A DNA stretch of 64,000 nt. Origin: a virus (lineage: Duplodnaviria > Caudoviricetes). Made by a program: the position numbers and the translations under genes. This document shows positions 1 through 64,000 of this stretch, piece by piece. The stretch is from the IMG/VR virus record IMGVR_UViG_3300036985_003045; one strand, 5' to 3'. Below the pieces are notes generated by a model. It saw nothing but the letters and a program-made list of their open reading frames with translations, had not been told where the DNA came from and ran no database searches. The number at the start of each line of letters is the position of its first letter. Positions within the stretch are counted from its first letter, which is position 1.

Positions 1-363
1 AGAAGTGTCAGATGTGCCCTTAACAAATATTGGGTTTCCATCAGAGTTTACTGTGGTGTTTTTAGATACTGGAATAGGATTTCCAGTATCATTTTTAATT
101 TCACCATCAAACACTGCTGGAATAACTAATCCAGTATCAACATATATTGGATTTTCAGCAGAATTATCATTATTATCTCTTGATATTGATATTGGATTAC
201 CAAGTTCATTTTTAATTTCACCATCAAACGCTGCTGGAATAACTAATCCAGTATCTACATGTATTTTATTTGTAGAACTATTAATATTAGTGTTCTTTGA
301 TATTGATATTGGATTACCAATTTCATTCTTAATTTCTTGGTCATTTGTAAAAAGATATGTCAC
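1..363 (-). CDS. Repeat-containing hypothetical protein, 5' part (runs off window)
   Basis: Not in ORF track. GTG start overlaps the upstream TGA (GTGA). Frame is open to position 1: MTYLFTNDQEIKNEIGNPISISKNT..., with ~38-aa repeats EIKNxxGNPIxxS...NPIxVDTGLVIPAxFDG. Confidence 0.75.
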   Translation of the reverse strand, partial: MTYLFTNDQEIKNEIGNPISISKNTNINSSTNKIHVDTGLVIPAAFDGEIKNELGNPISISRDNNDNSAENPIYVDTGLVIPAVFDGEIKNDTGNPIPVSKNTTVNSDGNPIFVKGTSDTS

Positions 364-1277
364 ACTATTCTCCAACCATTTCTATAAATCATTTGTATTG
401 CACCGTTATCTAATTGTATTATAAATCCACCTGTATCATTATCTACAGTACCAAGAACAGTAATGGGATTAGTTGAAGCATTACCAGATTCGTCTTTAAT
501 TATAATCATTCTACCTGAACTTGGAGTAGCTGGTAATGTTATTGTAACTGGACCAACATAATTAACACCCATATAATATTCATCACCACCAACAAGATAT
601 GTTGGTGTATCTATTAAAATTGTAGTGTATACAATATCATGTGGATTTACTTCGGCAAACTCAAATTTCTTTAAAGTATCATTATATCGTAAAAATCTAC
701 CATCTGATATACTAGGTCTATAAACATCATCTAACCACCTAAGATTTACCTCACCTGAACCAGGTCCTGTAGCAGCAATTTTACCAATTGCTTGTTCCAT
801 GAACTTTAGTTTCTTACGGATGTCATCCATCTGTGGAGTAACTAAATCAGGATCAGGTTGTTGGAATGATTTACCGGTATGTATTTTTTCTAGTTCTGCC
901 GGAGAATATTGCTGTGCTGCAGGTTTTATTTCAGGTACAGGAACTTCTTCTATTATTTGAGCAACTTCTTCTATCTGTTCTGCAACTTCAATGATAACCT
1001 CATCAAATCTACCTTCTAAAGGTTCTACTTTAGTCGCAATCTCAGACAATTGAGCAAATAAAGAACCTAAATCAGATTTGACGTTCTGTTTAACGGTTTC
1101 TATCTTTTTATTGACAGGATCATTTACCTTTGCTTCACTTAATTGACCAAACAAAGAACCCAAATCAGATTTGATATTCTGTTTGACTTCCTCTAACTTT
1201 TTGCCAACAGGATCATTTTCTTTATAATCTTGTTTACCCTCGGCAACTAGTTTTAAGAAATCCTCGAATTCACTCAT
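360..1277 (-). CDS. Hypothetical, probably virion-associated protein
   Basis: 305-aa ORF with two 31-aa N-terminal repeats (DPVxKKxExVKQNxKSDLGSLFxQLSE). C-terminus (ITLPATPSSGRMIIIKDESGNASTNPITV) resembles tail-fibre/baseplate attachment modules. Confidence 0.6.
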   Translation of the reverse strand: MSEFEDFLKLVAEGKQDYKENDPVGKKLEEVKQNIKSDLGSLFGQLSEAKVNDPVNKKIETVKQNVKSDLGSLFAQLSEIATKVEPLEGRFDEVIIEVAEQIEEVAQIIEEVPVPEIKPAAQQYSPAELEKIHTGKSFQQPDPDLVTPQMDDIRKKLKFMEQAIGKIAATGPGSGEVNLRWLDDVYRPSISDGRFLRYNDTLKKFEFAEVNPHDIVYTTILIDTPTYLVGGDEYYMGVNYVGPVTITLPATPSSGRMIIIKDESGNASTNPITVLGTVDNDTGGFIIQLDNGAIQMIYRNGWRIV

Positions 1278-1301
1278 TTTATTAATCCGTGCCTTTTAGC
1301 A

Positions 1302-1616
1302 TTAGATGTATTTGTCATTTGATTTTTTAGGAAATGGTTTATCATTCTTAATAGCATCGGCTAAATCATGCGCAAAAAGTTTAGCAAGACTAAGTTTACT
1401 AAAAACATACCGTCTTAAATCATCTACTTTATGACCTGGTTTGGGTTCACCATCATTTACAGACCAGTCATTATGCTCTGTTTTAAATATGGCTACAGCC
1501 CTAAGAATTATACCATGTTTATCTTCTTCAACATCAATTTGGTACCAATCTTTATTCACCTTTCTAATCTTTAAGGAATTTGCCGATTCGGTTAAAAAAT
1601 CAGAGAATGATTTCAT
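1302..1616 (-). CDS. Small protein with capsid-targeting-like N-terminus (putative internal protein)
   Basis: Starts MKSFSDFLTE, similar to the T4 IPII/IPIII signal MKTYQEFIAE. Confidence 0.6.
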   Translation of the reverse strand: MKSFSDFLTESANSLKIRKVNKDWYQIDVEEDKHGIILRAVAIFKTEHNDWSVNDGEPKPGHKVDDLRRYVFSKLSLAKLFAHDLADAIKNDKPFPKKSNDKYI

Positions 1617-1617
1617 A

Positions 1618-2748
1618 TTAATCTTCTGGGTTAAATGCTGCGGCGTAACTTACTAATTCTTGTTTACACCTTGCAAGAGAATTAAATTTTTGTGGATGTT
1701 CTTCATTTGGATCAACTAAAATCCATTCTTTATTAGATATCTTTTTAATTGACCAATCAGTATCTTTCTTAGTTTTACTGTTATATACATTCCACTCATT
1801 GGCTCTATACTTTGATTTTTTAAGAACAGGAGTTGATTCTGTATTTTCTTCTAAAAAATCAGAGAATGATTTCATAGTACTTTCTCCAAATATATCCATT
1901 ACTTTTTTAATTGCTGCTTCTTTATCTCTACCCTTCTGAGTACCTACTTCACCGGACTTAACACTAATCATGGAAGTAAATACACCTTTCATTCTATTAG
2001 AACTTCTGGGGTTTTTTAATTTAACTTTTGCTTGTTTAATTAAATCTTCAAAGGAAGAGTCAAGATCATATTGATATAGAATCTTTTTTAGATCTTCAAA
2101 ACTACGTGATTTCCAAACAACTTCTCTTTTTAGTTGTTTGTATGAACCTGGTTCATAGGTAACTTTTCTCAACTGTATCTCTACACTTGATAGGTTAAAT
2201 TCATATTCTTCATTTTCAGGAAGTTTAGAAGGAACTTTAATACCAACCTTTTTAAACAAAGTAGGTACTGGAGTTTCAATAGTAGCAACCTTAGTTAAAC
2301 CTAATATTAAACCTTGCTTCTCGGCAGGTAGATCAAGAAAGTTTAATTTAAATCCTGCTTCAGTACGGTCAAGTGCTATGATATTATCTATTTGGACACT
2401 GTAGCCAAGTTCTTCATCATGGTATCGAATAGTAACAATTTCACCTGTATTAAGGAACTTCTTGCCTTTATATCTTTCAGACTTAAATGGAACTATGACT
2501 GAATCGGGAAGTTTAGCAAGATGCGCGGCTAATTCTTTTTTAACTGTAGCTTTATCTTTATTAGATTCAATATGAGTTATAAGATCTATATCACCGAAGT
2601 CTTGTTTACTTAGATTAGAGTTATAAGAACCAGAAGGTTTTATTGAAACAAATCCTGGGAACTTCTTTAATAAACTTTCATAAGAAACAAGAAACTTCTT
2701 GAAGTGTTCTCTACTTTGGATTCTATCCGCTCCGGTGCTTCCGCTCAT
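1618..2748 (-). CDS. Pol-beta-superfamily nucleotidyltransferase fused in frame to an 85-aa internal-protein-like module
   Basis: GS-x10-GDID motif plus a third Asp in VQID. Internal MKSFSDFLEE begins at 1875. Confidence 0.7.
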   Translation of the reverse strand: MSGSTGADRIQSREHFKKFLVSYESLLKKFPGFVSIKPSGSYNSNLSKQDFGDIDLITHIESNKDKATVKKELAAHLAKLPDSVIVPFKSERYKGKKFLNTGEIVTIRYHDEELGYSVQIDNIIALDRTEAGFKLNFLDLPAEKQGLILGLTKVATIETPVPTLFKKVGIKVPSKLPENEEYEFNLSSVEIQLRKVTYEPGSYKQLKREVVWKSRSFEDLKKILYQYDLDSSFEDLIKQAKVKLKNPRSSNRMKGVFTSMISVKSGEVGTQKGRDKEAAIKKVMDIFGESTMKSFSDFLEENTESTPVLKKSKYRANEWNVYNSKTKKDTDWSIKKISNKEWILVDPNEEHPQKFNSLARCKQELVSYAAAFNPED

Positions 2749-2749
2749 C

Positions 2750-3715
2750 TTACAATCCTTTTAATGCTGAGTTATCAGGCAAGAACTTTCCAGTCAAACC
2801 TAATTTTGCTTTACGTTTCTTCCATTCTGCATGAAGGTCATCTGGAATATCGGCTCTAGTACTATCAAGTATCTTCAAGTAAATATCAACCATACTAGAA
2901 TAATCTTTTGGTTTGAGTTTGGTCTTCAATAATTTATGTAACTTGTAATAATCTTCAGCATCTGCTCTTGTAATCTTAATACCTAACTTCTTACCCAATA
3001 CTGATAAAGCATCTTCTGGATTATGAGCAATAATAACTCCAGTATCTTTATCCTTGACACCAGTTACATGGTTAAATGAATAATTTGCTACTTGGAATGC
3101 AGACAACATCAACTGAGTTCTATGTAATCCTTTTACATTAGAATTAGCAGGATATGCAGCTGAATGATAAGAAAAAGTCAACCATTGTAGATCACCAATC
3201 ATCCAATCTATTTGAACTCCAATACCAACTTCATATCCTTTATCATTAATTTGTGGAAACAATCCAAAGATGTTACCATTTGTAACTTTCTTTTCGTCAC
3301 AATATAATGATGGAGCATGTGAATTGATATATAATGTTAGTTCTTTAAGAAATGCTTTCATTAATAACATTTCAGGCGAAGCAGACTTTGCTCTCTTTTC
3401 TAACTTTGCAAATTCAATATGAACTGCCTTAGGATCAATATTCCAATCAGACATAGACTTATCTGACATAGTATGATCAAGCAAACTCTTTGAATCAATA
3501 CCCAAGTCTATATCCCCTGACATAGGCTTTTTACCTACTGAACCTAGCGGTTTGAAATGATTTAGATTAAATATTGCGGCTTTCTTTGGAAAGATATGTT
3601 TAAGTTCTTTGAAATATGCTTCAAGTGTAGGAGCAATATGTTCTAGTTTAATAGAGGCAGTTTTATCTTTAAATACATTGCCGCCTTCTGTTAAAAATTC
3701 TGTGAATGATTTCAT
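2750..3715 (-). CDS. Pol-beta-superfamily nucleotidyltransferase with capsid-targeting-like N-terminus
   Basis: MKSFTEFLTEGGNVF start; LGSVGKKPMSGDIDL and VQID motifs. Confidence 0.7.
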   Translation of the reverse strand: MKSFTEFLTEGGNVFKDKTASIKLEHIAPTLEAYFKELKHIFPKKAAIFNLNHFKPLGSVGKKPMSGDIDLGIDSKSLLDHTMSDKSMSDWNIDPKAVHIEFAKLEKRAKSASPEMLLMKAFLKELTLYINSHAPSLYCDEKKVTNGNIFGLFPQINDKGYEVGIGVQIDWMIGDLQWLTFSYHSAAYPANSNVKGLHRTQLMLSAFQVANYSFNHVTGVKDKDTGVIIAHNPEDALSVLGKKLGIKITRADAEDYYKLHKLLKTKLKPKDYSSMVDIYLKILDSTRADIPDDLHAEWKKRKAKLGLTGKFLPDNSALKGL

Positions 3716-3724
3716 CTATTGTCC

Positions 3725-4771
3725 TTAAGATTTTTTAATACGAGTTTTAATCATCTTCATACCAATTCTATTTCCTACTGGGTTTGGAGCACTAGAAGGT
3801 GAATGAAACTTAAATGTAGCATCTGAAAAAGTACGAACAGCATAAGTAAGATTACTAGATTTATAATCAAGATTAATTTGATTAACAGTTAAGGTTCTTG
3901 CAGCTAATGTTAAAACTTCTATTGCTCCATTTGCAGGATTATTTAACCATTTCATAACTTCACTAGTTATAGGAAAATGTATCATACCCCATTTTTTATA
4001 TCTTGCACTCGCGGTACCACCAAAAACAGATTTCATTTTAGCTTCACTACCTATAGCAAATGAAGCAGCTTTAAATAATTCTTTACATTGAATAACACAA
4101 GAATCATAACTACCCATAGCATTTACCGCATTAATAAGTACATCTTGATCTGGTATATTAATACCTCTATAGCCAGTTTTTAAATCTGTTCTTTTTATTA
4201 ATTTAATTAATTGGTTATAACCAGGCAAATCTAAATATTTTGCTACTTCTAAAACTCCACCATAAACAGTACCCTTATTAATTAATTTTAATACAGTCAA
4301 TGCTTTCTTATTTATAGTACTAAGAGATTCGGGATTTATATTATTTAATGCTCCTTCAACTGCTGTAATAGCTGGAGCTCCACCTTCACCTGATTTTGCA
4401 GAAAACTTTTCATCAATGCCATCTCTAACAAGATAGTAATCTACAAGTCGCATATTTTCATCTTTAGGAAATTTAGCATGTGTATAGTTTTGTCCTGAAT
4501 TTAACATATACAATGCACCACATACTTCTCCAAAATCAGATGTTATTATTCCAATATCTTGAGTAGTTAATCCATCAAATTTACCTGGAAAACTATTAGA
4601 ACCTATAATAGATTGTTTAACTATATAATTACAAGCCTCTTTAGCAGCAGGTGTAATATTTAAAGTCTTTATATACTTAGTAACAATAGTTTCTATTTCA
4701 ACAGATGTAAAAGGATTCATAGTATTTAATGAAAACTTTGATGGTGTTAAGGATTTTTTTATAAGTGCCAT
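3725..4771 (-). CDS. Putative PD-(D/E)xK-like endonuclease
   Basis: DFGEV...FPKDENMRLVDY...FSAKS pattern resembles restriction-endonuclease-like folds. Confidence 0.45.
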   Translation of the reverse strand: MALIKKSLTPSKFSLNTMNPFTSVEIETIVTKYIKTLNITPAAKEACNYIVKQSIIGSNSFPGKFDGLTTQDIGIITSDFGEVCGALYMLNSGQNYTHAKFPKDENMRLVDYYLVRDGIDEKFSAKSGEGGAPAITAVEGALNNINPESLSTINKKALTVLKLINKGTVYGGVLEVAKYLDLPGYNQLIKLIKRTDLKTGYRGINIPDQDVLINAVNAMGSYDSCVIQCKELFKAASFAIGSEAKMKSVFGGTASARYKKWGMIHFPITSEVMKWLNNPANGAIEVLTLAARTLTVNQINLDYKSSNLTYAVRTFSDATFKFHSPSSAPNPVGNRIGMKMIKTRIKKS

Positions 4772-4802
4772 AGATATAATAATAATAATAATGAATTTTA
4801 TC

Positions 4803-4810
4803 TATTTATT
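4803..4810 (-). promoter_or_regulatory. Possible late promoter variant (AATAAATA)
   Basis: One mismatch to the T4 late consensus TATAAATA, just upstream of 3725..4771. Confidence 0.35.
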
Positions 4811-5846
4811 AAAAGAAATCCTCGAGTGTAGATTCTTTTTGTTTAATACCTTTATTCCAATAATCAAACCTATGATTTACTGGTGCAAGATGTACAGACT
4901 TTGGTTTTTCCATACATGTTTGCATGAAATCAATTGGACTATATGTATAGAATTGTTCAGGCCATTTAAAAACTGACCAGTTATTTCTGTTGCACATTTC
5001 TATTAATGCATCGGTAAAATATTGTCTTATGCTATCTCTTTCTTGTCTAGAACCAAAGAATGGAGTACCTTTATACCAACCTGTTTTAGGCAATTTACGT
5101 GTCTCATCTTCTATAGGTAAAGGTAACACAACTTCAATATTCTTAATGTTTAATACCTTTATTTGATTCTCATATTCAGATACTAAATCATCTACATATT
5201 GGGTTGGGTTTTCTTCTCGACAGATATGATGTCTAATATCAATATTGCCATAATAACATGTAAGATGAGTAAGGTTTTCTTTTAATCCTGGCATGAAATC
5301 ATCTATTTCTTTCGTAATAGTTTTTCTTAATACACCTGCTAGAGTTCTACCATCTTTACGAAATGTCATATATCCAGGTTGATATGCAGAAAATGAATGA
5401 CTATCACCTAATACTAATTTAGTTGTAACCACAGGATGCAACATTTCAGGTATAGAGTTACAAACATTTGATAATGCATCCCAATCTATGGCAGACCAAT
5501 ATTCATCTGCATTCTTAAGTCGATTCTTACATAGTCTACCATAATCAGGCATAGGAATATCAAGAGATACTAATGACTTATTCTTATGTGTTAGGATTCG
5601 TTCGAAGAAGACAGCATTTTCTTTAGTTGCTCCTCCAAAGAGATTAAGAGTTTCTCCATCTTGTTCCATAGAATGATATAAAAATATAGTATCATAATCA
5701 TCCCATGACTCTCCATGGAGAACATCGATCTCAATATTCAAGGCATCTTCAAGTTGGCATTTTCTGAGCATAGCCCAACCAAATTTATGAGAATATTGAG
5801 ATGATGTTAATTTACCAGGTAATAAATCTAAAGCATATTTTTTCAT
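4809..5846 (-). CDS. Putative DNA-modifying transferase (BGT-like N-domain plus SGNH-like GDSH domain)
   Basis: DYDTIF...LNLFGG...SLDIPMPDY recalls the T4 beta-glucosyltransferase N-lobe. LVLGDSH and GNID..H motifs; C-terminal STLEDFF. Confidence 0.5.
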   Translation of the reverse strand: MKKYALDLLPGKLTSSQYSHKFGWAMLRKCQLEDALNIEIDVLHGESWDDYDTIFLYHSMEQDGETLNLFGGATKENAVFFERILTHKNKSLVSLDIPMPDYGRLCKNRLKNADEYWSAIDWDALSNVCNSIPEMLHPVVTTKLVLGDSHSFSAYQPGYMTFRKDGRTLAGVLRKTITKEIDDFMPGLKENLTHLTCYYGNIDIRHHICREENPTQYVDDLVSEYENQIKVLNIKNIEVVLPLPIEDETRKLPKTGWYKGTPFFGSRQERDSIRQYFTDALIEMCNRNNWSVFKWPEQFYTYSPIDFMQTCMEKPKSVHLAPVNHRFDYWNKGIKQKESTLEDFF

Positions 5847-7012
5847 TAAAAGAAGGAGTCCAAGGTTGCAGTATTTTGTTTATTATATACTAATTGCTCC
5901 GCTTTGTACAACTCTTTTTCAATATCAATAGTTCCTATTCTTGCTACTTTGCGGCGTTCAATAGCTTTTGTATCATTGCGAATCTTGCAAAAGATCCCAT
6001 ACTGGCACATGCCGACCTCCGAACCGTACGTCATCATCTCAGTCTGGTCTTTGCTTAGAATCTTATTATTGTTATGATCAAGTACATTATGGAAATGTTC
6101 ATGGATCTTAATATCACCGAACCCAAAGAACTTCTGATTATGCCTGAACCATACAACTAAATCTCCATTTGTTATTTCCTTTGATGATGCCTTTGGGAAT
6201 AGTAACTTAAGAGTGTATTGCGCTCCAGGACCGGGTTTAACAAAGTTCTCATCATTATCCCATGATAGTTTTGGATTCACTGAATTAGAAGTAGTACAAT
6301 GGTATCCATAATAAGATCCAATACCTTCAATCTCAGTTAATATTTTAAAAGTATTAGAAGCAGCACCTGATTGTTGCATTCTATTAAAGAATCCTTGTTC
6401 TCCTAATCCTGCTACCCAATCCATGATATTACCTGGATGTACTTTATCTGCATTAGGTCCAAATCTTTGTAACTGATACTTGTTCGCTGCACCAAATAAA
6501 GAAGTACGTAACTCAGTTGAACCATAAATTGGTAACTTAATTGATGCTGCTAACTCTAGATTCTTCCGTACCCGGGCACGCTCACCTGTGGTAAAATAGT
6601 TCTCAAAATCAACATGTGCAGTTTGTGGATCATTATTTCTAGTAGCAATCTGATGGATACCTCTAGCTCCATAAAAATGCGAGATGATTGTATTACCAAT
6701 CTTATTATGAACCGAGAGTTTATCATCAGGTAATGATACTATATTCTTCATAATGTATACCATACGATCATCACAGGTAATCATTGGATGGAAGTACTCA
6801 GTATCTGGATTTAATGCATACTCTGTATATTCATACTTTTCTGTTAATCCATATTGCCATTCAGTTCTTTTATTAACCTGTTCAACAAAATATTTAAAAT
6901 CAAGAAACTTCTCAACATCACATAAAGAAAAATACTTTACTAAAGGATAATCAACATTATTAGATACAAAGTTATTAGCTTCTATATACTCTTTACCTAC
7001 AGCATCTATCAT
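5846..7012 (-). CDS. aGPT-Pplase / 5-hmdU-DNA-kinase-helical-domain-like DNA base hypermodification enzyme
   Basis: DDR..YI..NI, GIGSYYGYH, PGPGA and EVGMCQY motifs; C-terminal ATLDSFF. Confidence 0.6.
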   Translation of the reverse strand: MIDAVGKEYIEANNFVSNNVDYPLVKYFSLCDVEKFLDFKYFVEQVNKRTEWQYGLTEKYEYTEYALNPDTEYFHPMITCDDRMVYIMKNIVSLPDDKLSVHNKIGNTIISHFYGARGIHQIATRNNDPQTAHVDFENYFTTGERARVRKNLELAASIKLPIYGSTELRTSLFGAANKYQLQRFGPNADKVHPGNIMDWVAGLGEQGFFNRMQQSGAASNTFKILTEIEGIGSYYGYHCTTSNSVNPKLSWDNDENFVKPGPGAQYTLKLLFPKASSKEITNGDLVVWFRHNQKFFGFGDIKIHEHFHNVLDHNNNKILSKDQTEMMTYGSEVGMCQYGIFCKIRNDTKAIERRKVARIGTIDIEKELYKAEQLVYNKQNTATLDSFF

Positions 7013-7404
7013 TTAGATTCCCATTCAGTATGGCGAACATTTTCCTTTTCAGTTAAATCATGTTGCATGTACACAATATTAATATGTGGAACTATTTTTT
7101 TAATCATTTCTATTTGTATTGGATCATCTTCAAAATGAATGCCTATTTTATATCCTTGCTCTTCTAATTTAATAATAGTATTTCCCTTATGAATACCGGA
7201 AGACTCTCTACTCTTATTATCAAAAGACAATTCATTAAACATTACTTTGTTATGAATACCTTTTTTGGTAAGCATGCCAAGAGTTTCTTCTGATTCTTCA
7301 AAAGATCTACCGGTTATAATAATATCGTTAAGACCGGGGTAAACACCTCCATATTTACCCATGTATATGACACCATCTATATCAAAAGTATTAATATTAT
7401 TCAT
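7009..7404 (-). CDS. HAD-superfamily phosphatase
   Basis: FDIDGV, ITGRS and FEDD motifs. Confidence 0.85.
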   Translation of the reverse strand: MNNINTFDIDGVIYMGKYGGVYPGLNDIIITGRSFEESEETLGMLTKKGIHNKVMFNELSFDNKSRESSGIHKGNTIIKLEEQGYKIGIHFEDDPIQIEMIKKIVPHINIVYMQHDLTEKENVRHTEWESK

Positions 7405-8674
7405 AATCTGTTTGACCTGCTTGGAAAGTATACGGTAAATCCTTTGCTATAGGTTTATTTTCTATTAATTGAGGTTTAGTTAACTCAGTCAATATTCGTC
7501 TTGCTAAGGCGTCACACTCAAACTTTGCATCTTCTGTTTTCAATTGCAAAGGCGGAGTTTTTTGAGTCCATGCTGAAGGACCTCTTAAGAATCCAACGAT
7601 ACCCATTTCAGAAGCAACTTTACAAAATCTAATTGCCGATATAACTACACCACCAGAGTTTGGACTATCTTGTACAGATAATCTAGCAGTTAATTCATAT
7701 CGAGCTCCGCCAAAACCATAACCAATAATATCAATATTACATACTTTATTATCAGAACCTACATAAGTACCACCTGGTTTTTGTTGAACAGTTAATGAAG
7801 GACCTGCATATAATGTCATACCTGAATATGGTTCATCACGTACAATATTCTGACCTTTCAAAACATTCTCTTTTGAGATATGTTTATTATGTAATCTTTC
7901 TTGCTTTGCCATATTCAAGAAGTCAGTATTAGCAGTTCTTCCTGTACGGATATGCTCTTGACCTTGTGTAGAACCGCAGGCCATATTTAATTGAATATGT
8001 TGAGTTACTAATATACCTGAATCTATCATAGCACCTTGAAGAACTTCAGATAATCTAGAAGCACCCCAAGCAGATCTCATATCAGAACCAACAATTGTTA
8101 GACCTTTATCGATAAACTTCTGCTCAATAATCTGAGTTTCTTTAGTGGCAATAATAGTTGGGATACAATTAACAAAATGTACACCTGCTTCTAATGCTAC
8201 ATCAAGATAAAATCTAGTAGCCTTTTCTGAACCTACTGGAAGATAGTTAATAAGTACATCTACACCAGTTTTCTTAACAATCGATACGATATCATCGTAT
8301 GATTTTGCCGCTTCTGCACCAGTCCTAAATGAAACATTCTCTGGATAATCAAGCATATGCTCAGCAACACCATCAAGTTCAGGACCTGAAAATACTGTTG
8401 CATCTTTTGGAACACATGTATTATCTATTTCAGATACATGATCCATTGCGCAATTTGGTAAAGCTCTTAAAGCTTCAATTAAGGATTTATTTACTTTACG
8501 ACGATCGACATCAAATCCTACTACGAATTCCATATCTTCTGATGTATATCCTCCAATATCTGGATACATGAGTCCAACTTTATCGTGTGGATTTTGAATA
8601 TAGTATTGAACTCCTTCAACTAACGACTTAGCGCAATTACCTACGCCGATGATACCAACTTTAATTTTTGACAT
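7397..8674 (-). CDS. ino1: myo-inositol-1-phosphate synthase (actinobacterial/archaeal type)
   Basis: GIIGVGNCA Rossmann motif; NYLPVGSE, NTDFLNM, DSPNSGGVV and KTPP motifs. Confidence 0.92.
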   Translation of the reverse strand: MSKIKVGIIGVGNCAKSLVEGVQYYIQNPHDKVGLMYPDIGGYTSEDMEFVVGFDVDRRKVNKSLIEALRALPNCAMDHVSEIDNTCVPKDATVFSGPELDGVAEHMLDYPENVSFRTGAEAAKSYDDIVSIVKKTGVDVLINYLPVGSEKATRFYLDVALEAGVHFVNCIPTIIATKETQIIEQKFIDKGLTIVGSDMRSAWGASRLSEVLQGAMIDSGILVTQHIQLNMACGSTQGQEHIRTGRTANTDFLNMAKQERLHNKHISKENVLKGQNIVRDEPYSGMTLYAGPSLTVQQKPGGTYVGSDNKVCNIDIIGYGFGGARYELTARLSVQDSPNSGGVVISAIRFCKVASEMGIVGFLRGPSAWTQKTPPLQLKTEDAKFECDALARRILTELTKPQLIENKPIAKDLPYTFQAGQTDYE

Positions 8675-8749
8675 TTTTATTTTCCTTACATTTCAGTTTT
8701 AAGACAATTGGTCCCACTTTGGGGAGTAGGTCTATCTAGTTATAACAAT

Positions 8750-9208
8750 TTAATGCATTAATAAATTATATTGTACTCCGGCTTCTTTGAACATATTTTC
8801 AGTGTCAACCCAAGAATCCTGCCAGTTATCTGGAACTTTCTTATCTCCAGTCCACATAACTACTCTTTTTACTCCAACTTGAATAATACCCTTTGCGCAT
8901 TCAGAACAAACTGGTAATCCATACACATATAATGTAGATCCATTTAGTGATACTCCATTAAATGTGGCATTATATATTAGATTCATTTCTGAATGTACAA
9001 CTAATTTATACTTGGTTGGTTTATGCTCATATCTTTCTACTGCATCTAGGATTCCACGTGGGAATCCATTATATCCAGTAGAAATAATATTCTTTTTGAT
9101 AGGATCTACTGCTATAGAACCTACTTTAGTTGATGGATCTTTACTCCAATTAGAAACGTTTTTAGCCATTTCTAAGAACCGTATATCCCATTTAGTAATA
9201 TCAGACAT
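8750..9208 (-). CDS. cd: dCMP deaminase
   Basis: HSEMN and PVCSECAK zinc motifs; SKDPSTKVG. Confidence 0.92.
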   Translation of the reverse strand: MSDITKWDIRFLEMAKNVSNWSKDPSTKVGSIAVDPIKKNIISTGYNGFPRGILDAVERYEHKPTKYKLVVHSEMNLIYNATFNGVSLNGSTLYVYGLPVCSECAKGIIQVGVKRVVMWTGDKKVPDNWQDSWVDTENMFKEAGVQYNLLMH

Positions 9209-9237
9209 CTTTTATATAAGTTAGTTATAATAGATCT

Positions 9238-9266
9238 ATTATATCATAGTTTCTAGAAATGTAAAC
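9238..9266 (-). promoter_or_regulatory. Early (sigma70-type) promoter GTTTAC-N17-TATAAT
   Basis: Matches the T4 early consensus. Placed to drive dCMP deaminase, ino1, HAD and the two transferases. Confidence 0.8.
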
Positions 9267-9268
9267 AT

Positions 9269-9916
9269 TTATTTTATTAAGTGAAAATGTTTTTCATATA
9301 CATGCAAACTAGTGCAGTTCCACATAATAGTACCTACTTCTACATCAAGATCCTTAGCAAGTTTTTTCAAAACATATTCTTGCCAATAGTAATCATTCTT
9401 ATATCCAAACACGACATCATTTGATCTCATTTGTACATTAGCATGGAGTTTACCATCTCTAATCATATAACCTACAGCATTAGTGCAGATGAAATCAGAC
9501 ATACCATGTTTATTATAATCAGTCCAAATAGAAGGTCTATTATAAACCATAGTAGCACGTCTAGAGAAAGGATTCTGTTTCAATTCATTTAATACATTTT
9601 TATATTGGTAACCATTCTCTTCAGAGAAGATTAAGTATCCATAGTTACTATTAATACATCCACCTCCACCAGAAATTGCTAACCAGATAGCTGGAGTTTC
9701 ACCGGGTATATCATGTACATTTAAAGATTGAGATTCATACCATTCAACTTCGCGTTTAGCATAATCAGTATTTAATGTACCAAAAATTACAGGTTCATCT
9801 GCATTAAAAGATGCACCCATAATCTCAAGCATTTTACAACCAGTTTTATCGATTACAAAATCAGCATGCATTAATTTATATAAGAACTCTTTTCTTATAT
9901 CTTTAACATTAAGCAT
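9269..9916 (-). CDS. gp42: dCMP hydroxymethylase (T4 gp42-like)
   Basis: Close resemblance to T4 gp42 (DKTG, DIPGETP.IW, SDFICTN, MRSNDVVFGYKND). The terminal Asp corresponds to the dCMP-specifying D179. Confidence 0.9.
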   Translation of the reverse strand: MLNVKDIRKEFLYKLMHADFVIDKTGCKMLEIMGASFNADEPVIFGTLNTDYAKREVEWYESQSLNVHDIPGETPAIWLAISGGGGCINSNYGYLIFSEENGYQYKNVLNELKQNPFSRRATMVYNRPSIWTDYNKHGMSDFICTNAVGYMIRDGKLHANVQMRSNDVVFGYKNDYYWQEYVLKKLAKDLDVEVGTIMWNCTSLHVYEKHFHLIK

Positions 9917-10352
9917 TTTTAGAACCTCTTTTTACTGGAATTTCTTCTGCTTTTCCATTAAAATCAACAATAATTACCGGTTCAACTCTAAATGTAGTGG
10001 GAATTAATGGCGAAGTTGAATCATTAGGTTTATTAAAGATATCGCGATCTGGTCTTTGACCTGGGACTTGGCCACGCATATACGCAGCAAGAAATGATGT
10101 ATAGTTAATAAGATCTAATGCAGAATCTTCGACTGATTCATAATTGACTTTACCACCTGCTTCCATAGTTTCAAGTACTGATACCATTCTTAGATACTTG
10201 CCATTAATAGTATCAAGAATAGACCACACACCATGAACATAATAGTCTGCTTGTTGAACTCTAGAAACTGTGTTATTATAATCCTGGCCTTTTTTCTCCT
10301 GAATTTCTGCAGCTTCTAATAAAATATTTGCTGAAGGTCTTGTGTATGTCAT
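9909..10352 (-). CDS. Nucleotide-modification-associated domain 1 (DUF1599-like all-alpha NTP-PPase-like protein)
   Basis: EKKGQDYN...K.LR...ESVEDSALDLINY pattern. Confidence 0.7.
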   Translation of the reverse strand: MTYTRPSANILLEAAEIQEKKGQDYNNTVSRVQQADYYVHGVWSILDTINGKYLRMVSVLETMEAGGKVNYESVEDSALDLINYTSFLAAYMRGQVPGQRPDRDIFNKPNDSTSPLIPTTFRVEPVIIVDFNGKAEEIPVKRGSKNA

Positions 10353-10354
10353 AA

Positions 10355-10801
10355 TTATTTCTCAATAAATGTTGATTTTGAAAGGGATCTCATTTTTGTT
10401 GCTAATTCAGGATATTCATCTTCATGACATAATTCCATTTGTGATATAGGAAATCCTATCATGTTATTGCCTGCTCTAGTTGTATATGTAATGTACTTTT
10501 CTCTATTTGTGCATTTCCAAATTCTAATGTAATTATTTGCACGTTTAACACCATATTCTACAAAATATAAATTGTCAACATTCATACATTTAGTTTTTTG
10601 ACTTACGTTAATAGTAAGATAACCTATTCCAAATATGTCATATCTACATTGAGTCTTTACTTCAAATGTCTCACCATTTGGAAGAACACCATCTTTTTTC
10701 ATATCATACTTATTTTCAGATAAAGTACCGCCTTCTTTATATACAAACCAGTTTTCACCTATATCACCTAATTCTTTACTATTTTTTTGTTGTTCAGTCA
10801 T
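10355..10801 (-). CDS. PD-(D/E)xK nuclease-like protein
   Basis: GDIGE...D...EVK motif. Confidence 0.6.
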   Translation of the reverse strand: MTEQQKNSKELGDIGENWFVYKEGGTLSENKYDMKKDGVLPNGETFEVKTQCRYDIFGIGYLTINVSQKTKCMNVDNLYFVEYGVKRANNYIRIWKCTNREKYITYTTRAGNNMIGFPISQMELCHEDEYPELATKMRSLSKSTFIEK

Positions 10802-10835
10802 AATATAATTCCTTAATAATTGATTTGTAGGATCT

Positions 10836-10864
10836 ATTATAACATAAATCCAGGTAATGTAAAC
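10836..10864 (-). promoter_or_regulatory. Early promoter GTTTAC-N17-TATAAT
   Basis: Consensus match. Confidence 0.8.
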
Positions 10865-10869
10865 ATTTT

Positions 10870-11832
10870 TTACATATTTTTATAAGCAAATTCAATAGCT
10901 CTACTTGCTTCAGTATTCAAAGGACGTTTGGCATAGATATTAGATGTTTCTCTATCTAACTCTAAAATTAACTGAACAATTTCATATTCAGTTATAGGAT
11001 ACTGCTTCTTAACTGCGAAGCACGCAATTGATGTCATGAGTTTATAAATCATCGAGTATCGACCAGAACCATCCATACCTGATATAGATTTGTACTCAGT
11101 GACCAATTTATGGTTAACAAATGGACAATCTTTATATGAATTCCAATTATAATCTCTTTTAGTTTCTTCTAACTTAGCCTTTCGATGACTAATAACCTCA
11201 TCTCTTAAATCATCCGGTAATCTATCAATGAATGAATTACTATTAACTGGTGCAGTGAATTCATATTTACATATTAACTCCGTAGGATCAACCAAGGTAC
11301 CACGATTGCTAAAGATAAAGTTATTAGCACCAGGGTATTGCGCAGGGACGTAATACATTCTACTGAGGTCTTTAGTTTGGAGATCTCCCATGCATCCAAA
11401 TTCAGAGTTGAGAGCGAACCAGAAGTGTTTGATTTCACTCGACTCAACCAGTCGAGTAAGTGGGAACACGAGTCTAAACTTCGGGAATGCAACAGTGCTG
11501 CTTGCAGTACTATAACAAATGTAATCCCAATCACCAAACCGTCGATAAAGCTCATCTTCTAAGTTTCCTTCAAATTCATGTGTATCTACATCGATAGCTG
11601 CCCATTTACCCCAATTTATTACATTAGCATTGGCTCTAGTAGTACCAGGAGTATAGGTTGCCGGTGAAATAAGAGGCGAAGTCTTTTTAAGGTATTCACC
11701 TCTCTTTGCTTTGTACCCATTTAAAGTTGAGAGATGATATAACGATCTCTCAAACTCTTCAAATGTTTTAAAGTCAACGCGAGAATCAGTTTTATTATCA
11801 AAGATACTCTTGAAAACCGTGAGTGAATACAT
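10870..11832 (-). CDS. AEP-superfamily primase(-polymerase) with helical C-terminal domain
   Basis: AIDVD, YSTASS, KFRLVFPL and DLSRMYYVP motifs; lies downstream of the helicase where T4 has its primase. Confidence 0.75.
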   Translation of the reverse strand: MYSLTVFKSIFDNKTDSRVDFKTFEEFERSLYHLSTLNGYKAKRGEYLKKTSPLISPATYTPGTTRANANVINWGKWAAIDVDTHEFEGNLEDELYRRFGDWDYICYSTASSTVAFPKFRLVFPLTRLVESSEIKHFWFALNSEFGCMGDLQTKDLSRMYYVPAQYPGANNFIFSNRGTLVDPTELICKYEFTAPVNSNSFIDRLPDDLRDEVISHRKAKLEETKRDYNWNSYKDCPFVNHKLVTEYKSISGMDGSGRYSMIYKLMTSIACFAVKKQYPITEYEIVQLILELDRETSNIYAKRPLNTEASRAIEFAYKNM

Positions 11833-11834
11833 TA

Positions 11835-12236
11835 TTAATCAAACACCTGTGCAAACAATCCAACATTGTCAACATGGGTAGGGGCAGTCCAACCTTCAGG
11901 TTTTAGTAAATCCGGAAGTCCCCATGGATTAGGTCGACCTTCTTTAATACCAACTTGTTTTGCTAAATTAGCATCTAATACTCTATTCCATGCAGTATAT
12001 GCATCTACTTCATATGAATCTAAAGTACCAATAGCAAATACAACTAAATCTATTAGAGCATCAACTGCATCATCGGCTGTTTTAGCTTCTTTTAACTCAT
12101 CCAATTCTTCTTGTAAACAACCTATACGGAATGACAAAAACTTAAGAAGTTTGTCATTATCAAAGTTTCTAACAACTTCATTAACACCAAAACCTTCATG
12201 CATATTTGCAATATCATTTACCCAATTATTACTCAT
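11835..12236 (-). CDS. MazG/PRA-PH-family NTP pyrophosphohydrolase (candidate dCTPase/dUTPase)
   Basis: EELDE...DALIDLVVFAIG, ANLAK and DLLKPEGW motifs. Confidence 0.8.
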   Translation of the reverse strand: MSNNWVNDIANMHEGFGVNEVVRNFDNDKLLKFLSFRIGCLQEELDELKEAKTADDAVDALIDLVVFAIGTLDSYEVDAYTAWNRVLDANLAKQVGIKEGRPNPWGLPDLLKPEGWTAPTHVDNVGLFAQVFD

Positions 12237-12257
12237 ATTATCTCCAATTAAAAATCT

Positions 12258-12286
12258 ATTATATCATATTTTCCTAGAAAGTAAAC
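12258..12286 (-). promoter_or_regulatory. Early promoter GTTTAC-N17-TATAAT
   Basis: Consensus match. Confidence 0.75.
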
Positions 12287-13653
12287 CCTTTTGTTTCAAT
12301 TTGTGACTTTTTATTTCTTTCAACCAAGAATTGAGTCGCAGGTTGACCACTTTCAGAAATATCTTTCTGCGCAGATTCTTCAACATCATATAGTTTCATT
12401 CTAGATCTATCAACTCCTATAACAAATCGTTTATAATAACCAGGATCGGCATATCGATTCTTAAGTTGTTTAACCATTATTTGGTTTAAGTTTTCAAGTT
12501 CTTCTGTAGCAATTAAAGCAAACATCATATCTGCCGTTGCAGGTAAACCAAACGATTCTGAAGTATCAGTTAATTCTACATCAGTATTACCAAAACCACC
12601 TCTAGTAGTTTGAGTCGCACTTAATAATGGTACATCATATTCAACTGCAAGACCTCTAAGTTCTTCAGCTATTGATTTAACATAAGTGTATGAATTAACA
12701 CCTGCACCATTTTTAATACGTGAAGAGCAACAGATATTTAGATAATCGATGATTATCATATCAGGTTTGAAGTTACGTTTAATCTTTAGTTCTTCAAGCA
12801 ATGCCTTAAAATGACCTGAATGTGCAGTTGAAGTAGGATACTGTTTAACTATAAGTTTACCGGAGGTCTTCTTAATCAATTTGTTAATACGATTATTATA
12901 TGTAGGTAAATCTATTGTAGCCATCTCATTCATATTCATATTAAGAAGATTAGCATCAATACGTTCGGCAATTCTCTCTTCGGCCATTTCCATAGTGATA
13001 TACAAAACATTCTTATTTTGTAGAAGACTAGAAGCAGCAACATGACACATGAATAATGATTTACCTACGGCAGTACCAGCCAATATGATATTCAAAGTCT
13101 TTTTAGATAATCCACCCTTTGTAATCTTATTAAAGATATCGAGATCAAATGGGATCTTTTCTTCTACTCTATGATAGAAATCATAACGTTCTTGATAATC
13201 TTCAAGGTAATCATGACCTACCGAAGAATCAAAACTAACTGCTAATGCATCTGATAAAAGACTTGGTATAGCATCTTCAGTTTTGTCTTTATGTTTACCT
13301 TCTACTATATCATAAGCATCGATAATCGCATTAATAACGGCTCTATTTTTACAGAACTTTTCTGTATTATCATAAAGCCATTGTTCATTATCAGTTTTAA
13401 ATGTCAACTCATTGATATATTTTTCAATATCCTGTAATTGGTTTTCACGTAATTCAGATCTATTACTAATCTGAATTGCCAATATATCAAGAGTTATTGC
13501 TGAATTATATTGATCAAAAAAGTTAATAATTTCTTGTGAAATTACTTTCTCAAATTGATCATTAAAATATTCAAGTTTAATGAAAGGAATGACTTTTCTT
13601 GCGTATGTCTCATTATGAATCAAGTTGCTCAATATAGTCTGTGTTATCGTCAT
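12274..13653 (-). CDS. gp41: Replicative DNA helicase
   Basis: DnaB-like: AGTAVGKS, ITMEMAEE, DYLNI, SESFGLPATAD. Start moved to the ATG at 13653, which has a GGAGG SD. Confidence 0.95.
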   Translation of the reverse strand: MTITQTILSNLIHNETYARKVIPFIKLEYFNDQFEKVISQEIINFFDQYNSAITLDILAIQISNRSELRENQLQDIEKYINELTFKTDNEQWLYDNTEKFCKNRAVINAIIDAYDIVEGKHKDKTEDAIPSLLSDALAVSFDSSVGHDYLEDYQERYDFYHRVEEKIPFDLDIFNKITKGGLSKKTLNIILAGTAVGKSLFMCHVAASSLLQNKNVLYITMEMAEERIAERIDANLLNMNMNEMATIDLPTYNNRINKLIKKTSGKLIVKQYPTSTAHSGHFKALLEELKIKRNFKPDMIIIDYLNICCSSRIKNGAGVNSYTYVKSIAEELRGLAVEYDVPLLSATQTTRGGFGNTDVELTDTSESFGLPATADMMFALIATEELENLNQIMVKQLKNRYADPGYYKRFVIGVDRSRMKLYDVEESAQKDISESGQPATQFLVERNKKSQIETKGFTF

Positions 13654-13960
13654 CAATTCCTCCGGTATATGTAATGTCATTTCTAGATAATTGGTGCACG
13701 ATTAACTCTATAAGAAAATCACCAATATATTTTTCGAACTCATCTACATTATATTCTATTCCAGCATTATTGTAAACCTCATAATCAAATTTTATTGGGC
13801 AATCTTCTCCTTCTAAAGCATCTTCAGGAAATTCAACTTTACCATAACTAAAAATTATACCTTCATATGGAGCATCTGTCAACTTAATTGCTGAAAGACC
13901 TTCTTCATTATGGTGTTCTACTATTTTATGTCCAACTAAAAACTTAAAATCATCACTCAC
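13613..13960 (-). CDS. gp40: Head vertex assembly chaperone
   Basis: IKLTDAPYEGIIFSYGKV motif and position between uvsX and gp41. Confidence 0.75.
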   Translation of the reverse strand: MSDDFKFLVGHKIVEHHNEEGLSAIKLTDAPYEGIIFSYGKVEFPEDALEGEDCPIKFDYEVYNNAGIEYNVDEFEKYIGDFLIELIVHQLSRNDITYTGGIDDDNTDYIEQLDS

Positions 13961-15041
13961 TATCTTCTCCTAAATCATCCTCAATTAATGCCAATTCTTC
14001 TTCAATAGATTCATCTGATATAATAGCACCATTTGAAACTTGATAATTCTTTTTAATCCATTCTTGGAAACTTACTGTTGATATAATAGGTAACCAAAAG
14101 TCTTTAGTATCCGTATCTTTTATACGATACTTTTTATCTTCTACTTCGCCTGTTTCAGTGTTAACTTTAGAATACCAACCATTACTTGGTTTAACTACAT
14201 GACCGGATTCTAACGCCATTTCTAATAGACCTGACCATTTGCTAATACCACCTTCAAACTTAACAGTAACTGGTATTTTAGACTTTTCACGTGACTGTCT
14301 AGACTTTTCTACATTGATAATGAAGTTATAACCAGCCAATTCAGTTCCGTCTTTCTCTTGTTGTCTACCAAGTATAAAAATGTTATCTGCAGAAAGGTAT
14401 ATACCTGATCCACCAGACACTACTGGCTTACTATACATTTCTTGTGTCATATAGATATGGTTCACTGCAACCATAGGAATATCATACTTAACTAGATATG
14501 GAGTAATCATTCTAAAGATAGATTTCATTTGACGAGCTCTACTCATATCTTGAGTTGATTTACCATCAATAGCATCATCCATTTCTTTCTTTGATGACAT
14601 ATTACCAAGTGAATCTATAATGAATATAACTTTATCACCGCGTTTAATTTCTTGTAATTGGTGCATTACATCAAATTTGAACTCTTCCATATTCATAATG
14701 GGTGTATGTACTACGCGTTCTTTATCAATGCCAAGAGAATCGAAATAAGATTCAGGTGTACCAAACTCACAATCATAGAATACTAGTACAGATTCTGGAT
14801 ACTTATCCATATATGACTTAGCAAGGATCAAAGAGAATAATGACTTGAAATGCTTACTTGGTCCACAGAATAATGTAAGACCTGGAGTTAATCCACCATC
14901 AATTCTACCGGATAACGCAATATTGAGAGCTGGAATTGGGGTTGTTACCATATCTTTCTTAGTAAAGAACTTTGAAGATGATAATATTGAAGAATCTTTA
15001 ATCGTACTATTCTTTTTAATTCGTTCTAATAATGCACTCAT
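13953..15041 (-). CDS. uvsX: RecA-like recombinase
   Basis: GPSKHFKS Walker A, YDCEFG, IDSLGN. Confidence 0.95.
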   Translation of the reverse strand: MSALLERIKKNSTIKDSSILSSSKFFTKKDMVTTPIPALNIALSGRIDGGLTPGLTLFCGPSKHFKSLFSLILAKSYMDKYPESVLVFYDCEFGTPESYFDSLGIDKERVVHTPIMNMEEFKFDVMHQLQEIKRGDKVIFIIDSLGNMSSKKEMDDAIDGKSTQDMSRARQMKSIFRMITPYLVKYDIPMVAVNHIYMTQEMYSKPVVSGGSGIYLSADNIFILGRQQEKDGTELAGYNFIINVEKSRQSREKSKIPVTVKFEGGISKWSGLLEMALESGHVVKPSNGWYSKVNTETGEVEDKKYRIKDTDTKDFWLPIISTVSFQEWIKKNYQVSNGAIISDESIEEELALIEDDLGEDSE

Positions 15042-15106
15042 TAATTACCTCATTTGTTAATTTATTCAACTATTATATTATAAATTATGAATATTGTAAA
15101 CTATTA

Positions 15107-15664
15107 TTATGGATTATTTTTAGAATGCGGTACATCGAATACAAAGGTAATTCTTATACAATCACCTAAGTTTTCTGTTCCATGTTCTAACTTATTATTA
15201 AACCAAAGTAATGTTCCAGGTTCTACAATAACAGACTCATCTCCTACTGAATATCGATAAGTTCCTTGAATTGATAAATGATACCTATCTCTTGTAAGAT
15301 AATAATCTCCAATATCAATATGTTTGCCTACAATACCTCCAATAGGTAAAGATAGAAATCCACATCGACTATGGGATTTAAAATGTCGTTTCAAAAATCC
15401 TACAATTTCAGTATGTCTTTTATATGCAGGAGTCTCTATACAGATATCTGTATCGCCAACATATTGATCAAGGTTTTCTACTCCGCCCATTACTAATTGA
15501 AGTACTCCTGCTTGAATTTCTGGAAAACCTCTATCAAGCATAGACATTGATCCTTCTAACGTCTTTTGAGCACCCCAATCATTTGGGTATTTTTCTAATT
15601 GTTTTAATATCTTTGAGACATTAATTCCAGTTTTGATTATTCTAATATTATCCAAAGAAGTCAT
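15107..15664 (-). CDS. Aspartyl/asparaginyl beta-hydroxylase-like 2OG-Fe(II) oxygenase
   Basis: HxD (KHIDIG), RYHLSI and distal H (NKLEHG). Confidence 0.75.
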   Translation of the reverse strand: MTSLDNIRIIKTGINVSKILKQLEKYPNDWGAQKTLEGSMSMLDRGFPEIQAGVLQLVMGGVENLDQYVGDTDICIETPAYKRHTEIVGFLKRHFKSHSRCGFLSLPIGGIVGKHIDIGDYYLTRDRYHLSIQGTYRYSVGDESVIVEPGTLLWFNNKLEHGTENLGDCIRITFVFDVPHSKNNP

Positions 15665-18152
15665 CCAAGTTTGCCGAGTTATTTAATTTCCAACCAATAG
15701 GTTCAAGCATAATTTGCAAAGGGTTTATAAATACTTTTTCAAATTGTGTATCATAATCAATATATTTTTCTAATCCAAATTCTTCCGGTATTTTATCTTT
15801 GATGGATATTACATTTTGATTAATGGGATTTGGAGTTCTCAAGAATACTACTTTAACTTTATCACTATCAAGTATTTTTTCATACGTCTTTGATAGTTTA
15901 TATTTGTCTATTAAATGATTATACCAAAGAGCTCCGCGTACATGCATGGGAGTACCTTTAGCAAATACATTAGTCTTATCACTAAACTTCTTAAGACCAT
16001 TAATACCTGAAGGTCGACCGATACTTGCTGAGGCAAGAGATTCAAATTCAATTTTAAAGTCATTGACATACTTATTGATTTGATCTTGATCACCATCCAA
16101 TATAATATTCAATGAGTCTTTTAGTTTTTTCCTACATACCTGAGGTGTAGAAGACTTAACTAGTTCTAAACCGGTTACTTTTAGTTTAGGTTCTGCATAT
16201 TGAACACCTTCAGAATTATACACTCGAAGAAAGTATCTTTTCTTGGCTACAAATACACCTACATCGGCTAGTACTTCACGCTTCATTTTCATTTTCTGTT
16301 CATAGGCATTCATATAGTCTGCCATTTTTATATATGAACGATCAATTAATGGTTCAACTATTTTAGCACAAAATGTATCCATGAATGCTATCTTTTGATC
16401 GACAGATTTATCTTTACATACAGATTCTACAACTGCTTCTAAAGTTACATAATTAGAATCTGTATCACCGGCAATAACATATTGGATATCTTCAGTTTTA
16501 TTTGCTTTATTAAAGTACTCATCCAACATAATAGCATTCCATCTATTGGATAACTGACCTGATAGCGTAATACTTTCTGCCATTCTTAAGTCATAATACC
16601 TGAACCATGAATTACCTATTGCGCCATACACACTGTTCAATGCTTCTTTTACTGCTAATTGCATAGCATTAGAGGAACTTTGAGCATTCTGATATTCTTT
16701 ATTGTACTTATCAGATTCAAGTAACTGCTCATACTTAAGCATTTCATTTTTATAATTACTACGGTCGGCATATACCTCTTCCATAATTTCAGGTAGGAAG
16801 CCACGAACATCTCGACGATAACACCAACCATTTGCAGTTAGAGATAAATTCTGCTCTTTAATATAGAAATTATCAAATGACTTTGATAATAGTTCATCTA
16901 CAGTACAAGGGATTCTAGTATCAGTAAGAGTCTCAGGACTAATATTGTATTGCATAATCAAATGTGGATATAGAGATGCCAAATCGAATGATGCAATGTA
17001 CTTATGCTTACCTACTACTGGAACTTGAACATATGCACCTTCATACTTACCAGTTTTGATTGAATTCTTCTTTGGTGGTATAACAATGTTCTTATTCTTT
17101 AATCGATTATAAATGATTGAGTCCCACATATTTACTGGTCCATACACTTCATCTAGATTGATTTTAGAATAATATGCAAGTGATACCGCAATCTGAATCA
17201 GTTTAAGTTTTTCATCTAACTTATCGACAAGTCTAACGTCATGTCTATTATAGTCTACAAATAAAGACCAATCTTTTGTATAAAAGTCTTTGAATGAATT
17301 ATAAGGATTTTCAAGTTTCTTTTCACCAAGAACTGTATTGGCAACAGTATCAAGTTTCATATCATCTACTTGAATTTTACCAAACTTAGCAAATAGTTCT
17401 TTATAATCGAGCATGGCAATGCCCTCGATATTATAACCTATCTTTTCATTACCATTCTGATCTTTATACAATCGTTCACGAACGCGACCCCAAGGAGATA
17501 GTTTATTAATGATTTGATCATCTATAACTCTTGACATTCTACGAATTAGATATGGAAAATCATATCCATTTGTATTCCAACCAGTTACAATATCAGGATA
17601 GTTTAGAGTCCAATGAGTCATGAACTCACGTAATAAATGTGCTTCACTTTGGCATTTAATATATGGACCATCATCATTTACCTTGTCATAAGGTCTTGTA
17701 CCAAAGGTTACGATATCAGTCGAATTTCTATTCTTTACTGATATAAGTGTGATCTCTTCTATAGGATCTTTAATCACCTCATCAATACTTAGACCATGTT
17801 CAGTAGTAGTCTCAATATCAATAGTTGTGATATTCATTACTGATTGGTCATATTCTATTTCACCTGGATAATATTCAGATATGAATTGCTTTGTGAAGTC
17901 TTGCATCCCATATATTTTGAAGTTCTCTACTTCACCATAACTTTTGATAAACTCTTTAGTGTCATGGATACTACCAGGTTGGATTTCACCTACATATTCA
18001 TTAGTAAGAGTCTTCCATTTGGTTGGAGTCTTGGATGAGACAAATAAGGTAGGTTTGAAGTCAACCTTGGTATGGATTCGTTTGCCATCTTCATAACCTC
18101 GAAGTAAGATGTTATTAGATACTTGTAGTACACTTGTATAGAATTTAGACAT
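15648..18152 (-). CDS. gp43: Family B DNA polymerase
   Basis: DIET exonuclease motif, FDLASLYPH, K.ALNSVYG, GDTDS; C-terminal NLDDFFG clamp motif. Confidence 0.97.
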   Translation of the reverse strand: MSKFYTSVLQVSNNILLRGYEDGKRIHTKVDFKPTLFVSSKTPTKWKTLTNEYVGEIQPGSIHDTKEFIKSYGEVENFKIYGMQDFTKQFISEYYPGEIEYDQSVMNITTIDIETTTEHGLSIDEVIKDPIEEITLISVKNRNSTDIVTFGTRPYDKVNDDGPYIKCQSEAHLLREFMTHWTLNYPDIVTGWNTNGYDFPYLIRRMSRVIDDQIINKLSPWGRVRERLYKDQNGNEKIGYNIEGIAMLDYKELFAKFGKIQVDDMKLDTVANTVLGEKKLENPYNSFKDFYTKDWSLFVDYNRHDVRLVDKLDEKLKLIQIAVSLAYYSKINLDEVYGPVNMWDSIIYNRLKNKNIVIPPKKNSIKTGKYEGAYVQVPVVGKHKYIASFDLASLYPHLIMQYNISPETLTDTRIPCTVDELLSKSFDNFYIKEQNLSLTANGWCYRRDVRGFLPEIMEEVYADRSNYKNEMLKYEQLLESDKYNKEYQNAQSSSNAMQLAVKEALNSVYGAIGNSWFRYYDLRMAESITLSGQLSNRWNAIMLDEYFNKANKTEDIQYVIAGDTDSNYVTLEAVVESVCKDKSVDQKIAFMDTFCAKIVEPLIDRSYIKMADYMNAYEQKMKMKREVLADVGVFVAKKRYFLRVYNSEGVQYAEPKLKVTGLELVKSSTPQVCRKKLKDSLNIILDGDQDQINKYVNDFKIEFESLASASIGRPSGINGLKKFSDKTNVFAKGTPMHVRGALWYNHLIDKYKLSKTYEKILDSDKVKVVFLRTPNPINQNVISIKDKIPEEFGLEKYIDYDTQFEKVFINPLQIMLEPIGWKLNNSANLDDFFG

Positions 18153-18711
18153 GTTTTCCCTTAATCAACATCATTACATCATAACAGATATCGTGGACTG
18201 GATGGTGCTTGATTACTTTATCTTTACTAAAGTCTTCAACTTCGCAATATCCATTGGATGAACCATACATAATATCAATTGCAGTTCTAAGATCTCTATA
18301 GTTATTATATCTCATAATTGGTTCGGTGGATACTGCTTTAGATAAACTATCAAACATTGGTTGGTCCATTGATCCTCTAACCCAGATGGTTTGATTGTCT
18401 GGATTTGGGAACATGTTAATATAGTCTTTTACTTTTTGAATAGCTTCTTCAGCTTTTAGGTCGTCGGGTTTTGGATGCAGACTAATATCTTGGAGATATT
18501 TGTGCTGCTTAGACCACCATTCTAGAGTACCTTTGTCCATTACTCTATTAAGGCGTTTGACTTGATCTTTGACATCAAGTTTTAGGAACAAAGTTCTGTT
18601 CAATAGTTTATCATAATCTAACTCTTCAGTTGGATCAAAATAAACTATAGCAACAGATAATACGACAGAGTTGGATTCAACTCCCAAACTTTCTAAATCA
18701 AAACAATACAT
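18145..18711 (-). CDS. dexA: DexA-like 3'-5' exonuclease
   Basis: FDLESLG, WVRGSMD, YRDLRT and H...HD motifs of the DEDDh family. Confidence 0.75.
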   Translation of the reverse strand: MYCFDLESLGVESNSVVLSVAIVYFDPTEELDYDKLLNRTLFLKLDVKDQVKRLNRVMDKGTLEWWSKQHKYLQDISLHPKPDDLKAEEAIQKVKDYINMFPNPDNQTIWVRGSMDQPMFDSLSKAVSTEPIMRYNNYRDLRTAIDIMYGSSNGYCEVEDFSKDKVIKHHPVHDICYDVMMLIKGKHV

Positions 18712-18958
18712 TTCACCTCCAATTTATATAGATCTATAGTATCATATAATCTATAAAATGTAAACCATTATAAAAATAATATTTAAGAATGTGTTGGAAC
18801 GTATAATCTACACACCATACTTTGGAATAGTTCAAATGCTTCCTTTGGTGTTGCTCCACTTCCTTGGCAATGGAATGAACCAAATTCGCAATACCATAAT
18901 CCATTTTTATAGTAAAATTTATGTCGCATTATTATAAGTTATTAATATTAAACATTAT

Positions 18959-20317
18959 TTATTTAATTTTAATAGAACTATCAGCAATTTCTTTATCATT
19001 TCTTACTTCAAGAAAGATAGGAAGGAATAATGACTCTTCACCATTTGTATTTTTGATTCTAGCATTATACTTTACAGATATGATTTTGCCATAATAATCT
19101 GATGGAGGAGCATTTCTTTGTTCATCAGTAAATCCAGAACCAACATATACCTTCAATAAACCATCGGCAGATTCACAGCATAATGAACCTATCATATCAG
19201 CATATTTACCAGTACCACCTATTACAGAAACTACTTTCAAATCACAATCCAATTCTGCTTTGAACTTGATTTGACCTTTGGATCTTTTGTTTTCCCATAA
19301 TGAATTAGGATCTTTAAGAATGATGCCTTCTTGATTTTCATCAAGATAGTTTTGAAATATTCTTTGAGTTTGTTCTAAAGAATCTACCTCAAAAGTTTCT
19401 ACTAAATCAAGTTTCCTTAATTTAAATTTACTTAATTTATAAATAAGATTTTTTAATTGCCTAAATCTATAACTGTAAGGTTGGTCACATTTACCAGCAA
19501 TGAAATCTTGATATGGAATTTGATCCCAAAGAGTAGCAAATACTCTATCTGCTTCTTCTTTTGATATAGTTCCCTTTACTGCTTTGTTTAGAATACCATT
19601 ACCAGTTTGACGATCACATATCTTACCGTTTGAATCTGTTTCAACTGTATCATATACCAGAAGTTCACCATCAAACACAGTGTCTTTATGATCTGCTAAT
19701 TCGATAAATTCTTCTTCAAGACTACCTAGTAATGAAATCTCTTTACCACTTCTAGAACGAAATTCAACCGTACCATAAAAATCATCATCGAATTTAACTA
19801 TGGCATTAAACCTCATACCATCTTCTTTCTTTTGAACTATGGCAGGGAATGTAATCTTATCAACTAATTTCTGCTCGAAAGGAGAACATAACATACAAGG
19901 GAACTCTGGTATTAGATTCTTCCAGACTTTATTGACGGTAGAGGTAGAAACACCGCACTTCAGATCTTTTTGGATAATTCTCTCGACGACCTTGGCGTTG
20001 CTCTCGGATACATTCTCAAGGACGAATACGAGGTGAGAAATAGCATTGTTGCCAGTGATCTTGCGAGATGCTAACTGTTCAACCAATTCTTGGATAGCCC
20101 AATCGAGGTTGTCGTCGCTCAGGAGAAATGTGCTTGGAGTGTACGATGGGATCTTGCGTTGGTAGAACTGAGTGAATGGATCGTTAGCAAGACGACATAC
20201 CTCTTTCAGAAGATCGTTATCCTTGTGCTTGGTAAGCAAATCGATCTTGAAGTTTCTAGAGTTGTTCGATTCGAGTTCTTGTAGTATTTCTAGTATCATT
20301 ATGTATGTTTCTCTCAA
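18959..20317 (-). CDS. gp30: ATP-dependent DNA ligase
   Basis: KEDGMR (KxDG), FDGEL, EGIILKD, VGSGF. Confidence 0.93.
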   Translation of the reverse strand: MRETYIMILEILQELESNNSRNFKIDLLTKHKDNDLLKEVCRLANDPFTQFYQRKIPSYTPSTFLLSDDNLDWAIQELVEQLASRKITGNNAISHLVFVLENVSESNAKVVERIIQKDLKCGVSTSTVNKVWKNLIPEFPCMLCSPFEQKLVDKITFPAIVQKKEDGMRFNAIVKFDDDFYGTVEFRSRSGKEISLLGSLEEEFIELADHKDTVFDGELLVYDTVETDSNGKICDRQTGNGILNKAVKGTISKEEADRVFATLWDQIPYQDFIAGKCDQPYSYRFRQLKNLIYKLSKFKLRKLDLVETFEVDSLEQTQRIFQNYLDENQEGIILKDPNSLWENKRSKGQIKFKAELDCDLKVVSVIGGTGKYADMIGSLCCESADGLLKVYVGSGFTDEQRNAPPSDYYGKIISVKYNARIKNTNGEESLFLPIFLEVRNDKEIADSSIKIK

Positions 20318-20335
20318 TAATTAATTTATGGGTCT

Positions 20336-20364
20336 ATTATATACTGTTTTCTGGGAATGTAAAC
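20336..20364 (-). promoter_or_regulatory. Early promoter GTTTAC-N17-TATAAT
   Basis: Consensus match upstream of the ligase. Confidence 0.8.
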
Positions 20365-20366
20365 GT

Positions 20367-20576
20367 TTATATTAAATTAATATCAATTGTTTCACCAACT
20401 CTGAAGATTCTAACTTTATACTTCATTTCAAAAAATCGTTTTTCATCTCTAGTCAAAACTGCATTATAACCTTGAGCGCATTTCTTAGCATCTTCTTTCT
20501 TGTCGAAAGATTTTACCATAGTAGTACCTTCTTCGCCATTTGCACCATTAAAACTATAAACACCATATTTAAACAT
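20367..20576 (-). CDS. Hypothetical protein
   Basis: 69-aa ORF in tandem operon. Confidence 0.6.
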   Translation of the reverse strand: MFKYGVYSFNGANGEEGTTMVKSFDKKEDAKKCAQGYNAVLTRDEKRFFEMKYKVRIFRVGETIDINLI

Positions 20577-20578
20577 AA

Positions 20579-20770
20579 TTAAACCTCTTTGTAGTAAGAA
20601 GGGTCGTCAAAAACGACTTCATTGATAATCCAAGCAATGATAGAATCTCTATCAGTTGGATCAATATGACAAGGGCGAACCCCATTAACATCTTTGAACC
20701 AGTCAGAGAATACTCCAAATAGTTCATCGATTGGCATTGCTTTGCATTTTTCAACGATTTTGTTGCTCAT
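20579..20770 (-). CDS. Hypothetical protein
   Basis: 63-aa ORF with GAGG SD. Confidence 0.6.
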   Translation of the reverse strand: MSNKIVEKCKAMPIDELFGVFSDWFKDVNGVRPCHIDPTDRDSIIAWIINEVVFDDPSYYKEV

Positions 20771-20791
20771 AATATATAATTCCTCAATAAT

Positions 20792-20896
20792 TTAAATGTT
20801 ATCCAATGCAAGGATAACTGTTGGGATGATTAACTGAAACATAACTGGTATGCTTAGTAGTAAATCTGTTACGGGTTTTAATATTTCTTTATTCAT
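20792..20896 (-). CDS. Small hydrophobic peptide (34 aa)
   Basis: MNKEILKPVTDLLLSIPVMFQLIIPTVILALDNI, directly after a promoter cassette; not in ORF track. Confidence 0.45.
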   Translation of the reverse strand: MNKEILKPVTDLLLSIPVMFQLIIPTVILALDNI

Positions 20897-20930
20897 AATA
20901 TAGTATCTCAATTAATTAGTTTATGGATCT

Positions 20931-20959
20931 ATTATATCATACTTTCTAGAAATGTAAAC
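20931..20959 (-). promoter_or_regulatory. Early promoter GTTTAC-N17-TATAAT
   Basis: Consensus match. Confidence 0.8.
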
Positions 20960-20971
20960 GTTTATTTTCAA

Positions 20972-21586
20972 TTATTTCATTAATTTTATTGATCCATCCT
21001 GACTAACAAAATATGCTTCAAATTTTATCTTCGGGAATAGTTTTTTTAATTCAAGGAACTTAGTCAAATTAGTTATAGCATCATCGAATAGACTTACTCG
21101 GTCAAATTGACCTGTCTTTAGATAGTTGTGTATGATTACAAACTTTTTATCGGCAGCTGCAGCAATATCAATTATATTACCCGCGCGTTCTACACGAACA
21201 TCATCAATATTGAATTTATATTTTCTGAATGTATTTAGGAAAACTTCTTTATTATCGAAGTTTGCTCTTGCAGTAACAACTATGACTTTACTAAGTGGAT
21301 TTTTAACTGAATGTGATAAGATTGCTTTTGCTCTATCAAACATTCTTGAGATGGGTTTAGATTCTTTATTAAACTTTTTAGCATCTTTGAATTCTCCAAA
21401 ATCAAAAGATTCGCCTTTTTTTAATATGTATGTATTAAATTCTTGATTAGATAGTTTTTTTAGAACTTTGCCATCTTTAATTAATGCAATTTGCGCAGTT
21501 GTATGAAATAGTGTATCGTCTATATCAAATATACTAAGTCTACCCAATTTATTGTCTTCTGATAAAAACTTTTTAAATGATTCCAT
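20972..21586 (-). CDS. HAD phosphatase with capsid-targeting-like N-terminus
   Basis: FDIDDTL, VTAR and FDDA motifs. Likely start is MESFKKFLSE at 21586; GATAAATA late-like site at 21617-21624. Confidence 0.75.
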   Translation of the reverse strand: MESFKKFLSEDNKLGRLSIFDIDDTLFHTTAQIALIKDGKVLKKLSNQEFNTYILKKGESFDFGEFKDAKKFNKESKPISRMFDRAKAILSHSVKNPLSKVIVVTARANFDNKEVFLNTFRKYKFNIDDVRVERAGNIIDIAAAADKKFVIIHNYLKTGQFDRVSLFDDAITNLTKFLELKKLFPKIKFEAYFVSQDGSIKLMK

Positions 21587-21626
21587 TCTCTTTACTTCTT
21601 TTATTAACATTTACTTTATTTATCTT

Positions 21627-22046
21627 TTAACCTCTAGCAAATTTATTTGAAAATGCATTTTGTTCAGATTTCATTTCTGCTTCAAACACCATACGATTCA
21701 TTTCTCTATCATCTTGTTCTGCTTGAAGTCTTGCTTTTTGCAAGGATATTTCGAGGAGTTGACCTGCGTACTTGCATATACGGGGAGTGCCTTTAGCATT
21801 TGGTTTTTTCCAATAAGCTAATTGTTTTTCAGATAGTTTTTTAAACTTATCATAATAAGTTGCCATTGAAGTACCCATATGAGCATCTGCAGGAGTAAAT
21901 CCACGTCCATTTGCACTAATGGTTCCTAACGCAGTCTTTTCAGTTTCAGTTTGTCTTTCATTAATAACTACTAAAGCTCGGCAAATAGCAGTATCATTAT
22001 TGTTTAATAGATTTATAATATCTTGTTTGTTCATTTTATTCCTCAC
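21627..22046 (-). CDS. Hypothetical protein
   Basis: 139-aa ORF. Confidence 0.65.
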   Translation of the reverse strand: MRNKMNKQDIINLLNNNDTAICRALVVINERQTETEKTALGTISANGRGFTPADAHMGTSMATYYDKFKKLSEKQLAYWKKPNAKGTPRICKYAGQLLEISLQKARLQAEQDDREMNRMVFEAEMKSEQNAFSNKFARG

Positions 22047-22513
22047 TTTCCTAAATTAAATTTTTCTTCAAATTCAACCATTGATAAACTATCAAATGCA
22101 GTTCTTAAAATATTAATGTTATATTTAGATTTTAAAGAATCCATATCTGATTTATCATATTTTTTCCAGAACATTTGTCTAGCAGATTGTTCTTTTTTTA
22201 CAGCTTTAGTTTTCTTTTCTCTTAAAACTTTAATATGTTGTATTGCATTGCATTCAGATGATTCAATAAATTCTGCAAGAGTTTCAACTGAATAGAATAT
22301 TTGAGCAATTTCTTCTTTTGGATTTGAAGAATATTTACGAATACCAATAGGACGATAGTTAGCATGTCCTGCGGCAGCATTAGCATAATCTAAAAGTTCT
22401 TCTGAAAGAACTAAGTTTATAGCATCTTCACCGGGTATGTACAAAGTAGGATTTGATTCTACTTTTGCATGGTAATGATTGTATAATTCTTTTACTGCAT
22501 TTAAATCTAACAT
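22043..22513 (-). CDS. Hypothetical protein
   Basis: 156-aa ORF behind a promoter cassette with GAGG SD. Confidence 0.65.
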   Translation of the reverse strand: MLDLNAVKELYNHYHAKVESNPTLYIPGEDAINLVLSEELLDYANAAAGHANYRPIGIRKYSSNPKEEIAQIFYSVETLAEFIESSECNAIQHIKVLREKKTKAVKKEQSARQMFWKKYDKSDMDSLKSKYNINILRTAFDSLSMVEFEEKFNLGK

Positions 22514-22549
22514 AATATATAATTCCTCATTTATTTAATTTATGAGTCT

Positions 22550-22578
22550 ATTATATCATACTTTATAGGAATGTAAAC
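22550..22578 (-). promoter_or_regulatory. Early promoter GTTTAC-N17-TATAAT
   Basis: Consensus match. Confidence 0.8.
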
Positions 22579-22618
22579 GTTTTATTTTGGAAATAGACTA
22601 TTTCTTTTAAAGAAACAA

Positions 22619-22810
22619 TCAACGCGAAGCCTTTATGTATTCTAATTGAGTGTTCAAATACTCTTCGTAATCATCTAATAATTTAACTGATTTGATTTTA
22701 CTATACATCTTTTCAAAATCACCTTGTCCATCTCCATGATAAAAGTATATAGGTTCACCATCAGATGTGGTATTAACAACACTAATTTCATTTATAAAGT
22801 TTTCAATCAT
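22619..22810 (-). CDS. Hypothetical protein
   Basis: 63-aa ORF. Confidence 0.45.
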   Translation of the reverse strand: MIENFINEISVVNTTSDGEPIYFYHGDGQGDFEKMYSKIKSVKLLDDYEEYLNTQLEYIKASR

Positions 22811-22839
22811 TAAAAGGCCTCAAGTAAAAGTAAATAAAT

Positions 22840-22847
22840 TATAAATA
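22840..22847 (+). promoter_or_regulatory. T4-type late promoter TATAAATA
   Basis: Exact consensus 28 nt upstream of the plus-strand operon. Confidence 0.7.
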
Positions 22848-22875
22848 GGATATATATATTTAATGGATTAATTAT

Positions 22876-23307
22876 ATGGATATCGGATTTCCAAACCTTG
22901 ACTTCTTCAGTCTTGTCCAACAATGTGGATTCCCTATAGCACTAGCAGTGGTATGTGGATGGTTCATAATGCAAGCAATTTCATTAGTGCTTGGATCAGT
23001 AATAAAATCAATCAAAAAAATTATAGGACTCATTAAGTCGATGGACGGCAGAGTGCGTCAAATGAATGTTGATATATTGGAATTAGATATATTAGTATCT
23101 AATTCACTTGATGTTGATTCACTTCCGTTAAAAGTTCATCATGAAGTTGCAGCAATAATGAATAATAACGGGGCTCCTCCTGTTACGCTTACACCAAAGA
23201 AACAATCAACTATAATGAAAAAGATTTCTGATACTGTTGAAAAAGCTCAAGAAGTAGTTGATGATGCTACTAAAATAGTTGAGAAAGTAGGAAAACTTAA
23301 GAAATGA
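22876..23307 (+). CDS. Single-pass membrane/coiled-coil protein
   Basis: GFPIALAVVCGWFI TM segment; paralogous to the next two ORFs. Confidence 0.7.
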   Translation: MDIGFPNLDFFSLVQQCGFPIALAVVCGWFIMQAISLVLGSVIKSIKKIIGLIKSMDGRVRQMNVDILELDILVSNSLDVDSLPLKVHHEVAAIMNNNGAPPVTLTPKKQSTIMKKISDTVEKAQEVVDDATKIVEKVGKLKK

Positions 23308-23588
23308 ATCCAGAATATATTAAATTCTTTTCTGACACATTAACTCCAATACTTGGTAGTTGTGTACTTGGAGCATTCATATTTACAGCATTAAAATTTG
23401 TTTTGGGCGATGTTATTACTTCAGTTAAAACATTAGCAAGTATTGTAATGGCTTTAGAGAATAGAGTTAAAACTTGTTCACATGAATTAATTAAAATTGA
23501 TGTAACTATATCATCAGTATTAGGACTTAGACCAGATTTGGATAGAATATCCAGAATGGATGGCAAAAATGATGCTAGGAGAGACTAA
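23304..23588 (+). CDS. Single-pass membrane protein (paralog)
   Basis: TM segment followed by heptad-like RVK...LIKID. Confidence 0.7.
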   Translation: MNPEYIKFFSDTLTPILGSCVLGAFIFTALKFVLGDVITSVKTLASIVMALENRVKTCSHELIKIDVTISSVLGLRPDLDRISRMDGKNDARRD

Positions 23589-23851
23589 TGGACATAACAC
23601 AAATTGCAGAACTTATAAACAAATATGGTTTTCCAATCATAGCTGCAGGTTATATGTTACGCATGGTAAAGTATGTATGGTCATTTACCATTGAAGAAAT
23701 TAATCCTGTATTAGGTGAAGCATCAAAAGAATTAATCACTTTGATTGATAGAATACGATTACTTGATAATGATTTACTTAGACTCACAGCAAAACTAAAC
23801 ACTGTGTTACAAATGCGGGAGAATGCACATAAGCAAAAGGATATCGAATGA
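23588..23851 (+). CDS. Single-pass membrane protein (paralog)
   Basis: NKYGFPIIAAGYM...LIDRIRLLDNDL. Confidence 0.7.
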   Translation: MDITQIAELINKYGFPIIAAGYMLRMVKYVWSFTIEEINPVLGEASKELITLIDRIRLLDNDLLRLTAKLNTVLQMRENAHKQKDIE

Positions 23852-24276
23852 GAATTCTAATATTATTTTTATTATCAAGTAATGTATTAGCAGAACAAAC
23901 TTTTTCATTTAAATCACCTGCATTTAGTGGTATAGGATATTCTTCACATGTTCAAACAATAGAGAATACTGAAACTACTAGAAAACAAGCATTAGAGGCA
24001 CAGAAATTACAAGATGCCAAGGATGCTGCAGCATTAGTTAAGAACACGAATCTTTCGAAATTTCTGAATAACTTTGAGAGTCGTGTTTATGCACAACTGT
24101 CAACTCAATTGATTAATAACTTATTTGGTGAAAATCCAAAGAATAGTGGAACAGTTCAGATTGAAGGTAATACTATAACATATACCAAGACAACTGACCA
24201 AATATCAATGACTATTACTGGTGCAGATGGTAATGTAACACAAGTAATAATACCGGTCGGTAGTTTTACATTCTAA
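23848..24276 (+). CDS. csgF: Curli assembly protein CsgF-like
   Basis: Signal peptide; FSFKSPAFSG; FLNNFESRVYAQLS; adjacent to csgG. Confidence 0.7.
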   Translation: MRILILFLLSSNVLAEQTFSFKSPAFSGIGYSSHVQTIENTETTRKQALEAQKLQDAKDAAALVKNTNLSKFLNNFESRVYAQLSTQLINNLFGENPKNSGTVQIEGNTITYTKTTDQISMTITGADGNVTQVIIPVGSFTF

Positions 24277-25064
24277 TGCGTATTATATTATTGTGCATAT
24301 TATTAACTGGATGTTCTGGTGGTATATTAACTCCGTTTAATGTATTCACTAATGAACCTGAAGTATTGGCATTTAAGGAAAAAAGAGAAATAATCTTACC
24401 TCCTCCTAAAGACGGTAAGGTAGTTGTTGCTGTATATTCATTTTTGGATAAGACTGGTCAACGAAAAGATTCTGCTACTATAGCAAAATTATCATCCGCT
24501 GTAACACAAGGTGGTGAATCTATATTATTAAAATCATTGGAAGATGCTGGGGAAGGTAATTGGTTTAGAGTTGTAGAACGAGTAGGGCTAGATAATTTAT
24601 TAAAAGAAAGACAATTGATTAGGTCTGCTCGTGATGAAGCACAAGATGATAAACAAATAGGTTCGATTCTTTATGCTGGTATGATAATTGAAGGATCAAT
24701 AGTATCATATGATACTAATATTAGAACTGGTGGTATTGGTCTTCGTTATATGGGAATTGGACCAGATACACAATATCAGGAAGATATGGTAACTGTTTCA
24801 TTAAGGGCAATTAGTACACAAACTGGTGAAGTATTACTCACTATTAATGTACAAAAGACGATCTTAAGTTATACGGTTGGTGTTGCTGTATTTAAGTTTT
24901 TTGATATGGGAACACAATCATTTGAAAATGAAGTTGGTGCTACTAAAACTGAGGCAGGAATATATGCATTGAAAGCAGCATTAGATTTAGCAGTAGAAGA
25001 ATTAATTATTAAAGGTGAAAGAAAAAGATTATGGAAATTTTCATCCACTTTTAGGAATAATTAA
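24276..25064 (+). CDS. csgG: Curli secretion channel CsgG-like lipoprotein
   Basis: Lipobox LTGC; VAVYSFLDKTGQRK, SSAVTQG, WFRVVERVGLDNLLKERQLIRS. Confidence 0.9.
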   Translation: MRIILLCILLTGCSGGILTPFNVFTNEPEVLAFKEKREIILPPPKDGKVVVAVYSFLDKTGQRKDSATIAKLSSAVTQGGESILLKSLEDAGEGNWFRVVERVGLDNLLKERQLIRSARDEAQDDKQIGSILYAGMIIEGSIVSYDTNIRTGGIGLRYMGIGPDTQYQEDMVTVSLRAISTQTGEVLLTINVQKTILSYTVGVAVFKFFDMGTQSFENEVGATKTEAGIYALKAALDLAVEELIIKGERKRLWKFSSTFRNN

Positions 25065-25775
25065 ATGAACATCATAAGAAATATATTATTGTTTGTTATG
25101 CTTACAATAATAAACCAATCATCAATTGGAGACAGTGGCGGTAATTCTGTTTATATTGATCAAACTAATGCTGATAATTCTACTGTAAATATTACACAAA
25201 CAGGAGCAAATAATACTGTAGGTGACCCAGATTCTATTGGTTCACCGTCTTTTCAAATAGAAGGCAACTCTATGTTGTTTGATATTATACAAGATGGTAT
25301 GAATAATGCTATAACAGGTAATCTAATTGGCGGCGGAGCAACTGCTGATATTACTCAAACTGGTAATAGCAACTCTACCGATTTAAATATGGGTAATATG
25401 GGTACTGGTTCAGGTACTTTAAGTTTGAACTTCACTGGTAGTAATAACACATCAGTATTGAATATTGGTGTATTACATGATTCTGGAAACTATTCATATC
25501 TTTCAAACATTACAGGTAGTAATAACACTTTAACGAGCACTATTAATAGTAAATATACTGAGAATAATTTTATTGTAACGGGGTCAGGTAATGCAATCAC
25601 AACTACTCAAACTGGGGCTAATGGTACTAATCTTATTGCTGGTAATAATATCGCCATATCCAATATTGGAAGCAATAATACCATAGGGATTAGTCAAGAT
25701 GGAACAACAAATCCAAATTCGGCCATTGTCAATCTTACTGGTTCTGATGCTACTGTTAATATCACGCAACATTAA
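25065..25775 (+). CDS. Secreted curlin-like (CsgA/CsgB-like) repeat protein
   Basis: Signal peptide plus ~10 repeats of Q/T-x-G-x-x-N (ITQTGANN, IIQDGMNN, ITQTGNSN). Confidence 0.65.
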   Translation: MNIIRNILLFVMLTIINQSSIGDSGGNSVYIDQTNADNSTVNITQTGANNTVGDPDSIGSPSFQIEGNSMLFDIIQDGMNNAITGNLIGGGATADITQTGNSNSTDLNMGNMGTGSGTLSLNFTGSNNTSVLNIGVLHDSGNYSYLSNITGSNNTLTSTINSKYTENNFIVTGSGNAITTTQTGANGTNLIAGNNIAISNIGSNNTIGISQDGTTNPNSAIVNLTGSDATVNITQH

Positions 25776-26757
25776 TGCTGGTATTGGTACAGTAATAAAT
25801 CATAAAGGCAATGCTTCTATTACACGTGATAAGACAGTAATAGAATCAAAGAAAGATGTTAGTATAGAATCATTAGATATAGTTGAAACAGGTAAAGGTG
25901 AAGTAGGTATATCTTTTGATGATGATACACAAGTAAAAGTAACAGATAATAGTAAGTTGGTGATAGATGATTTCGTCTATGATCCTAATAACAAGTCTGT
26001 CGGTAAGTTGGCATTGAAATGTGCTATTGGTACTGTACGATACGCCTCTGGTAATATTGCACATGCTAATAATAAGAATGTGGCTATTAATACACCTACA
26101 GCAACTATAGCGGTTCGAGGTACAGCATTCACTATGACAGTTGATGAAATTGGTCAGTCAATGGTTATATTGTTACCTAACTTAGATGGTTCAGTAGGTG
26201 AAATTGAAGTTAGAACCGCGGTAGGTTCTGTTGTATTGAATCAAGCTTTTCAAGCAACAGTAACTACTTCAAATGAAATTAAACCTATGAAGCCGGTGGT
26301 GTTATTAATAAATGAATCTGCTATCACTAATTTTATGATAGTTGCTCCACCGAAGGAAATAGCTCAAAAAATGATTGAGGATAATAAATCTGGTTCATCA
26401 CTAGATTTTAATGGATTAGATAAAGATGCTTTATCTGTAAGAGTATTCATTGATCCATATGCAAAGTTTAATGAATTAAATGTTGATGCTTTATTAATAG
26501 AATATTTGGCAAATGGATTAGAAGATGCTTTTGCGGTAGGTACATTTGCTCCTGGATATAATTCACAGAATCAAGTTTACATATTTGATAAACAGACTAA
26601 TTGGATGATACAAAGATCAGTGAAACAGAGTGCTACATTATTAATCAACAAAGACCGAGGTTACAATATAACACTTGTACAGGATGGAACAACAGTAAAA
26701 TTGCAAAGTGCAGATACAACCACTAATAAAATTTTTATTAAACAAGGAGCAAATTAA
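25699..26757 (+). CDS. FecR-domain protein (exported)
   Basis: D.VETG.G...I.F.DDT.V.V..NS.LVID..VY; TPTATIAVRGT. Start position uncertain. Confidence 0.8.
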   Translation: MEQQIQIRPLSILLVLMLLLISRNINAGIGTVINHKGNASITRDKTVIESKKDVSIESLDIVETGKGEVGISFDDDTQVKVTDNSKLVIDDFVYDPNNKSVGKLALKCAIGTVRYASGNIAHANNKNVAINTPTATIAVRGTAFTMTVDEIGQSMVILLPNLDGSVGEIEVRTAVGSVVLNQAFQATVTTSNEIKPMKPVVLLINESAITNFMIVAPPKEIAQKMIEDNKSGSSLDFNGLDKDALSVRVFIDPYAKFNELNVDALLIEYLANGLEDAFAVGTFAPGYNSQNQVYIFDKQTNWMIQRSVKQSATLLINKDRGYNITLVQDGTTVKLQSADTTTNKIFIKQGAN

Positions 26758-26758
26758 T

Positions 26759-27115
26759 ATGGCAGATATAGTAGTGAGAAAACCTAGAAAACCAGTAATT
26801 AAAAAGGAAATTGAACCAATGATTGATTTAGCAAAAGAACCTACGGCAGTCACACCTGTAGCAAAAGAAGATTTTATGACTTCTAAATGGCGACCAATGA
26901 TGGCTATTAGTTATATGGCAATTTGTCTATTTGACTTTATGGTCGGTCCAATTCTATATAATGTACTTCAATATATGAATCCTGGACAACATTTAGAAAT
27001 GTGGCAAGCAGTTACTTTACAGGGCGGCGGATTATATCATCTATCCATGGGTGCTATTATCGGTATTACTGCTTTTGGTAGAACTAAAGAAAAAATGGCT
27101 GAAGTTAAAGAATAA
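26759..27115 (+). CDS. Holin-like membrane protein (3TM/GTA holin type)
   Basis: WRPMMAISYMAICLFDF...HLSMGAIIGITAFGRTKEK. AAGGAG SD supports the start at 26759. Confidence 0.65.
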   Translation: MADIVVRKPRKPVIKKEIEPMIDLAKEPTAVTPVAKEDFMTSKWRPMMAISYMAICLFDFMVGPILYNVLQYMNPGQHLEMWQAVTLQGGGLYHLSMGAIIGITAFGRTKEKMAEVKE

Positions 27116-27130
27116 TGTATTAAATATGAT

Positions 27131-27167
27131 ACATAGTGTACATAATAAGTCTTTATGTACACTATGT
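27131..27167. terminator. Bidirectional hairpin between convergent units
   Basis: Perfect 15-bp inverted repeat ACATAGTGTACATAA / TTATGTACACTATGT with a 7-nt loop. Confidence 0.75.
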
Positions 27168-27174
27168 GATACAT

Positions 27175-27249
27175 TTACCTATTCAAAATATAACAAGTAA
27201 CTTCAAATCCTAATCTGATATCTTTATAAGTCGGGGTTTTCCACTTCAT
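27175..27249 (-). CDS. pqqA: Pyrroloquinoline quinone precursor peptide PqqA
   Basis: Hand translation MKWKTPTYKDIRLGFEVTCYILNR* (24 aa) matches the PqqA consensus W.KP...D.R.GFEVT.Y..NR with the ExxxY core; not in ORF track. Confidence 0.88.
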   Translation of the reverse strand: MKWKTPTYKDIRLGFEVTCYILNR

Positions 27250-27370
27250 CTTCTTTTCCTAATTTATACATAAAGTCTAAGAATTCTTCAAATGTTAGAC
27301 CTCCTGGCATTGTATAGAATGTACATTCTATAGATTCTTTCATTCTTTCTAAATCGAACTGAGCTTCCAT
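27224..27370 (-). CDS. Hypothetical protein (48 aa)
   Basis: MEAQFDLERMKESIECTFYTMPGGLTFEEFLDFMYKLGKEDEVENPDL; its start overlaps the previous stop codon. Confidence 0.5.
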   Translation of the reverse strand: MEAQFDLERMKESIECTFYTMPGGLTFEEFLDFMYKLGKEDEVENPDL

Positions 27371-27555
27371 TATTCTCTTAATTTAGTCCAAGGTTTATCG
27401 TTACCTGCCCAATCTTGTACCTCGCTACTCCATCCCATCAACTTGTTATAAGTTGGATATAACCAACCCCAATCAAGATAAGACATTGGATAACTAACCC
27501 AATCTCCAAGTAGAAATAATATCTCACTTACAATTCTTCCAAATACTTTTTTCAT
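27370..27555 (-). CDS. Hypothetical Trp-rich protein
   Basis: 61-aa ORF. Confidence 0.55.
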   Translation of the reverse strand: MKKVFGRIVSEILFLLGDWVSYPMSYLDWGWLYPTYNKLMGWSSEVQDWAGNDKPWTKLRE

Positions 27556-27561
27556 AATATC

Positions 27562-29646
27562 CTACTTGCTTGTTGCGACAAATGTACCTTTCCAGTTCTT
27601 AGGGAAAGATGGATCACTCATATATCCATGAATTCTTTTACGCATCATATCATAATAGTAATCTAATTCACCATTGAATGAACCTTTCAAATCCATACAA
27701 TGTGTAATGGCGTATGCCCATTCTTGTTTGCAATAATGTTTGAACATTTTCTTATGAATCGTTCTAGCGTTTGCAAATTCTAATCTATTATATCTGTCTG
27801 GTTGTAATACTGTATAGATATCCAATCCAATTGTCTTACCTTTTACTGCAATGTTGTCTAACTTAATAACGAAATAATCATCTTTAACAAGTTTAGCAGT
27901 TTCTGGTCCAATGATTAATAATACACCATAAGACTTAGTTTGTCCTTCTAATCTAGCAGCAGTAGATACTGAGTCGCCTAATACATCATATCCAAATCTA
28001 GATTTAGAACCAATGTTACCTATAAGAGTTTGACCAGTATTAACACCAGCACCCATACCAATAATTGGTTTACCTTGTGCTACTAGAGTTTCATTGAATC
28101 CATCAACAGAAGCAATCATTTCTAAGGCTGTTTTAACAGCATTCTTTGCATGATTGATATCATCTAAAGGTGCACCGTGAACGTGAAGACTAGCATCTCC
28201 AATAAACTTGATAAGACAACCATCATTCTTTAATACTGGTTCTGATATAGCAGTCATATAATCATTCATAATAGAAGTTAATCCTTCTACATCATCACCA
28301 TAAGATTCACCTAGAGTGGTAAAACCTCTGAGGTCGGTCATAACAATAGATAATTCTTTACGTTCACCACCAAGTTTAATCAGTTCTGGATTCTTTTGTA
28401 ATCTTTCAACCATTACTGGAGAAACATAAGAACCAAATTGTTTTTTAATTTGGAGTTTCTGACCTAATTCAGTTAAGAATTTGACCGTATAAGTGTGACC
28501 ATAAACTGCGACAATTGCGAATACAGGTACTGTAATATCGAAAAGATAATATAGGTTGGTATATAGATAATTAGAAATAGGATAAAGAGAGATAATGATG
28601 CTACAAAATATAAGAATTCCATATTTCCACCGTGCTATTAAAATTGATATGATACTTAATACCAATACAGTAAGTAACTCTGCACCAGTGCTCCAATCGG
28701 GTCTTGATATATTTATACCTTTAGTAAGTGTGTCTAAAATTGCTGCTTGAACATGATGTGGAAAGACTGATCCAGCAGAAGTTGCAACGGGGTTATTGAG
28801 CCCTCTTCCAGTGAGTCCAACAATGACGATTGCTCCACTAAAGGACTCTGGGAGTTTGCTTGATGAATATTCACTAATGGTATTTGGTTTAATCCAAATG
28901 CGACCGAGGGAGTCTGTATTGATTCTTCCGAACTTTGGTATTCTGACTGCTTCGATTGATCCATTGTTGACTTTGACTTGAAATGATGGATCTCCTGATG
29001 CCACACGCAAGGTTTCGAGACTGATACTCGGATACAATAATCCTTTGGAACTGACCACCATTGGGATTCGTCTGGTAACGCCATCAATTTCTGGGAGTGT
29101 ATTAACAACCCCAATACCATTAGCATTATCATTGAAGACTTGTATATTCGGAAGTATGTTTCCATATTTAACTCCTACATCACCAGTACCAATAACAGAA
29201 ACTCCTGGTCTAAATGGTTTATAAGTTTCAGTAAAAGGTTCATTAGTACCAGTTTGAGGTAATACAACTGGGTATTCCTGAAGAACTTGTGTTAAGGCAT
29301 CATCTTGCCTAAATCTATCTGCCTCAGGCATAAACAGATTAAAAACAACAAGACCTGCGCCTCGAATATACAACTCCTTAATAAGATTAGCATATTCGTT
29401 TCGAGGGAATGGGAATTGACCTTTTTCTTTAAGGGATGCGTCATCTATATTTACTATTTTTATATCTGATTGTTGAATATCTTGTGTAAGTAAAGTATCA
29501 AAATACCTCAACCTTACTGATTCTACAAAAGATGGGTCAACTACTCTTAACCCTATAATTAAACCTAATGTTACTAACGATAACCATGGAGACAAGAGTA
29601 GTTTTTTCATATTATTGGTGTACTGGTATTGAAATGATTGGGTCAT
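27562..29646 (-). CDS. CHASE2-domain class III adenylate/guanylate cyclase
   Basis: CHASE2 (IVNIDDASLKEKGQFPFPR; DGVTRRIP), three TMs, TDLRGFT, IKFIGDA, GDSVSTAARLE. Confidence 0.9.
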   Translation of the reverse strand: MTQSFQYQYTNNMKKLLLSPWLSLVTLGLIIGLRVVDPSFVESVRLRYFDTLLTQDIQQSDIKIVNIDDASLKEKGQFPFPRNEYANLIKELYIRGAGLVVFNLFMPEADRFRQDDALTQVLQEYPVVLPQTGTNEPFTETYKPFRPGVSVIGTGDVGVKYGNILPNIQVFNDNANGIGVVNTLPEIDGVTRRIPMVVSSKGLLYPSISLETLRVASGDPSFQVKVNNGSIEAVRIPKFGRINTDSLGRIWIKPNTISEYSSSKLPESFSGAIVIVGLTGRGLNNPVATSAGSVFPHHVQAAILDTLTKGINISRPDWSTGAELLTVLVLSIISILIARWKYGILIFCSIIISLYPISNYLYTNLYYLFDITVPVFAIVAVYGHTYTVKFLTELGQKLQIKKQFGSYVSPVMVERLQKNPELIKLGGERKELSIVMTDLRGFTTLGESYGDDVEGLTSIMNDYMTAISEPVLKNDGCLIKFIGDASLHVHGAPLDDINHAKNAVKTALEMIASVDGFNETLVAQGKPIIGMGAGVNTGQTLIGNIGSKSRFGYDVLGDSVSTAARLEGQTKSYGVLLIIGPETAKLVKDDYFVIKLDNIAVKGKTIGLDIYTVLQPDRYNRLEFANARTIHKKMFKHYCKQEWAYAITHCMDLKGSFNGELDYYYDMMRKRIHGYMSDPSFPKNWKGTFVATSK

Positions 29647-29953
29647 CCCTCATTATTGCTTCAAGAACAACAATATCTTTTTTTAATACTTTCAAAGTTG
29701 CAGCAAGTTGTTGTTTGTATATTGGTTTTTTACATTTCTGTATAAAATTACACGGCATTGGAGCAAACCCATCAATAATTATTTTAGAATTTAATAATGA
29801 TGTTTCTACTATATGTTTATTAAATATTTTAACTTCATCTATAAGATCAATATCACATTCAGGACATATTGCAGTAGGGTTTACTTGTATATCTCCAGCA
29901 GCAAACATAGGTATTGAAAATAATAGTATAGATAATAAGAGTACTTTTTTCAT
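29612..29953 (-). CDS. Secreted hypothetical protein
   Basis: Signal peptide; Cys pairs. Confidence 0.5.
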   Translation of the reverse strand: MKKVLLLSILLFSIPMFAAGDIQVNPTAICPECDIDLIDEVKIFNKHIVETSLLNSKIIIDGFAPMPCNFIQKCKKPIYKQQLAATLKVLKKDIVVLEAIMRDDPIISIPVHQ

Positions 29954-30222
29954 CAGATCGCTTTAGCTGCTGTAGCAGCAATAGTAATTGCGGTATCAAT
30001 AATAAACTTCAATTGAGCTTTAGCATTCAAATCAGAAGCATCCATTGTAATAGACTTTTCTAATTGTAAATCAGATAACAGTTCTTGGTACTCAGAATCA
30101 GATATGCTCTTTTCTTCATACATCTTTGTTAATTCAAGTAGCATTGAAGCAATAGTTTCCAGTTCTTCATTTTCTTTAGCATCATAACCATTTAACTGGT
30201 TTAAAACTTCATTTATTTTCAT
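29953..30222 (-). CDS. Hypothetical protein
   Basis: 89-aa helical ORF. Confidence 0.6.
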   Translation of the reverse strand: MKINEVLNQLNGYDAKENEELETIASMLLELTKMYEEKSISDSEYQELLSDLQLEKSITMDASDLNAKAQLKFIIDTAITIAATAAKAI

Positions 30223-30620
30223 CGTGGCTTAGTTCCTAATACAGTTTGAATAGTTTTAGCAGATCGTTCAATAATGCTCATTTTAGTAGTACAATATGTA
30301 ACGGATGGTTCAGCAGTTTTATATCTATCTGACAATCCTTGAACTTCAAGTAAAAGACTCTTAGACATATTAGTAGCTTCTTCATTATGAGGAATACTCG
30401 AAGTATAATTCTTGAACTCAGTTGCAACACTTAAGATACTACTAACATTACGTCTAGTTAATGCTACATCAGGACAATCTGTTTTAGATATTTCTGCCTT
30501 TGATCTAACTTTTGTTGCTAGTTGATATTCATTAGCATCAAACCCTGCCATATTATAAGCATCGAGCATTGCACAACCAGATAAGGTTGTAAACATTAAA
30601 ACCAATATTAATCTTTTCAT
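30219..30620 (-). CDS. Lipoprotein
   Basis: Lipobox LSGC after a signal peptide. Confidence 0.7.
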   Translation of the reverse strand: MKRLILVLMFTTLSGCAMLDAYNMAGFDANEYQLATKVRSKAEISKTDCPDVALTRRNVSSILSVATEFKNYTSSIPHNEEATNMSKSLLLEVQGLSDRYKTAEPSVTYCTTKMSIIERSAKTIQTVLGTKPR

Positions 30621-31375
30621 TTATTCCAATCTTCGTAATTTGCGACAATAGTTTCCAAAGGTTTTAAATCTTTAGGAATTTTAGGTGAAAAATCAATACC
30701 AGTTTTAGCCTCTATGTCCTTAACTGATACTACATATTTTGCAATTTGCTTTGGATCTAATTTTTCATTTGGATACCAAAAAGCAATCATACGTTTATTT
30801 TCTGGTTGAATAACAATCTTATAAACATGAGTAGGAATACCTACCTTATTACCCATTGTTTTATAACCTTTATCAAAGTGAGTACCTGTTATTGCATACA
30901 CATCTGATTTGGTTGCCCAAGCTCGGACACGTTCTTCTGTTGACTTCCAAATACCTCGATTATTTCCTGGTGCTTGAGGCATCATATTAGATAAGAAAAA
31001 AGATTCAGACATTAACTTAGAGTCAGATACAAAATCTGCTGCCGGAGCCATATGTCCTCTATCCAAACCGGAACCTGTATAATCTTTTAAAGTTACTCTA
31101 TACTGAGCGGGAACTTCTGTATCTTCTCGAAAATCATCTTTTCTAGAAGCAGATTTAACTGCAATTTCATCTTTAGTAATATGTTCAACTACAAAATAAG
31201 CTACTTTAGTCTTATAATCATAATTTATAGCATAATCAGATTTACATATGTATTGATTATTGCCTTCTTTAGTTATTTGAGGAGCACCCCAAATAGCTAC
31301 TTTAGGACATTTATCATCAATACCATTGGCAAATACATTACTAGATAACAATAGCAATAATAAAAATTTATTCAT
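30617..31375 (-). CDS. Secreted DNA/RNA non-specific endonuclease (NucA/EndG-like)
   Basis: Signal peptide; DRGHMAPAAD and NMMPQ...NRGIW motifs. Confidence 0.9.
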   Translation of the reverse strand: MNKFLLLLLLSSNVFANGIDDKCPKVAIWGAPQITKEGNNQYICKSDYAINYDYKTKVAYFVVEHITKDEIAVKSASRKDDFREDTEVPAQYRVTLKDYTGSGLDRGHMAPAADFVSDSKLMSESFFLSNMMPQAPGNNRGIWKSTEERVRAWATKSDVYAITGTHFDKGYKTMGNKVGIPTHVYKIVIQPENKRMIAFWYPNEKLDPKQIAKYVVSVKDIEAKTGIDFSPKIPKDLKPLETIVANYEDWNK

Positions 31376-31383
31376 ATTATATC

Positions 31384-32160
31384 CTAAAACAAATCAGAGA
31401 AGAAGTTACCAATTGAATCTAACCAATCATCATCTTTCTCTACTGCTTCGGCATCAGGTATAGCAACTTCAACTAATACAATAGGAGCAATGATTGCAGC
31501 AGCCACGGCAGGTGCTACAGCAACAACTGGAACTGGTTTAGAAAATACATCTTCATCAATAGCACTTAATGCGATATCATAATGATGTTGTCTATCTTTC
31601 AAACCAATAGTACCACCATTAATTCTTTTAGTTAATGTAGTAAACTCACTAGAATCACAATATTGATTTAGTTTATTAGTTTGCCAGAAGAATGCACCTG
31701 AACAAATAGCACCCTCTAATGTTTCACAATATGCAACTGTTTCATCTAATGTTTTACCGATAGACTTTGCAAACTTTGAATAGTTATCTTTACCAGTTAA
31801 TTGAATACATCCTCGACCTCGGAATTTGAATCCTTCACCAGATGCTTCTGAACCATTACCCATTCTATCTGCATAAACCTTATTAGCAATCTTTTCTGGA
31901 TTACGATTATAAGGAGCAGCCATTGCAACAGAGATAAATCTTTTAGGCCAAACTTTACAAAGACCATCAGCAGAATAATTCAAGTTTTCTTTCAATGCAG
32001 TAAACTGAGCAGATTCGTGACCACATTGTGCCAAGAAAGCAGCAACTCTTTTTCTTGTATTAATTTCATACAATGGTAGAACTTTATTAAGAACCTCAAG
32101 TAGTGCTTCAGGTTGTTTATTGTTCGGGCATACCTTTTTCAGTTGATCTAATTTTATCAT
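31384..32160 (-). CDS. GH19 endolysin
   Basis: FLAQCGHESAQF, ENLNYSA, FRGRGCIQLTGKDNY, TKRINGG. Confidence 0.92.
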   Translation of the reverse strand: MIKLDQLKKVCPNNKQPEALLEVLNKVLPLYEINTRKRVAAFLAQCGHESAQFTALKENLNYSADGLCKVWPKRFISVAMAAPYNRNPEKIANKVYADRMGNGSEASGEGFKFRGRGCIQLTGKDNYSKFAKSIGKTLDETVAYCETLEGAICSGAFFWQTNKLNQYCDSSEFTTLTKRINGGTIGLKDRQHHYDIALSAIDEDVFSKPVPVVAVAPAVAAAIIAPIVLVEVAIPDAEAVEKDDDWLDSIGNFFSDLF

Positions 32161-32345
32161 TTATTTTCTCCTTTACACGGGTTATTTGCGTCTTCTTCTA
32201 TTACTAATAATATACAATCTTCTTCTTCACTAATTATACCTATAGCAAATCTATTAAATCCACATTGAATATAAATCGGTTTTTCAGAATCCCGAACTAT
32301 TTCATTGAAATCTTTAAGAGATATTTTTATCCTAGGGAGTCGCAT
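32157..32345 (-). CDS. Hypothetical protein
   Basis: 62-aa ORF. Confidence 0.5.
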   Translation of the reverse strand: MRLPRIKISLKDFNEIVRDSEKPIYIQCGFNRFAIGIISEEEDCILLVIEEDANNPCKGENK

Positions 32346-32599
32346 AAAGCTCTTAACGGTATCATTGGAATTAATTTATCATTCATCACACTAAATTCTA
32401 GATGTTTTTCATAAACAACAAATTCAATCTTTTCCAATACTGTAACACCTATAATAGGAACAGAATCTTTATTAAGTCTTGAGTATATAATTTTACCTTC
32501 AGCATATACTTTGCTTGCGACCCAACCTTGAAGTCGTATGTTTACAAATTTAACAGAATCTTCAAGTAACTTTTGATTGCTTAAATTATTAGTATGCAT
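32327..32599 (-). CDS. Hypothetical protein
   Basis: 90-aa ORF. Confidence 0.55.
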   Translation of the reverse strand: MHTNNLSNQKLLEDSVKFVNIRLQGWVASKVYAEGKIIYSRLNKDSVPIIGVTVLEKIEFVVYEKHLEFSVMNDKLIPMIPLRALCDSLG

Positions 32600-32608
32600 T
32601 GTTAATTA

Positions 32609-32899
32609 CTATAAAATTATTTTTGAAGTTGGAACTACAATTGGACTAAATACTCGTTTATATTCAGTTACAAGTGCTTCAGCAGGAGTTGCTTCAATAG
32701 CTATTGAATGAAAGTATACTTTAATAGTACCTTGTGCAAAAGGCATCACAGGAGCTATAGCAACTCTTACACCTGATTCTGTTTCTTGAAGGACAATATT
32801 GGCAGGATTCTTAATTTCATACCATATATTAGTAATATTAACTACTTCACCAATCATATCTTCCCCAATTTGGGATTTAAAAACTCTTATATCACTCAT
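32609..32899 (-). CDS. Sm-like-fold hypothetical protein of T4-like phages
   Basis: IRVFKSQIGEDMIGEV...P.MPFA pattern. Confidence 0.6.
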   Translation of the reverse strand: MSDIRVFKSQIGEDMIGEVVNITNIWYEIKNPANIVLQETESGVRVAIAPVMPFAQGTIKVYFHSIAIEATPAEALVTEYKRVFSPIVVPTSKIIL

Positions 32900-32924
32900 T
32901 ATATTCTCGCTTTAGTAAAAAGGA

Positions 32925-32999
32925 ACCTCCCGTGGTGCGCTTCACGTCCCTTGTCATCCTAAGATGCTTCTATTATGGGCGTAGAGAGGCGTGGGAGGT
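32925..32999 (-). ncRNA. Candidate structured RNA element downstream of hsp20
   Basis: GC-rich island closed by ACCUCCC/GGGAGGU, with internal hairpin CAUC-UUAG-GAUG. Confidence 0.4.
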
Positions 33000-33007
33000 A
33001 TTATTAT

Positions 33008-33469
33008 TTATTCAGTCAATAATTCAACATCATACTTGCCATCACCAATAAGAATCTTTTTCGGTTTCTTATGCTCTGGAATAACATTTTCAAGATAAAT
33101 GGATAAAATACCATCAATGAATTCCGCATCTTTTACGATTACGGTCTCTGCTAGTTTTATTGTTTTCTTGAATGGTTTTGCACTAATACCTTTATGGAGG
33201 TATTCAACTTCATTATCAAATTCACCTTTAGTACCAGCCATAATAAGAACACAATCTTCAACGGTAATTTCTAGTTCTTCCCTGGAAAAACCAGCAACTG
33301 CCAATTCAACAACATATTCATTGTCATTGTATTTAATGATATTATGGGGAGGATACTTATTTGATAATTGATAGTCACTTGATACTCTTTCCATATCTTT
33401 AAGTAGCCTTTCAATGCCTACGAATTGATTTAGGTGAGCACCAAAAGCCATATGTGCGGTTGTATTCAT
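33008..33469 (-). CDS. hsp20: Small heat shock protein
   Basis: YPPHNI, ELAVAGFS, YLHKGIS, DGILSIYLE..IPE.KKPKKI. Confidence 0.95.
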   Translation of the reverse strand: MNTTAHMAFGAHLNQFVGIERLLKDMERVSSDYQLSNKYPPHNIIKYNDNEYVVELAVAGFSREELEITVEDCVLIMAGTKGEFDNEVEYLHKGISAKPFKKTIKLAETVIVKDAEFIDGILSIYLENVIPEHKKPKKILIGDGKYDVELLTE

Positions 33470-33600
33470 ACTGCGTCTCCATTTCTGCGAGATTAAAATT
33501 TTCTATCCTTACGGCATAGAAGGTTAGGTTCCAGTTACGAATCTGGAATACCTCTTACGTGGGTATCGATCTGCGGACATCCAGGTCCTTCACGCACTAT
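33470..33600 (-). promoter_or_regulatory. Structured 5' leader of hsp20 (possible RNA thermometer)
   Basis: Serial hairpins (GGAC/GUCC, AUACC/GGUAU, UUCCAG/CUGGAA, UUCUAU/AUAGAA). UCUC can pair with the GGAGA SD. Confidence 0.45.
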
Positions 33601-33654
33601 TATTTAAAGTCTATAGTGATAAAGACTACCTACCTCGGGAGAAGGAGTGTTCTT

Positions 33655-33870
33655 TTATTCTTCGTCAACAGTTTCAGGAATTTCAGCCAATATGACTTTT
33701 TCAATTTCTGCAACTTGAGAAGTTCCTTGTGATCTAATTTCATTGATCAATTCTGCAACAACCTCATAAGATTGTTTTGCTAATGATGCTAAAATTGTAT
33801 TAACACCACGTACATTTAGTTTTAAATCAATAAAACTTTCTTCAATTTTCAATTTTTGTTCTTCATTCAT
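33655..33870 (-). CDS. Hypothetical protein
   Basis: 71-aa ORF. Confidence 0.65.
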   Translation of the reverse strand: MNEEQKLKIEESFIDLKLNVRGVNTILASLAKQSYEVVAELINEIRSQGTSQVAEIEKVILAEIPETVDEE

Positions 33871-33872
33871 AT

Positions 33873-34283
33873 TTATTTTCTCTTGTTTCCAATGGTATAT
33901 TTTGATGTTAAAGTCCAGTTCTTTTTGTCTTTATAAGAGACAATCTTAATCTGGGATAATGACGCCTTACTTTCTGCTTGCGCAGAATTTACTATAGTTA
34001 AAAGTCCCCAGTCACCTAGCAGACTAGCTATAGCATTTCTTCTCTCAATATCATTATTAGTGATATTGGATTCTTTACCATCCAAAGCAAACAACTCTTT
34101 GAAATGGACGATAAAATATTTGCCTTGCTTATGCAATATATGGCATGATTGATATAGTGTATTATCTTTTTTAGAAGCAATACCAATCCTAGTTAAAGTT
34201 TCACAGACTTTCAAAAATGCATCAGGGTCAGGTAACGTCACCTCAAGCATACTGTCATAATTCCAATCATAAAAAATATCCAT
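33873..34283 (-). CDS. regA: Translational repressor RegA
   Basis: FLKVCETLTRIGIAS, QSCHILHKQGKY.IVHFKELFALDG. Start taken right after the gp62 stop. Confidence 0.95.
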   Translation of the reverse strand: MDIFYDWNYDSMLEVTLPDPDAFLKVCETLTRIGIASKKDNTLYQSCHILHKQGKYFIVHFKELFALDGKESNITNNDIERRNAIASLLGDWGLLTIVNSAQAESKASLSQIKIVSYKDKKNWTLTSKYTIGNKRK

Positions 34284-34284
34284 T

Positions 34285-34662
34285 TTAATACCCGCCTTTA
34301 TACAATTTCTTTTCAATAATAGCAAGTTGATCATTGGTTAGGATATCCAATACTTGTCTTGCCTTCTCATCGGAATATCTAAAGTATTCCTTAACTAATA
34401 AAAATGATTTAGAGTCTTTATCTTTCTTTGCCCATTTACCAAATCGTTTCTTCTTAGCTATGGTATTTATTAAATATTTAAATTGCATATCATTATCTAA
34501 ATTATAAAATTTATTCATCTCATTAGCATATAAAATAGTATCTGAATGTTGCGACAATCCTCTATTTACCATAAATGAATTATAATCTTTAAGTGCCTGT
34601 GGATCAACAAACAGATTTTCTTTAGTTTGTGTAATTGCAGTAATAAAATCAAATGGATTCAT
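34285..34662 (-). CDS. gp62: Clamp loader small subunit
   Basis: Y..FMVNRGLS, ANEMN, KKKRFGKWAK. Confidence 0.92.
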   Translation of the reverse strand: MNPFDFITAITQTKENLFVDPQALKDYNSFMVNRGLSQHSDTILYANEMNKFYNLDNDMQFKYLINTIAKKKRFGKWAKKDKDSKSFLLVKEYFRYSDEKARQVLDILTNDQLAIIEKKLYKGGY

Positions 34663-34994
34663 TATAAAATTCCTTCATCATCTAATGCAATAGCAAAAGT
34701 TTTATTTGGAAATCTATCTAACAATTTATCTTGTAAAGATTCTATAGAAGTTCCATGTGAAAGATATGTATGATCTTTTAATTTATACATGTAAATGATA
34801 TTGTCATGTACTTCTAAGTACGCCAATATATCATTTACTATTGTTTGATTATCTTCATCTATATATTCATCTTCATCATATTCTATATATAACTCTCCAT
34901 TTTGAAATTTACTTATAGTTCTACGGACTCCATACCAATATCCTATTCCTCCATTCAATAATACTAATATTAAAGTTAGATAATCCATTTCCAT
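34662..34994 (-). CDS. Hypothetical membrane-anchored protein
   Basis: N-terminal TM segment. Confidence 0.6.
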   Translation of the reverse strand: MEMDYLTLILVLLNGGIGYWYGVRRTISKFQNGELYIEYDEDEYIDEDNQTIVNDILAYLEVHDNIIYMYKLKDHTYLSHGTSIESLQDKLLDRFPNKTFAIALDDEGIL

Positions 34995-35002
34995 ATTGTT
35001 GC

Positions 35003-35956
35003 CTATTTAAATTTACAAGAAGACATTATTTCAACCATTGCTGACATTGTATTTATCTCTTGATCTGCTACAAAGGCACTCTTATATTGATAGTCACCGA
35101 TAATAATAATTAATTGTGGAATACTTGATGGATCTAAAACATTTAATGCATTATCATATAAATGTCTGAATAATGATGATGCATCTGCATCTGCACTAGC
35201 AACCCATTTACGCACAGTAGTAAAATCTTTTTCTTTAAGACCTTTAATTAATTCTTTATAAGAGTCTGCAGATACATTGACAAAAATTCCAGAGTCAATT
35301 TTACCCGCAACAGAATATCTTTGCAATTCATTTAATATCCTTCTATAATCTGGAAAATGTTTTGTTACTAATTCAGCAACAACCTTTGGATCAAACTCAA
35401 TATTTTCTTGTTTCAAGATACGAGTTGCGCGTTTGAAAAACAATGCAGCCATTTCTTGTTTATCTTTAGGATCTATTTTAAAATCTATAATAGCACATCG
35501 TGAATGCAATGGATCTATAATACGATTTTTAAAATTGCAAGTAAATATGAACCGACAGTTATTGCTAAACTCCTCAATGAAAGATCTTAAGGCAGGTTGA
35601 ACTGAATCGGCATTCATATAATCTGCTTCATCAATAATGATAACCTTCTTTGCATCTGTTAGTGATACAGATGAGGCAAATTCTTTTACTGTAGTTCTAA
35701 GAGTATCAATTTTACGACCTTCGTCAGAACCATTGATCATTATATAGTCTGCCCCCACTTCATTACAAAGTGCTTTAGCTATAGTAGTTTTACCTACACC
35801 GGCAGAACCTGTTAATAAAAGCGTAGGTAATTCGCCTTGCTTAATATAATTATTGAATGTAGTTTTAATAGATTCAGGAAGAATACATTCACTGATGGTT
35901 TGCGGGCGGTATTTTTCTACCCACAAAAATTGATTGTCTTTAGATTCGATAGTCAT
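35003..35956 (-). CDS. gp44: Clamp loader large subunit
   Basis: WVEKYRP, GSAGVGKT, DEAD, SRC motifs. Confidence 0.96.
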   Translation of the reverse strand: MTIESKDNQFLWVEKYRPQTISECILPESIKTTFNNYIKQGELPTLLLTGSAGVGKTTIAKALCNEVGADYIMINGSDEGRKIDTLRTTVKEFASSVSLTDAKKVIIIDEADYMNADSVQPALRSFIEEFSNNCRFIFTCNFKNRIIDPLHSRCAIIDFKIDPKDKQEMAALFFKRATRILKQENIEFDPKVVAELVTKHFPDYRRILNELQRYSVAGKIDSGIFVNVSADSYKELIKGLKEKDFTTVRKWVASADADASSLFRHLYDNALNVLDPSSIPQLIIIIGDYQYKSAFVADQEINTMSAMVEIMSSCKFK

Positions 35957-36021
35957 AATGTCTCCATAGTAAATAAGTCATGATACATTATATCATGACT
36001 TTATCAAAAAGTAAATGTATT

Positions 36022-36675
36022 TTAGAACGTACTATCAGCCTCAATTGCACAATAATAAACTAAATCACCAATTGTAGATTCAAATCTAGCTATTCTAGAA
36101 TGAATAGTTACTGTATAATTACCTTGTAGCATTTTTAGGTTTTCAATTTTAATATTAGCTTTAAAAGTTTTATCAGTAGTACCTACAATTGATTCATATA
36201 AATTGCTAGTAGCATTCTTTTTATCGCCGATAGTTAAAGTTAAACTAGTTCCATCGCCTACAATAGAAAGATCAGAAGCTTTTAAAACTCCTGCGGTTTT
36301 TTGAATAGCAGCAAATAATGATTCAGATAAGTCAAAATTAATATCTGCGGCAGGAAATACTATATCTTTACTTGGAGTTTTCAATAAAGATGCTTCGGCC
36401 GCAAAAAATTTAATTCTGTTATTTTTCTCTTGAATATTAACATACTTTTCTTCAAATTCTAATTCAGGATCAGTGAATAAAGAAATTGCTCCTAAAAATG
36501 AATTAAGGTCATATATACCAAATTCAATTGGAAATTGTTCTGCTACGGTTATACTGGAGGCCACAGTTTTGTTTACCGAAGTAGTCTTTAATCTATTACC
36601 AGGACTTAATAATAGATTGCTATTGATTGCCGCATAGTTTTTAAGGATATTAATTGTTTCTTTACTGATTTTCAT
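36022..36675 (-). CDS. gp45: Sliding clamp
   Basis: LKNYAAINSNL, FGIYDLNSFL, YCAIEADS. Confidence 0.93.
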   Translation of the reverse strand: MKISKETINILKNYAAINSNLLLSPGNRLKTTSVNKTVASSITVAEQFPIEFGIYDLNSFLGAISLFTDPELEFEEKYVNIQEKNNRIKFFAAEASLLKTPSKDIVFPAADINFDLSESLFAAIQKTAGVLKASDLSIVGDGTSLTLTIGDKKNATSNLYESIVGTTDKTFKANIKIENLKMLQGNYTVTIHSRIARFESTIGDLVYYCAIEADSTF

Positions 36676-36872
36676 AATGTCTCCATATTTTTAATTTTTC
36701 GTTGTATAATCACTTCAAGGTAATTTGCCAGATCCATCGCTTCTTCTTGAGCATGGATCAACCATTGTAACTCTGTTAAGTCTTCTCTTTCTAGAGAAAC
36801 TCCATATTTCTCCAAACCAAACTTAGCTCTTTTTTGTATTTTTTCACATACTGCATCTTCGTACTTACTCAT
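36672..36872 (-). CDS. Small all-alpha NTP-pyrophosphatase-like protein
   Basis: G.EKYG..L...HAQEEAMDLANY pattern. Confidence 0.5.
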   Translation of the reverse strand: MSKYEDAVCEKIQKRAKFGLEKYGVSLEREDLTELQWLIHAQEEAMDLANYLEVIIQRKIKNMETL

Positions 36873-36938
36873 AATATCTCCATAAAATAATAATTATATT
36901 ACATACTCCCATAAAAGTAAACTGAATAATTCATTTTA

Positions 36939-38054
36939 TTAGTAAGGGATTTCATCAAATTCATCAATAGATATAATTACTTCTACAGGATCTATTTCAG
37001 AAGTTTGTGGTTCAGACATTTTATCAAGTAAATCAATAAATGCTGCCTTAGTTTGAGAGTCAAAACGATTACAGCATAATTGAACTGCTTTTGTTTTATT
37101 ACCAAAGATAGCAAAAGCTCGAACAATATGAACCATACGACGAGTGGTAATTAACTCATCAACTCCGCCATCATCATAAGTTTTGCGAATAGCATCTGCC
37201 CATTTAACCAATAACTCAGCAAATGGTTCATCAACACATTTGAATTGTTCCATTAGATTCTTAACTATTTTTAATTCGATGTTTGCACTTGGATATTCTT
37301 GTTCAAATGTAACCGCAAATCGTTCAAGAAATGCTTCATTCAATACATTAGTACCAATATAACGACCATCATCAGAACCTTTACCTTTAGTATTGGCTGT
37401 AGCAAGGATATTGAATCCTTCTGCTGGAATGATCATTTCATTCTTCAACTTGAAGTAGTATGGTTTACCTTCAAGAATAGGTTGTAAGCATAATAAAGTA
37501 TTTGCTGAACCAGCATCAATCTCATCAAGTAACAAAGTAGTACCTGTGCGCATCGCAACCAACACAGGTCCTTCAACAATCTCAACATTACCTTCTTGAA
37601 GAGTTTTTGAACCAATCAACTGCTCTTCGTCAGTCATCTGGTTCAAGTTAACCCTAATCAAAGGTTTTTTATGTTTAGCGCATATTTGCTCAACCATGGT
37701 TGATTTACCATTACCAGTAGGTCCGTAAATATACGAGGGATAAAAAATGCCGGATTTAATAATAGATTCTAGATCTTTGAAGTTACCAAATGGTACAAAG
37801 TTAGGATCTTTTTCTGGCACGAGAGAGGTTCCACCTTTAGGAATGGAAACTATTTTCAGTTCTTTCATAGGCATTTCTGCAGTTGGTAATCTATAAACAC
37901 CTCTAGCAACTTTGTTTTGCATTAACCAATCTGGCCAATCGCAATTCATTTGATCTTTTACTTCTTTGAGTTGCTTACGAGTGATAGTACCGGTTGTTTC
38001 AGCATCAGGAAACATTTGGTACATAGTAGGAATAAAGTTTGGAATGGTTTTCAT
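36939..38054 (-). CDS. CobS/MoxR-like AAA+ ATPase
   Basis: GPTGNGKS, LLDEID, ATANTKG, NEAFLERF. Confidence 0.9.
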   Translation of the reverse strand: MKTIPNFIPTMYQMFPDAETTGTITRKQLKEVKDQMNCDWPDWLMQNKVARGVYRLPTAEMPMKELKIVSIPKGGTSLVPEKDPNFVPFGNFKDLESIIKSGIFYPSYIYGPTGNGKSTMVEQICAKHKKPLIRVNLNQMTDEEQLIGSKTLQEGNVEIVEGPVLVAMRTGTTLLLDEIDAGSANTLLCLQPILEGKPYYFKLKNEMIIPAEGFNILATANTKGKGSDDGRYIGTNVLNEAFLERFAVTFEQEYPSANIELKIVKNLMEQFKCVDEPFAELLVKWADAIRKTYDDGGVDELITTRRMVHIVRAFAIFGNKTKAVQLCCNRFDSQTKAAFIDLLDKMSEPQTSEIDPVEVIISIDEFDEIPY

Positions 38055-38089
38055 AATATAGTTTTTCTCATTTGTTAGTTTATGGATCT

Positions 38090-38118
38090 ATTATAACACG
38101 TTTTCATCAAATGTAAAC
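38090..38118 (-). promoter_or_regulatory. Early promoter GTTTAC-N17-TATAAT
   Basis: Consensus match. Confidence 0.8.
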
Positions 38119-38141
38119 GTTTATTTTAAAATAATTTCACT

Positions 38142-40274
38142 TTAGGCCACATAACCGATAAATTTATTCAATAATAAACGGTTCACTTGACGTCCTTCCA
38201 TCATTTTAGTGAACTTATTTGCAATAGAAGAAGTTGATTGTTTACTTGAAACTTCCAATTCTATGTCTTTAATTCTCAAAGACTTTGCAGGAACTAAGAA
38301 TAAATCATCACGACCTTTAGTTTTGAAAGAAGCAAAACCATTTAGGCGAACTTCTTTTCTAACTTCATCGATATCTATATCATAGATACCATTATTATAT
38401 GATGCTGAATTAATTTCTGAACGACCTAAAGAACCTGCAACATAAAACCCAATATTAGCAACATTATATCTATCTTTTATCATTTTTAATAAAGTATTAG
38501 TTTGTTCAGTAGCATTATACTGAAAATCATAATTTATTTTAGTTATTGGATCAACTAAGAAATTCTTACCATAATGTGGAGCATTATAAGCACGTAAAGT
38601 ACTTCCTGCTCCATCAGTTAATGTAATAAAGGACATCTTTTCGACATTATTAGTATTCATAAATTTGCCTATATGATCAGTCATATAAGCTAATGCTTCA
38701 TTTAATGGAGTTCCACCTAATGAGTATTCACTTTTTCTAGTAAACTTATAAGTATTAAACAGTCTTTTGGCCATATCATTAAAATCTTTATTTGACATTT
38801 TATGACTAAAGAATTCCAACAAAGCACAGTCTTTAGTTGCGTTATTTAATAAATTTGTAGCTAATCTAGTTTGTTGAAATCTATCTTTTCTTCTATTTGA
38901 ATAAGGTTTATTATCATAACAGTTATAATAATAATCTGAAAATGCTAATACTTGAAATGGAATTTGCAATCTATGACAAAACATTGATAATGTAGTAACT
39001 TGTTGAATTACATCTCCAATAACTTCATTCATAGAACCTGACCAATCTATCAAAAAGATCATTCCATGCTTTTTACCATCTTGAGTGGTAGTAATTCTTT
39101 TAAATAAGTCATCATTTAATTGATAACCCCAAATCTTTTTCATATCCAATGAACCTGATTTTGATACTTGATTACGTTTATATTGAGTTGCAGCTTTTTT
39201 CATCTCAAATTCTTTTATGAGATAATTAACAGTTTTCAATGTATTTGACTTGAATTTAATATATTCTACATCCGATCTTCTAGGAATATCTTCTTTATAA
39301 CCCCAACGATTTAATATAAATTCTTGTTCAGTTTCAGTTTCAGATAAAATGGTTTTATAACCTACAATTGTATCAGGATCATAATCAGTATCTAATCTTA
39401 AATAATTATATTCTGCATTCATATCCACAGAATTATCTAAATTTTCCATTAAAGATTTATTAGTTTTAGACTCTAATTCTTCTTCTATTTCTTCAGGAGT
39501 TTTACTACCTTGATCACTAGCAACATTATCTTCTGGTTGTTGTTGATCATCTGAATTACTATTATCTCCTTCAGATTCTTCAGGAGTTTTACTACCTTGA
39601 TCACTAGCAACATTATCTTCTGGTGGTTGTTGTTGATCATCTGAATTACTATTATCTTCTTCAGATTCTTCAGATTCTTCAGTATTTTCATTATTAACTG
39701 ATGAATCTTTACTTTCTGAGTTTTCTAATTCATTTTTACAGAATTCATAAATATCTTTTGCTAATTCAACAACTTCAATTGAAGTTTCAGTTTTTTCTGC
39801 ACGAGTAACAAATACTTTTTCTTGTTCTGAAAATGAAACTCCCGAAGAAATACCTACTTTGAACCAAAGGTTCATTCTATCAATAAGATTAAGAGTTCTT
39901 ATATTTTTAATTTCCTTTACACCAAAGAAGTCTCTTTCATTAAGTTGTCTATAACCTTCAATCATAGTCTTTTTAAGACCGGGATATTTACGTTTCATTA
40001 ATTTTTCAACACGAACATCTTCAACTACATTAATATAGTCATGGATTTTGTAATCCTCTTTTGAAGCCTCCATCATATCCATAGTTGTATACAATGCATG
40101 ACCTACTTCATGACCTACAAGCATACTCTCTATTTCAGGAGTCATATGTTTAAAGATAGGTAAAGTTAGTTGTCTTGATTTTACATTAAAAGAGGCAGTT
40201 TTAACTGCAGCTTTAACTACAGTTAAGTTTTCTGTTGCGAGGAGTTTTGCAGTAAGGTCTATTGCTGTATTCAT
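38142..40274 (-). CDS. CobT-like metallopeptidase-vWA protein
   Basis: HEVGHALYT zincin motif, acidic linker, DWSGSM MIDAS, GGTPLNEA, TDG. Confidence 0.88.
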   Translation of the reverse strand: MNTAIDLTAKLLATENLTVVKAAVKTASFNVKSRQLTLPIFKHMTPEIESMLVGHEVGHALYTTMDMMEASKEDYKIHDYINVVEDVRVEKLMKRKYPGLKKTMIEGYRQLNERDFFGVKEIKNIRTLNLIDRMNLWFKVGISSGVSFSEQEKVFVTRAEKTETSIEVVELAKDIYEFCKNELENSESKDSSVNNENTEESEESEEDNSNSDDQQQPPEDNVASDQGSKTPEESEGDNSNSDDQQQPEDNVASDQGSKTPEEIEEELESKTNKSLMENLDNSVDMNAEYNYLRLDTDYDPDTIVGYKTILSETETEQEFILNRWGYKEDIPRRSDVEYIKFKSNTLKTVNYLIKEFEMKKAATQYKRNQVSKSGSLDMKKIWGYQLNDDLFKRITTTQDGKKHGMIFLIDWSGSMNEVIGDVIQQVTTLSMFCHRLQIPFQVLAFSDYYYNCYDNKPYSNRRKDRFQQTRLATNLLNNATKDCALLEFFSHKMSNKDFNDMAKRLFNTYKFTRKSEYSLGGTPLNEALAYMTDHIGKFMNTNNVEKMSFITLTDGAGSTLRAYNAPHYGKNFLVDPITKINYDFQYNATEQTNTLLKMIKDRYNVANIGFYVAGSLGRSEINSASYNNGIYDIDIDEVRKEVRLNGFASFKTKGRDDLFLVPAKSLRIKDIELEVSSKQSTSSIANKFTKMMEGRQVNRLLLNKFIGYVA
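39490..39670. repeat. 87/90-nt tandem duplication in acidic linker
   Basis: Two near-identical copies encoding EESEGDNSNSDDQQQPEDNVASDQGSKTP. Confidence 0.85.
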
Positions 40275-40304
40275 AATATAATCTCTTTATCAATTTATGA
40301 GTCT

Positions 40305-40333
40305 ATTATATCACCTTTTCAGAGAATGTAAAC
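40305..40333 (-). promoter_or_regulatory. Early promoter GTTTAC-N17-TATAAT
   Basis: Consensus match. Confidence 0.8.
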
Positions 40334-40361
40334 ATTTATTTTCACAATTGGAAAAATTACC

Positions 40362-40480
40362 TAAAGTGTAAAAAAGTGCACTTTTAAGCAATTGATTATA
40401 TTATACTTTTTTTATTAAAAAGTGCGTTTTTTACACTTTATGGTAGTATCTGCACCCTTAAAAATAAAAAGTGTGCACAG
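40362..40480. repeat. Non-coding palindromic/AAAGTG repeat region
   Basis: 14-bp palindrome AAAAGTGCACTTTT (40372-40385); 14-bp inverted repeat 40362-40375 / 40427-40440. Confidence 0.6.
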
Positions 40481-40525
40481 AACTGATTATTTTTTTATTT
40501 ATTTAATTAAATCAATATGTTATTA

Positions 40526-42244
40526 TTAAACTAACACTGAAAATTCATTCCGTTTTTCCACCTTCAGGATTGAATGAAATTTGTCATTTAATATGTCCCC
40601 TTTATGACTGATGACAAATACATTTGTATCCTTCGAGACCTCATCTAGTAATTGAAGCAATAAATCTGTAGCACTTGCATCTAAAGATGAATCAAATATT
40701 TCATCCAATATTAACAAATTAGTATTAACTGAATTCTTCAATCGGGCGATTTGTCTCCAAGCAAATAGAATTGCAACGTCAAGTTTACGTTTTTCTCCTT
40801 CTGAGAAAGAGGCATAGGTAAACTCATCTCTAAATCTAGATTTGATAGTTTCATTGAATGACTCATCTAATTCAAACTTAATATAAGTGTCCATAATTGC
40901 CAGATACTTATTGATTAAGGTATTCATTACAGGTAGATACTCACGAATAATAGCTGTCTTAATTCCTGTATCTTTGAGTAACTGATTTGAAATATCCTGC
41001 AAACCTCTAAGTTCCATCAAGGATGTTTTCTCAGTTATCTTTTCAACAGTACTAGTCGCAAGTTCTTTTAGTTTACGTTTCTCTTCATCTACATTGGTAG
41101 TATTTTGTTCAACTGATTCGATTTCTAAAAGAAACTGAGAGTTCTGTTTGTTTAGTAAAGTAACAGTACTATTTGTTGTTGATAGTTCAATATTCTTATC
41201 AGTGATATTATTTTGTATAACTTGAATATTTTTTAAAGATTCTTTTAGATTAAAAAGTGCAACTTCTAATGCTATAAGTTTAGAATCTTCCTCATCTATT
41301 TTAGATTGAATATCTGCCACTACTATTTGTTTATAATCCTCGGTAATTTCCTGTGAACATGTTGAACATACATCATTCTCATAAAAGAAATGTTTGTGTG
41401 TTACATGATGATTATGGATTGCAGTAACTTTGCTATGTAACCTATTAACATCTTGGATATTTTGATCAAGAAAATCTTTATCGCTAATCTTTTCTCTTAA
41501 ATGAACTAATTCTGCCGCTAGTAAATCAGAAGTTACTTGAGATTGCTCAATTTGATAATCATTCTTAGTAATCTTATCTAATAATAATCTAACAGTATCA
41601 GATTTTGCAGTATTCATTGCTGAAATTATAGCAGTCTGAGACTCAACTTTTGCTCGAGCTATTTTAATATCTGATTCTAATCTTGCAATAGAATCTTTTG
41701 TTGATGCTACTCGATCCTTCAATATTTGATTCATTACCGAGAAGATACGAATATCCAGAATATCTTCAACAACTTCTCTACGTTGATTAGTTTTCAACTG
41801 CATGAATGGAACAAAAGATGCTGAACCTAGAATAACTACCTGTGTAAAGGTTTTATAGTTAAGTCTAAGTATCTGTTGTTCTAAAATCTTTTGGTAATCT
41901 TTATTAGCGGCTTCTTGATTTAATAAGACATCATTACAATATATCTCAAAGATTCCTGGTTTAATACCTCGAATAACTTTATATGTCTTATTACCAATAA
42001 TGAATTCACATGTTACTAATAGTTGTTTGCCATTAATAGAGTTAACTAATTGACTTAGTTTAATATCTCTGAAAGGTTTACCAAATAAACAAAATGTAAT
42101 GGCATCAAGTATGGTAGATTTACCATCACCGTTTTTACCCATAATTAGAGTAGTTCTTGACTTATCTAATAAGATTTTATTTTCAACATTTCCAGTTGAT
42201 AAGAAGTTTTTGTAACTGATGTACTTAAAATGTAATGTTGACAT
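40526..42244 (-). CDS. gp46: Recombination endonuclease ATPase subunit (Rad50/SbcC-like)
   Basis: GKNGDGKST, FSEGEK, LDEIFD, ISH. Confidence 0.95.
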   Translation of the reverse strand: MSTLHFKYISYKNFLSTGNVENKILLDKSRTTLIMGKNGDGKSTILDAITFCLFGKPFRDIKLSQLVNSINGKQLLVTCEFIIGNKTYKVIRGIKPGIFEIYCNDVLLNQEAANKDYQKILEQQILRLNYKTFTQVVILGSASFVPFMQLKTNQRREVVEDILDIRIFSVMNQILKDRVASTKDSIARLESDIKIARAKVESQTAIISAMNTAKSDTVRLLLDKITKNDYQIEQSQVTSDLLAAELVHLREKISDKDFLDQNIQDVNRLHSKVTAIHNHHVTHKHFFYENDVCSTCSQEITEDYKQIVVADIQSKIDEEDSKLIALEVALFNLKESLKNIQVIQNNITDKNIELSTTNSTVTLLNKQNSQFLLEIESVEQNTTNVDEEKRKLKELATSTVEKITEKTSLMELRGLQDISNQLLKDTGIKTAIIREYLPVMNTLINKYLAIMDTYIKFELDESFNETIKSRFRDEFTYASFSEGEKRKLDVAILFAWRQIARLKNSVNTNLLILDEIFDSSLDASATDLLLQLLDEVSKDTNVFVISHKGDILNDKFHSILKVEKRNEFSVLV

Positions 42245-43302
42245 TATGCCATATCCAAATTTACCGCTTCAGTATAAAGTGATTGAATGTAAGATTTTAT
42301 CTTTGATGTTTCTACATCAGTTTCTATAGATTCAATATAATGGTTTAAAACAGATTGAGTATCTTCTAATTTAATATCATCAGATAGTTCACCTGAAGAG
42401 AAGTCTCCAATGTCCTCAATAATTTTAATTTCATGTGCACCTTTATTATATAATTTAGTCAGGAATGTATCATATTTGTAATAATCAGTTTTGTTAACTA
42501 CTACAAGTTTAACATAAGTGTCTTGAATATCTATAGTACTTAAGTCAATTGGTTCTTGATTTAAATCATTATATTCTAATTTGACAAATAATTTATAAGG
42601 ATTCTCAATAAACTCTAAATCTCGTGTAGCAAGATCAAATATATGAAATCCTTTTGGATCGGCATAATCTTGCCAAGTTATTTCGTATGGAGTTCCAAGA
42701 TAAGTAATATTATTCTTTGTAGACCTATGATGATAATGACCTGAGAAGGTTTTATCATATCGATCAAACATCAAACTTGACATTCCTCCATGTGATTCTA
42801 CACCTCTATACATTTGAAATCCGCCAATCTCGAAATGACCCATGCAAATATCAGATAGCGAACTTCTAATCTCTTCATAAGATTCTTCATAATTGTCATT
42901 ACAGATCCAAGGTATCATAGCTATACTAATACCTTTGATAGAAACTGTTTGAGCATATTCTATGAGATGAATATTATCATATTCTGCCAATAGCAAATTA
43001 GGAGTGTTTGGAGATAAGGTGTTTTTAAAATATATGTCATGATTACCAATTATCATATAGACAGTTATATTTCTGTCTTTTAATTCATTAAAGAAAAATA
43101 ATTTACTTTGTTCTATTACATAATTATTAGTAAATTTACGGGTATCAAATGTATCACCTAAAATAATAACTGTGTCAATATTATTTTGGTCAAGATATGG
43201 AAAGAATACCTCATTATAAAATTTACGTTGATGGTCAATTATAATTGTAGAACCTGTTCTAGCACCAAAATGTTGGTCAGTAATTAAACAAACCTTATTC
43301 AT
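42244..43302 (-). CDS. gp47: Recombination endonuclease nuclease subunit (Mre11/SbcD-like)
   Basis: TDQHFG, GDTFD, GNHD, GHYH. Confidence 0.95.
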   Translation of the reverse strand: MNKVCLITDQHFGARTGSTIIIDHQRKFYNEVFFPYLDQNNIDTVIILGDTFDTRKFTNNYVIEQSKLFFFNELKDRNITVYMIIGNHDIYFKNTLSPNTPNLLLAEYDNIHLIEYAQTVSIKGISIAMIPWICNDNYEESYEEIRSSLSDICMGHFEIGGFQMYRGVESHGGMSSLMFDRYDKTFSGHYHHRSTKNNITYLGTPYEITWQDYADPKGFHIFDLATRDLEFIENPYKLFVKLEYNDLNQEPIDLSTIDIQDTYVKLVVVNKTDYYKYDTFLTKLYNKGAHEIKIIEDIGDFSSGELSDDIKLEDTQSVLNHYIESIETDVETSKIKSYIQSLYTEAVNLDMA

Positions 43303-43492
43303 TCAACCTCCATCCTTCGATACTAGTTTGTTCAAACGTTTTAAGTTGACACTTACATCCTTGAGCTATTGCATACTTGATTGTATGTTCTTTTTCAGAA
43401 TTTTCTATAGTTTTCCAATCTTCCCATCTTTTAGATTCTTCATCAAATAAACGATATTGCTTTATAACTTCATTCATAATATATGCTCTCAA
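43295..43492 (-). CDS. Hypothetical protein
   Basis: 65-aa ORF. Confidence 0.5.
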   Translation of the reverse strand: MRAYIMNEVIKQYRLFDEESKRWEDWKTIENSEKEHTIKYAIAQGCKCQLKTFEQTSIEGWRLNE

Positions 43493-43495
43493 TAA

Positions 43496-44035
43496 TTAAT
43501 TATAAAAATCTTCTAAAGGTGAGTAAACTTCTTTTTTAATCTTTTCTTTTTTAGGTTTTTCAAATGATGAACCATCAAAGTTATTATACGCTTTCATGTA
43601 TTCGATATAGTTATTTGTGAAGTCTCCTTGTTCATCATGAGCTTGTAGTTCAGTAAGATCTAAAGCATTTGAGGTAAGTAGTTTGCTTCTAATGTATACT
43701 TGTCTTTTCTCTTTTGCTATTCTACGTAGAAATGCAAAATAAACAATTTGAGTAAAATAGGAAAAAGGATTATGTGTTTTATTCTCATCGAAATTATCAA
43801 TAACCTTTAAACAATTTTCGACTCCATCAAGTATCATATCCTCTTTAAATGAATATCCATTAAAGCTTCTAAGATTGGAGAAATTAGTAGCAATCTTAAA
43901 TATACATCCACCAATATATTCAGAGATTCTAGGTTTGGGAATTCCCTTTGATTCACAATCCTTAACTAAAAGGATACGTTCTTGCATAGCTACAAAGAAT
44001 TCTTCATTATTAATATAATTTAGTTTCTTACTCAT
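43496..44035 (-). CDS. gp55: Late transcription sigma factor
   Basis: YINNEEF, EDMILDGVENC, NPFSYFTQI; C-terminal PLEDFY clamp-like motif. Confidence 0.95.
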   Translation of the reverse strand: MSKKLNYINNEEFFVAMQERILLVKDCESKGIPKPRISEYIGGCIFKIATNFSNLRSFNGYSFKEDMILDGVENCLKVIDNFDENKTHNPFSYFTQIVYFAFLRRIAKEKRQVYIRSKLLTSNALDLTELQAHDEQGDFTNNYIEYMKAYNNFDGSSFEKPKKEKIKKEVYSPLEDFYN

Positions 44036-44118
44036 TTCTACTCCCTCAATTTATAATATAGAACTATTATATCCTATGATTGATAAAAAGTACATTAAAA
44101 TATATTTTTATTTTACTG

Positions 44119-44147
44119 TTTACAACTGTTTACTTTTGTGATATACT
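44119..44147 (+). promoter_or_regulatory. Plus-strand sigma70-like promoter (antisense to uvsW block)
   Basis: TTTACA-N17-TATACT with extended -10 TG; back-to-back with the gp55 promoter. Confidence 0.5.
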
Positions 44148-44169
44148 GGTTATACCAGGTTTTTCTAGG

Positions 44170-44532
44170 TTAATGTATTGTTTCATTAGATAGATTAATA
44201 CTAATTGTTTCTAAATCATATTCCTCTTCAGGTAATACTAATTGACCTATTTGAACATCTATAAGACGTTTATAGTATTCAATAGTAGATTCATTTAAAG
44301 GTTTAATGATTATGACATCATCCTTCCATACTGTAAAGATTTGTTCGTCAGTAAAAGAACACCATGGAGAACCGGCTAATACTTCTTTATTTTTACCTTC
44401 AAATTCAAAGTTGACGGTTTTCATTTGGATAGGGTACATAATTGTAAATTTATGATCATCCTCACCTATTTTTACACTTATGATGTTATCTCCATTTACA
44501 AGTTTTAAGGTAATATATTCATGCTCTAACAT
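44170..44532 (-). CDS. Conserved T4-like hypothetical protein downstream of uvsW
   Basis: YITLKLVNGDNII pattern. Confidence 0.65.
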   Translation of the reverse strand: MLEHEYITLKLVNGDNIISVKIGEDDHKFTIMYPIQMKTVNFEFEGKNKEVLAGSPWCSFTDEQIFTVWKDDVIIIKPLNESTIEYYKRLIDVQIGQLVLPEEEYDLETISINLSNETIH

Positions 44533-46016
44533 TTTAACTCCACTTCAACGATGTTAACTAAAAATTGTTCTGTAATATATATCTTATATCTCTCAATGCC
44601 ATGGGACAAAGTAGTATTTTTCCAAGACTTCCAGTGCAAATCATCAACTAAATCAAAAAGTCGGCATTCATTTTTACCATCATTTAAACGTAAACCTCTA
44701 CCTATAGATTGCAGATTTCTTATTTTAGATTTTGAAGGATGGGCAAATATAATGTTTTCTATTGATGGCATATTAGTACCTGTACTCATAGTCGCGTACG
44801 AGGCTACTATTATAGCATTATTATATTTGCTACAAACATTTCTAATCTCTTCACGATCTTTTGTATCAACTCCGCCATGAATATAAAAGACTGGTCTATC
44901 TTGATGTACTTTATTTTTTATATCTTCATATATGACTTTGCCATGCTTTTGTACATAGTTAAAAAGTACAAGAGTATTGCCTGTAGTAGATATTGCTAAA
45001 TTTCGTATAAATTTATTTCTGACAGGATTTGTAACTAACCAATCAAGTTCTTTGGTATATTCAGTACCTTTAAACATCCTACAAGTTTCTTCATCATATT
45101 TAAGAATAAGTTGTTTGATTTTTAAATTAACTACCGAACCTTCATCCATTAATTTTTTAGTTGTAGTTACCTGATATACCGGGCCAAATAATCCTTCAAG
45201 AGTTAGTTTATTAGTTTTAGAACTTTCATCAATAGTACCTGTAGCTCCAATTCTGTATTTGGTATTAACACATTTTTCCATAATACCTGAAATAGAAGCT
45301 GCCTTGGCAAGATGGCATTCATCAACCATAGCCACATCAAATTGCTGATAAAAGGATTTTTGTTTTATAGTAATTAATGATTGCCATGTAGAGATAAGAA
45401 CGTTTTTTGTAAAATCTTTTGTAAATCCTGAATATAGTTTTTGTACATTATGTTCAACATTAAATCCATTTGCACTTGAATAATCAGCAAAATCTGAATA
45501 CATTTGCTCAACAAGCATAGTATTAGGTACTATCAGAAGTAATTTTCTATTTGCATTTAAATGCCATCTCATTATAGCATACAAAATACCGGATTTACCT
45601 GAAGCGGTAGGACTTAATAATGTTACTCTATTTCTATTAAGCGCTTTTAAAAGAGCATCTACCTGATAATCCCTAAGCGAAATTGGTAAACCTCGCGCAG
45701 ATAAGTTAAGACTGTCGGCAAACAATTGAATATCTTGGGCAGAATATGTATTTGAATTCTCTATACCCGCACTAATAGTTAATTCATAATCATTTCTATT
45801 TGCAAATTCTTTAACATATTGTAATAAACCAGCATAGAGATTTTTAGTTTGAAGATTGTATAATCTAACATACCCATCCCATATACCTGCTTTATATGCC
45901 GGCATGAACTTATAACCTGAGATTCTAAACTTAAAGAAGTCAGATAGTTCTTGTTCTATAGAAGAATCTGAAAATATTCTAATATAGACTTCATTGTGTT
46001 TTTCTATTGTAATCAT
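44526..46016 (-). CDS. uvsW: SF2 DNA helicase UvsW
   Basis: SPTASGKS, DECH, GATGT, QSIGRGLR. Confidence 0.95.
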   Translation of the reverse strand: MITIEKHNEVYIRIFSDSSIEQELSDFFKFRISGYKFMPAYKAGIWDGYVRLYNLQTKNLYAGLLQYVKEFANRNDYELTISAGIENSNTYSAQDIQLFADSLNLSARGLPISLRDYQVDALLKALNRNRVTLLSPTASGKSGILYAIMRWHLNANRKLLLIVPNTMLVEQMYSDFADYSSANGFNVEHNVQKLYSGFTKDFTKNVLISTWQSLITIKQKSFYQQFDVAMVDECHLAKAASISGIMEKCVNTKYRIGATGTIDESSKTNKLTLEGLFGPVYQVTTTKKLMDEGSVVNLKIKQLILKYDEETCRMFKGTEYTKELDWLVTNPVRNKFIRNLAISTTGNTLVLFNYVQKHGKVIYEDIKNKVHQDRPVFYIHGGVDTKDREEIRNVCSKYNNAIIVASYATMSTGTNMPSIENIIFAHPSKSKIRNLQSIGRGLRLNDGKNECRLFDLVDDLHWKSWKNTTLSHGIERYKIYITEQFLVNIVEVELKC

Positions 46017-46456
46017 TAGTTGCCAGCTAAAAACTTTTTATGTTCTAGAACTGTTTTTAATTGCCAATCTCTAGCCTTGATTTGGCCTAGGATAGATTCA
46101 AGTAGGTAATTCATAGTTTGCAAATATTCTATTTTAACTTTCATATTATTAAGATCAGTATCTCCATCAAGAAATTGATCCATCTCATTCTTCATAGGTT
46201 TGACACCTTGCCATTGTTCCCAATTCAGTATAGATAATTCATCTCTAGAAAGTTCACCTCGATAATACCTAAACTTAGTCTTTTTTAGAACATTATAATC
46301 ATTATTATATTTTGTAACTTTAAGTTTTGCCTGCATTAAATATCTTATATACTTAGCATGCAACTTTGGAACTCGAATGGATTCATTCGAGATATGATTG
46401 TCATCCATTACAGAATCGTCATCCCATTCTGATAAAAGTTCATCAATTGTAGCCAT
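46016..46456 (-). CDS. uvsY: Recombination mediator
   Basis: IRVPKLHAKY, KFRYYRGEL, RDWQLK. Confidence 0.9.
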   Translation of the reverse strand: MATIDELLSEWDDDSVMDDNHISNESIRVPKLHAKYIRYLMQAKLKVTKYNNDYNVLKKTKFRYYRGELSRDELSILNWEQWQGVKPMKNEMDQFLDGDTDLNNMKVKIEYLQTMNYLLESILGQIKARDWQLKTVLEHKKFLAGN

Positions 46457-46471
46457 AATATCCTCAAAAAA

Positions 46472-47002
46472 TTATATAAATTCGTATCTACTTATTTTAA
46501 ATGTTACATTCCCAACTAAATATGATACGTCTGTATTTGTAGATAGAAAATTCATTGAACTTAAATTCAATGGTAGAATATCTATAAACTTTACAGTTTT
46601 TACCGGTAGATTATTACTTCCTAATATCTGTAAAGTAGCATCAGAATATTCTTTACTTGTTCTACTATACCCTGTATCTTGTAAATTAATAAAATCAGTA
46701 AATTGATTATTATCTTCTGGAAAACCAAGTCCTATCATCCAATCATATACAGCAATATAATTACTCATATTTTGATCTATAATAAACTGTATATTTAGAT
46801 CTTCAAATGAAAGTATTTCCCCACTAAATGGCAAAGCCGATAAAGGAGTGTTTACTTCAAATGTTGGTAAAGACATACCTGGAAGAGTAACTTCTTGACA
46901 AAAGAATGATACTTCCGGTAATTTTGAAATAGAAAAATTAAACCCATTACTTGATAGTGGATTTATATTTGTTGGAAACGGACATGTAGTTGTTATTGCC
47001 AT
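46472..47002 (-). CDS. gp3: Tail completion/tube terminator
   Basis: F.FSISKLP.VSFFCQ.V.LPG, L.IQFIIDQNM.NY...YDWM. Confidence 0.85.
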   Translation of the reverse strand: MAITTTCPFPTNINPLSSNGFNFSISKLPEVSFFCQEVTLPGMSLPTFEVNTPLSALPFSGEILSFEDLNIQFIIDQNMSNYIAVYDWMIGLGFPEDNNQFTDFINLQDTGYSRTSKEYSDATLQILGSNNLPVKTVKFIDILPLNLSSMNFLSTNTDVSYLVGNVTFKISRYEFI

Positions 47003-47018
47003 TATAGTACCTCTGATC

Positions 47019-47026
47019 TATTTATA
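47019..47026 (-). promoter_or_regulatory. Late promoter TATAAATA
   Basis: Exact consensus upstream of gp3. Confidence 0.75.
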
Positions 47027-47031
47027 ACAAT

Positions 47032-47067
47032 AAAAAAAGGAGTCCGAAGACTCCTTTCTTATCAAAC
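47032..47067 (-). terminator. Rho-independent terminator after gp23
   Basis: AAAGGAGTC-TTCG-GACTCCTTT followed by a U-tract. Confidence 0.9.
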
Positions 47068-47084
47068 GTATTTAAAACTAAAAC

Positions 47085-48488
47085 TTACATTAAGTTAGTA
47101 ACTTTAACGATTCTGTAATAGTAATTTTTACGTGCTGTCATTGAATTGTCAGCATTTGAAGTAGCAGACATTGAAGCGTCATCAATATCAACCATTGGGT
47201 TAGCAACCATACCGTAACGAGTTTTAAAACCAATTTTAGGTTGGAAAGTTTGTGGATCAACCGCACGAACCATTTGCAATGGAACATATGGGCAATAGAA
47301 CAAACCTGCATCAAATGCAGAAGTACCTTTATAACCTACAGTAAAGAATTGTAGACCTGCACCAGAAGGATTGTTACCACCTGTGTAAGGATCAACATAA
47401 ACTTTATATTTGCCGTTTAAGATACCAGCAAAAGTAGTAGATGCTTCATCAACATTCAAACCAGTAGAAAGAGCAGGAGCATAATCTAATACACCAGCCA
47501 TTGCTAAAGCAGAAGCAACATCTGAAGAACAGATGATGAAGTTACCACGTCCACGACGTGTTTGTTGAGCGATAGCGTTAGCTTCTCTTTCAATTTGGAA
47601 CAACAAACCTTTGAATTTTTCAACTGACCAACGACCATTAGAGTCAACGTCAAGATCAAAAATACCAGCAGTAGCAGTACCAACAGCAGCACCTTGTTTA
47701 GCAACAGTGTAGATAGTACGAATTACTTCACGGTTGATTTCAGCAAGAATTTCAGTAGAAAGAATTTTGCTCAATTCGCCTTCAGCGTCAAGACCATGAA
47801 CTGATTTCAAGTCTTGTGCTAATTCGATAGAGTATTCAGCTTTCAATGCACGAGTTTTAGCAACAACTGAAGTTTTTTCAATTGAGAATGCCATTTCAGG
47901 AAATGCTTCACCTGAAGTAGAACCTAAAATTTCAGCATTAGCAGTAGACAAACCTAAACCAGTTTGGTATGTACCAGTTGATAAACCAGTAGCGCCGGTA
48001 GGATCAGTACCAGTAGCGCCTGAAGTACCAGTAAAGCTAGTGTTAGCTTCGTTAAACAATGCTTCTGTTCCACTTGGACTAGTGTAACGAGATTTCATTG
48101 CAAAAATCAAACCAGTTGGTTGAGTCATTGGTTGAACACCAGCAACATCATATGCAATCAACTGAGGCATAGCACGACGTACTAAGTTAATCAACACAGG
48201 ATCAAAACCAGCTACACCACCAGTACCAGCAGCGCCAGCATTGTATGTACCAGTACCAGTAGTATTGACACCATAGTTGCCACCACCACCAATGTTAGTA
48301 GAAACTCCGCCTGTACCAGCTTCGAAAAGCATACCGTTAGCTTGGCTAGCAGCATTCATTTCACGTTGTTGGTTTTCTAGGATAACTGCTAAGTCACCAC
48401 GACGAGTATAGTCTTTAATTGCAGGAGCGCCATCAGCGTCAATTACAGGAGCCCATTTTTCTAAAAGGGCAGAACGATTTAATTCCAT
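47085..48488 (-). CDS. gp23: Major capsid protein
   Basis: LVRRAMPQLIAYDVAGVQPM, RALKAEYSIELAQDLK, FQPKIGFKTRYG. Confidence 0.98.
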   Translation of the reverse strand: MELNRSALLEKWAPVIDADGAPAIKDYTRRGDLAVILENQQREMNAASQANGMLFEAGTGGVSTNIGGGGNYGVNTTGTGTYNAGAAGTGGVAGFDPVLINLVRRAMPQLIAYDVAGVQPMTQPTGLIFAMKSRYTSPSGTEALFNEANTSFTGTSGATGTDPTGATGLSTGTYQTGLGLSTANAEILGSTSGEAFPEMAFSIEKTSVVAKTRALKAEYSIELAQDLKSVHGLDAEGELSKILSTEILAEINREVIRTIYTVAKQGAAVGTATAGIFDLDVDSNGRWSVEKFKGLLFQIEREANAIAQQTRRGRGNFIICSSDVASALAMAGVLDYAPALSTGLNVDEASTTFAGILNGKYKVYVDPYTGGNNPSGAGLQFFTVGYKGTSAFDAGLFYCPYVPLQMVRAVDPQTFQPKIGFKTRYGMVANPMVDIDDASMSATSNADNSMTARKNYYYRIVKVTNLM

Positions 48489-48514
48489 CTTAAGTTTCCT
48501 TATTTTTATTAAAA

Positions 48515-49615
48515 TTATTGGTTATATTGTTGTAATGCTTTAGCATACGCAGCAACAGTAGGATCAACATTAACATATTTGTTTTCTTTGATTTCATCTA
48601 CTGGAGAATCAGTAACAAAAGATTCTACCAAAGCGCTTTGTTTGCCTGTGAAATAGTTTTCACGAATTGTTTGTACTTTTACTTTAAATGTATCTTCAGC
48701 ATCATAAGATAATTCTTCTACTAATGCAATAAATTTTTCAGTTTCTGTATCAGTCAAACCTTCGCTAACCATACTTACAATTTCTTTACGAACTGATTCA
48801 GAAAGTGATTTCTTCAAATCAATATTTCTTTCAACTTGTTCATTTAACTTAGACTCTAGTACATCAATCTTAGTTTCCATTTCACCGATAACGTCGTACT
48901 TTTCTTCAGGAACATCAATATAATGTTCTTCAAAAAGGCCTTTCATACCAGTAATAAAGGATTCCATGATGTCAGACTTAAGTCCATTTTCAAGGGCTAT
49001 TTCATTCTGTTCTATCCACTGCTCAACAACATAGTCGAGGTAACCATCAATTTTTTCAACCAGACCCTCAGTAATTGAATCTACTTGCTCAGCAAGTTTT
49101 TCTTCAAATTCTTCTTCTAAACGTGCAACTTCTTCTTTAACACGTACAACCACAGCAGACTCGAAAATAGTCGCTGCTTTTACTCTAAACTCTTCAGATA
49201 AAGATTCACCAAACATTAAAGCATCTACATCGGCAGAAACGTCAACTTGGACATCAAATTCTTCTTTAGTTAGTTTGTCAGTTGCTTTAGAGATGCCTTT
49301 TTGTCTTTTGTCTATCTTTCTTCCATGATATGCTGCATTAGCAATATCACTCTTTTCTAAAGAACCTACCATATTAATTCCATGAGAAGCAAGTTTGCCA
49401 GATGCTTTCTTAACATAAGAACCTAAAGTCGCTTTTGATAATTCAAACAGTGCTTGTTCATCTTCATCTAAAGAATCAAATTCTTCTTCAGTGATGAAAT
49501 CTTCATCTAATTCTTCAGTGATGAAATCTTCATCTAATTCTTCTTCGTTTTCTAAAACTAATCCTGCCAATTTGGATTCTTCCATAATCTCAGCGATTTT
49601 GCTATCAATAGACAT
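48515..49615 (-). CDS. gp22: Prohead core scaffold
   Basis: LSEEFR.KAATIFESAV, YLDYVVEQW. Contains an inserted ELSKATLGSYVKKA module. Confidence 0.9.
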   Translation of the reverse strand: MSIDSKIAEIMEESKLAGLVLENEEELDEDFITEELDEDFITEEEFDSLDEDEQALFELSKATLGSYVKKASGKLASHGINMVGSLEKSDIANAAYHGRKIDKRQKGISKATDKLTKEEFDVQVDVSADVDALMFGESLSEEFRVKAATIFESAVVVRVKEEVARLEEEFEEKLAEQVDSITEGLVEKIDGYLDYVVEQWIEQNEIALENGLKSDIMESFITGMKGLFEEHYIDVPEEKYDVIGEMETKIDVLESKLNEQVERNIDLKKSLSESVRKEIVSMVSEGLTDTETEKFIALVEELSYDAEDTFKVKVQTIRENYFTGKQSALVESFVTDSPVDEIKENKYVNVDPTVAAYAKALQQYNQ

Positions 49616-49645
49616 TTATATACTCCTAATTTTGATATATCTTAT

Positions 49646-49653
49646 TATTTATA
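49646..49653 (-). promoter_or_regulatory. Late promoter TATAAATA
   Basis: Exact consensus upstream of gp22. Confidence 0.75.
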
Positions 49654-49665
49654 AAAATTAAACTT

Positions 49666-50316
49666 TTACTTAATGTTACGTAAAAAGTGTTGAAAGGCAA
49701 GTATTTTTTGCTCTTCTAAATTAATTGATGTTGCTTTTGTTATTGTTCTTCTAGCTTCATCAACATGTTTCTCAAACTTTCCATCAACATAAACCCAAGA
49801 TGCACCTTCCATGATTCCTTGAACCCAAGCATCTGGAGCAGATGGATCACTTACTAAATCGCCTGCAGTACTTAACATAAAATCATTTTGTACTACATTA
49901 ACACCTTCATTGTTCATTTTTAATGAACCTAAAGCGCGACTTGACGTACCAATTCTTCCACCACCTTTAAGAATACCTTCGGCAATTCTGCCCATAGGAG
50001 TATCAAGAATCTTTGCCTTTCCAATCCAATTATTACCTTCTTTTCTTAAGTTAGTAATTAGATGTGAAATTCTGTCAAGATTAATTGAAGGCGATTCAGG
50101 ATGTCCTAATTCGCCAAATGCAGAATTCTTTTCTACTTTTTCTTTAATATATCGTTGAACTTCATTATCCATAATTGATTCTGGATACATTCTTCCATTA
50201 CGATTCTTGATATTTGATTGAAGAAATACTCCTTCTACATAAAGTTGTTTACCTTTACCCAGTTTTTCCTCTACAATCATATTTAATGATTCGTTAACTT
50301 CCCTAATTAGTTTCAT
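49666..50316 (-). CDS. gp21: Prohead protease
   Basis: KNRNGRMYP, GELGHP, SSRALGSL, DLVSDPSAPDA. Confidence 0.96.
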   Translation of the reverse strand: MKLIREVNESLNMIVEEKLGKGKQLYVEGVFLQSNIKNRNGRMYPESIMDNEVQRYIKEKVEKNSAFGELGHPESPSINLDRISHLITNLRKEGNNWIGKAKILDTPMGRIAEGILKGGGRIGTSSRALGSLKMNNEGVNVVQNDFMLSTAGDLVSDPSAPDAWVQGIMEGASWVYVDGKFEKHVDEARRTITKATSINLEEQKILAFQHFLRNIK

Positions 50317-50317
50317 A

Positions 50318-50992
50318 TTAACTTCCGTATACTAATTCGTTATCAAGAGCACCAAATTGAGTGGTCTCTATTTTGCCATAATAACCTGAATTCTTTCTAA
50401 CTTTAATCCAAATTTCGCCTTGGACTGCCGCAGCAAGTTTATCTACAATAGTAACACTGATAGGATATGTTGCATTGATATTATCAGGTGGGAAATAAGT
50501 ACCCATCATATCAATAAGGTTACCATTATCTGCAAGAGGAGTAACAATACGAATACCATTTCTATCTACTTTATATATAGCACCAGGTTCGCCTGCCCAT
50601 TGCACAGCAGTAATAGAAACAGATGGAGTACCAATTATAACTTGTGTAGCATATTGAATTTTATAAGTAGTACCTGCTATAGCTACAGCACCATTTGCAG
50701 ATAATACAGCATTAGTTGCATCAGTAACTGAAGTGATAAGACCAACATAAACACCGGCACTAGTATATACTTTAGCATTGACATGAACATTAGTATCAAA
50801 ACTTGTTCCTACACCAACAATTGATGTAGCACCTGTACCTATTGTTACAGTTCCTGCACCAACAATAATATTGGCATAAGGTAACAAATCTGTCGTTAAA
50901 TTTATTATAGATGCTGCAGTATCTGAACCTGCAATTTTAATAATTGCCTCAGTTTCTGATGCTTTAATAATGGTTTTTGTTAATGCTGCCAT
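50318..50992 (-). CDS. Putative virion structural protein
   Basis: 224-aa beta-rich ORF in the head cluster; shares a module with gp18. Confidence 0.6.
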   Translation of the reverse strand: MAALTKTIIKASETEAIIKIAGSDTAASIINLTTDLLPYANIIVGAGTVTIGTGATSIVGVGTSFDTNVHVNAKVYTSAGVYVGLITSVTDATNAVLSANGAVAIAGTTYKIQYATQVIIGTPSVSITAVQWAGEPGAIYKVDRNGIRIVTPLADNGNLIDMMGTYFPPDNINATYPISVTIVDKLAAAVQGEIWIKVRKNSGYYGKIETTQFGALDNELVYGS

Positions 50993-50994
50993 CT

Positions 50995-51552
50995 TTATTC
51001 CTTAATGATTACATCGAGTATTTTTAGGAAGTTATCCGAACTTTCTTTCATGAACTCGACAACCTCTACTTTATTTTCTAGTAAGTTATTTATATCTTGT
51101 TGGGTTTGAATATCTATTGCAATAACTGATTCATCTTCTAGAATGTAATGTATTTTACCATTAATAATAGAATCAAATTCATTCATTTCACGAATATTAG
51201 AAACAACTGGATCAATAGAAAAGGATTTGTCAGAAGCTATTTTAATATACTGTTCGACTATTTTATTCGTGACTTTGATATTATGTTCTTCTTTAATTAT
51301 GTCGGCAATTTTTAATATATTTTCAGAAAAGAATTCTTCATGTAAATTATTGATAATATCTTTTGCTTGCTCTGAATATTTAATATAATTTTTTGCTTCT
51401 GACAAATTTTTAAATTGAGTTACTTCATTATTAATTAGTATATTATTATCATTAGTTCTCTGAATAGTATTACCAAAGTAATGGGCACACTCCTGTATAC
51501 CCATACCTGATACCGTTTCTTTTAACTTTTTAGAAAACTGTGAATAATACAT
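50995..51552 (-). CDS. Prohead core protein gp68-like
   Basis: Position, and C-terminal LEDESVIAID...FMKESSDNFLK pattern. Confidence 0.55.
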   Translation of the reverse strand: MYYSQFSKKLKETVSGMGIQECAHYFGNTIQRTNDNNILINNEVTQFKNLSEAKNYIKYSEQAKDIINNLHEEFFSENILKIADIIKEEHNIKVTNKIVEQYIKIASDKSFSIDPVVSNIREMNEFDSIINGKIHYILEDESVIAIDIQTQQDINNLLENKVEVVEFMKESSDNFLKILDVIIKE

Positions 51553-52394
51553 TAGTCTTTAGTCATTTTGTCGACTGCTTTACCAATACCTTTTTCGCGT
51601 TTAGAAGCAATTTGACCAGATTTTGACCATTTTTCGCCTTTACCTAGAGCTTCACCACTAATAATAGCATTTGTAGTGGCTTTCTTTACATAAGAACCTA
51701 GAGTCTTTTTAGACAATTCGTCTAGTTGTTCAAACTCTTCTGACATCATAAAATCTTCTAGTTCTTCAATTGAATAATCTTCAAGAGCGAATTCTTCTTT
51801 AGTCAATTTACCAATTGCTGTAGCAACACCTGCTTTTCTATTTTTTTCTTTTCTCATTGTCTTTTCATCACGAGAATAAGCAAACGCATCAGCATCGCCA
51901 CGACCTGATTTGAAATTAGAAGCTGCAGTATGTTTCATCAATTGATCATGAGCTTTATTTACATAAGAGCCTAGAGTCTTTTTGCTTATCTCATCAAGTT
52001 GTTCAAAGTCTTCAGACATCATAAAATCTTCTAGTTCTTCAATTGAATAATCTTCTAGAGTAAGTTCTTCTAATTCAACTTCTTCTCTAGTTAATTTTTT
52101 CTTTGCTTTTGCTTTTTCTTGATCGATAAAACTTTGAGTAGTTCCACCTTTAGCATGGTGTTTTATTAATTTATCTTTAAATTTTGGATGTTTAGGATCC
52201 CATGTTTCATATGCATCGCTTGAATCATATGATTCATCAACTGAACCAAACATACCTTGAGCAACATCAACTCTCATACTATCTAAACGGTCAGATATTT
52301 TACTAGCCATTACAGAGTTAAAACTATCTTCAATTGCTAACGTATCGCCTTCAGCAATTGATAACACTAAATCTCTAATTGATTCTTTCAACAT
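51552..52394 (-). CDS. Prohead core protein gp67-like with appended repeat modules
   Basis: N-terminus (GD...F...M..KI..RL..MR.DVAQ.MF) plus two E[IL]SKKTLGSYV.KA modules; 41-nt identical repeat at 51742-51782 and 52015-52055. Confidence 0.7.
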   Translation of the reverse strand: MLKESIRDLVLSIAEGDTLAIEDSFNSVMASKISDRLDSMRVDVAQGMFGSVDESYDSSDAYETWDPKHPKFKDKLIKHHAKGGTTQSFIDQEKAKAKKKLTREEVELEELTLEDYSIEELEDFMMSEDFEQLDEISKKTLGSYVNKAHDQLMKHTAASNFKSGRGDADAFAYSRDEKTMRKEKNRKAGVATAIGKLTKEEFALEDYSIEELEDFMMSEEFEQLDELSKKTLGSYVKKATTNAIISGEALGKGEKWSKSGQIASKREKGIGKAVDKMTKD

Positions 52395-52409
52395 TATTGG
52401 TATCCTTAA

Positions 52410-53897
52410 TTATTGGGCACTTTGTGCGTCTTCTGGTACAGGTGGAGGATTTGCTTTATTTTGAGCAGAAATTTCTTTTATATCTTCATCAGATTGCATT
52501 AATACATTCTTCTGAATCCATTCAATACTATAATATTTGCCTACATACAAATCAATTTGCTGTAGAGTTACAATACGTTGATTAAGAACTTCACTTTCTT
52601 TTAATTCTGAAAAGTAATTATCTTTTTGGAAATCAAAATGAATACTTTGTTTCATATCGAACCATTCATCATCTCGAATGATACCTTTAGAAATCAATTG
52701 TATTCTCAATGCATCTACAAGTAGATTAGAAAACTTTTTACGTAATCGTGTAACAAATTTATTAAACTTAACTTCTTCACGAGTAATTTCAGTAGAACGA
52801 CCTATACTAAAACCTTGAGAAGGTTGTAATCTTCCTAAAGGAACATTCAAAGCTTGATATAATTTACTTTGAAAGTATTGTACATCTTCTATTTGACCTA
52901 GAGTTTGTCCGCCTGGTAAAGTAGTGATTTCTGTACCCTTGCCGCCTTCTCTTCTTGGCATCCAGAAATCTTCCATCATAGACAAATGTTTACGATCATC
53001 TCTTGTTTCACCAGTAGTAGCATCATAAACAATTTTATTACGAAACTTATTCATAATATCATTTACATACTGTTCTGCTTTTAACTTAGGTAAGTTACCC
53101 ACATCAATATAGAATATACGTCTTTCAGGTGCTCTAGATATCCGATATATTACTACAGCATCTTCAATCATTTTTAACTGATTGGTAGGTTTAACTGCTT
53201 TATGTAGATGACCTAAAGTCATCCCTGAATTAGGATCTATTAAACCGCTCGGGCAATAGATAACTGAATCAAGAGATAGTTTAACACCTTGTGATGTTTG
53301 CTCACTAATTCCTTTATCATTATAGATGTAAAATTCATCTATAGATTTAACAACATCAATACCTTTTTCATTACGTTGTTTCATTACGTTCTTGATCTTT
53401 CTTATTTTTCTTGGATCAATTTTACGTAATTCTGTAATACCTTTTTTGATATTAGCAGGATCAATTAATACTTGATAGTATACTCTACCATCTATGTACC
53501 ATTGACGGAAAATGTCTGGACCGAATTCTTCGAAATCAAATAGTTTTAATACTTCTTCGAATTCATCGGTGATTTTTTTCTTAATACCATCTGAAACTTT
53601 TAAATTATCCAGATTAAGTTCAATAGATTTATCATCTTCAGTTATAATTGATTCATTAACAATATCTGTTATAGCAGAATCACAATCAGAATATTGAGCA
53701 ACTTCTCGGTATCGACGGATAAGATCATTTTCATTCTTGACAATAGAATCCATATCAAGAACAAGACCATAATAATTCGCAGCACCTGATGCTGTTGTTA
53801 TTACAGTACTACCGTCTTCCGAACTTGGTGGAACTACACTAAGCGGATTTTCCTTGACGGATTTCTTCTTACCCAACTCGATACCAAAAATTTGCAT
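52410..53897 (-). CDS. gp20: Portal protein
   Basis: WYIDGRVYY, IYRISRAPERRIFYIDVGNLPK, EDFWMPRREGGKGTEITTLPGG. Confidence 0.97.
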   Translation of the reverse strand: MQIFGIELGKKKSVKENPLSVVPPSSEDGSTVITTASGAANYYGLVLDMDSIVKNENDLIRRYREVAQYSDCDSAITDIVNESIITEDDKSIELNLDNLKVSDGIKKKITDEFEEVLKLFDFEEFGPDIFRQWYIDGRVYYQVLIDPANIKKGITELRKIDPRKIRKIKNVMKQRNEKGIDVVKSIDEFYIYNDKGISEQTSQGVKLSLDSVIYCPSGLIDPNSGMTLGHLHKAVKPTNQLKMIEDAVVIYRISRAPERRIFYIDVGNLPKLKAEQYVNDIMNKFRNKIVYDATTGETRDDRKHLSMMEDFWMPRREGGKGTEITTLPGGQTLGQIEDVQYFQSKLYQALNVPLGRLQPSQGFSIGRSTEITREEVKFNKFVTRLRKKFSNLLVDALRIQLISKGIIRDDEWFDMKQSIHFDFQKDNYFSELKESEVLNQRIVTLQQIDLYVGKYYSIEWIQKNVLMQSDEDIKEISAQNKANPPPVPEDAQSAQ

Positions 53898-53927
53898 ATT
53901 TTATCTCAAAATTATAATGAAAAATGA

Positions 53928-54530
53928 TTAGAAACTAAATGGAATTGTTCCAACTGGAGTATCAATTGATATGTTAGTACCAAAAGAAGCACCATCAGTA
54001 TCTGTACCAGTATTTGATGTAAAGTAGTTATATGTAAATTCTACATCAAAAGTTTCAAGTTGGTTTATTACATCAAAGTCTAATTGAATAGGACTAATAG
54101 TTGTTGGATATGCATCAGCAAATTTATATACTTTTAAAGTAGCACCATTACGATCTAATTGATGAACTTCTAAATCAACTTGATAATCAGAAGGATTTGT
54201 TTTACCTTCAGTAGCTGCATATCTTTGAATACCTGACTGCCAAGATTCAAATGCATTACGTAAACCAAATGTTGTATCATTAATAAGTGTTACAGTCCAT
54301 GGTTGGAAAGTACGTTCTCCTGCAATATTAACAACTCTACCTCTGTACGGAACTTCTACATTAGTTATAGTAGATCCAGGAAGTTGAGCTGCTTTACATA
54401 AGAATTGTGCTCTTGATCCTTCAAATGCGCCGGCTGACACATAAGCCGGAAAATTTAAATATGCTCTAAATTGATTGGCTCTTGCTCCGCCTCCAATCAA
54501 CTGAGATTTAAAATCTGATATATTTGCCAT
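53928..54530 (-). CDS. gp19: Tail tube protein
   Basis: GGGARANQF, LCKAAQLPGS, AGERTFQPWTVT. Confidence 0.95.
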   Translation of the reverse strand: MANISDFKSQLIGGGARANQFRAYLNFPAYVSAGAFEGSRAQFLCKAAQLPGSTITNVEVPYRGRVVNIAGERTFQPWTVTLINDTTFGLRNAFESWQSGIQRYAATEGKTNPSDYQVDLEVHQLDRNGATLKVYKFADAYPTTISPIQLDFDVINQLETFDVEFTYNYFTSNTGTDTDGASFGTNISIDTPVGTIPFSF

Positions 54531-54560
54531 TTTTTATTCCTTAGGTGTATGACTTTATAT

Positions 54561-54568
54561 TATTTATA
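54561..54568 (-). promoter_or_regulatory. Late promoter TATAAATA
   Basis: Exact consensus upstream of gp19; TGGGAGT/ACTCCCA hairpin at ~54577-54598 after gp18. Confidence 0.75.
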
Positions 54569-54606
54569 GTTAAAGCTGGGAGTGTATTTCAACTCCCAAA
54601 TACTAA

Positions 54607-56529
54607 TTAACCGCCAATTTCAGAGAAACTAATACCACTTCTTACTGCTATAAAGTTTAAAGTAATATAGTTAATTGATCGTGCAGGTTTAACATAAATA
54701 TCGCCTACAAATTCATTACGATCAATTACTTCACCGGTATTATTAGTATCATCACAAATTACTCTAAAATCAATAACACCACGACGACCTTTAACATCTC
54801 TCAAAAATGGTTCAACAATATTTTTGAATTGAGCTCTTGTAAATGCATCATTAAATTCGAATAATTGATATTTAGATGCAGTAGCAATTGCTTTTTCAAG
54901 AACAATAAACAATCTACGAACATTGATACGATCAAATGCAGATGGTTTTGCCAATAATGTTTTATCACCAAATAATACAGTGCCTTGTCCAGGAAATGTA
55001 ACTACTGGATTAACGCCATTTTTATATACAGAATCTCTATCTATTTTAGATAAATTAGCGGCAAGTTTAACAACATTTTTAACTTGACCTCTATTATAAC
55101 CTGCAGGAGACCACCAAGCATCATTAGTATAATCAGTACGTGCAGTCATACCGGCGATATCACCATTTAGTGGTACCCAACGATATTTATCATTATAACG
55201 ATCATATTGATACTTATAACCAGAATCCATAATACCATAAGAAGATGATGTTAATCCATTTCTATAAGCATTAATTTTATCAGTCACAGTAGAACCTGAA
55301 CCAATAATAGCATCGCCGGTAGATATATCTTGTGGAGATACAAATACAACACAATCTTTACGAACTTCTGCAATATTTTGAATTACATAATTTGCAGTAA
55401 TAAAATTTGATTTACCTACTGGTATTAAGCTAATATCATATTGACTATCGTTTAAATATAATTCCCAAGATGTTACTGCATACGCGCCATCAGAATCAAC
55501 AAAGTCATCTAGAGCGCCTGAAAATGAATCATTCAAAGCTCCTTTTAAAGGAGCATATGAAGCACTTGCAACTACAGCAGTACCCCAAGCAGTACCTGTA
55601 CCGGAAATATTTGCAGTATGATCCATCCACCAAATATATTGTGAACGTGTATTAATTACTTCTTTATAATAGTTAATTGTACCATCATATTTTTTAGCAT
55701 CTGATACTTTTGAAACATAAGCAAATTTTTCTAGAATTGTACCTTTTATTCCAGAGAATACACCATCTTCATCAATAACAATAATATGTAATTCATCATA
55801 AAGAGCATTAGAATTAGCAACATAATCTGAAGTTCCAGGCGCAGAATCAAATTGAGCATTATATGCCCAGTCAGCTTTCAATGCAGTACCTGCAGGAACA
55901 GAAATTACGGATCCAGGAGCTTCTAAAGTTAATGAAGTATTAGATTCAATAGATTTAACAGTACCAATAATTACACCAGCATCTGTTTTAAGGATAGCTC
56001 CTACATGAAGTTCTGTAACAAACAGTGTACTTACACCAACAACAGTAGTTCCACCAATAGGAACAATACTTGAAGATGTAACACTAGACAAAACTAAATT
56101 TTTAAATGTTAGTCTATCCGCCATTGAAACTTTCAATGAATTACCTAAAATACCTGCATATTTTGCTGCCCATAAGCAGTCATATGTTGAGGTAACTAAA
56201 TCATCATAAGCATCTACATTTTTAATTTTAACAGCAGTACCACCGGTACTGACGGCATTAACTGAAGCAAGAGAATCAATTCTAGATATGTATAGACTGT
56301 TTGTATATGACAAAAAGTTTGCTGCAGTAAAAAATGATTCAAAAGTACTATCATTAGGTTTGCCAAATTGTTTTATTAATTCGACTTCTGATGATAATTG
56401 TACTGGGTATTCGATTGGACCCCACTGGAACTTACCTGCAAATGCTCCAGTAGATGATGAAACAGCTGGCACAATATTAGTAAAATCTTTCTCTACTATT
56501 GTAACTCCTGGCGATAGTGCATATGCCAT
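54607..56529 (-). CDS. gp18: Tail sheath protein
   Basis: SPGVTIVEKD, WWSPAGYNRG, FDRINVRRLF, KPARSINYI. Confidence 0.97.
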   Translation of the reverse strand: MAYALSPGVTIVEKDFTNIVPAVSSSTGAFAGKFQWGPIEYPVQLSSEVELIKQFGKPNDSTFESFFTAANFLSYTNSLYISRIDSLASVNAVSTGGTAVKIKNVDAYDDLVTSTYDCLWAAKYAGILGNSLKVSMADRLTFKNLVLSSVTSSSIVPIGGTTVVGVSTLFVTELHVGAILKTDAGVIIGTVKSIESNTSLTLEAPGSVISVPAGTALKADWAYNAQFDSAPGTSDYVANSNALYDELHIIVIDEDGVFSGIKGTILEKFAYVSKVSDAKKYDGTINYYKEVINTRSQYIWWMDHTANISGTGTAWGTAVVASASYAPLKGALNDSFSGALDDFVDSDGAYAVTSWELYLNDSQYDISLIPVGKSNFITANYVIQNIAEVRKDCVVFVSPQDISTGDAIIGSGSTVTDKINAYRNGLTSSSYGIMDSGYKYQYDRYNDKYRWVPLNGDIAGMTARTDYTNDAWWSPAGYNRGQVKNVVKLAANLSKIDRDSVYKNGVNPVVTFPGQGTVLFGDKTLLAKPSAFDRINVRRLFIVLEKAIATASKYQLFEFNDAFTRAQFKNIVEPFLRDVKGRRGVIDFRVICDDTNNTGEVIDRNEFVGDIYVKPARSINYITLNFIAVRSGISFSEIGG

Positions 56530-56588
56530 TTAAATTCTCCTAAGAAATAATATTCTGGGTATACGATGAATCATTTGATTCATTGTAT

Positions 56589-56596
56589 TATTTATA
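56589..56596 (-). promoter_or_regulatory. Late promoter TATAAATA
   Basis: Exact consensus upstream of gp18. Confidence 0.75.
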
Positions 56597-56608
56597 AAAA
56601 CTAGTATT

Positions 56609-58210
56609 TCAGAAATTGAGAAGCATAATAGGTGCTTCTAATTCTATTTGTCCATCATCATAAAAACCGAATGGTGTTAATTCTTCTTCAATTAATCTCA
56701 TTTGATTTTGATACATTATTTGTCTAAGTTCTACGTTATTTAATTCTTTAAAATATGGTTGAGTTGTTAACCATGAGAAAATAACGAGACCCATTACTAA
56801 ATCATCCTTATAACTATCATCCGCTGCATATGAATCTTTAACTTCAATAAAAGTAGATAGTTCAGAAATAGTATCCATATCATTAATAAGCAATTTATTT
56901 TCTACTAATAATGATTTTAAATTGGCACAACCAATTCTTTTAGTTTTTTTATCAGTGTTTACACCTAAATATGGTCTGCCACCAAATCCACCTCCGGCAG
57001 ATTGTCCTTTATCTAATCCCTTTGGTTTTTTATTTATAATAATCATATTTTCATATTCTAACTCATGATGTAAAATATGTGCCACCTGTTCAGATATATT
57101 TATCTCAATTAAAACATGTGCATTATTATAATCTTTTGCTACTTTATATATTATATTTGGAAATAATAAAGGACTTATATGATTATCTTTATACTTAGCA
57201 ACTTGTTTGTATGGTATTTCTGATATGTCAATCACTTGAATTACCGAATTATCACCACCGACACCTTTAGACGGATCAACTGTCATTACATAATTTCTGC
57301 CTCTTTCAGGTGCATCAAAAACATCTAATCCTTCTCTTGTATATTCAATAACACTTGGAGTTAGTTTAGATAAAGTATCAGGCGGTATCAAAGTTAAACT
57401 AGAACCTAAAAATGAACATTCAACTTCTTGGCAGTACTTAAGATCACCTAATTGTCTTCGTTGTTCTTCTGCCCAAGCAGCATCTCTACCTGGAATTTCC
57501 CAATAAGGAATAAACAGCGGTATAAAGTCATTATGACCTTTTTCTGCATCTGTCCAAAACTTCCAAAAATGATTATAACCAAGTGGAGTAGAACTTAGTA
57601 AAATTTTAGATGTTTGTCCTGAAGAAATTGTAGGATAAACAGAAGTAAAAAACTCATCAGCTACTGTATTTGGAATAAAAGCAGTTTCATCAATATAAAG
57701 CATATTAACGGTTTTACCACGAATACCAGAACCTGTAGTAGCAGCGGTAAATACTTTTGACTTATTTTCTAATTCAATATCACCTTTATTCCAAGTTGTT
57801 ACTCCACATTTTAACCAATCAGGTAATAACTCAAACATTAGTTGAAGTCTACTCATTACCTCTCTTGCTGCAGCAGATTTATTTGCAAGAATTGCTACAT
57901 TTTTGGCATCATTAAAATTAACATACCAAAGAATATATGCTGCAGAAGTTTGAGTTTTACCCTGTTGACGACCTTCCATGAGAATAACTTTACGATTCTC
58001 ATGTATTATCTTTACCTTTCTTTTTTGGCAATCATAAAGATTAAACGGTACAATACCGTGGTCAATTGAAATAATTTTACAATAACTATCTATAAAATAA
58101 ATAGGATCTTGTGCACACTTAATATATTCTTGTACTTGTTCTTGAGTATATTGAACTTGTACATTTGCTGCTTTTAAATTAGGATTGCTATTATATGTTA
58201 ATGATGCCAT
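56609..58210 (-). CDS. gp17: Terminase large subunit
   Basis: GRQQGKT, YIDETAF, SSTPLGYNHF, DPSKG, DDLVM. Confidence 0.97.
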   Translation of the reverse strand: MASLTYNSNPNLKAANVQVQYTQEQVQEYIKCAQDPIYFIDSYCKIISIDHGIVPFNLYDCQKRKVKIIHENRKVILMEGRQQGKTQTSAAYILWYVNFNDAKNVAILANKSAAAREVMSRLQLMFELLPDWLKCGVTTWNKGDIELENKSKVFTAATTGSGIRGKTVNMLYIDETAFIPNTVADEFFTSVYPTISSGQTSKILLSSTPLGYNHFWKFWTDAEKGHNDFIPLFIPYWEIPGRDAAWAEEQRRQLGDLKYCQEVECSFLGSSLTLIPPDTLSKLTPSVIEYTREGLDVFDAPERGRNYVMTVDPSKGVGGDNSVIQVIDISEIPYKQVAKYKDNHISPLLFPNIIYKVAKDYNNAHVLIEINISEQVAHILHHELEYENMIIINKKPKGLDKGQSAGGGFGGRPYLGVNTDKKTKRIGCANLKSLLVENKLLINDMDTISELSTFIEVKDSYAADDSYKDDLVMGLVIFSWLTTQPYFKELNNVELRQIMYQNQMRLIEEELTPFGFYDDGQIELEAPIMLLNF

Positions 58211-58225
58211 AATAAAACTAATCTA

Positions 58226-58420
58226 TTAAATAGATCGTCTTTCCTTATCAATTTTAACATTTACTTTAGTGATTGCTTTATTAGCACCGGTAATACGTGT
58301 ACGCGCTTTATCCATATCACCTTTTTCAATTGCAGACCGCCTTTCTACTTCATTTTTATCAAGATACTTATTTAATGTACTCTTTGATAATTCTGAAATT
58401 AATTCTTTATAACTTTTCAT
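58226..58420 (-). CDS. Small internal-protein-like ORF
   Basis: MKSYKELISE signal followed by an LSKSTLNKY module variant. Confidence 0.6.
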   Translation of the reverse strand: MKSYKELISELSKSTLNKYLDKNEVERRSAIEKGDMDKARTRITGANKAITKVNVKIDKERRSI

Positions 58421-59161
58421 TTAAAATTCCTCTAACCAAGACTCTGATATAATACTACCATCTATAGGATCACCAATAGCAGTATAATTAGCAGTAGATT
58501 CATTAGTAACAATATCATTAATATTAGCTTTAACAGTAGTAATAATACCACTTGTACTATTTCCGCTAAATAAATTTAATTTCAAAGTGAAATTTAATGT
58601 ATGAGTTACAAATCTTCTAGTAGTAAAATCTCCATCATAATCATCTTGAACTGAAATGCTATTTAAAATAATAGGAATGTCTTGAATAACATTCATTTCA
58701 GGAACCGCATTAATTGATAATGTGTATTCAGGAGTAAATGTAGGTAAAATTTGTTCTATTATTTGTAATGCATCTTCTTGAGTTTTTGTCAAAATATACA
58801 ATGAAATATCAAGATTATATGGAACAACAGAACTTAATGTACTTAGAGAACTTAAACCATCACCACATTTTATTTGTTGCATTCTATTTGTTTTTCTTAC
58901 AGAATCATAAGAATAACCGGTAATTTCAAAGGATATTCTAGGCAATGACGTATAAGTATGATTTTCAAGAGTAGGATCAGAATCTATTCTTACTATCCAT
59001 TTTTCCTTAGGTGCATATCCTACGGGAACTTTTAAGGTTTGAATTGTAGTTCCAGTAACAGAACCACCTTCTTTTCTTTCTATTTTAATATTAGAAAAAA
59101 GACTGCCAAAACCAATAATAGTTTTTCTTATAATTCCGTGATAAAATGGAGTTTCGTACAT
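58421..59161 (-). CDS. gp15: Tail sheath stabiliser/completion protein
   Basis: YHGIIRK..IGFG.LF, VPVGYAPKEK, LPRISFE, QIIEQILPTF.P. Confidence 0.93.
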   Translation of the reverse strand: MYETPFYHGIIRKTIIGFGSLFSNIKIERKEGGSVTGTTIQTLKVPVGYAPKEKWIVRIDSDPTLENHTYTSLPRISFEITGYSYDSVRKTNRMQQIKCGDGLSSLSTLSSVVPYNLDISLYILTKTQEDALQIIEQILPTFTPEYTLSINAVPEMNVIQDIPIILNSISVQDDYDGDFTTRRFVTHTLNFTLKLNLFSGNSTSGIITTVKANINDIVTNESTANYTAIGDPIDGSIISESWLEEF

Positions 59162-60066
59162 TAAATATCTCCGAACGGATTATTAGTATTCCATACAACT
59201 GTAGATGCTTCATCTAAAAATGAGTTGTTATCACCATATGAATCTGGTTTATCTATATTAACATTAACCACAGCTTCAATAAGTGCTCCAGTCCCATTTC
59301 CAATTATTTCAACAAAAGGTATTACTTTATAACCTGTACCAGGATTAGTGATAATAATATCAACAATTTTACCTGCATTACTTCCAGTTCCAATAACTGG
59401 CGTTGCAGTTGCTCCATATCCAGTAGAAGATGTAAATTCAACTGTAGCAGTTGAATATGCTGATCCAGTATTTGTAATATTAATAGTTGTTACCTCACCA
59501 AAATTACTATCTGCGATATCAGTAGAGAATGTTTTTAATGATTCAAATACATCAATATCAGTATGACCGGTATCAATTCTTTCAGATGCATATTGGAACA
59601 ATTCTACTTGAAGTTTATAAACATATAATTTGCCTAATTGATAGAACGGATCTTGATGTTGTACAAATTTAATTTCAAATAAACCTTTTGACAATGGGAA
59701 ATAAATTAAGTCACCTTCATTGGGTCTAGTAGGTACAGTTGTTACACCATATCTGCCGACAAATTGTTCCCATCTTCTTCTAGCAACAACAAGCGTTGCT
59801 GATTGTTCTACCATCAGGCCAAATTTTTGGATCATGAATCCTTGGCCACCGAATGAATCAATATTTTCAAAATACATTTCAATTGGAAATGCAGTCTTAA
59901 ATTGGGATAATCTATCTTCTCCTAAAATATTATCCTTTGCAACTAATGTTCTAGGGATATACATCACTTCATTTCCATACATACGAAGTGATTCAATGAT
60001 CAGATCTTCTACAAGATATTGTTCGTTTTTAGTACCATGTGTAAAATATACATTAGTTGTTGTCAT
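59161..60066 (-). CDS. gp14: Neck protein
   Basis: EQYLVEDLIIES, P.EGDLIYFP, FEIKFVQHQDPFYQLG. Confidence 0.93.
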   Translation of the reverse strand: MTTTNVYFTHGTKNEQYLVEDLIIESLRMYGNEVMYIPRTLVAKDNILGEDRLSQFKTAFPIEMYFENIDSFGGQGFMIQKFGLMVEQSATLVVARRRWEQFVGRYGVTTVPTRPNEGDLIYFPLSKGLFEIKFVQHQDPFYQLGKLYVYKLQVELFQYASERIDTGHTDIDVFESLKTFSTDIADSNFGEVTTINITNTGSAYSTATVEFTSSTGYGATATPVIGTGSNAGKIVDIIITNPGTGYKVIPFVEIIGNGTGALIEAVVNVNIDKPDSYGDNNSFLDEASTVVWNTNNPFGDI

Positions 60067-60069
60067 GAT

Positions 60070-61050
60070 TTATCCCATGAACCAACTTAATGGAGCAGAT
60101 TTAGTCATTAGTTCATCTTCTAAATCTTTAATCTCATCAATTGCTTCTCTATATAGAGAATCACCATCTAGTGTAACACCACCCGGTAATTGAATACCGG
60201 AAAACTTTTTGATATTAGTTGCCCACATCTTTTTAAATAATGCAGTAGTATAATGTTTCAACCATAACTCTCCCCACATTCTAGGAGCAGTGACAGGATC
60301 TAAAGCACCATAACCATCAACCATTAGATATTGACCAATAAGAGCATCTGCTTGCCATTTAATATCAAGATATAGTTTGTTTGTAAATCTATTAAACCGA
60401 ATATCAGGTTTGGCATTAAGTTCAAAATCAAGCATTGACAAATGACTCATTACAGTTTTATAATAGATCATCGAGGTAGATGTTACATCATATAAATCGT
60501 GCAAACGTAATTGGTATTGCAAGTCAAACATATTCTTAGATGAAGATGCCTGTGCCATAGGAATAACTCTAGTCACACCATACAATAAATCAGGAAGTGT
60601 AATATATCTATTATCAAATACACCTTTAACTACTGGAGAAGTTGAACTTAATGTAGCAGAAATTATATCATTTGAAATAGTTTCTCCAGCAAGGAAATTA
60701 CCGGTTATATTAACTATAAGAAGAACATTTCCTGTAGATGTTCTTGATTCTGTTCTAGTACCTTCATCTAAAACTACAAATGCTGTAGCACCTGATGTTA
60801 CTCCAGTAACTTTAGTTGCATCACCAAAAGATTCAGCATTATTAGTTGTAAGATTTAACACAGAAGCAGTAATCATATATTTGGCATATACTTGTTCAAT
60901 ACCTTCTGGATGATATAATCTCCAATATTCTACTGCTTCATCAATACGATCTTCTAGTTGATCATCATCAACATTTATCTCAAGCACTGGTGCACCTAGT
61001 GCTCTCAAGGCATATTGTTTTAGACCTTCCCTTGTATTTACTGTTGCCAT
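60070..61050 (-). CDS. gp13: Neck protein
   Basis: LRALGAPVLEINV..DQLEDRIDEA, QLPGGVTLDG. Confidence 0.93.
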   Translation of the reverse strand: MATVNTREGLKQYALRALGAPVLEINVDDDQLEDRIDEAVEYWRLYHPEGIEQVYAKYMITASVLNLTTNNAESFGDATKVTGVTSGATAFVVLDEGTRTESRTSTGNVLLIVNITGNFLAGETISNDIISATLSSTSPVVKGVFDNRYITLPDLLYGVTRVIPMAQASSSKNMFDLQYQLRLHDLYDVTSTSMIYYKTVMSHLSMLDFELNAKPDIRFNRFTNKLYLDIKWQADALIGQYLMVDGYGALDPVTAPRMWGELWLKHYTTALFKKMWATNIKKFSGIQLPGGVTLDGDSLYREAIDEIKDLEDELMTKSAPLSWFMG

Positions 61051-61079
61051 CTTACTATTCCAATAATTAGTTTTATATA

Positions 61080-61304
61080 CTATTTATTAAACACCACATT
61101 GAACATATTTTGGACTAATTCTTCTTCGTTGCTGATGTCTGAATCTGCTACTAATGTGTAACCTTTATTTGTATATACAGGTAATGAAGAATCATCTGGA
61201 TCATCAAGAATAATTTGATATTCAACGTATAACTGTTGAGGTATTTCGCCCATATCTATTCTATAAGAAATACTAATTAGTTTTTGTGTTTTTGTAATTG
61301 CCAT
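61080..61304 (-). CDS. Hypothetical protein (tail fibre assembly-like position)
   Basis: 74-aa ORF directly after the fibre gene. Confidence 0.55.
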   Translation of the reverse strand: MAITKTQKLISISYRIDMGEIPQQLYVEYQIILDDPDDSSLPVYTNKGYTLVADSDISNEEELVQNMFNVVFNK

Positions 61305-61305
61305 T

Positions 61306-63999
61306 TTAATTTCCTTTGTTTATAAGTTCTTTCAGTTCATCAATTTGTACTTGTTGTTCTTTGATTGCTTCAATAAGAAGACCAACCATATTTCCATAAG
61401 CAACAGAATAATTAGTGTCTTCTGAACCGATTACAGCTTCTGGTAATACTTCTAGAACTTCTTGTGCGATAACACCTGTTTGTCTATCGCATTCCATATC
61501 TGTTCTGTCAAATGTATAACCATTAAGTTTCTTTACTTTTTCTAGTGCATTATCAATTTTTAGTATATTAGTTTTATGTCTTTTATCTGAAAATGCAGTT
61601 ATATTGCCACTAGCAACAACTGTTCCTTGTGCAGTTACTGTAAATATAGCACCACCTCCACCATTACCTATTACAAGGGTATTTGATGCCCCTGTGGTGC
61701 CGTTATCCCAATTTAGATAAACTGCAGCCGTTGCACCTGAATTAAAATGTAAGTTTGGTGTGTATCTAAATACACCATTCGGTGCTGCCCCTGTTAATTG
61801 AGATGCTGTTGTGGCAGTGGCAGCGTTGCCTGTGCAAGAAGCTGATGAACCTGTGACGCTTATGCCCCAAGAACCAGAAGCACTACCTCCAGTTAATGTA
61901 GGTGAGTATGAAGTATAATTTCCTGAGTCTAAAACAGTTCTCCAAGATTGCCAAGTGCCGCTATTTTTACCCCGAACGGCAATTTGACCTGTTCTGAAAT
62001 CACCATTTATTTGATGTTGCCATGAAGCGTCGTGTGTTGAACAATAAACACCGCCATCTGTTTGCCCAAATAAAGAGTAACCTGTAGAATAACCTATTCC
62101 ATTTGTGCCTTGTGTATCAACAGCAAAAGAAGATGAACTGCTAGAGTTCTTAAATGCTATACCATCAATGTTATCTGCACTTGTAGCAGTAGCAGCATTA
62201 CCATTATATTGCGATCCGTTACTGCTTATTTGGTATGTTCCTCCATTTAGATAAATAGTGCCGTTGTTGTAGTAATTTAAATACATTACTTTACCAACAC
62301 CACCATCAATATGTATATTACCATCTGTCGCTTGTACGGTTGCGATATTAGCTACACCAGAACCAGCACCATTTCCACCAAGTTGTATTTTTGCTCCCCA
62401 AGTTGCATTGGGTTGAGTTAGGAAAGTAGCGTTTTGAGATGCTGTAGCAGTAGCAGCGTTGCCTGTACAAGAAGCTGAAGAACCTGTGACGTTACCTCCA
62501 GCAGTTATGTTTGTTCCTGAAATAGAGCCAGCAGAAGATATATTATTTCCTGCCATTGATAATGGAGAAAAGGTTGTTCCAGCAGTATCAATACTAGAAA
62601 ATGCAATGCCTGTGCCTTCGTCAAATCGCATCATTTGACCAGTTAATGTAGTATTTACTCTAGGAAATGACCCACTACTATTGCTTCTGTTTCTTGCAAT
62701 ACCCCCAGCAGTCCAAGTTGCTGCTGGTTCTGAAGCCCATAAATATAAATAAGCATCTCCATTTGCGGCACCATTGTTACCTGCGGGTAGACCTACCTTT
62801 AGGTTTTGTCCATGTGTAAAATTGAATGAGCTATTTCCATAGCTTGTTACCGTACCACCTGATTGGTTTGTAGCTGTTGTAGCAGTCGCAGCGTTGCCTG
62901 TGCAAGATGCTGATGAACCAGTAGTATTTTGGTTAAGTGTTGGGAACGTGCAATTAGTCAGTGTTCCTGAAGATGGAGTACCTAATGCTCCACCTGTAGA
63001 ATATTTACCATTAAAAGTATTCCAATCAGTTGAAGTTAAATATCCAGAAGCAGAAGTAGTTGCGGCAGGAATACCTATAGAAACTGCGCCAGAACCGTTA
63101 TATGAAGTACCAGTTAAAGGAGCGCTAATAGTTAAAGCATTAAGATTAGATCCTAATGATATACCTGAAATTGTACTAGCAGCAAGTTTAGAAACTGCTA
63201 TTGCTGCTGAAATACTAATATCTCCATTAACAATGGTACCTTCAGCAATCATTGTACTAGTTACAGTACCTGTATCTCCTGTAGTAATTATAGTTCCACT
63301 TACATCTGGAACTGATAATGTTCTAGTAGTTGCTGTAGTTATACTTGATAATTGAAACTGTAATTTTTTAGTACCATCTGTTTCATCAATGAAATATGTT
63401 GTGCTATCAGATAATGATTTATTTGTAAGAGTCTGTGCAGTGGTTTTATCAACTGTTGTTGCAGTGTCTATTGCAATTGTTACGCCGGCAGAACCATTAT
63501 AGGTGGTACCTGATAATCCAGTGCCAATAGTTAATGCATTTAAATTTGAACCAAGAGATATACCTGAAATTGTGCTTGAAACTAACTTTGTAATTGCAAT
63601 CGAACCTGCTAACATTGTATTAGTAACAGAACTTGTATCACCTGTTGTTACAATTGTTCCAGTAACTGCCGGTATTGTAAGAATTGTTCCAGTACCAACT
63701 GCGGCAGTAGGAACTAATTGAACTGTACCAGAAGTAGATCCAGGAAGAGTTACACTGGATATACCTGTTAATGCAAGATTAGCACTTGCTCTATTTAAGG
63801 TGACTGAAGTTGTACCAATATAATTGGTAGAATTACCTAATACTGTATTTGAAATAGTGCCTGTTAAATTTCCAGCAGTAGTATAGTATGATCCATGTTG
63901 CCCATCTAAATAATCTGAATTTAAATTAGATACAAGAGTAGTAGAAGTAACTGTTAATGGTGCAGTTCCAGTAGCAATTGTAGAAGTTAATGAACCAAC
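61306..63999 (-). CDS. Tail fibre with C-terminal S74 intramolecular chaperone (5' end outside window)
   Basis: Frame is open from the window end, beyond the track's ATG at 63615. Thr/Gly/Ser-rich repeats; FSDKRHKTNI...GVIAQEV..VLPE...V.YGNMVGLLIEAIKE. Confidence 0.9.
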   Translation of the reverse strand, partial: VGSLTSTIATGTAPLTVTSTTLVSNLNSDYLDGQHGSYYTTAGNLTGTISNTVLGNSTNYIGTTSVTLNRASANLALTGISSVTLPGSTSGTVQLVPTAAVGTGTILTIPAVTGTIVTTGDTSSVTNTMLAGSIAITKLVSSTISGISLGSNLNALTIGTGLSGTTYNGSAGVTIAIDTATTVDKTTAQTLTNKSLSDSTTYFIDETDGTKKLQFQLSSITTATTRTLSVPDVSGTIITTGDTGTVTSTMIAEGTIVNGDISISAAIAVSKLAASTISGISLGSNLNALTISAPLTGTSYNGSGAVSIGIPAATTSASGYLTSTDWNTFNGKYSTGGALGTPSSGTLTNCTFPTLNQNTTGSSASCTGNAATATTATNQSGGTVTSYGNSSFNFTHGQNLKVGLPAGNNGAANGDAYLYLWASEPAATWTAGGIARNRSNSSGSFPRVNTTLTGQMMRFDEGTGIAFSSIDTAGTTFSPLSMAGNNISSAGSISGTNITAGGNVTGSSASCTGNAATATASQNATFLTQPNATWGAKIQLGGNGAGSGVANIATVQATDGNIHIDGGVGKVMYLNYYNNGTIYLNGGTYQISSNGSQYNGNAATATSADNIDGIAFKNSSSSSSFAVDTQGTNGIGYSTGYSLFGQTDGGVYCSTHDASWQHQINGDFRTGQIAVRGKNSGTWQSWRTVLDSGNYTSYSPTLTGGSASGSWGISVTGSSASCTGNAATATTASQLTGAAPNGVFRYTPNLHFNSGATAAVYLNWDNGTTGASNTLVIGNGGGGAIFTVTAQGTVVASGNITAFSDKRHKTNILKIDNALEKVKKLNGYTFDRTDMECDRQTGVIAQEVLEVLPEAVIGSEDTNYSVAYGNMVGLLIEAIKEQQVQIDELKELINKGN

Positions 64000-64000
64000 T

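Follow-up and report, generated by a model that had tools for sequence, protein, structure and literature searches.

Why would a T4-like phage keep genes for making inositol packed against a gene for making a modified cytosine? The question is raised by IMGVR_UViG_3300036985_003045, an uncultured freshwater T4-like phage, of which we analysed a stretch of 64,000 nucleotides (the window). The first-pass annotation of this DNA had described a packed cluster in which Ino1, a HAD phosphatase and two putative transferases, here p4 and p3, overlap or abut, and had proposed that inositol, or inositol phosphate, is made and coupled to hydroxymethylcytosine (hmC). The ORFs of the cluster were indeed found in this arrangement, all on the minus strand (Table 1). 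Taken as a set, two genes whose products would make inositol and two whose products would act on hmC in DNA point to an undescribed inositol-bearing base. No report of an inositol-modified DNA base was found in the literature searched.

Table 1. Positions of the cluster genes and related features in the window
Feature	Position	Strand	Remarks
p3	4809..5846	-	two-domain protein with SGNH/GDSL-fold C-terminal domain, 345 aa
p3 C-terminal tail	4812..4832	-	STLEDFF, sliding-clamp-binding type
p4	5846..7012	-	enzyme of predicted HhH-glycosylase fold, PF18723 / putative amino-acid:DNA-transferase superfamily, 388 aa
p4 C-terminal tail	5849..5869	-	ATLDSFF, sliding-clamp-binding type
HAD phosphatase, capless	7009..7404	-	131 aa
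Ino1	7397..8674	-	myo-inositol-phosphate synthase family, 425 aa
dCMP deaminase	8750..9208	-	PF00383 6.6e-18; phrog_174 8.7e-44
sigma-70-type promoter-like site	9238..9265	-	upstream of the deaminase-Ino1-HAD-p4-p3 run; consensus match only
gp42-type dCMP hydroxymethylase	9269..9916	-	215 aa; matches T4 gp42
protein upstream of gp42	9909..10352	-	147 aa; phrog_1485, phrog_18404
MazG-like NTP pyrophosphatase	11835..12236	-	candidate dCTPase (gp56 role); PF01503 1.7e-5; phrog_671 9.6e-18
gp43 DNA polymerase	15648..18152	-	Pfam DNA_pol_B; tail NLDDFFG
gp45 sliding clamp	36022..36675	-	phrog_223 3.1e-65; p3 and p4 are proposed to dock on it

The gp42-type protein aligned with T4 dCMP hydroxymethylase (PDB 1b49) with an E value of 3e-79 over residues 3-214, and is about 60% identical to T4 gp42. 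Published criteria separate such hydroxymethylases from 5hodCMP synthases by the residues at ThyA positions: dCMP is selected by Asp at N177, and water is admitted by an acidic residue at L143 (PMC13326640). The motifs SDFICTN and RSNDVVFGYKNDY place Asp at ThyA 143, the catalytic Cys at 146, a retained Asp at 169 and, within an NDY motif, the dCMP-specifying Asp at 177; the Cys nucleophile and the specifying Asp reported in the first-pass annotation were thus both recovered. A 5hodCMP synthase of the RB69 gp48 type was considered and rejected, as it needs Asn for ThyA D169, where the window sequence RSND keeps Asp. Judged by these residues, the window enzyme is of the hydroxymethylase type and not a 5hodCMP synthase. 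Asp143, Cys146, Asp169 and Asp177 occur in all module-linked thymidylate synthase homologues, canonical copies showing PCH...PFN instead. Every homologue found beside the module was of the dCMP-hydroxymethylase type, which was present in all five module records of at least 100 kb. The dCMP deaminase was also as annotated, and the MazG-like pyrophosphatase lies near gp42 in other module-bearing contigs as well. No Pfam match to a glucosyltransferase was obtained among the approximately 46 window ORFs scanned.

Ino1 was confirmed as a member of the myo-inositol-phosphate synthase family (PDB 1gr0, 4.4e-55); its TIGR03450 score of 216 bits is under the equivalog cut-off of 638, the level that would imply identical substrate and product. 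The Rossmann NAD site and the catalytic Lys/Asp motifs of Ino1/MIPS are present: NYLPVGS, GSD..S..GAS, N.DF.NM, RL..K.ISKENV, DNK and DSPNS are invariant across the phage homologues, and NYLPVGS, N.DF.NM, K..SK, DNK and DSPNS were unchanged in six phage homologues. The protein contains inserts, one of them, 15 residues long, at the active-site loop. A further match was the five-membered-cyclitol-phosphate synthase 6k96. The HAD phosphatase has a weak Pfam match (0.0013, below the cut-off); its four motifs (DxDGV, TGR, K and EDD, with D8, D10, T31, K73, E92, D93 and D94) are at least 90% conserved in 61 distinct homologues, in agreement with its annotation. It resembles the phosphatase of T4 polynucleotide kinase (phrog_415), which works on DNA, and its gene comes after Ino1 in 80 of the 85 and 69 of the 80 loci in the two locus sets described below.

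The gene product annotated as hmdU-kinase-like or aGPT-Pplase-like, p4, matched PF18723 (HMUDK_hel) at 2.6e-11 and 43.9 bits, above the gathering cut-off of 25, and the precomputed PF18723 assignment covers all 120 p4 homologues among the matches listed. No P-loop kinase family matched p4 or any of 16 ORFs between 360 and 13680; the P-loop kinase domain that characterizes a 5-hmdU DNA kinase is absent from the module. In the all-helical AF2 model of p4 (pLDDT 91.6), the best structural match was 8z2m, the PaMx11 5-PmdU glycinyltransferase, with a Z of 9.1 (rmsd 4.1, 223 aa) that is below the level the tool deems safe for helical proteins. HhH glycosylases followed, OGG, EndoIII, AlkA and the DUF2419 queuine-salvage enzyme scoring nearly as high. 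Foldseek returned no match at E <=0.001, the p4 profile had none in the PDB, and PF18724 (AADT, aGPT-Pplase2) did not match p4 even at E 10. Profile comparison gave no significant homology to AADT (hhalign probability 0.8, E 0.066); hhalign aligns the E-x3-C-Q-Y motif of p4 to ES..CQY of the AADTs. The invariant residues E332 and C336, within EVGLCQY, correspond to E243 and C247 of 8z2m, and p4 thus contains the catalytic Glu-x3-Cys of AADT. The E-x3-C-Q-Y motif is common to p4 and the transferases that flank Ino1 elsewhere.

Only part of the description of p3 as a BGT-like/GDSH protein survived. The GDSH motif is invariant, but the fold of the AF2 model (pLDDT 92.3) is SGNH/GDSL and not GT-B, residues 139-336 matching GDSL esterases (Z 12.7 to 7e16). 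The block I Ser (GDSH147-150) and the block V His (H319) of the SGNH fold are in place in p3, block III departs from the usual form (GNID), and Pfam gave no significant match (0.13). Invariant residues include S19, H20, G147-D148-S149-H150, G200, I202, D203, R205, H206, H207, E313 and H319. Identity with the T4 beta-glucosyltransferase was rejected: matches in PDB, AFDB and Atlas included no glycosyltransferase, residues 1-135 being covered only as part of a longer query, and Pfam gave no glycosyltransferase match. The model presents p3 as an SGNH-fold enzyme and not a glycosyltransferase. The usual substrates of SGNH enzymes are carboxyl esters.

A C-terminal tail of the clamp-binding type was found in only three of the 123 window ORFs, those of p3, p4 and gp43. 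Such tails recur throughout the p3 and p4 families, the p3 type also in Aeromonas phage homologues; Ino1 and HAD have none. Because p3 and p4 share this tail with no window protein other than the polymerase, DNA is their probable substrate. In the predicted p4-gp45 complex the last eight residues are in contact (score 0.58, versus 0.00 for the best control), a model that gives weak support to gp45 binding by the tail.

About 80 viral contigs carry Ino1, HAD, p3 and p4 as a tight module, in at least three shuffled gene orders, and where a member is missing the gap lies at a contig end. Ino1 was found in 81, HAD in 80 and p3 in 78 of 85 p4 loci, always adjacent. Of 84 p4 loci, 42 include a methyltransferase, and some proteins join it to p4 in a single chain. 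About half of the related phages have one of the FkbM type between HAD and p4. Neither AADT nor Tet occurred in the p4 loci, the two architectures being mutually exclusive, and the type-B kinase family appeared in only 3 of 84.

Seen from Ino1, three contexts recur among 80 loci. p3/p4 are found in 38, while 29, including that of the cultured Caulobacter phage Cr30 (Tet_JBP-AADT-Ino1-HAD-kinase), combine Ino1 and HAD with Tet_JBP, AADT (PF18724) and a P-loop kinase (PF18751), the Cr30-type clusters holding no further donor-making or tailoring gene. Another nine lie inside FolE/QueD/QueE/QueC (7-deazaguanine) clusters, as in the Stenotrophomonas phages Moby and Mendera (FolE-Ino1-HAD-QueC-DpdA-QueE), and two show none of these contexts. 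In Ralstonia phage RP13 the pair adjoins a PF18723 protein and a 5-hmdU DNA kinase 2 (HMUD2 kinase). The literature searched yielded no published DNA chemistry for the cultured phages Cr30, RP13, Moby/Mendera or Aeromonas 31/44RR. Comparative genomics strongly supports the predicted coupling of inositol, or inositol phosphate, to hmC: Ino1-HAD is locked to two DNA-directed enzymes in about 80 contigs, the synthase homologue that accompanies it is without exception a dCMP-hydroxymethylase type, and the pair recurs within two further pathways of DNA-base hypermodification. More tentatively, Ino1 and the capless HAD may be a portable cyclitol supply cassette serving gp42/hmC-p3-p4, Tet-JBP/hmU-kinase-AADT and 7-deazaguanine-DpdA pathways, the hmC version having an SGNH enzyme in place of the DNA kinase as activator and both enzymes tethered to the clamp. 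This possibility, which we consider less likely than not, would make inositol-bearing DNA bases an entire class.

For the window itself the balance tips towards a pathway that would couple hmC in DNA, through an ether link, to a cyclitol derived from Ino1, myo-inositol being the likeliest. The first two steps follow from homology. The gp42-type enzyme would make hm-dCMP, with the pyrophosphatase and the deaminase shaping nucleotide pools, and hmC would enter DNA during replication. Ino1 would cyclise glucose-6-phosphate to an inositol phosphate, from which the HAD would release free inositol. From here on we infer: how the ether forms, what p3 does and which group leaves. p3 and p4 would travel on the gp45 clamp behind the fork; p4 would flip out hmC, and its Cys336 would attack C6, like Cys247 of the PaMx11 enzyme, to give an exocyclic 5-methylene to which an inositol hydroxyl adds. 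The product would be the ether 5-(inosityl-oxymethyl)cytosine, equal in mass to glucosyl-hmC. Serine transfer in ViI is a precedent for O-linked transfer to a 5-methylene (PMC8989533). p3 would fill the place that the 5-hmdU DNA kinase has in thymidine pathways, probably by turning the hydroxymethyl into a group that leaves more easily, such as an ester, or by delivering the cyclitol. The FkbM-type methyltransferase would O-methylate the cyclitol. Against this reading, the module lacks a kinase, and nothing else in it is recognised as an activating enzyme. The carboxyl-ester substrates usual for SGNH enzymes, the low Z and non-significant AADT profile match of p4, the score, inserts and 6k96 match of Ino1, and the Aeromonas phages and inherited adjacency considered next also weigh against it.

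Alternatively, p3 and p4 might put another group or a host metabolite on hmC, Ino1-HAD being a separate auxiliary metabolic pair that, for example, drains glucose-6-phosphate or makes a solute or cofactor. Aeromonas phages 31/44RR, which have gp42 and a p3-p4 fusion without Ino1, indicate that p3/p4 can work without phage-made inositol, and Ino1-HAD occurs in three unrelated contexts, with two loci outside all of them. Early regions of T4-like phages are mosaics (PMC2993671), and since the genes lie in such a plastic region near the polymerase, some of the adjacency could be inherited rather than functional. We nevertheless judge this reading unlikely: adjacency extends to 81 of 85 and 76 of 80 loci, across phage lineages and gene orders; the pair is interleaved with the modification genes (p3-Ino1-HAD-p4, AADT-Ino1-HAD-kinase, DpdA-like-Ino1-HAD-QueC); Cr30-type clusters offer no other donor; and the methyltransferase is inserted between HAD and p4, or even fused to p4.

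The cyclitol might also be attached differently, as an inositol phosphate or a phosphodiester (hmC-O-P-inositol) with HAD acting on DNA after transfer, or be a non-inositol cyclitol from a divergent Ino1. The likeness of HAD to a DNA-acting phosphatase, the many invariant Arg/His of p3, which could bind phosphate, and the sub-equivalog score, loop insert and 6k96 match of Ino1 speak for such variants. They appear quite improbable, as HAD lacks the clamp tail of p3 and p4, the conserved core has no nucleotidyltransferase able to activate inositol phosphate, and in the kinase and AADT chemistry of the Cr30 type phosphate is displaced and not retained (PMC8989533, PMC11472151); an ether is the more likely link. 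We give hardly any credence to a reading without base decoration, in which p4, as an HhH-glycosylase-like protein, serves in repair or anti-defence and p3 cleaves esters of a small molecule or of the cell envelope. The near-equal glycosylase and DUF2419 scores of p4 and the esterase-typical fold of p3 would suit it, but the conserved Glu and Cys of p4 lie in the transferase motif, the PF18723 family is tied to hm-pyrimidine pathways, p3 too has a clamp tail, and co-occurrence with dCMP hydroxymethylase and Ino1-HAD is strict.

The proposed inositol transfer to hmC resembles the pathways of PaMx11, M6 and ViI (5-hmdU DNA kinase and AADT, formerly aGPT-Pplase2; 8z2m) in the post-replicative substitution of a 5-hydroxymethyl group on a pyrimidine in DNA, in the Glu-x3-Cys motif and, going by the predicted structure, probably the two-helix-bundle glycosylase-like fold of p4 and, for ViI, in the use of an oxygen nucleophile (the serine hydroxyl). 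It differs in that the base is hmC from a gp42-type enzyme and not hmU, an SGNH-fold protein stands instead of a P-loop kinase, p4 belongs to PF18723 and not PF18724, with no significant AADT profile match, the donor would be a phage-made cyclitol and not an amino acid, and the module is without a PLP, radical-SAM or flavin tailoring enzyme. With T4 (gp42, gp56, gp1, alpha- and beta-glucosyltransferase) it shares the pre-replicative hmC route through gp42, deaminase and MazG-type pyrophosphatase, after which the hydroxymethyl group would be decorated to give a product expected to be isobaric with glucosyl-hmC. Unlike T4, the window phage would make its own donor, without a GT-B glycosyltransferase or use of host UDP-glucose, and a plain ether, in place of a glycosidic bond, is predicted to make the connection to a carbocyclic polyol. 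The arabinosyl-5-hydroxycytosine phages RB69 and DLP3 are likewise T4-like, with a synthase homologue and an adjoining donor-synthesis cassette, but Asn at ThyA 169 yields 5-hydroxy-dCMP and the donor is NDP-arabinose, used by GT-B transferases (PMC13326640). Cr30, RP13, Moby/Mendera and 31/44RR have the Ino1-HAD pair (41-59% and 37-57% identity, respectively) or p3/p4 in DNA-base modification gene sets, but with other base chemistry (hmU or 7-deazaguanine) or without Ino1.

Two further features adjoin the gp42 gene. The promoter annotated at 9238-9266 is represented by a site at 9265..9238 (TTTACA, 16 nt, TATAAT with TG) that agrees with 11 of 12 consensus positions, and belongs to a class of sites not enriched over shuffles (42 found versus 38 expected). 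The name Nmad1 given to the protein encoded upstream of gp42 was not borne out, this protein having no Pfam match even at E 10 and matching only phrog_1485 and phrog_18404. The latter has a MazG-like domain followed by a domain like the window protein, whose gene lies beside gp42 in closer relatives only.

We scanned IMG/VR with a profile of p4, which returned 210 relatives, and 80 loci were fetched. Across the window, the metagenome contigs and the fetched loci, p4 was found in 85, the inositol-phosphate synthase Ino1 in 81, the HAD protein in 80 and p3 in 78. The genes were adjacent in all loci, and the absences fell at contig ends. Ino1, HAD, p4 and p3 form a module, arranged as Ino1-HAD-p4-p3 in the window and most commonly as p3-Ino1-HAD-p4, with further orders in loci L008 and L120. 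In 42 of the 84 p4 loci HAD and p4 are separated by an FkbM-type methyltransferase (PF05050; e.g. L008, 6800-7531; L143, 9616-10299), which in some metagenomic proteins (P0169, P0178) is fused to p4. This suggests that the cyclitol is O-methylated in the phages carrying FkbM; the window is without this gene.

The window has a G+C content of about 32% and comes from an uncultured T4-like phage. Its minus strand carries, in order, the gp43 polymerase, a cupin, UvsX, the gp41 helicase, a gp61-like primase and a MazG-like NTP pyrophosphatase, followed by two small unknown proteins, a thymidylate-synthase homologue, a dCMP deaminase and the module. The first-pass annotation had described the module genes as overlapping or abutting and had placed the deaminase in the cluster. 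Both points agree with what we found: the overlaps are 8 nt (Ino1/HAD), 4 nt (HAD/p4) and 1 nt (p4/p3), and the deaminase directly precedes Ino1. A consensus match, the top promoter-like site of the region, is also present where a promoter had been claimed, at 9238-9266. A megablast search of GenBank phages with the cluster DNA gave no match.

Features of the module and of other window genes discussed in the text
Feature	Coordinates	Strand	Description
Ino1	7397-8674	-	425 aa
HAD	7009-7404	-	131 aa
p4	5846-7012	-	388 aa
p3	4809-5846	-	345 aa
gp42 homologue	9269-9916	-	215 aa
p3 tail	4812-4832	-	L-[DE]-x-F-F ending (…TLEDFF)
p4 tail	5849-5869	-	L-[DE]-x-F-F ending (…TLDSFF)
gp43 tail	3' end of 15648-18152	-	NLDDFFG ending
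gp45 clamp	36022-36675	-	window gene
Top promoter-like site	9265..9238	-	TTTACA, 16 nt, TG-TATAAT; just upstream of deaminase
Second promoter-like site	10836-10863	-	TTTACA, 16 nt, TG-TATAAT; 11/12; same build as at 9238-9265; upstream of 148-aa ORF
First ORF downstream of p3	3725-4771	-	348 aa, just after p3
Second ORF downstream of p3	2750-3715	-	begins MKSFTEFLTE
Third ORF downstream of p3	1618-2748	-	
CHASE2-cyclase gene	27562-29646	-	PF05226 2.5e-37; PF00211 5.4e-17

The three ORFs downstream of p3 had no Pfam, PHROG or NCBIfam match and were kept in close relatives only; they were therefore not counted as core. Weak Atlas feature-search leads connect the first of them with type II restriction endonuclease families. 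A signature of Pol-beta-type nucleotidyltransferases (G-S and, some 10 residues on, GDIDL) occurs in the second and third, which also have Atlas leads to NTP_transf_2. The second begins like a T4 capsid-targeting sequence; residues 292-302 of the third form a similar peptide. Elsewhere, the window has a gene for a fusion of a CHASE2 sensor with a class III nucleotide cyclase.

The thymidylate-synthase homologue matched T4 gp42 with an E value of 3e-79. Some gp42-like enzymes (RB69, DLP3) are 5-hydroxylases, for which an Asn at ThyA position 169 is diagnostic (PMC13326640, 2026). The window enzyme keeps Asp169, ruling out an RB69-type 5-hydroxylase. With Asp at 143 and 177 (ThyA numbering) and the catalytic Cys, its residue set is that expected of a T4 hydroxymethylase, and the original assignment, a T4-type dCMP hydroxymethylase with a Cys nucleophile and a dCMP-specifying Asp (Asp177), was confirmed at this level. 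A survey of the co-occurrence of ino1 and gp42, proposed together with that assignment, found a divergent thymidylate-synthase homologue of the dCMP-hydroxymethylase type in all five module-bearing records of at least 100 kb. All divergent homologues in or near the module had dCMP-hydroxymethylase residues, as opposed to the canonical thymidylate synthase copies of the same records. The divergent homologue was often lacking from smaller fragments (7/22), an uninformative absence. ThyX, which adjoins p3 in locus L006, was rejected as a partner enzyme: it was present in none of the five large records, and the related record G004 has a gp42-type gene elsewhere.

Comparison of the window Ino1 with the M. 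tuberculosis enzyme (1gr0) gave 4.4e-55, and the NAD-binding and catalytic motifs are kept. Because it scores below the NCBI equivalog cut-off and has inserts, inositol is its likely, not proven, product. The four HAD motifs are all present in the HAD protein, which is capless. We counted at least 437 viral contigs with this Ino1, and in 69 of the 80 loci nearest to the Ino1 of Caulobacter phage Cr30, among these 437 or more, HAD directly follows Ino1.

An aGPT-Pplase/hmdU-kinase-like protein had been reported in the cluster, and p4 indeed belongs to PF18723 (HMUDK_hel). Its AlphaFold model is all-helical (pLDDT 91.6). Among 48,161 chains, the best structural match was 8z2m, the PaMx11 5-phosphomethyl-dU glycinyltransferase (Z 9.1 over 223 residues), followed by queuine-salvage DUF2419 and helix-hairpin-helix DNA glycosylases. 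Glu243 and Cys247 make up the active site of 8z2m, Cys247 being the residue that attacks the base, at C6 (PMC11472151). In p4 the motif E332-x3-C336-Q-Y is invariant, and the amino-acid:DNA transferases (AADTs) that adjoin Ino1 in other phages carry E-[ST]-x-x-C-Q-Y. These motifs were aligned by hhalign, the whole-profile match being non-significant, and the p4 profile had no match in the PDB. On the basis of this structural match and the aligned motif we read p4 as AADT-like in action, that is, as a putative enzyme working like an amino-acid:DNA transferase, and given the non-significant profile match we do not file it in the AADT family. A search for a kinase elsewhere in the window found none.

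The model of p3 (pLDDT 92.3) comprises an N-terminal alpha/beta domain and a C-terminal SGNH/GDSL domain, residues 139-336 matching GDSL esterases with a Z of 12.7. The GDSH motif reported initially is invariant, as is a distal His. The accompanying BGT-like label has to be abandoned: T4 beta-glucosyltransferase did not appear among the fold matches of the p3 model, and p3 was rejected as such an enzyme on its fold.

Clamp-type C-termini occur in only three of the 123 window ORFs of at least 60 aa, namely p3, p4 and gp43. They are present throughout the p3 and p4 families, Aeromonas phage proteins included, and are lacking from Ino1 and HAD. From these tails, p3 and p4 are probably enzymes that work on DNA. 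In a predicted complex, the last eight residues of p4 lay on the interdomain loop and C-terminus of gp45 (0.58, with the best control at 0.00), a result that passed its mark and weakly supports docking of the p4 tail on the clamp. The Tet/JBP oxygenase of Tet/JBP-AADT clusters has a clamp tail in 12 of 23 cases, and T4-like phages in general may tether their DNA-modifying enzymes to the clamp.

Ino1-HAD also accompanies other DNA-modification genes. Among the 80 loci nearest to the Cr30 Ino1, 38 have p3/p4 beside Ino1-HAD, 29 combine a Tet_JBP dioxygenase, an AADT (PF18724), Ino1, HAD and a P-loop kinase (PF18751), and nine are FolE/QueD/QueE/QueC 7-deazaguanine clusters, as in Stenotrophomonas phage Moby; two loci are truncated and two have none of these neighbours. 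The p3/p4 and Tet/AADT/kinase architectures are mutually exclusive. The latter is found in Cr30 itself (L114; KF301602.1, about 46-63 kb), with P-loop nucleotide kinase 3, and in 28 further loci; it looks like a complete hydroxymethyl-pyrimidine pathway, with Ino1-HAD as its only genes for making a donor. Cr30 is a cultured phage, and its cluster is annotated solely as hypothetical proteins. FolE, QueD, QueE, QueC and DpdA-like genes surround Ino1-HAD in L002 (Moby), L117, L129, L130, L141, L150, L162, L180, L186 and L189; a weak GT1-like protein occurs in L141 as well. Ralstonia phage RP13 (L001; LC554890.1, 85-100 kb), grouped with L108, carries within 10 kb a PF18723 protein (161 bits), Ino1, HAD, an Acb1-like anti-CBASS protein and 5-hmdU DNA kinase 2. 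Its thymidylate-synthase homologue, located elsewhere, is likely a dUMP hydroxymethylase, judging from an acidic residue at ThyA 143 and an apparent Asn at 177, whose placement is uncertain owing to a one-residue insertion in the alignment. No p3/p4 homologue was found in RP13, Moby or Cr30, either by profile search of the ±7-kb loci around Ino1 or by tblastn of the whole collection; Pfam identified different transferases near Ino1 in these phages.

Homology establishes predicted routes to 5-hydroxymethylcytosine (hmC) and to inositol. Cys336 of p4 would form an exocyclic methylene on the base, to which an oxygen of inositol would then add as the nucleophile, so that the product would be an ether. 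Judged by its position, and by the p3-p4 fusion of Aeromonas phages 31 and 44RR, p3 holds the slot of the DNA kinase of thymidine pathways; most likely it would create the leaving group or deliver the donor, the weakest link of the scheme. In phages 31 (L004) and 44RR the fusion is an 807-aa ORF, annotated as 795 aa, and in Aeromonas phage 25 (L005) p3 stands alone beside two unique proteins of about 355 aa. These cultured Straboviridae have gp42 yet are without a glucosyltransferase (PMC2993671), and phages 31 and 44RR, which have p3-p4, are without Ino1 as well. The lack of Ino1 there counts against the inositol reading, as does the placement of all module genes in the early region, which is plastic in T4-like genomes. 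The hmC of these phages probably carries some further modification.

Hypermodification of hydroxymethyl-pyrimidines is known in kind; new here would be the donor, the enzyme pair and the base target. We found no inositol-modified DNA base in the full-text literature searched, the coverage of which is incomplete. If the inositol reading is true, no carbocyclic polyol would have been found on a DNA base before, and the base would probably withstand both glycosidases and the restriction enzymes that recognise glucosyl-hmC. Because hmC with an ether-linked inositol and glucosyl-hmC are isobaric, routine mass spectrometry could confuse them. The work points to an AADT-like enzyme on cytosine, kinase-free hydroxymethyl activation and clamp-tethered modification enzymes, all of interest for DNA-labelling tools, and the idea can be tested directly in the cultured phages Cr30, RP13, Moby/Mendera and Aeromonas 31/44RR.

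About 12 studies of lake water and sediment yielded metagenomes with near-identical DNA, indicating that the phage lineage is widespread. Given this range of samples and the number of Ino1 contigs, the module is common, and it may be present in a considerable fraction of the T4-like phages of aquatic habitats. Contigs of metatranscriptome runs contained such DNA as well; in one freshwater-sediment run they included 71% of the sampled words of 4809-8674. Such contigs may still derive from DNA, and the lineage is possibly transcribed in situ.

Follow-up and report, generated by a model that had tools for sequence, protein, structure and literature searches.

Short peptide motifs can tether DNA-modifying and DNA-processing enzymes to a replicative clamp; eukaryotic DNMT1, for example, has its PCNA-interacting peptide (PIP box), and bacteria have the beta-clamp motif QL[SD]LF. 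The tails of T4 gp43, gp55 and gp33 are interchangeable gp45-binding epitopes, and the RB69 clamp has been crystallised with the C-terminal 11-mer of the polymerase (PMC2988020). In the T4 reference genome (NC_000866) gp43 ends in KASLDFLFG and gp55 in SPSLDFLYEAND, the last residues of the latter being SLDFLYEAND. How phages get almost all target bases modified shortly after copying their DNA, ahead of host nucleases, is poorly understood. The sole published link between such modification and the replisome, the binding of T4 alpha-glucosyltransferase to gp45 (Sommer et al. 2004, as cited in PMC6024577), is disputed, and the interaction was not reproduced in bioRxiv 10.64898/2025.12.06.692756 (published as PMC13216743). 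Our literature search found no paper describing clamp tails on hypermodification enzymes.

Two adjacent enzymes in the 64 kb window (the whole stretch of DNA analysed here) end in what we predict to be gp45-binding peptides. Enzyme A (345 aa; 4809..5846, minus strand) is an ORF of phrog_13881 to which no Pfam family corresponds, and enzyme B (388 aa; 5846..7012, minus strand) is an ORF whose stop codon and the start of A overlap in TAATG. The tail of A is KESTLEDFF (4812..4838, minus strand) and that of B is TATLDSFF (5849..5872, minus strand), both as the preliminary description had read them; in each protein the motif finishes at the last residue. The same description had likened these tails to those of the phage's own polymerase and gp55, and PHROG matches confirm the identities of both: the family B DNA polymerase gp43 (15648..18152, minus strand; phrog_262, E 1e-295) ends in SANLDDFFG (15651-15677), our reference clamp epitope, and the late sigma factor gp55 (43496..44035, minus strand; phrog_234, E 1e-48) in SPLEDFYN (43499-43522), a second reference. 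The core L[DE][DES]F[FY] has four matches in the proteome of the window (81 genes, 20,419 residues), in gp43, gp55, A and B, all within one residue of the C-terminus. Our scan of this phage covered the 64 kb window, within which neither its gp33 nor its RNase H was seen. One further window ORF, 60070-61050 (...APLSWFMG), was rejected as a clamp client since it is a head-tail adaptor, and an endolysin-like protein (31384-32160, ...NFFSDLF) falls outside the motif.

AT-rich phage genomes readily give rise to short hydrophobic and acidic C-termini, and a motif of just five residues, partly defined after the four tails had been seen, could reflect nothing beyond chance or compositional convergence. 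The numbers speak against this. By composition, 0.002 C-terminal matches to the core are expected, for a motif defined post hoc; when the motif is drawn from the two known clients only (L[DE]DF[FY], at most one mismatch), the other 80 proteins should yield 0.13 C-terminal matches, and the probability of two or more is 0.008. A and B also rank first and second of 79 window proteins by similarity of their tails to those of gp43 and gp55, and the same ranking against clients holds in lineage G002 and in phage 25, although the tail of the fused protein of phage 44RR is not in the top six by a crude BLOSUM similarity to clients.

Comparison among relatives gives the clamp reading strong support. 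The preliminary description had named a motif not conserved among homologues as one refutation; most homologues in fact retain the tail, and it co-varies with the tail of the polymerase. Family A proteins end in Phe in 67% of cases and short family B proteins in 54%, compared with 7% for background proteins, and F387 of B is invariant among its close homologues. In at least seven lineages, which are related to one another and so do not count as fully independent, the endings of A and B follow that of the polymerase in the same phage, giving sets such as SLKAFF/SLKNF/LSKYF, SIVQF/KIVTF/QIIQF, SSLF/NSLF/TALF and LFDMFDI/LELFDI. Thus polymerase, A and B end in SSLKAFF, ISLKNF and NLSKYF in G003 and in NSIVQF, NKIVTF and KQIIQF in G002, where an RNase H/FEN-type exonuclease (KSIIQF) and a protein with a methyltransferase domain (NGIITF) join the series. 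In G004 the gp55 tail contains SLLTF, with NLLEF on A and DLLEF on B; in the Aeromonas phages the polymerase has NLFDMFDI, gp33 TLDFLM, A TLELFDI and a fused A-B protein SLDGLFAI. In phage 25 the tail is also found on a protein of unassigned kind adjoining UDP-galactopyranose mutase. A further lineage, here called 'SLF', has IYSTSLF or IYASALF on the polymerase, xSLF or xALF on A, and xALF or SSCLF on B; its gp55 tail (G[IM][YF]x[IL]) differs from that of the polymerase. When the tails of A and B were permuted over nine lineages, the observed score was 115 against 50 +/- 13, and none of 20,000 shuffles reached it; for polymerase against A and polymerase against B, over five lineages, the true pairing was the best of 120. 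Among records with a T4-type PolB, A is tailed in 11 of 11, and among records with a family A polymerase (PolA) it is tail-less in four of four, two of these being complete genomes and one T7-like. A chance origin is contradicted by the tail's retention in hundreds of homologues, its lineage-specific co-variation and its loss in the PolA phages, and we regard it as extremely improbable.

The shared peptide could in principle be recognised by something other than the clamp, such as a chaperone, a protease or a different hub of the replisome, in which case its likeness to the polymerase tail would reflect that partner. The tail of the polymerase is here called a clamp epitope by homology to T4 and RB69 only. 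Local searches with jackhmmer and profiles turned up gp45-like clamps in the window, in G002 (where the clamp adjoins the polymerase gene) and in the Aeromonas phages; they matched none in G003, G004 and G012, which are fragments or incomplete, and a 214-aa ORF adjoining the clamp loader of G012 has no family match. No clamp was recognised on the contigs searched of the 'SLF' lineage; phages of this lineage carry a gp44-type clamp loader, which suggests that they encode a clamp of their own. Against a non-clamp partner stands the company that the tail keeps: it is common to gp43, gp55, gp33 and the RNase H/FEN-type exonuclease, whose shared link in T4 is gp45, and it is lost exactly in the family A polymerase phages, those with a tail-less A, that have no detectable gp45. 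We therefore give a non-clamp partner little credence.

The window itself encodes the proposed partner, the sliding clamp gp45 (36022..36675, minus strand; phrog_223, E 3e-65; PF09116 on homologues, one of them named 'sliding clamp'), and the gp44 clamp loader (35003..35956, minus strand; phrog_168, E 6e-125). The preliminary description had proposed a complex prediction as a check, and this was run for the tail of B. With a gp45 trimer and residues 345-388 of B, the peptide was placed on gp45 with a score of 0.59, which is weak support, while the best of three controls, like the rest, scored 0.00; partner pLDDT was at least 53, and the runs agreed in at least 66% of contacts. According to the tool, the pass mark is cleared by 58 of 80 solved complexes and by 2 of 110 mismatched pairs, and passes at scores of 0.60 or lower came from just 7 of the 80 solved complexes and from both mismatches. 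The pass may also reflect memory, because a similar complex, the RB69 clamp with the polymerase peptide, is already solved. The tail is a flexible appendage of both enzymes: confidence in A is low from about residue 333 (overall pLDDT 90.7), the tail of B likewise has low pLDDT, and in family A a variable linker of 18-97 residues lies between the last conserved motif and the C-terminus. In the fused A-B protein of the Aeromonas phages a single tail is left, at its one C-terminus.

Enzyme A starts with an alpha/beta domain, continues with a domain like that of SGNH/GDSL hydrolases (residues 139-337) and finishes in the flexible C-terminal tail. The central domain has an SGNH fold, with Z scores of 12.4 to 7e16_A and 12.2 to 4rsh_A, and its structural matches include dozens of GDSL esterases and O-acetyltransferases. 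The motifs GDSH (147-150) and GNID (200-203) are present; G147, D148, S149, H150, G200, I202, D203 and H319 are invariant and N201 nearly so. Block V is not clearly a DxxH, and A is matched by no GDSL model of Pfam. On its model, A is SGNH-like and not a kinase.

Enzyme B is all-helical and resembles the HhH DNA glycosylases. Its closest solved structure by VIA-align is 8z2m_A (Z 9.3, rmsd 4.2, 228 residues aligned), followed in an exhaustive structural search by some 20 HhH glycosylases at Z 5-9 and then a drop to 4.2; Foldseek against the PDB returned nothing significant, and a sequence profile against the PDB returned nothing. The entry 8z2m is the 5-PmdU glycinyltransferase gp46 of PaMx11, one of the aGPT-Pplase clade 2 amino-acid:DNA transferases (PMC8989533). 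Within the close B family neither E332 nor C336 varies, and the two are candidate counterparts of the published catalytic pair, a Cys with a neighbouring Glu. The sole Pfam match of B is HMUDK_hel (PF18723; E 2.6e-11, residues 170-294), and its name raises the possibility of a 5-hmdU DNA kinase, which we reject because B has no kinase domain: Pfam finds no P-loop kinase domain N-terminal to the helical one, and the model is all-helical. No P-loop 5-hmdU DNA kinase was found adjoining B. As modelled, B is an HhH transferase-like protein with the fold shared by a DNA-acting transferase and base-flipping glycosylases. The proposal that the tail marks DNA as the substrate of these enzymes is, for B, independently supported by this fold.

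Two neighbouring genes of the same cassette, which is conserved, encode a small HAD-phosphatase-like protein (7009..7404, minus strand; ends ...HTEWESK) and a myo-inositol-1-phosphate-synthase-like protein (7397..8674, minus strand; ends ...GQTDYE); two more genes encode a dCMP deaminase (8750..9208, minus strand) and a gp42-like dCMP hydroxymethylase (9269..9916, minus strand). All four are without the tail, which is absent from the metabolite (small-molecule) enzymes of the cassette and present on A and B. The hydroxymethylase retains the cytosine-specifying Asp (YKNDY) and, judged from this sequence, supplies hydroxymethylcytosine, so that the target of A and B is probably hydroxymethylcytosine.

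We think it likely that A and B are DNA-acting hypermodification enzymes that dock on gp45 by the clamp peptide of their own phage and modify replicating or new DNA; in this proposal we infer that the tails physically bind gp45, that modification happens at the fork, and what its chemistry is. A and B would be translationally coupled members of a hydroxymethylpyrimidine cassette (most likely for hydroxymethylcytosine) in a T4-like phage, each bearing on a flexible linker a gp45-binding peptide that is the same epitope as the ends of gp43 and gp55. Through this peptide the enzymes would dock onto loaded clamps, on DNA that is being copied or has just been copied, and enzymes held there should modify fresh hydroxymethyl bases processively and promptly. 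Because A and B share their terminal peptide with gp43 and gp55, and because in other phages it changes together with the end of the polymerase, there is most likely a physical link between replication and the chemical modification of this phage's DNA.

The preliminary description had gone one step further, with the enzymes riding the clamp and modifying nascent DNA at the fork. Its clamp reading is supported by the rarity, conservation, co-variation and loss with PolA of the tail, but a position at the fork is indistinguishable from one on clamps left behind on newly copied DNA. It is also conceivable that the tails bind gp45 for a purpose other than replication-coupled modification of nascent DNA. 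Any loaded clamp, including lagging-strand leftovers or those serving late transcription, might offer a one-dimensional track; alternatively, the tails might set the timing of replication or late transcription by competing with gp43, gp55 and gp33. That gp45 serves late transcription too, through shared and interchangeable binding sites (PMC2988020), lends these suggestions some substance, and sequence data do not fix where on DNA a clamp-bound enzyme acts. The tail nevertheless sits on catalytic folds of DNA enzymes inside a modification cassette, and its presence on further modification-type proteins, the G002 methyltransferase-domain protein and the phage 25 protein noted above, fits access to substrate better than regulation. 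We consider a purpose of this other kind unlikely.

Docking of A and B on gp45 would have practical consequences. Replication-coupled modification becomes directly testable, with peptides and truncations, once a canonical clamp tail is recognised on hypermodification enzymes. The tail argues that A and B work on DNA, and both come from uncharacterised families that count hundreds of members among aquatic T4-like phages, family A being carried by more than 570 viral contigs. The tail is, moreover, a simple sequence rule for separating DNA-acting from metabolite-acting enzymes in uncharacterised cassettes and for turning up new DNA-modifying enzymes. More tentatively, and with doubts of our own, we speculate that the polymerase-type tail is a portable address label for enzymes of polymeric DNA in T4-like phages, one that drives replication-coupled hypermodification, and that A and B, with the inositol-phosphate-synthase-like and HAD-like proteins, make an undescribed hypermodification of hydroxymethylcytosine. 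In such a scheme A, being of SGNH type, might activate or acylate the 5-hydroxymethyl group, and B, aGPT-Pplase-like and base-flipping, might transfer a cyclitol-derived group onto it. Were this speculation true, the tail could serve to discover DNA-modifying enzymes of unknown family from sequence.

Several described systems resemble parts of this arrangement. The ParB-dependent phage thymine dioxygenases (PMC13229309) are likewise DNA-base-modifying phage enzymes that rely on a partner from a family that forms DNA clamps; that partner resembles ParB, the enzymes have no peptide of the polymerase type at the C-terminus, and how they work is described as unresolved. In one phage lineage the tails 'xSLF' and 'EQxALF' resemble the bacterial beta-clamp motif, although this motif and the PIP box involve another clamp family and other enzymes. 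With the aGPT-Pplase clade 2 enzymes (M6 gp51, ViI gp247 and PaMx11 gp46; PMC8989533), B shares an HhH glycosylase-like fold and a place in a hydroxymethylpyrimidine cassette, and its invariant Glu and Cys may correspond to their catalytic pair, but B has no match to the Pfam aGPT-Pplase model, and the phage described here makes hydroxymethyl-dCMP rather than hydroxymethyl-dUMP; no clamp tails are reported for the published enzymes, and the word 'clamp' is absent from PMC8989533. T4 alpha-glucosyltransferase is similar in being a hydroxymethylcytosine-modifying phage enzyme proposed to be coupled to the replisome via the sliding clamp. It ends in ...EQFDIITK, without a gp43-type tail, and its interaction is disputed, whereas A and B carry the canonical epitope and the evidence for them is comparative; T4 beta-glucosyltransferase and Dam also have no such tail, so modification does not in general depend on a clamp tether. 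The T4 and RB69 epitopes themselves have in common with the tails described here that they are short, hydrophobic and acidic, lie at the far C-terminus, hang on a variable linker and are near-identical between the clients of one phage. T4 uses SLDFLFG (gp43) and SLDFLYEAND (gp55), and the phage described here NLDDFFG, PLEDFYN, TLEDFF and TLDSFF; binding to gp45 is here a prediction, and the carriers are two base-hypermodification enzymes instead of replication and transcription proteins.

A C-terminal peptide that binds the sliding clamp is the textbook mechanism for gp43, gp55 and gp33. The two putative modification enzymes of the window, here called A (4809-5846, minus strand, 345 aa) and B (5846-7012, minus strand, 388 aa), end in ...KGIKQKESTLEDFF and ...NKQNTATLDSFF, respectively, as the preliminary description had claimed, and they are probably translationally coupled, since the B stop codon overlaps the A start codon (TAATG). 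The comparison proteins of that description are confirmed as the family B DNA polymerase gp43 (15648-18152, ending ...SANLDDFFG), the late sigma factor gp55 (43496-44035, ...SPLEDFYN) and the gp45 sliding clamp (36022-36675); the gp44 clamp loader lies at 35003-35956. The corresponding T4 tails (NC_000866) are ...KASLDFLFG for gp43 and ...SPSLDFLYEAND for gp55.

The 81 likely genes of the window (20,419 residues) hold exactly four matches to the core L[DE][DES]F[FY], each no more than one residue from a C-terminus; composition predicts 0.17 matches in all and 0.002 at C-termini. Because this core was defined post hoc from the four tails, we ran a second test with an a-priori motif built from gp43 and gp55, the two known clients, alone: L[DE]DF[FY] with at most one mismatch matches 11 of 20,147 positions, so that 0.13 C-terminal matches are expected in the 80 other proteins, and the probability of two or more is 0.008. 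By similarity to the gp43 and gp55 tails, A and B rank first and second of 79 window proteins. A looser scan of all 408 window ORFs of at least 30 aa yielded no further real gene, its sole borderline ORF (60070-61050) being a head-tail adaptor. The tail is absent from the cassette enzymes expected to act on small molecules: the inositol-phosphate-synthase-like and HAD-like proteins, dCMP hydroxymethylase and dCMP deaminase.

Both enzymes fall into large protein families from uncultured phages (737 database matches for A and 269 for B, with A homologues on more than 570 viral contigs), and the motif is kept in most of them: a terminal Phe closes 67% of the 120 best A homologues and 54% of the short B homologues, against 7% of 1,100 background phage proteins. 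Between the last conserved motif and the C-terminus, A homologues have anywhere from 18 to 97 residues, and model confidence is low in the tails of A and B; both fit a peptide on a flexible leash.

The key result is that these tails co-vary with that of the polymerase. The tail comes in lineage-specific flavours, not as one fixed sequence, with A and B matching their own phage's polymerase. In the window, polymerase NLDDFFG is accompanied by TLEDFF (A), TLDSFF (B) and PLEDFYN (gp55); in viral record G003, SSLKAFF by ISLKNF and NLSKYF; in G002, NSIVQF by NKIVTF and KQIIQF. Contig G004, from which the polymerase is missing, has NLLEF (A), DLLEF (B) and ...SLLTF... (gp55). Where gp43 is split and ends in IYSTSLF or IYASALF (the "SLF" lineage), A ends in xSLF or xALF and B in EQxALF or SSCLF. 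Aeromonas phages 44RR2.8t and 25 pair polymerase NLFDMFDI and gp33 (PF16805) TLDFLM with TLELFDI in the A protein of phage 25 and SLDGLFAI in the fused A-B protein of 44RR2.8t. Four further loci give A/B pairs: SSLIVF/SSLIVF (L169), SLLEF/GLLEF (L173), PLIEF/DLIVF (L171) and SLDSFFE/DLSTFLA (L167); their 24-35 genes each include no other tailed gene, save a borderline ...RLLEM in L173. That end (...AIVRLLEM), near the SLLEF tails of A and B, belongs to a cassette GT4-type glycosyltransferase on a 395-kb contig (18676-19968).

In permutation tests run after collapse of related contigs, A and B tails from nine lineages scored 115 against 50 +/- 13 when shuffled, with 0 of 20,000 shuffles as high, and when the polymerase tails of five lineages were paired with those of A, and likewise with those of B, the true pairing was the single best of 120; these lineage counts overstate independence, because the lineages share ancestry. 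On the crude similarity score the 44RR fusion tail falls outside the top six, the gp55 tail of the "SLF" lineage differs from its polymerase-type tail, and no clamp was found on that lineage's incomplete contigs.

Split gp43 (about 470 + 400 aa) occurs in most marine contigs with A homologues, as in Aeromonas phages 25 and 44RR2.8t, and the clamp-type tail is on the second piece (L085-L102 and many further loci). In G002 an I[IV]xF tail is common to the polymerase, A, B, an RNase H/FEN-type 5'-3' exonuclease (KSIIQF) and a methyltransferase-domain protein between A and B (NGIITF) (L115 15192-16136 and 17448-18164; L116 7912-8685); a divergent gp45-like clamp gene, starting MKLSATDITALK, adjoins the polymerase gene. 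An unannotated 147-aa protein beside the gp41 helicase (G012, L122 15653-16096) ends in ...KKINSLF, its lineage's polymerase-type tail, and is a candidate further clamp client, for example a helicase loader or transcription co-activator.

The tail also follows polymerase type. Each of the 11 viral records found to have a T4-type family B polymerase has a tailed A. In four records with a family A polymerase, A is tail-less: two of these are complete genomes, the 180-kb myovirus G009 and the 225-kb G010, which has no family B polymerase, and the others are G017 and the T7-like G020, with a single-subunit RNA polymerase and T7-type SSB. Searched with a profile, G009 and G020 yielded no gp45-like protein. 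On contigs with tail-less A, the B homologues are long forms that span 480-630 aa and include an extra C-terminal domain; 0 of 11 are tailed. These long forms (L023, L037, L044, L045, L079; P0171-P0189), from phages without a T4-type polymerase, end in a Gly-basic-Tyr motif, some being fused to Methyltransf_21; the extra domain may be an alternative anchor to DNA. The G020 single-stranded-DNA-binding protein (L145 15991-16539) has an acidic end with a terminal Phe (...SSNDLDDF), reminiscent of the tail through which T7 gp2.5 binds the polymerase; easily confused with the clamp tails, it has no relation to them.

The sole Pfam match of B is the helical domain of 5-hmdU DNA kinase; B has no kinase domain, and we reject a DNA kinase. 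Its model is all-helical (pLDDT 91). Foldseek alone gave no significant match; an exhaustive structural search placed first the 5-phosphomethyl-deoxyuridine glycinyltransferase gp46 of phage PaMx11 (8z2m_A; Z 9.3, rmsd 4.2, 228 residues aligned), followed by the queuine-salvage enzyme and, at Z 5-9, about twenty DNA glycosylases of the helix-hairpin-helix type, before a drop to Z 4.2. By these matches B is a transferase-like protein of the aGPT-Pplase kind (PMC8989533) that flips bases and acts on DNA; membership in the Pfam aGPT-Pplase families was not demonstrable. The model of A (pLDDT 91) combines an N-terminal alpha/beta domain with an SGNH/GDSL-hydrolase fold (residues 139-337, Z about 12), in which G-D-S-H (147-150) and G200, I202 and D203 of G-N-I-D are invariant and N201 nearly so.

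The substrate base is most likely hydroxymethylcytosine, since the thymidylate-synthase-like gene product (9269-9916) is closely homologous to T4 dCMP hydroxymethylase (E 3e-79) and retains the cytosine-specifying Asp. The set of A, inositol-phosphate-synthase-like protein, small HAD-like protein and B is found again in T4-like contigs, the longest of 395 kb; this cassette with its myo-inositol-1-phosphate-synthase-like member (window 4809-10352; L167, L169, L171, L173), which adjoins the dCMP hydroxymethylase in the window, suggests a hydroxymethylcytosine hypermodification not described before, possibly one based on a cyclitol. Two MazG-like nucleotide pyrophosphohydrolase genes (9909-10352 and 11835-12236) flank the nucleotide-metabolism block and, by analogy, may remove canonical dCTP, the role of T4 gp56.

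A and B are fused (about 800 aa) in Aeromonas phage 44RR2.8t (L001 3977-6364) and in UP87 (L003 3941-6358), as an N-terminal A, a Lys-rich linker and a C-terminal B, the reverse of the window gene order. The linker replaces the A part's own tail, and the only C-terminus carries a single tail (...CSLDGLFAI). Phage 25 (L002 1776-3957) has no B; upstream of A it carries a UDP-galactopyranose mutase and a 358-aa phrog_14998 protein ending ...SCLDLIMA, which is possibly another kind of DNA transferase with a clamp tail, one that might use a furanose sugar.

Complex prediction of the gp45 trimer with B residues 345-388 scored 0.59 in three runs (best of three controls 0.00; partner pLDDT at least 53; at least 66% of contacts agreeing between runs), graded "weak support". 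By the tool's own calibration, 58 of 80 solved complexes pass, as do 2 of 110 mismatched pairs, but at 0.60 or below the passes are only 7 of those 80 together with both mismatches, and this pass may reflect memory, because a similar complex has already been solved. The prediction is compatible with clamp docking, and no proof of it. Together, the conservation of the tail, its co-variation with the polymerase tail and its absence in phages with a family A polymerase support the earlier proposal that these enzymes ride the clamp, and from the sequences we consider it quite likely that both enzymes modify DNA while tethered to the clamp. Action at the fork and action on clamps left on new DNA cannot be separated.

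A literature search for phage clamp-binding motifs together with DNA modification found no paper, and the thymidine-hypermodification paper does not mention the clamp (PMC8989533). Binding of gp45 by a phage modification enzyme has been claimed in print only for T4 alpha-glucosyltransferase (Sommer 2004, as cited in PMC6024577), and a recent study did not reproduce it (PMC13216743). Unlike A and B, T4 alpha-gt, beta-gt and Dam lack such a tail; and, unlike its counterparts on gp43, gp55 and gp33, the putative clamp-binding peptide on base-hypermodifying enzymes is not textbook.
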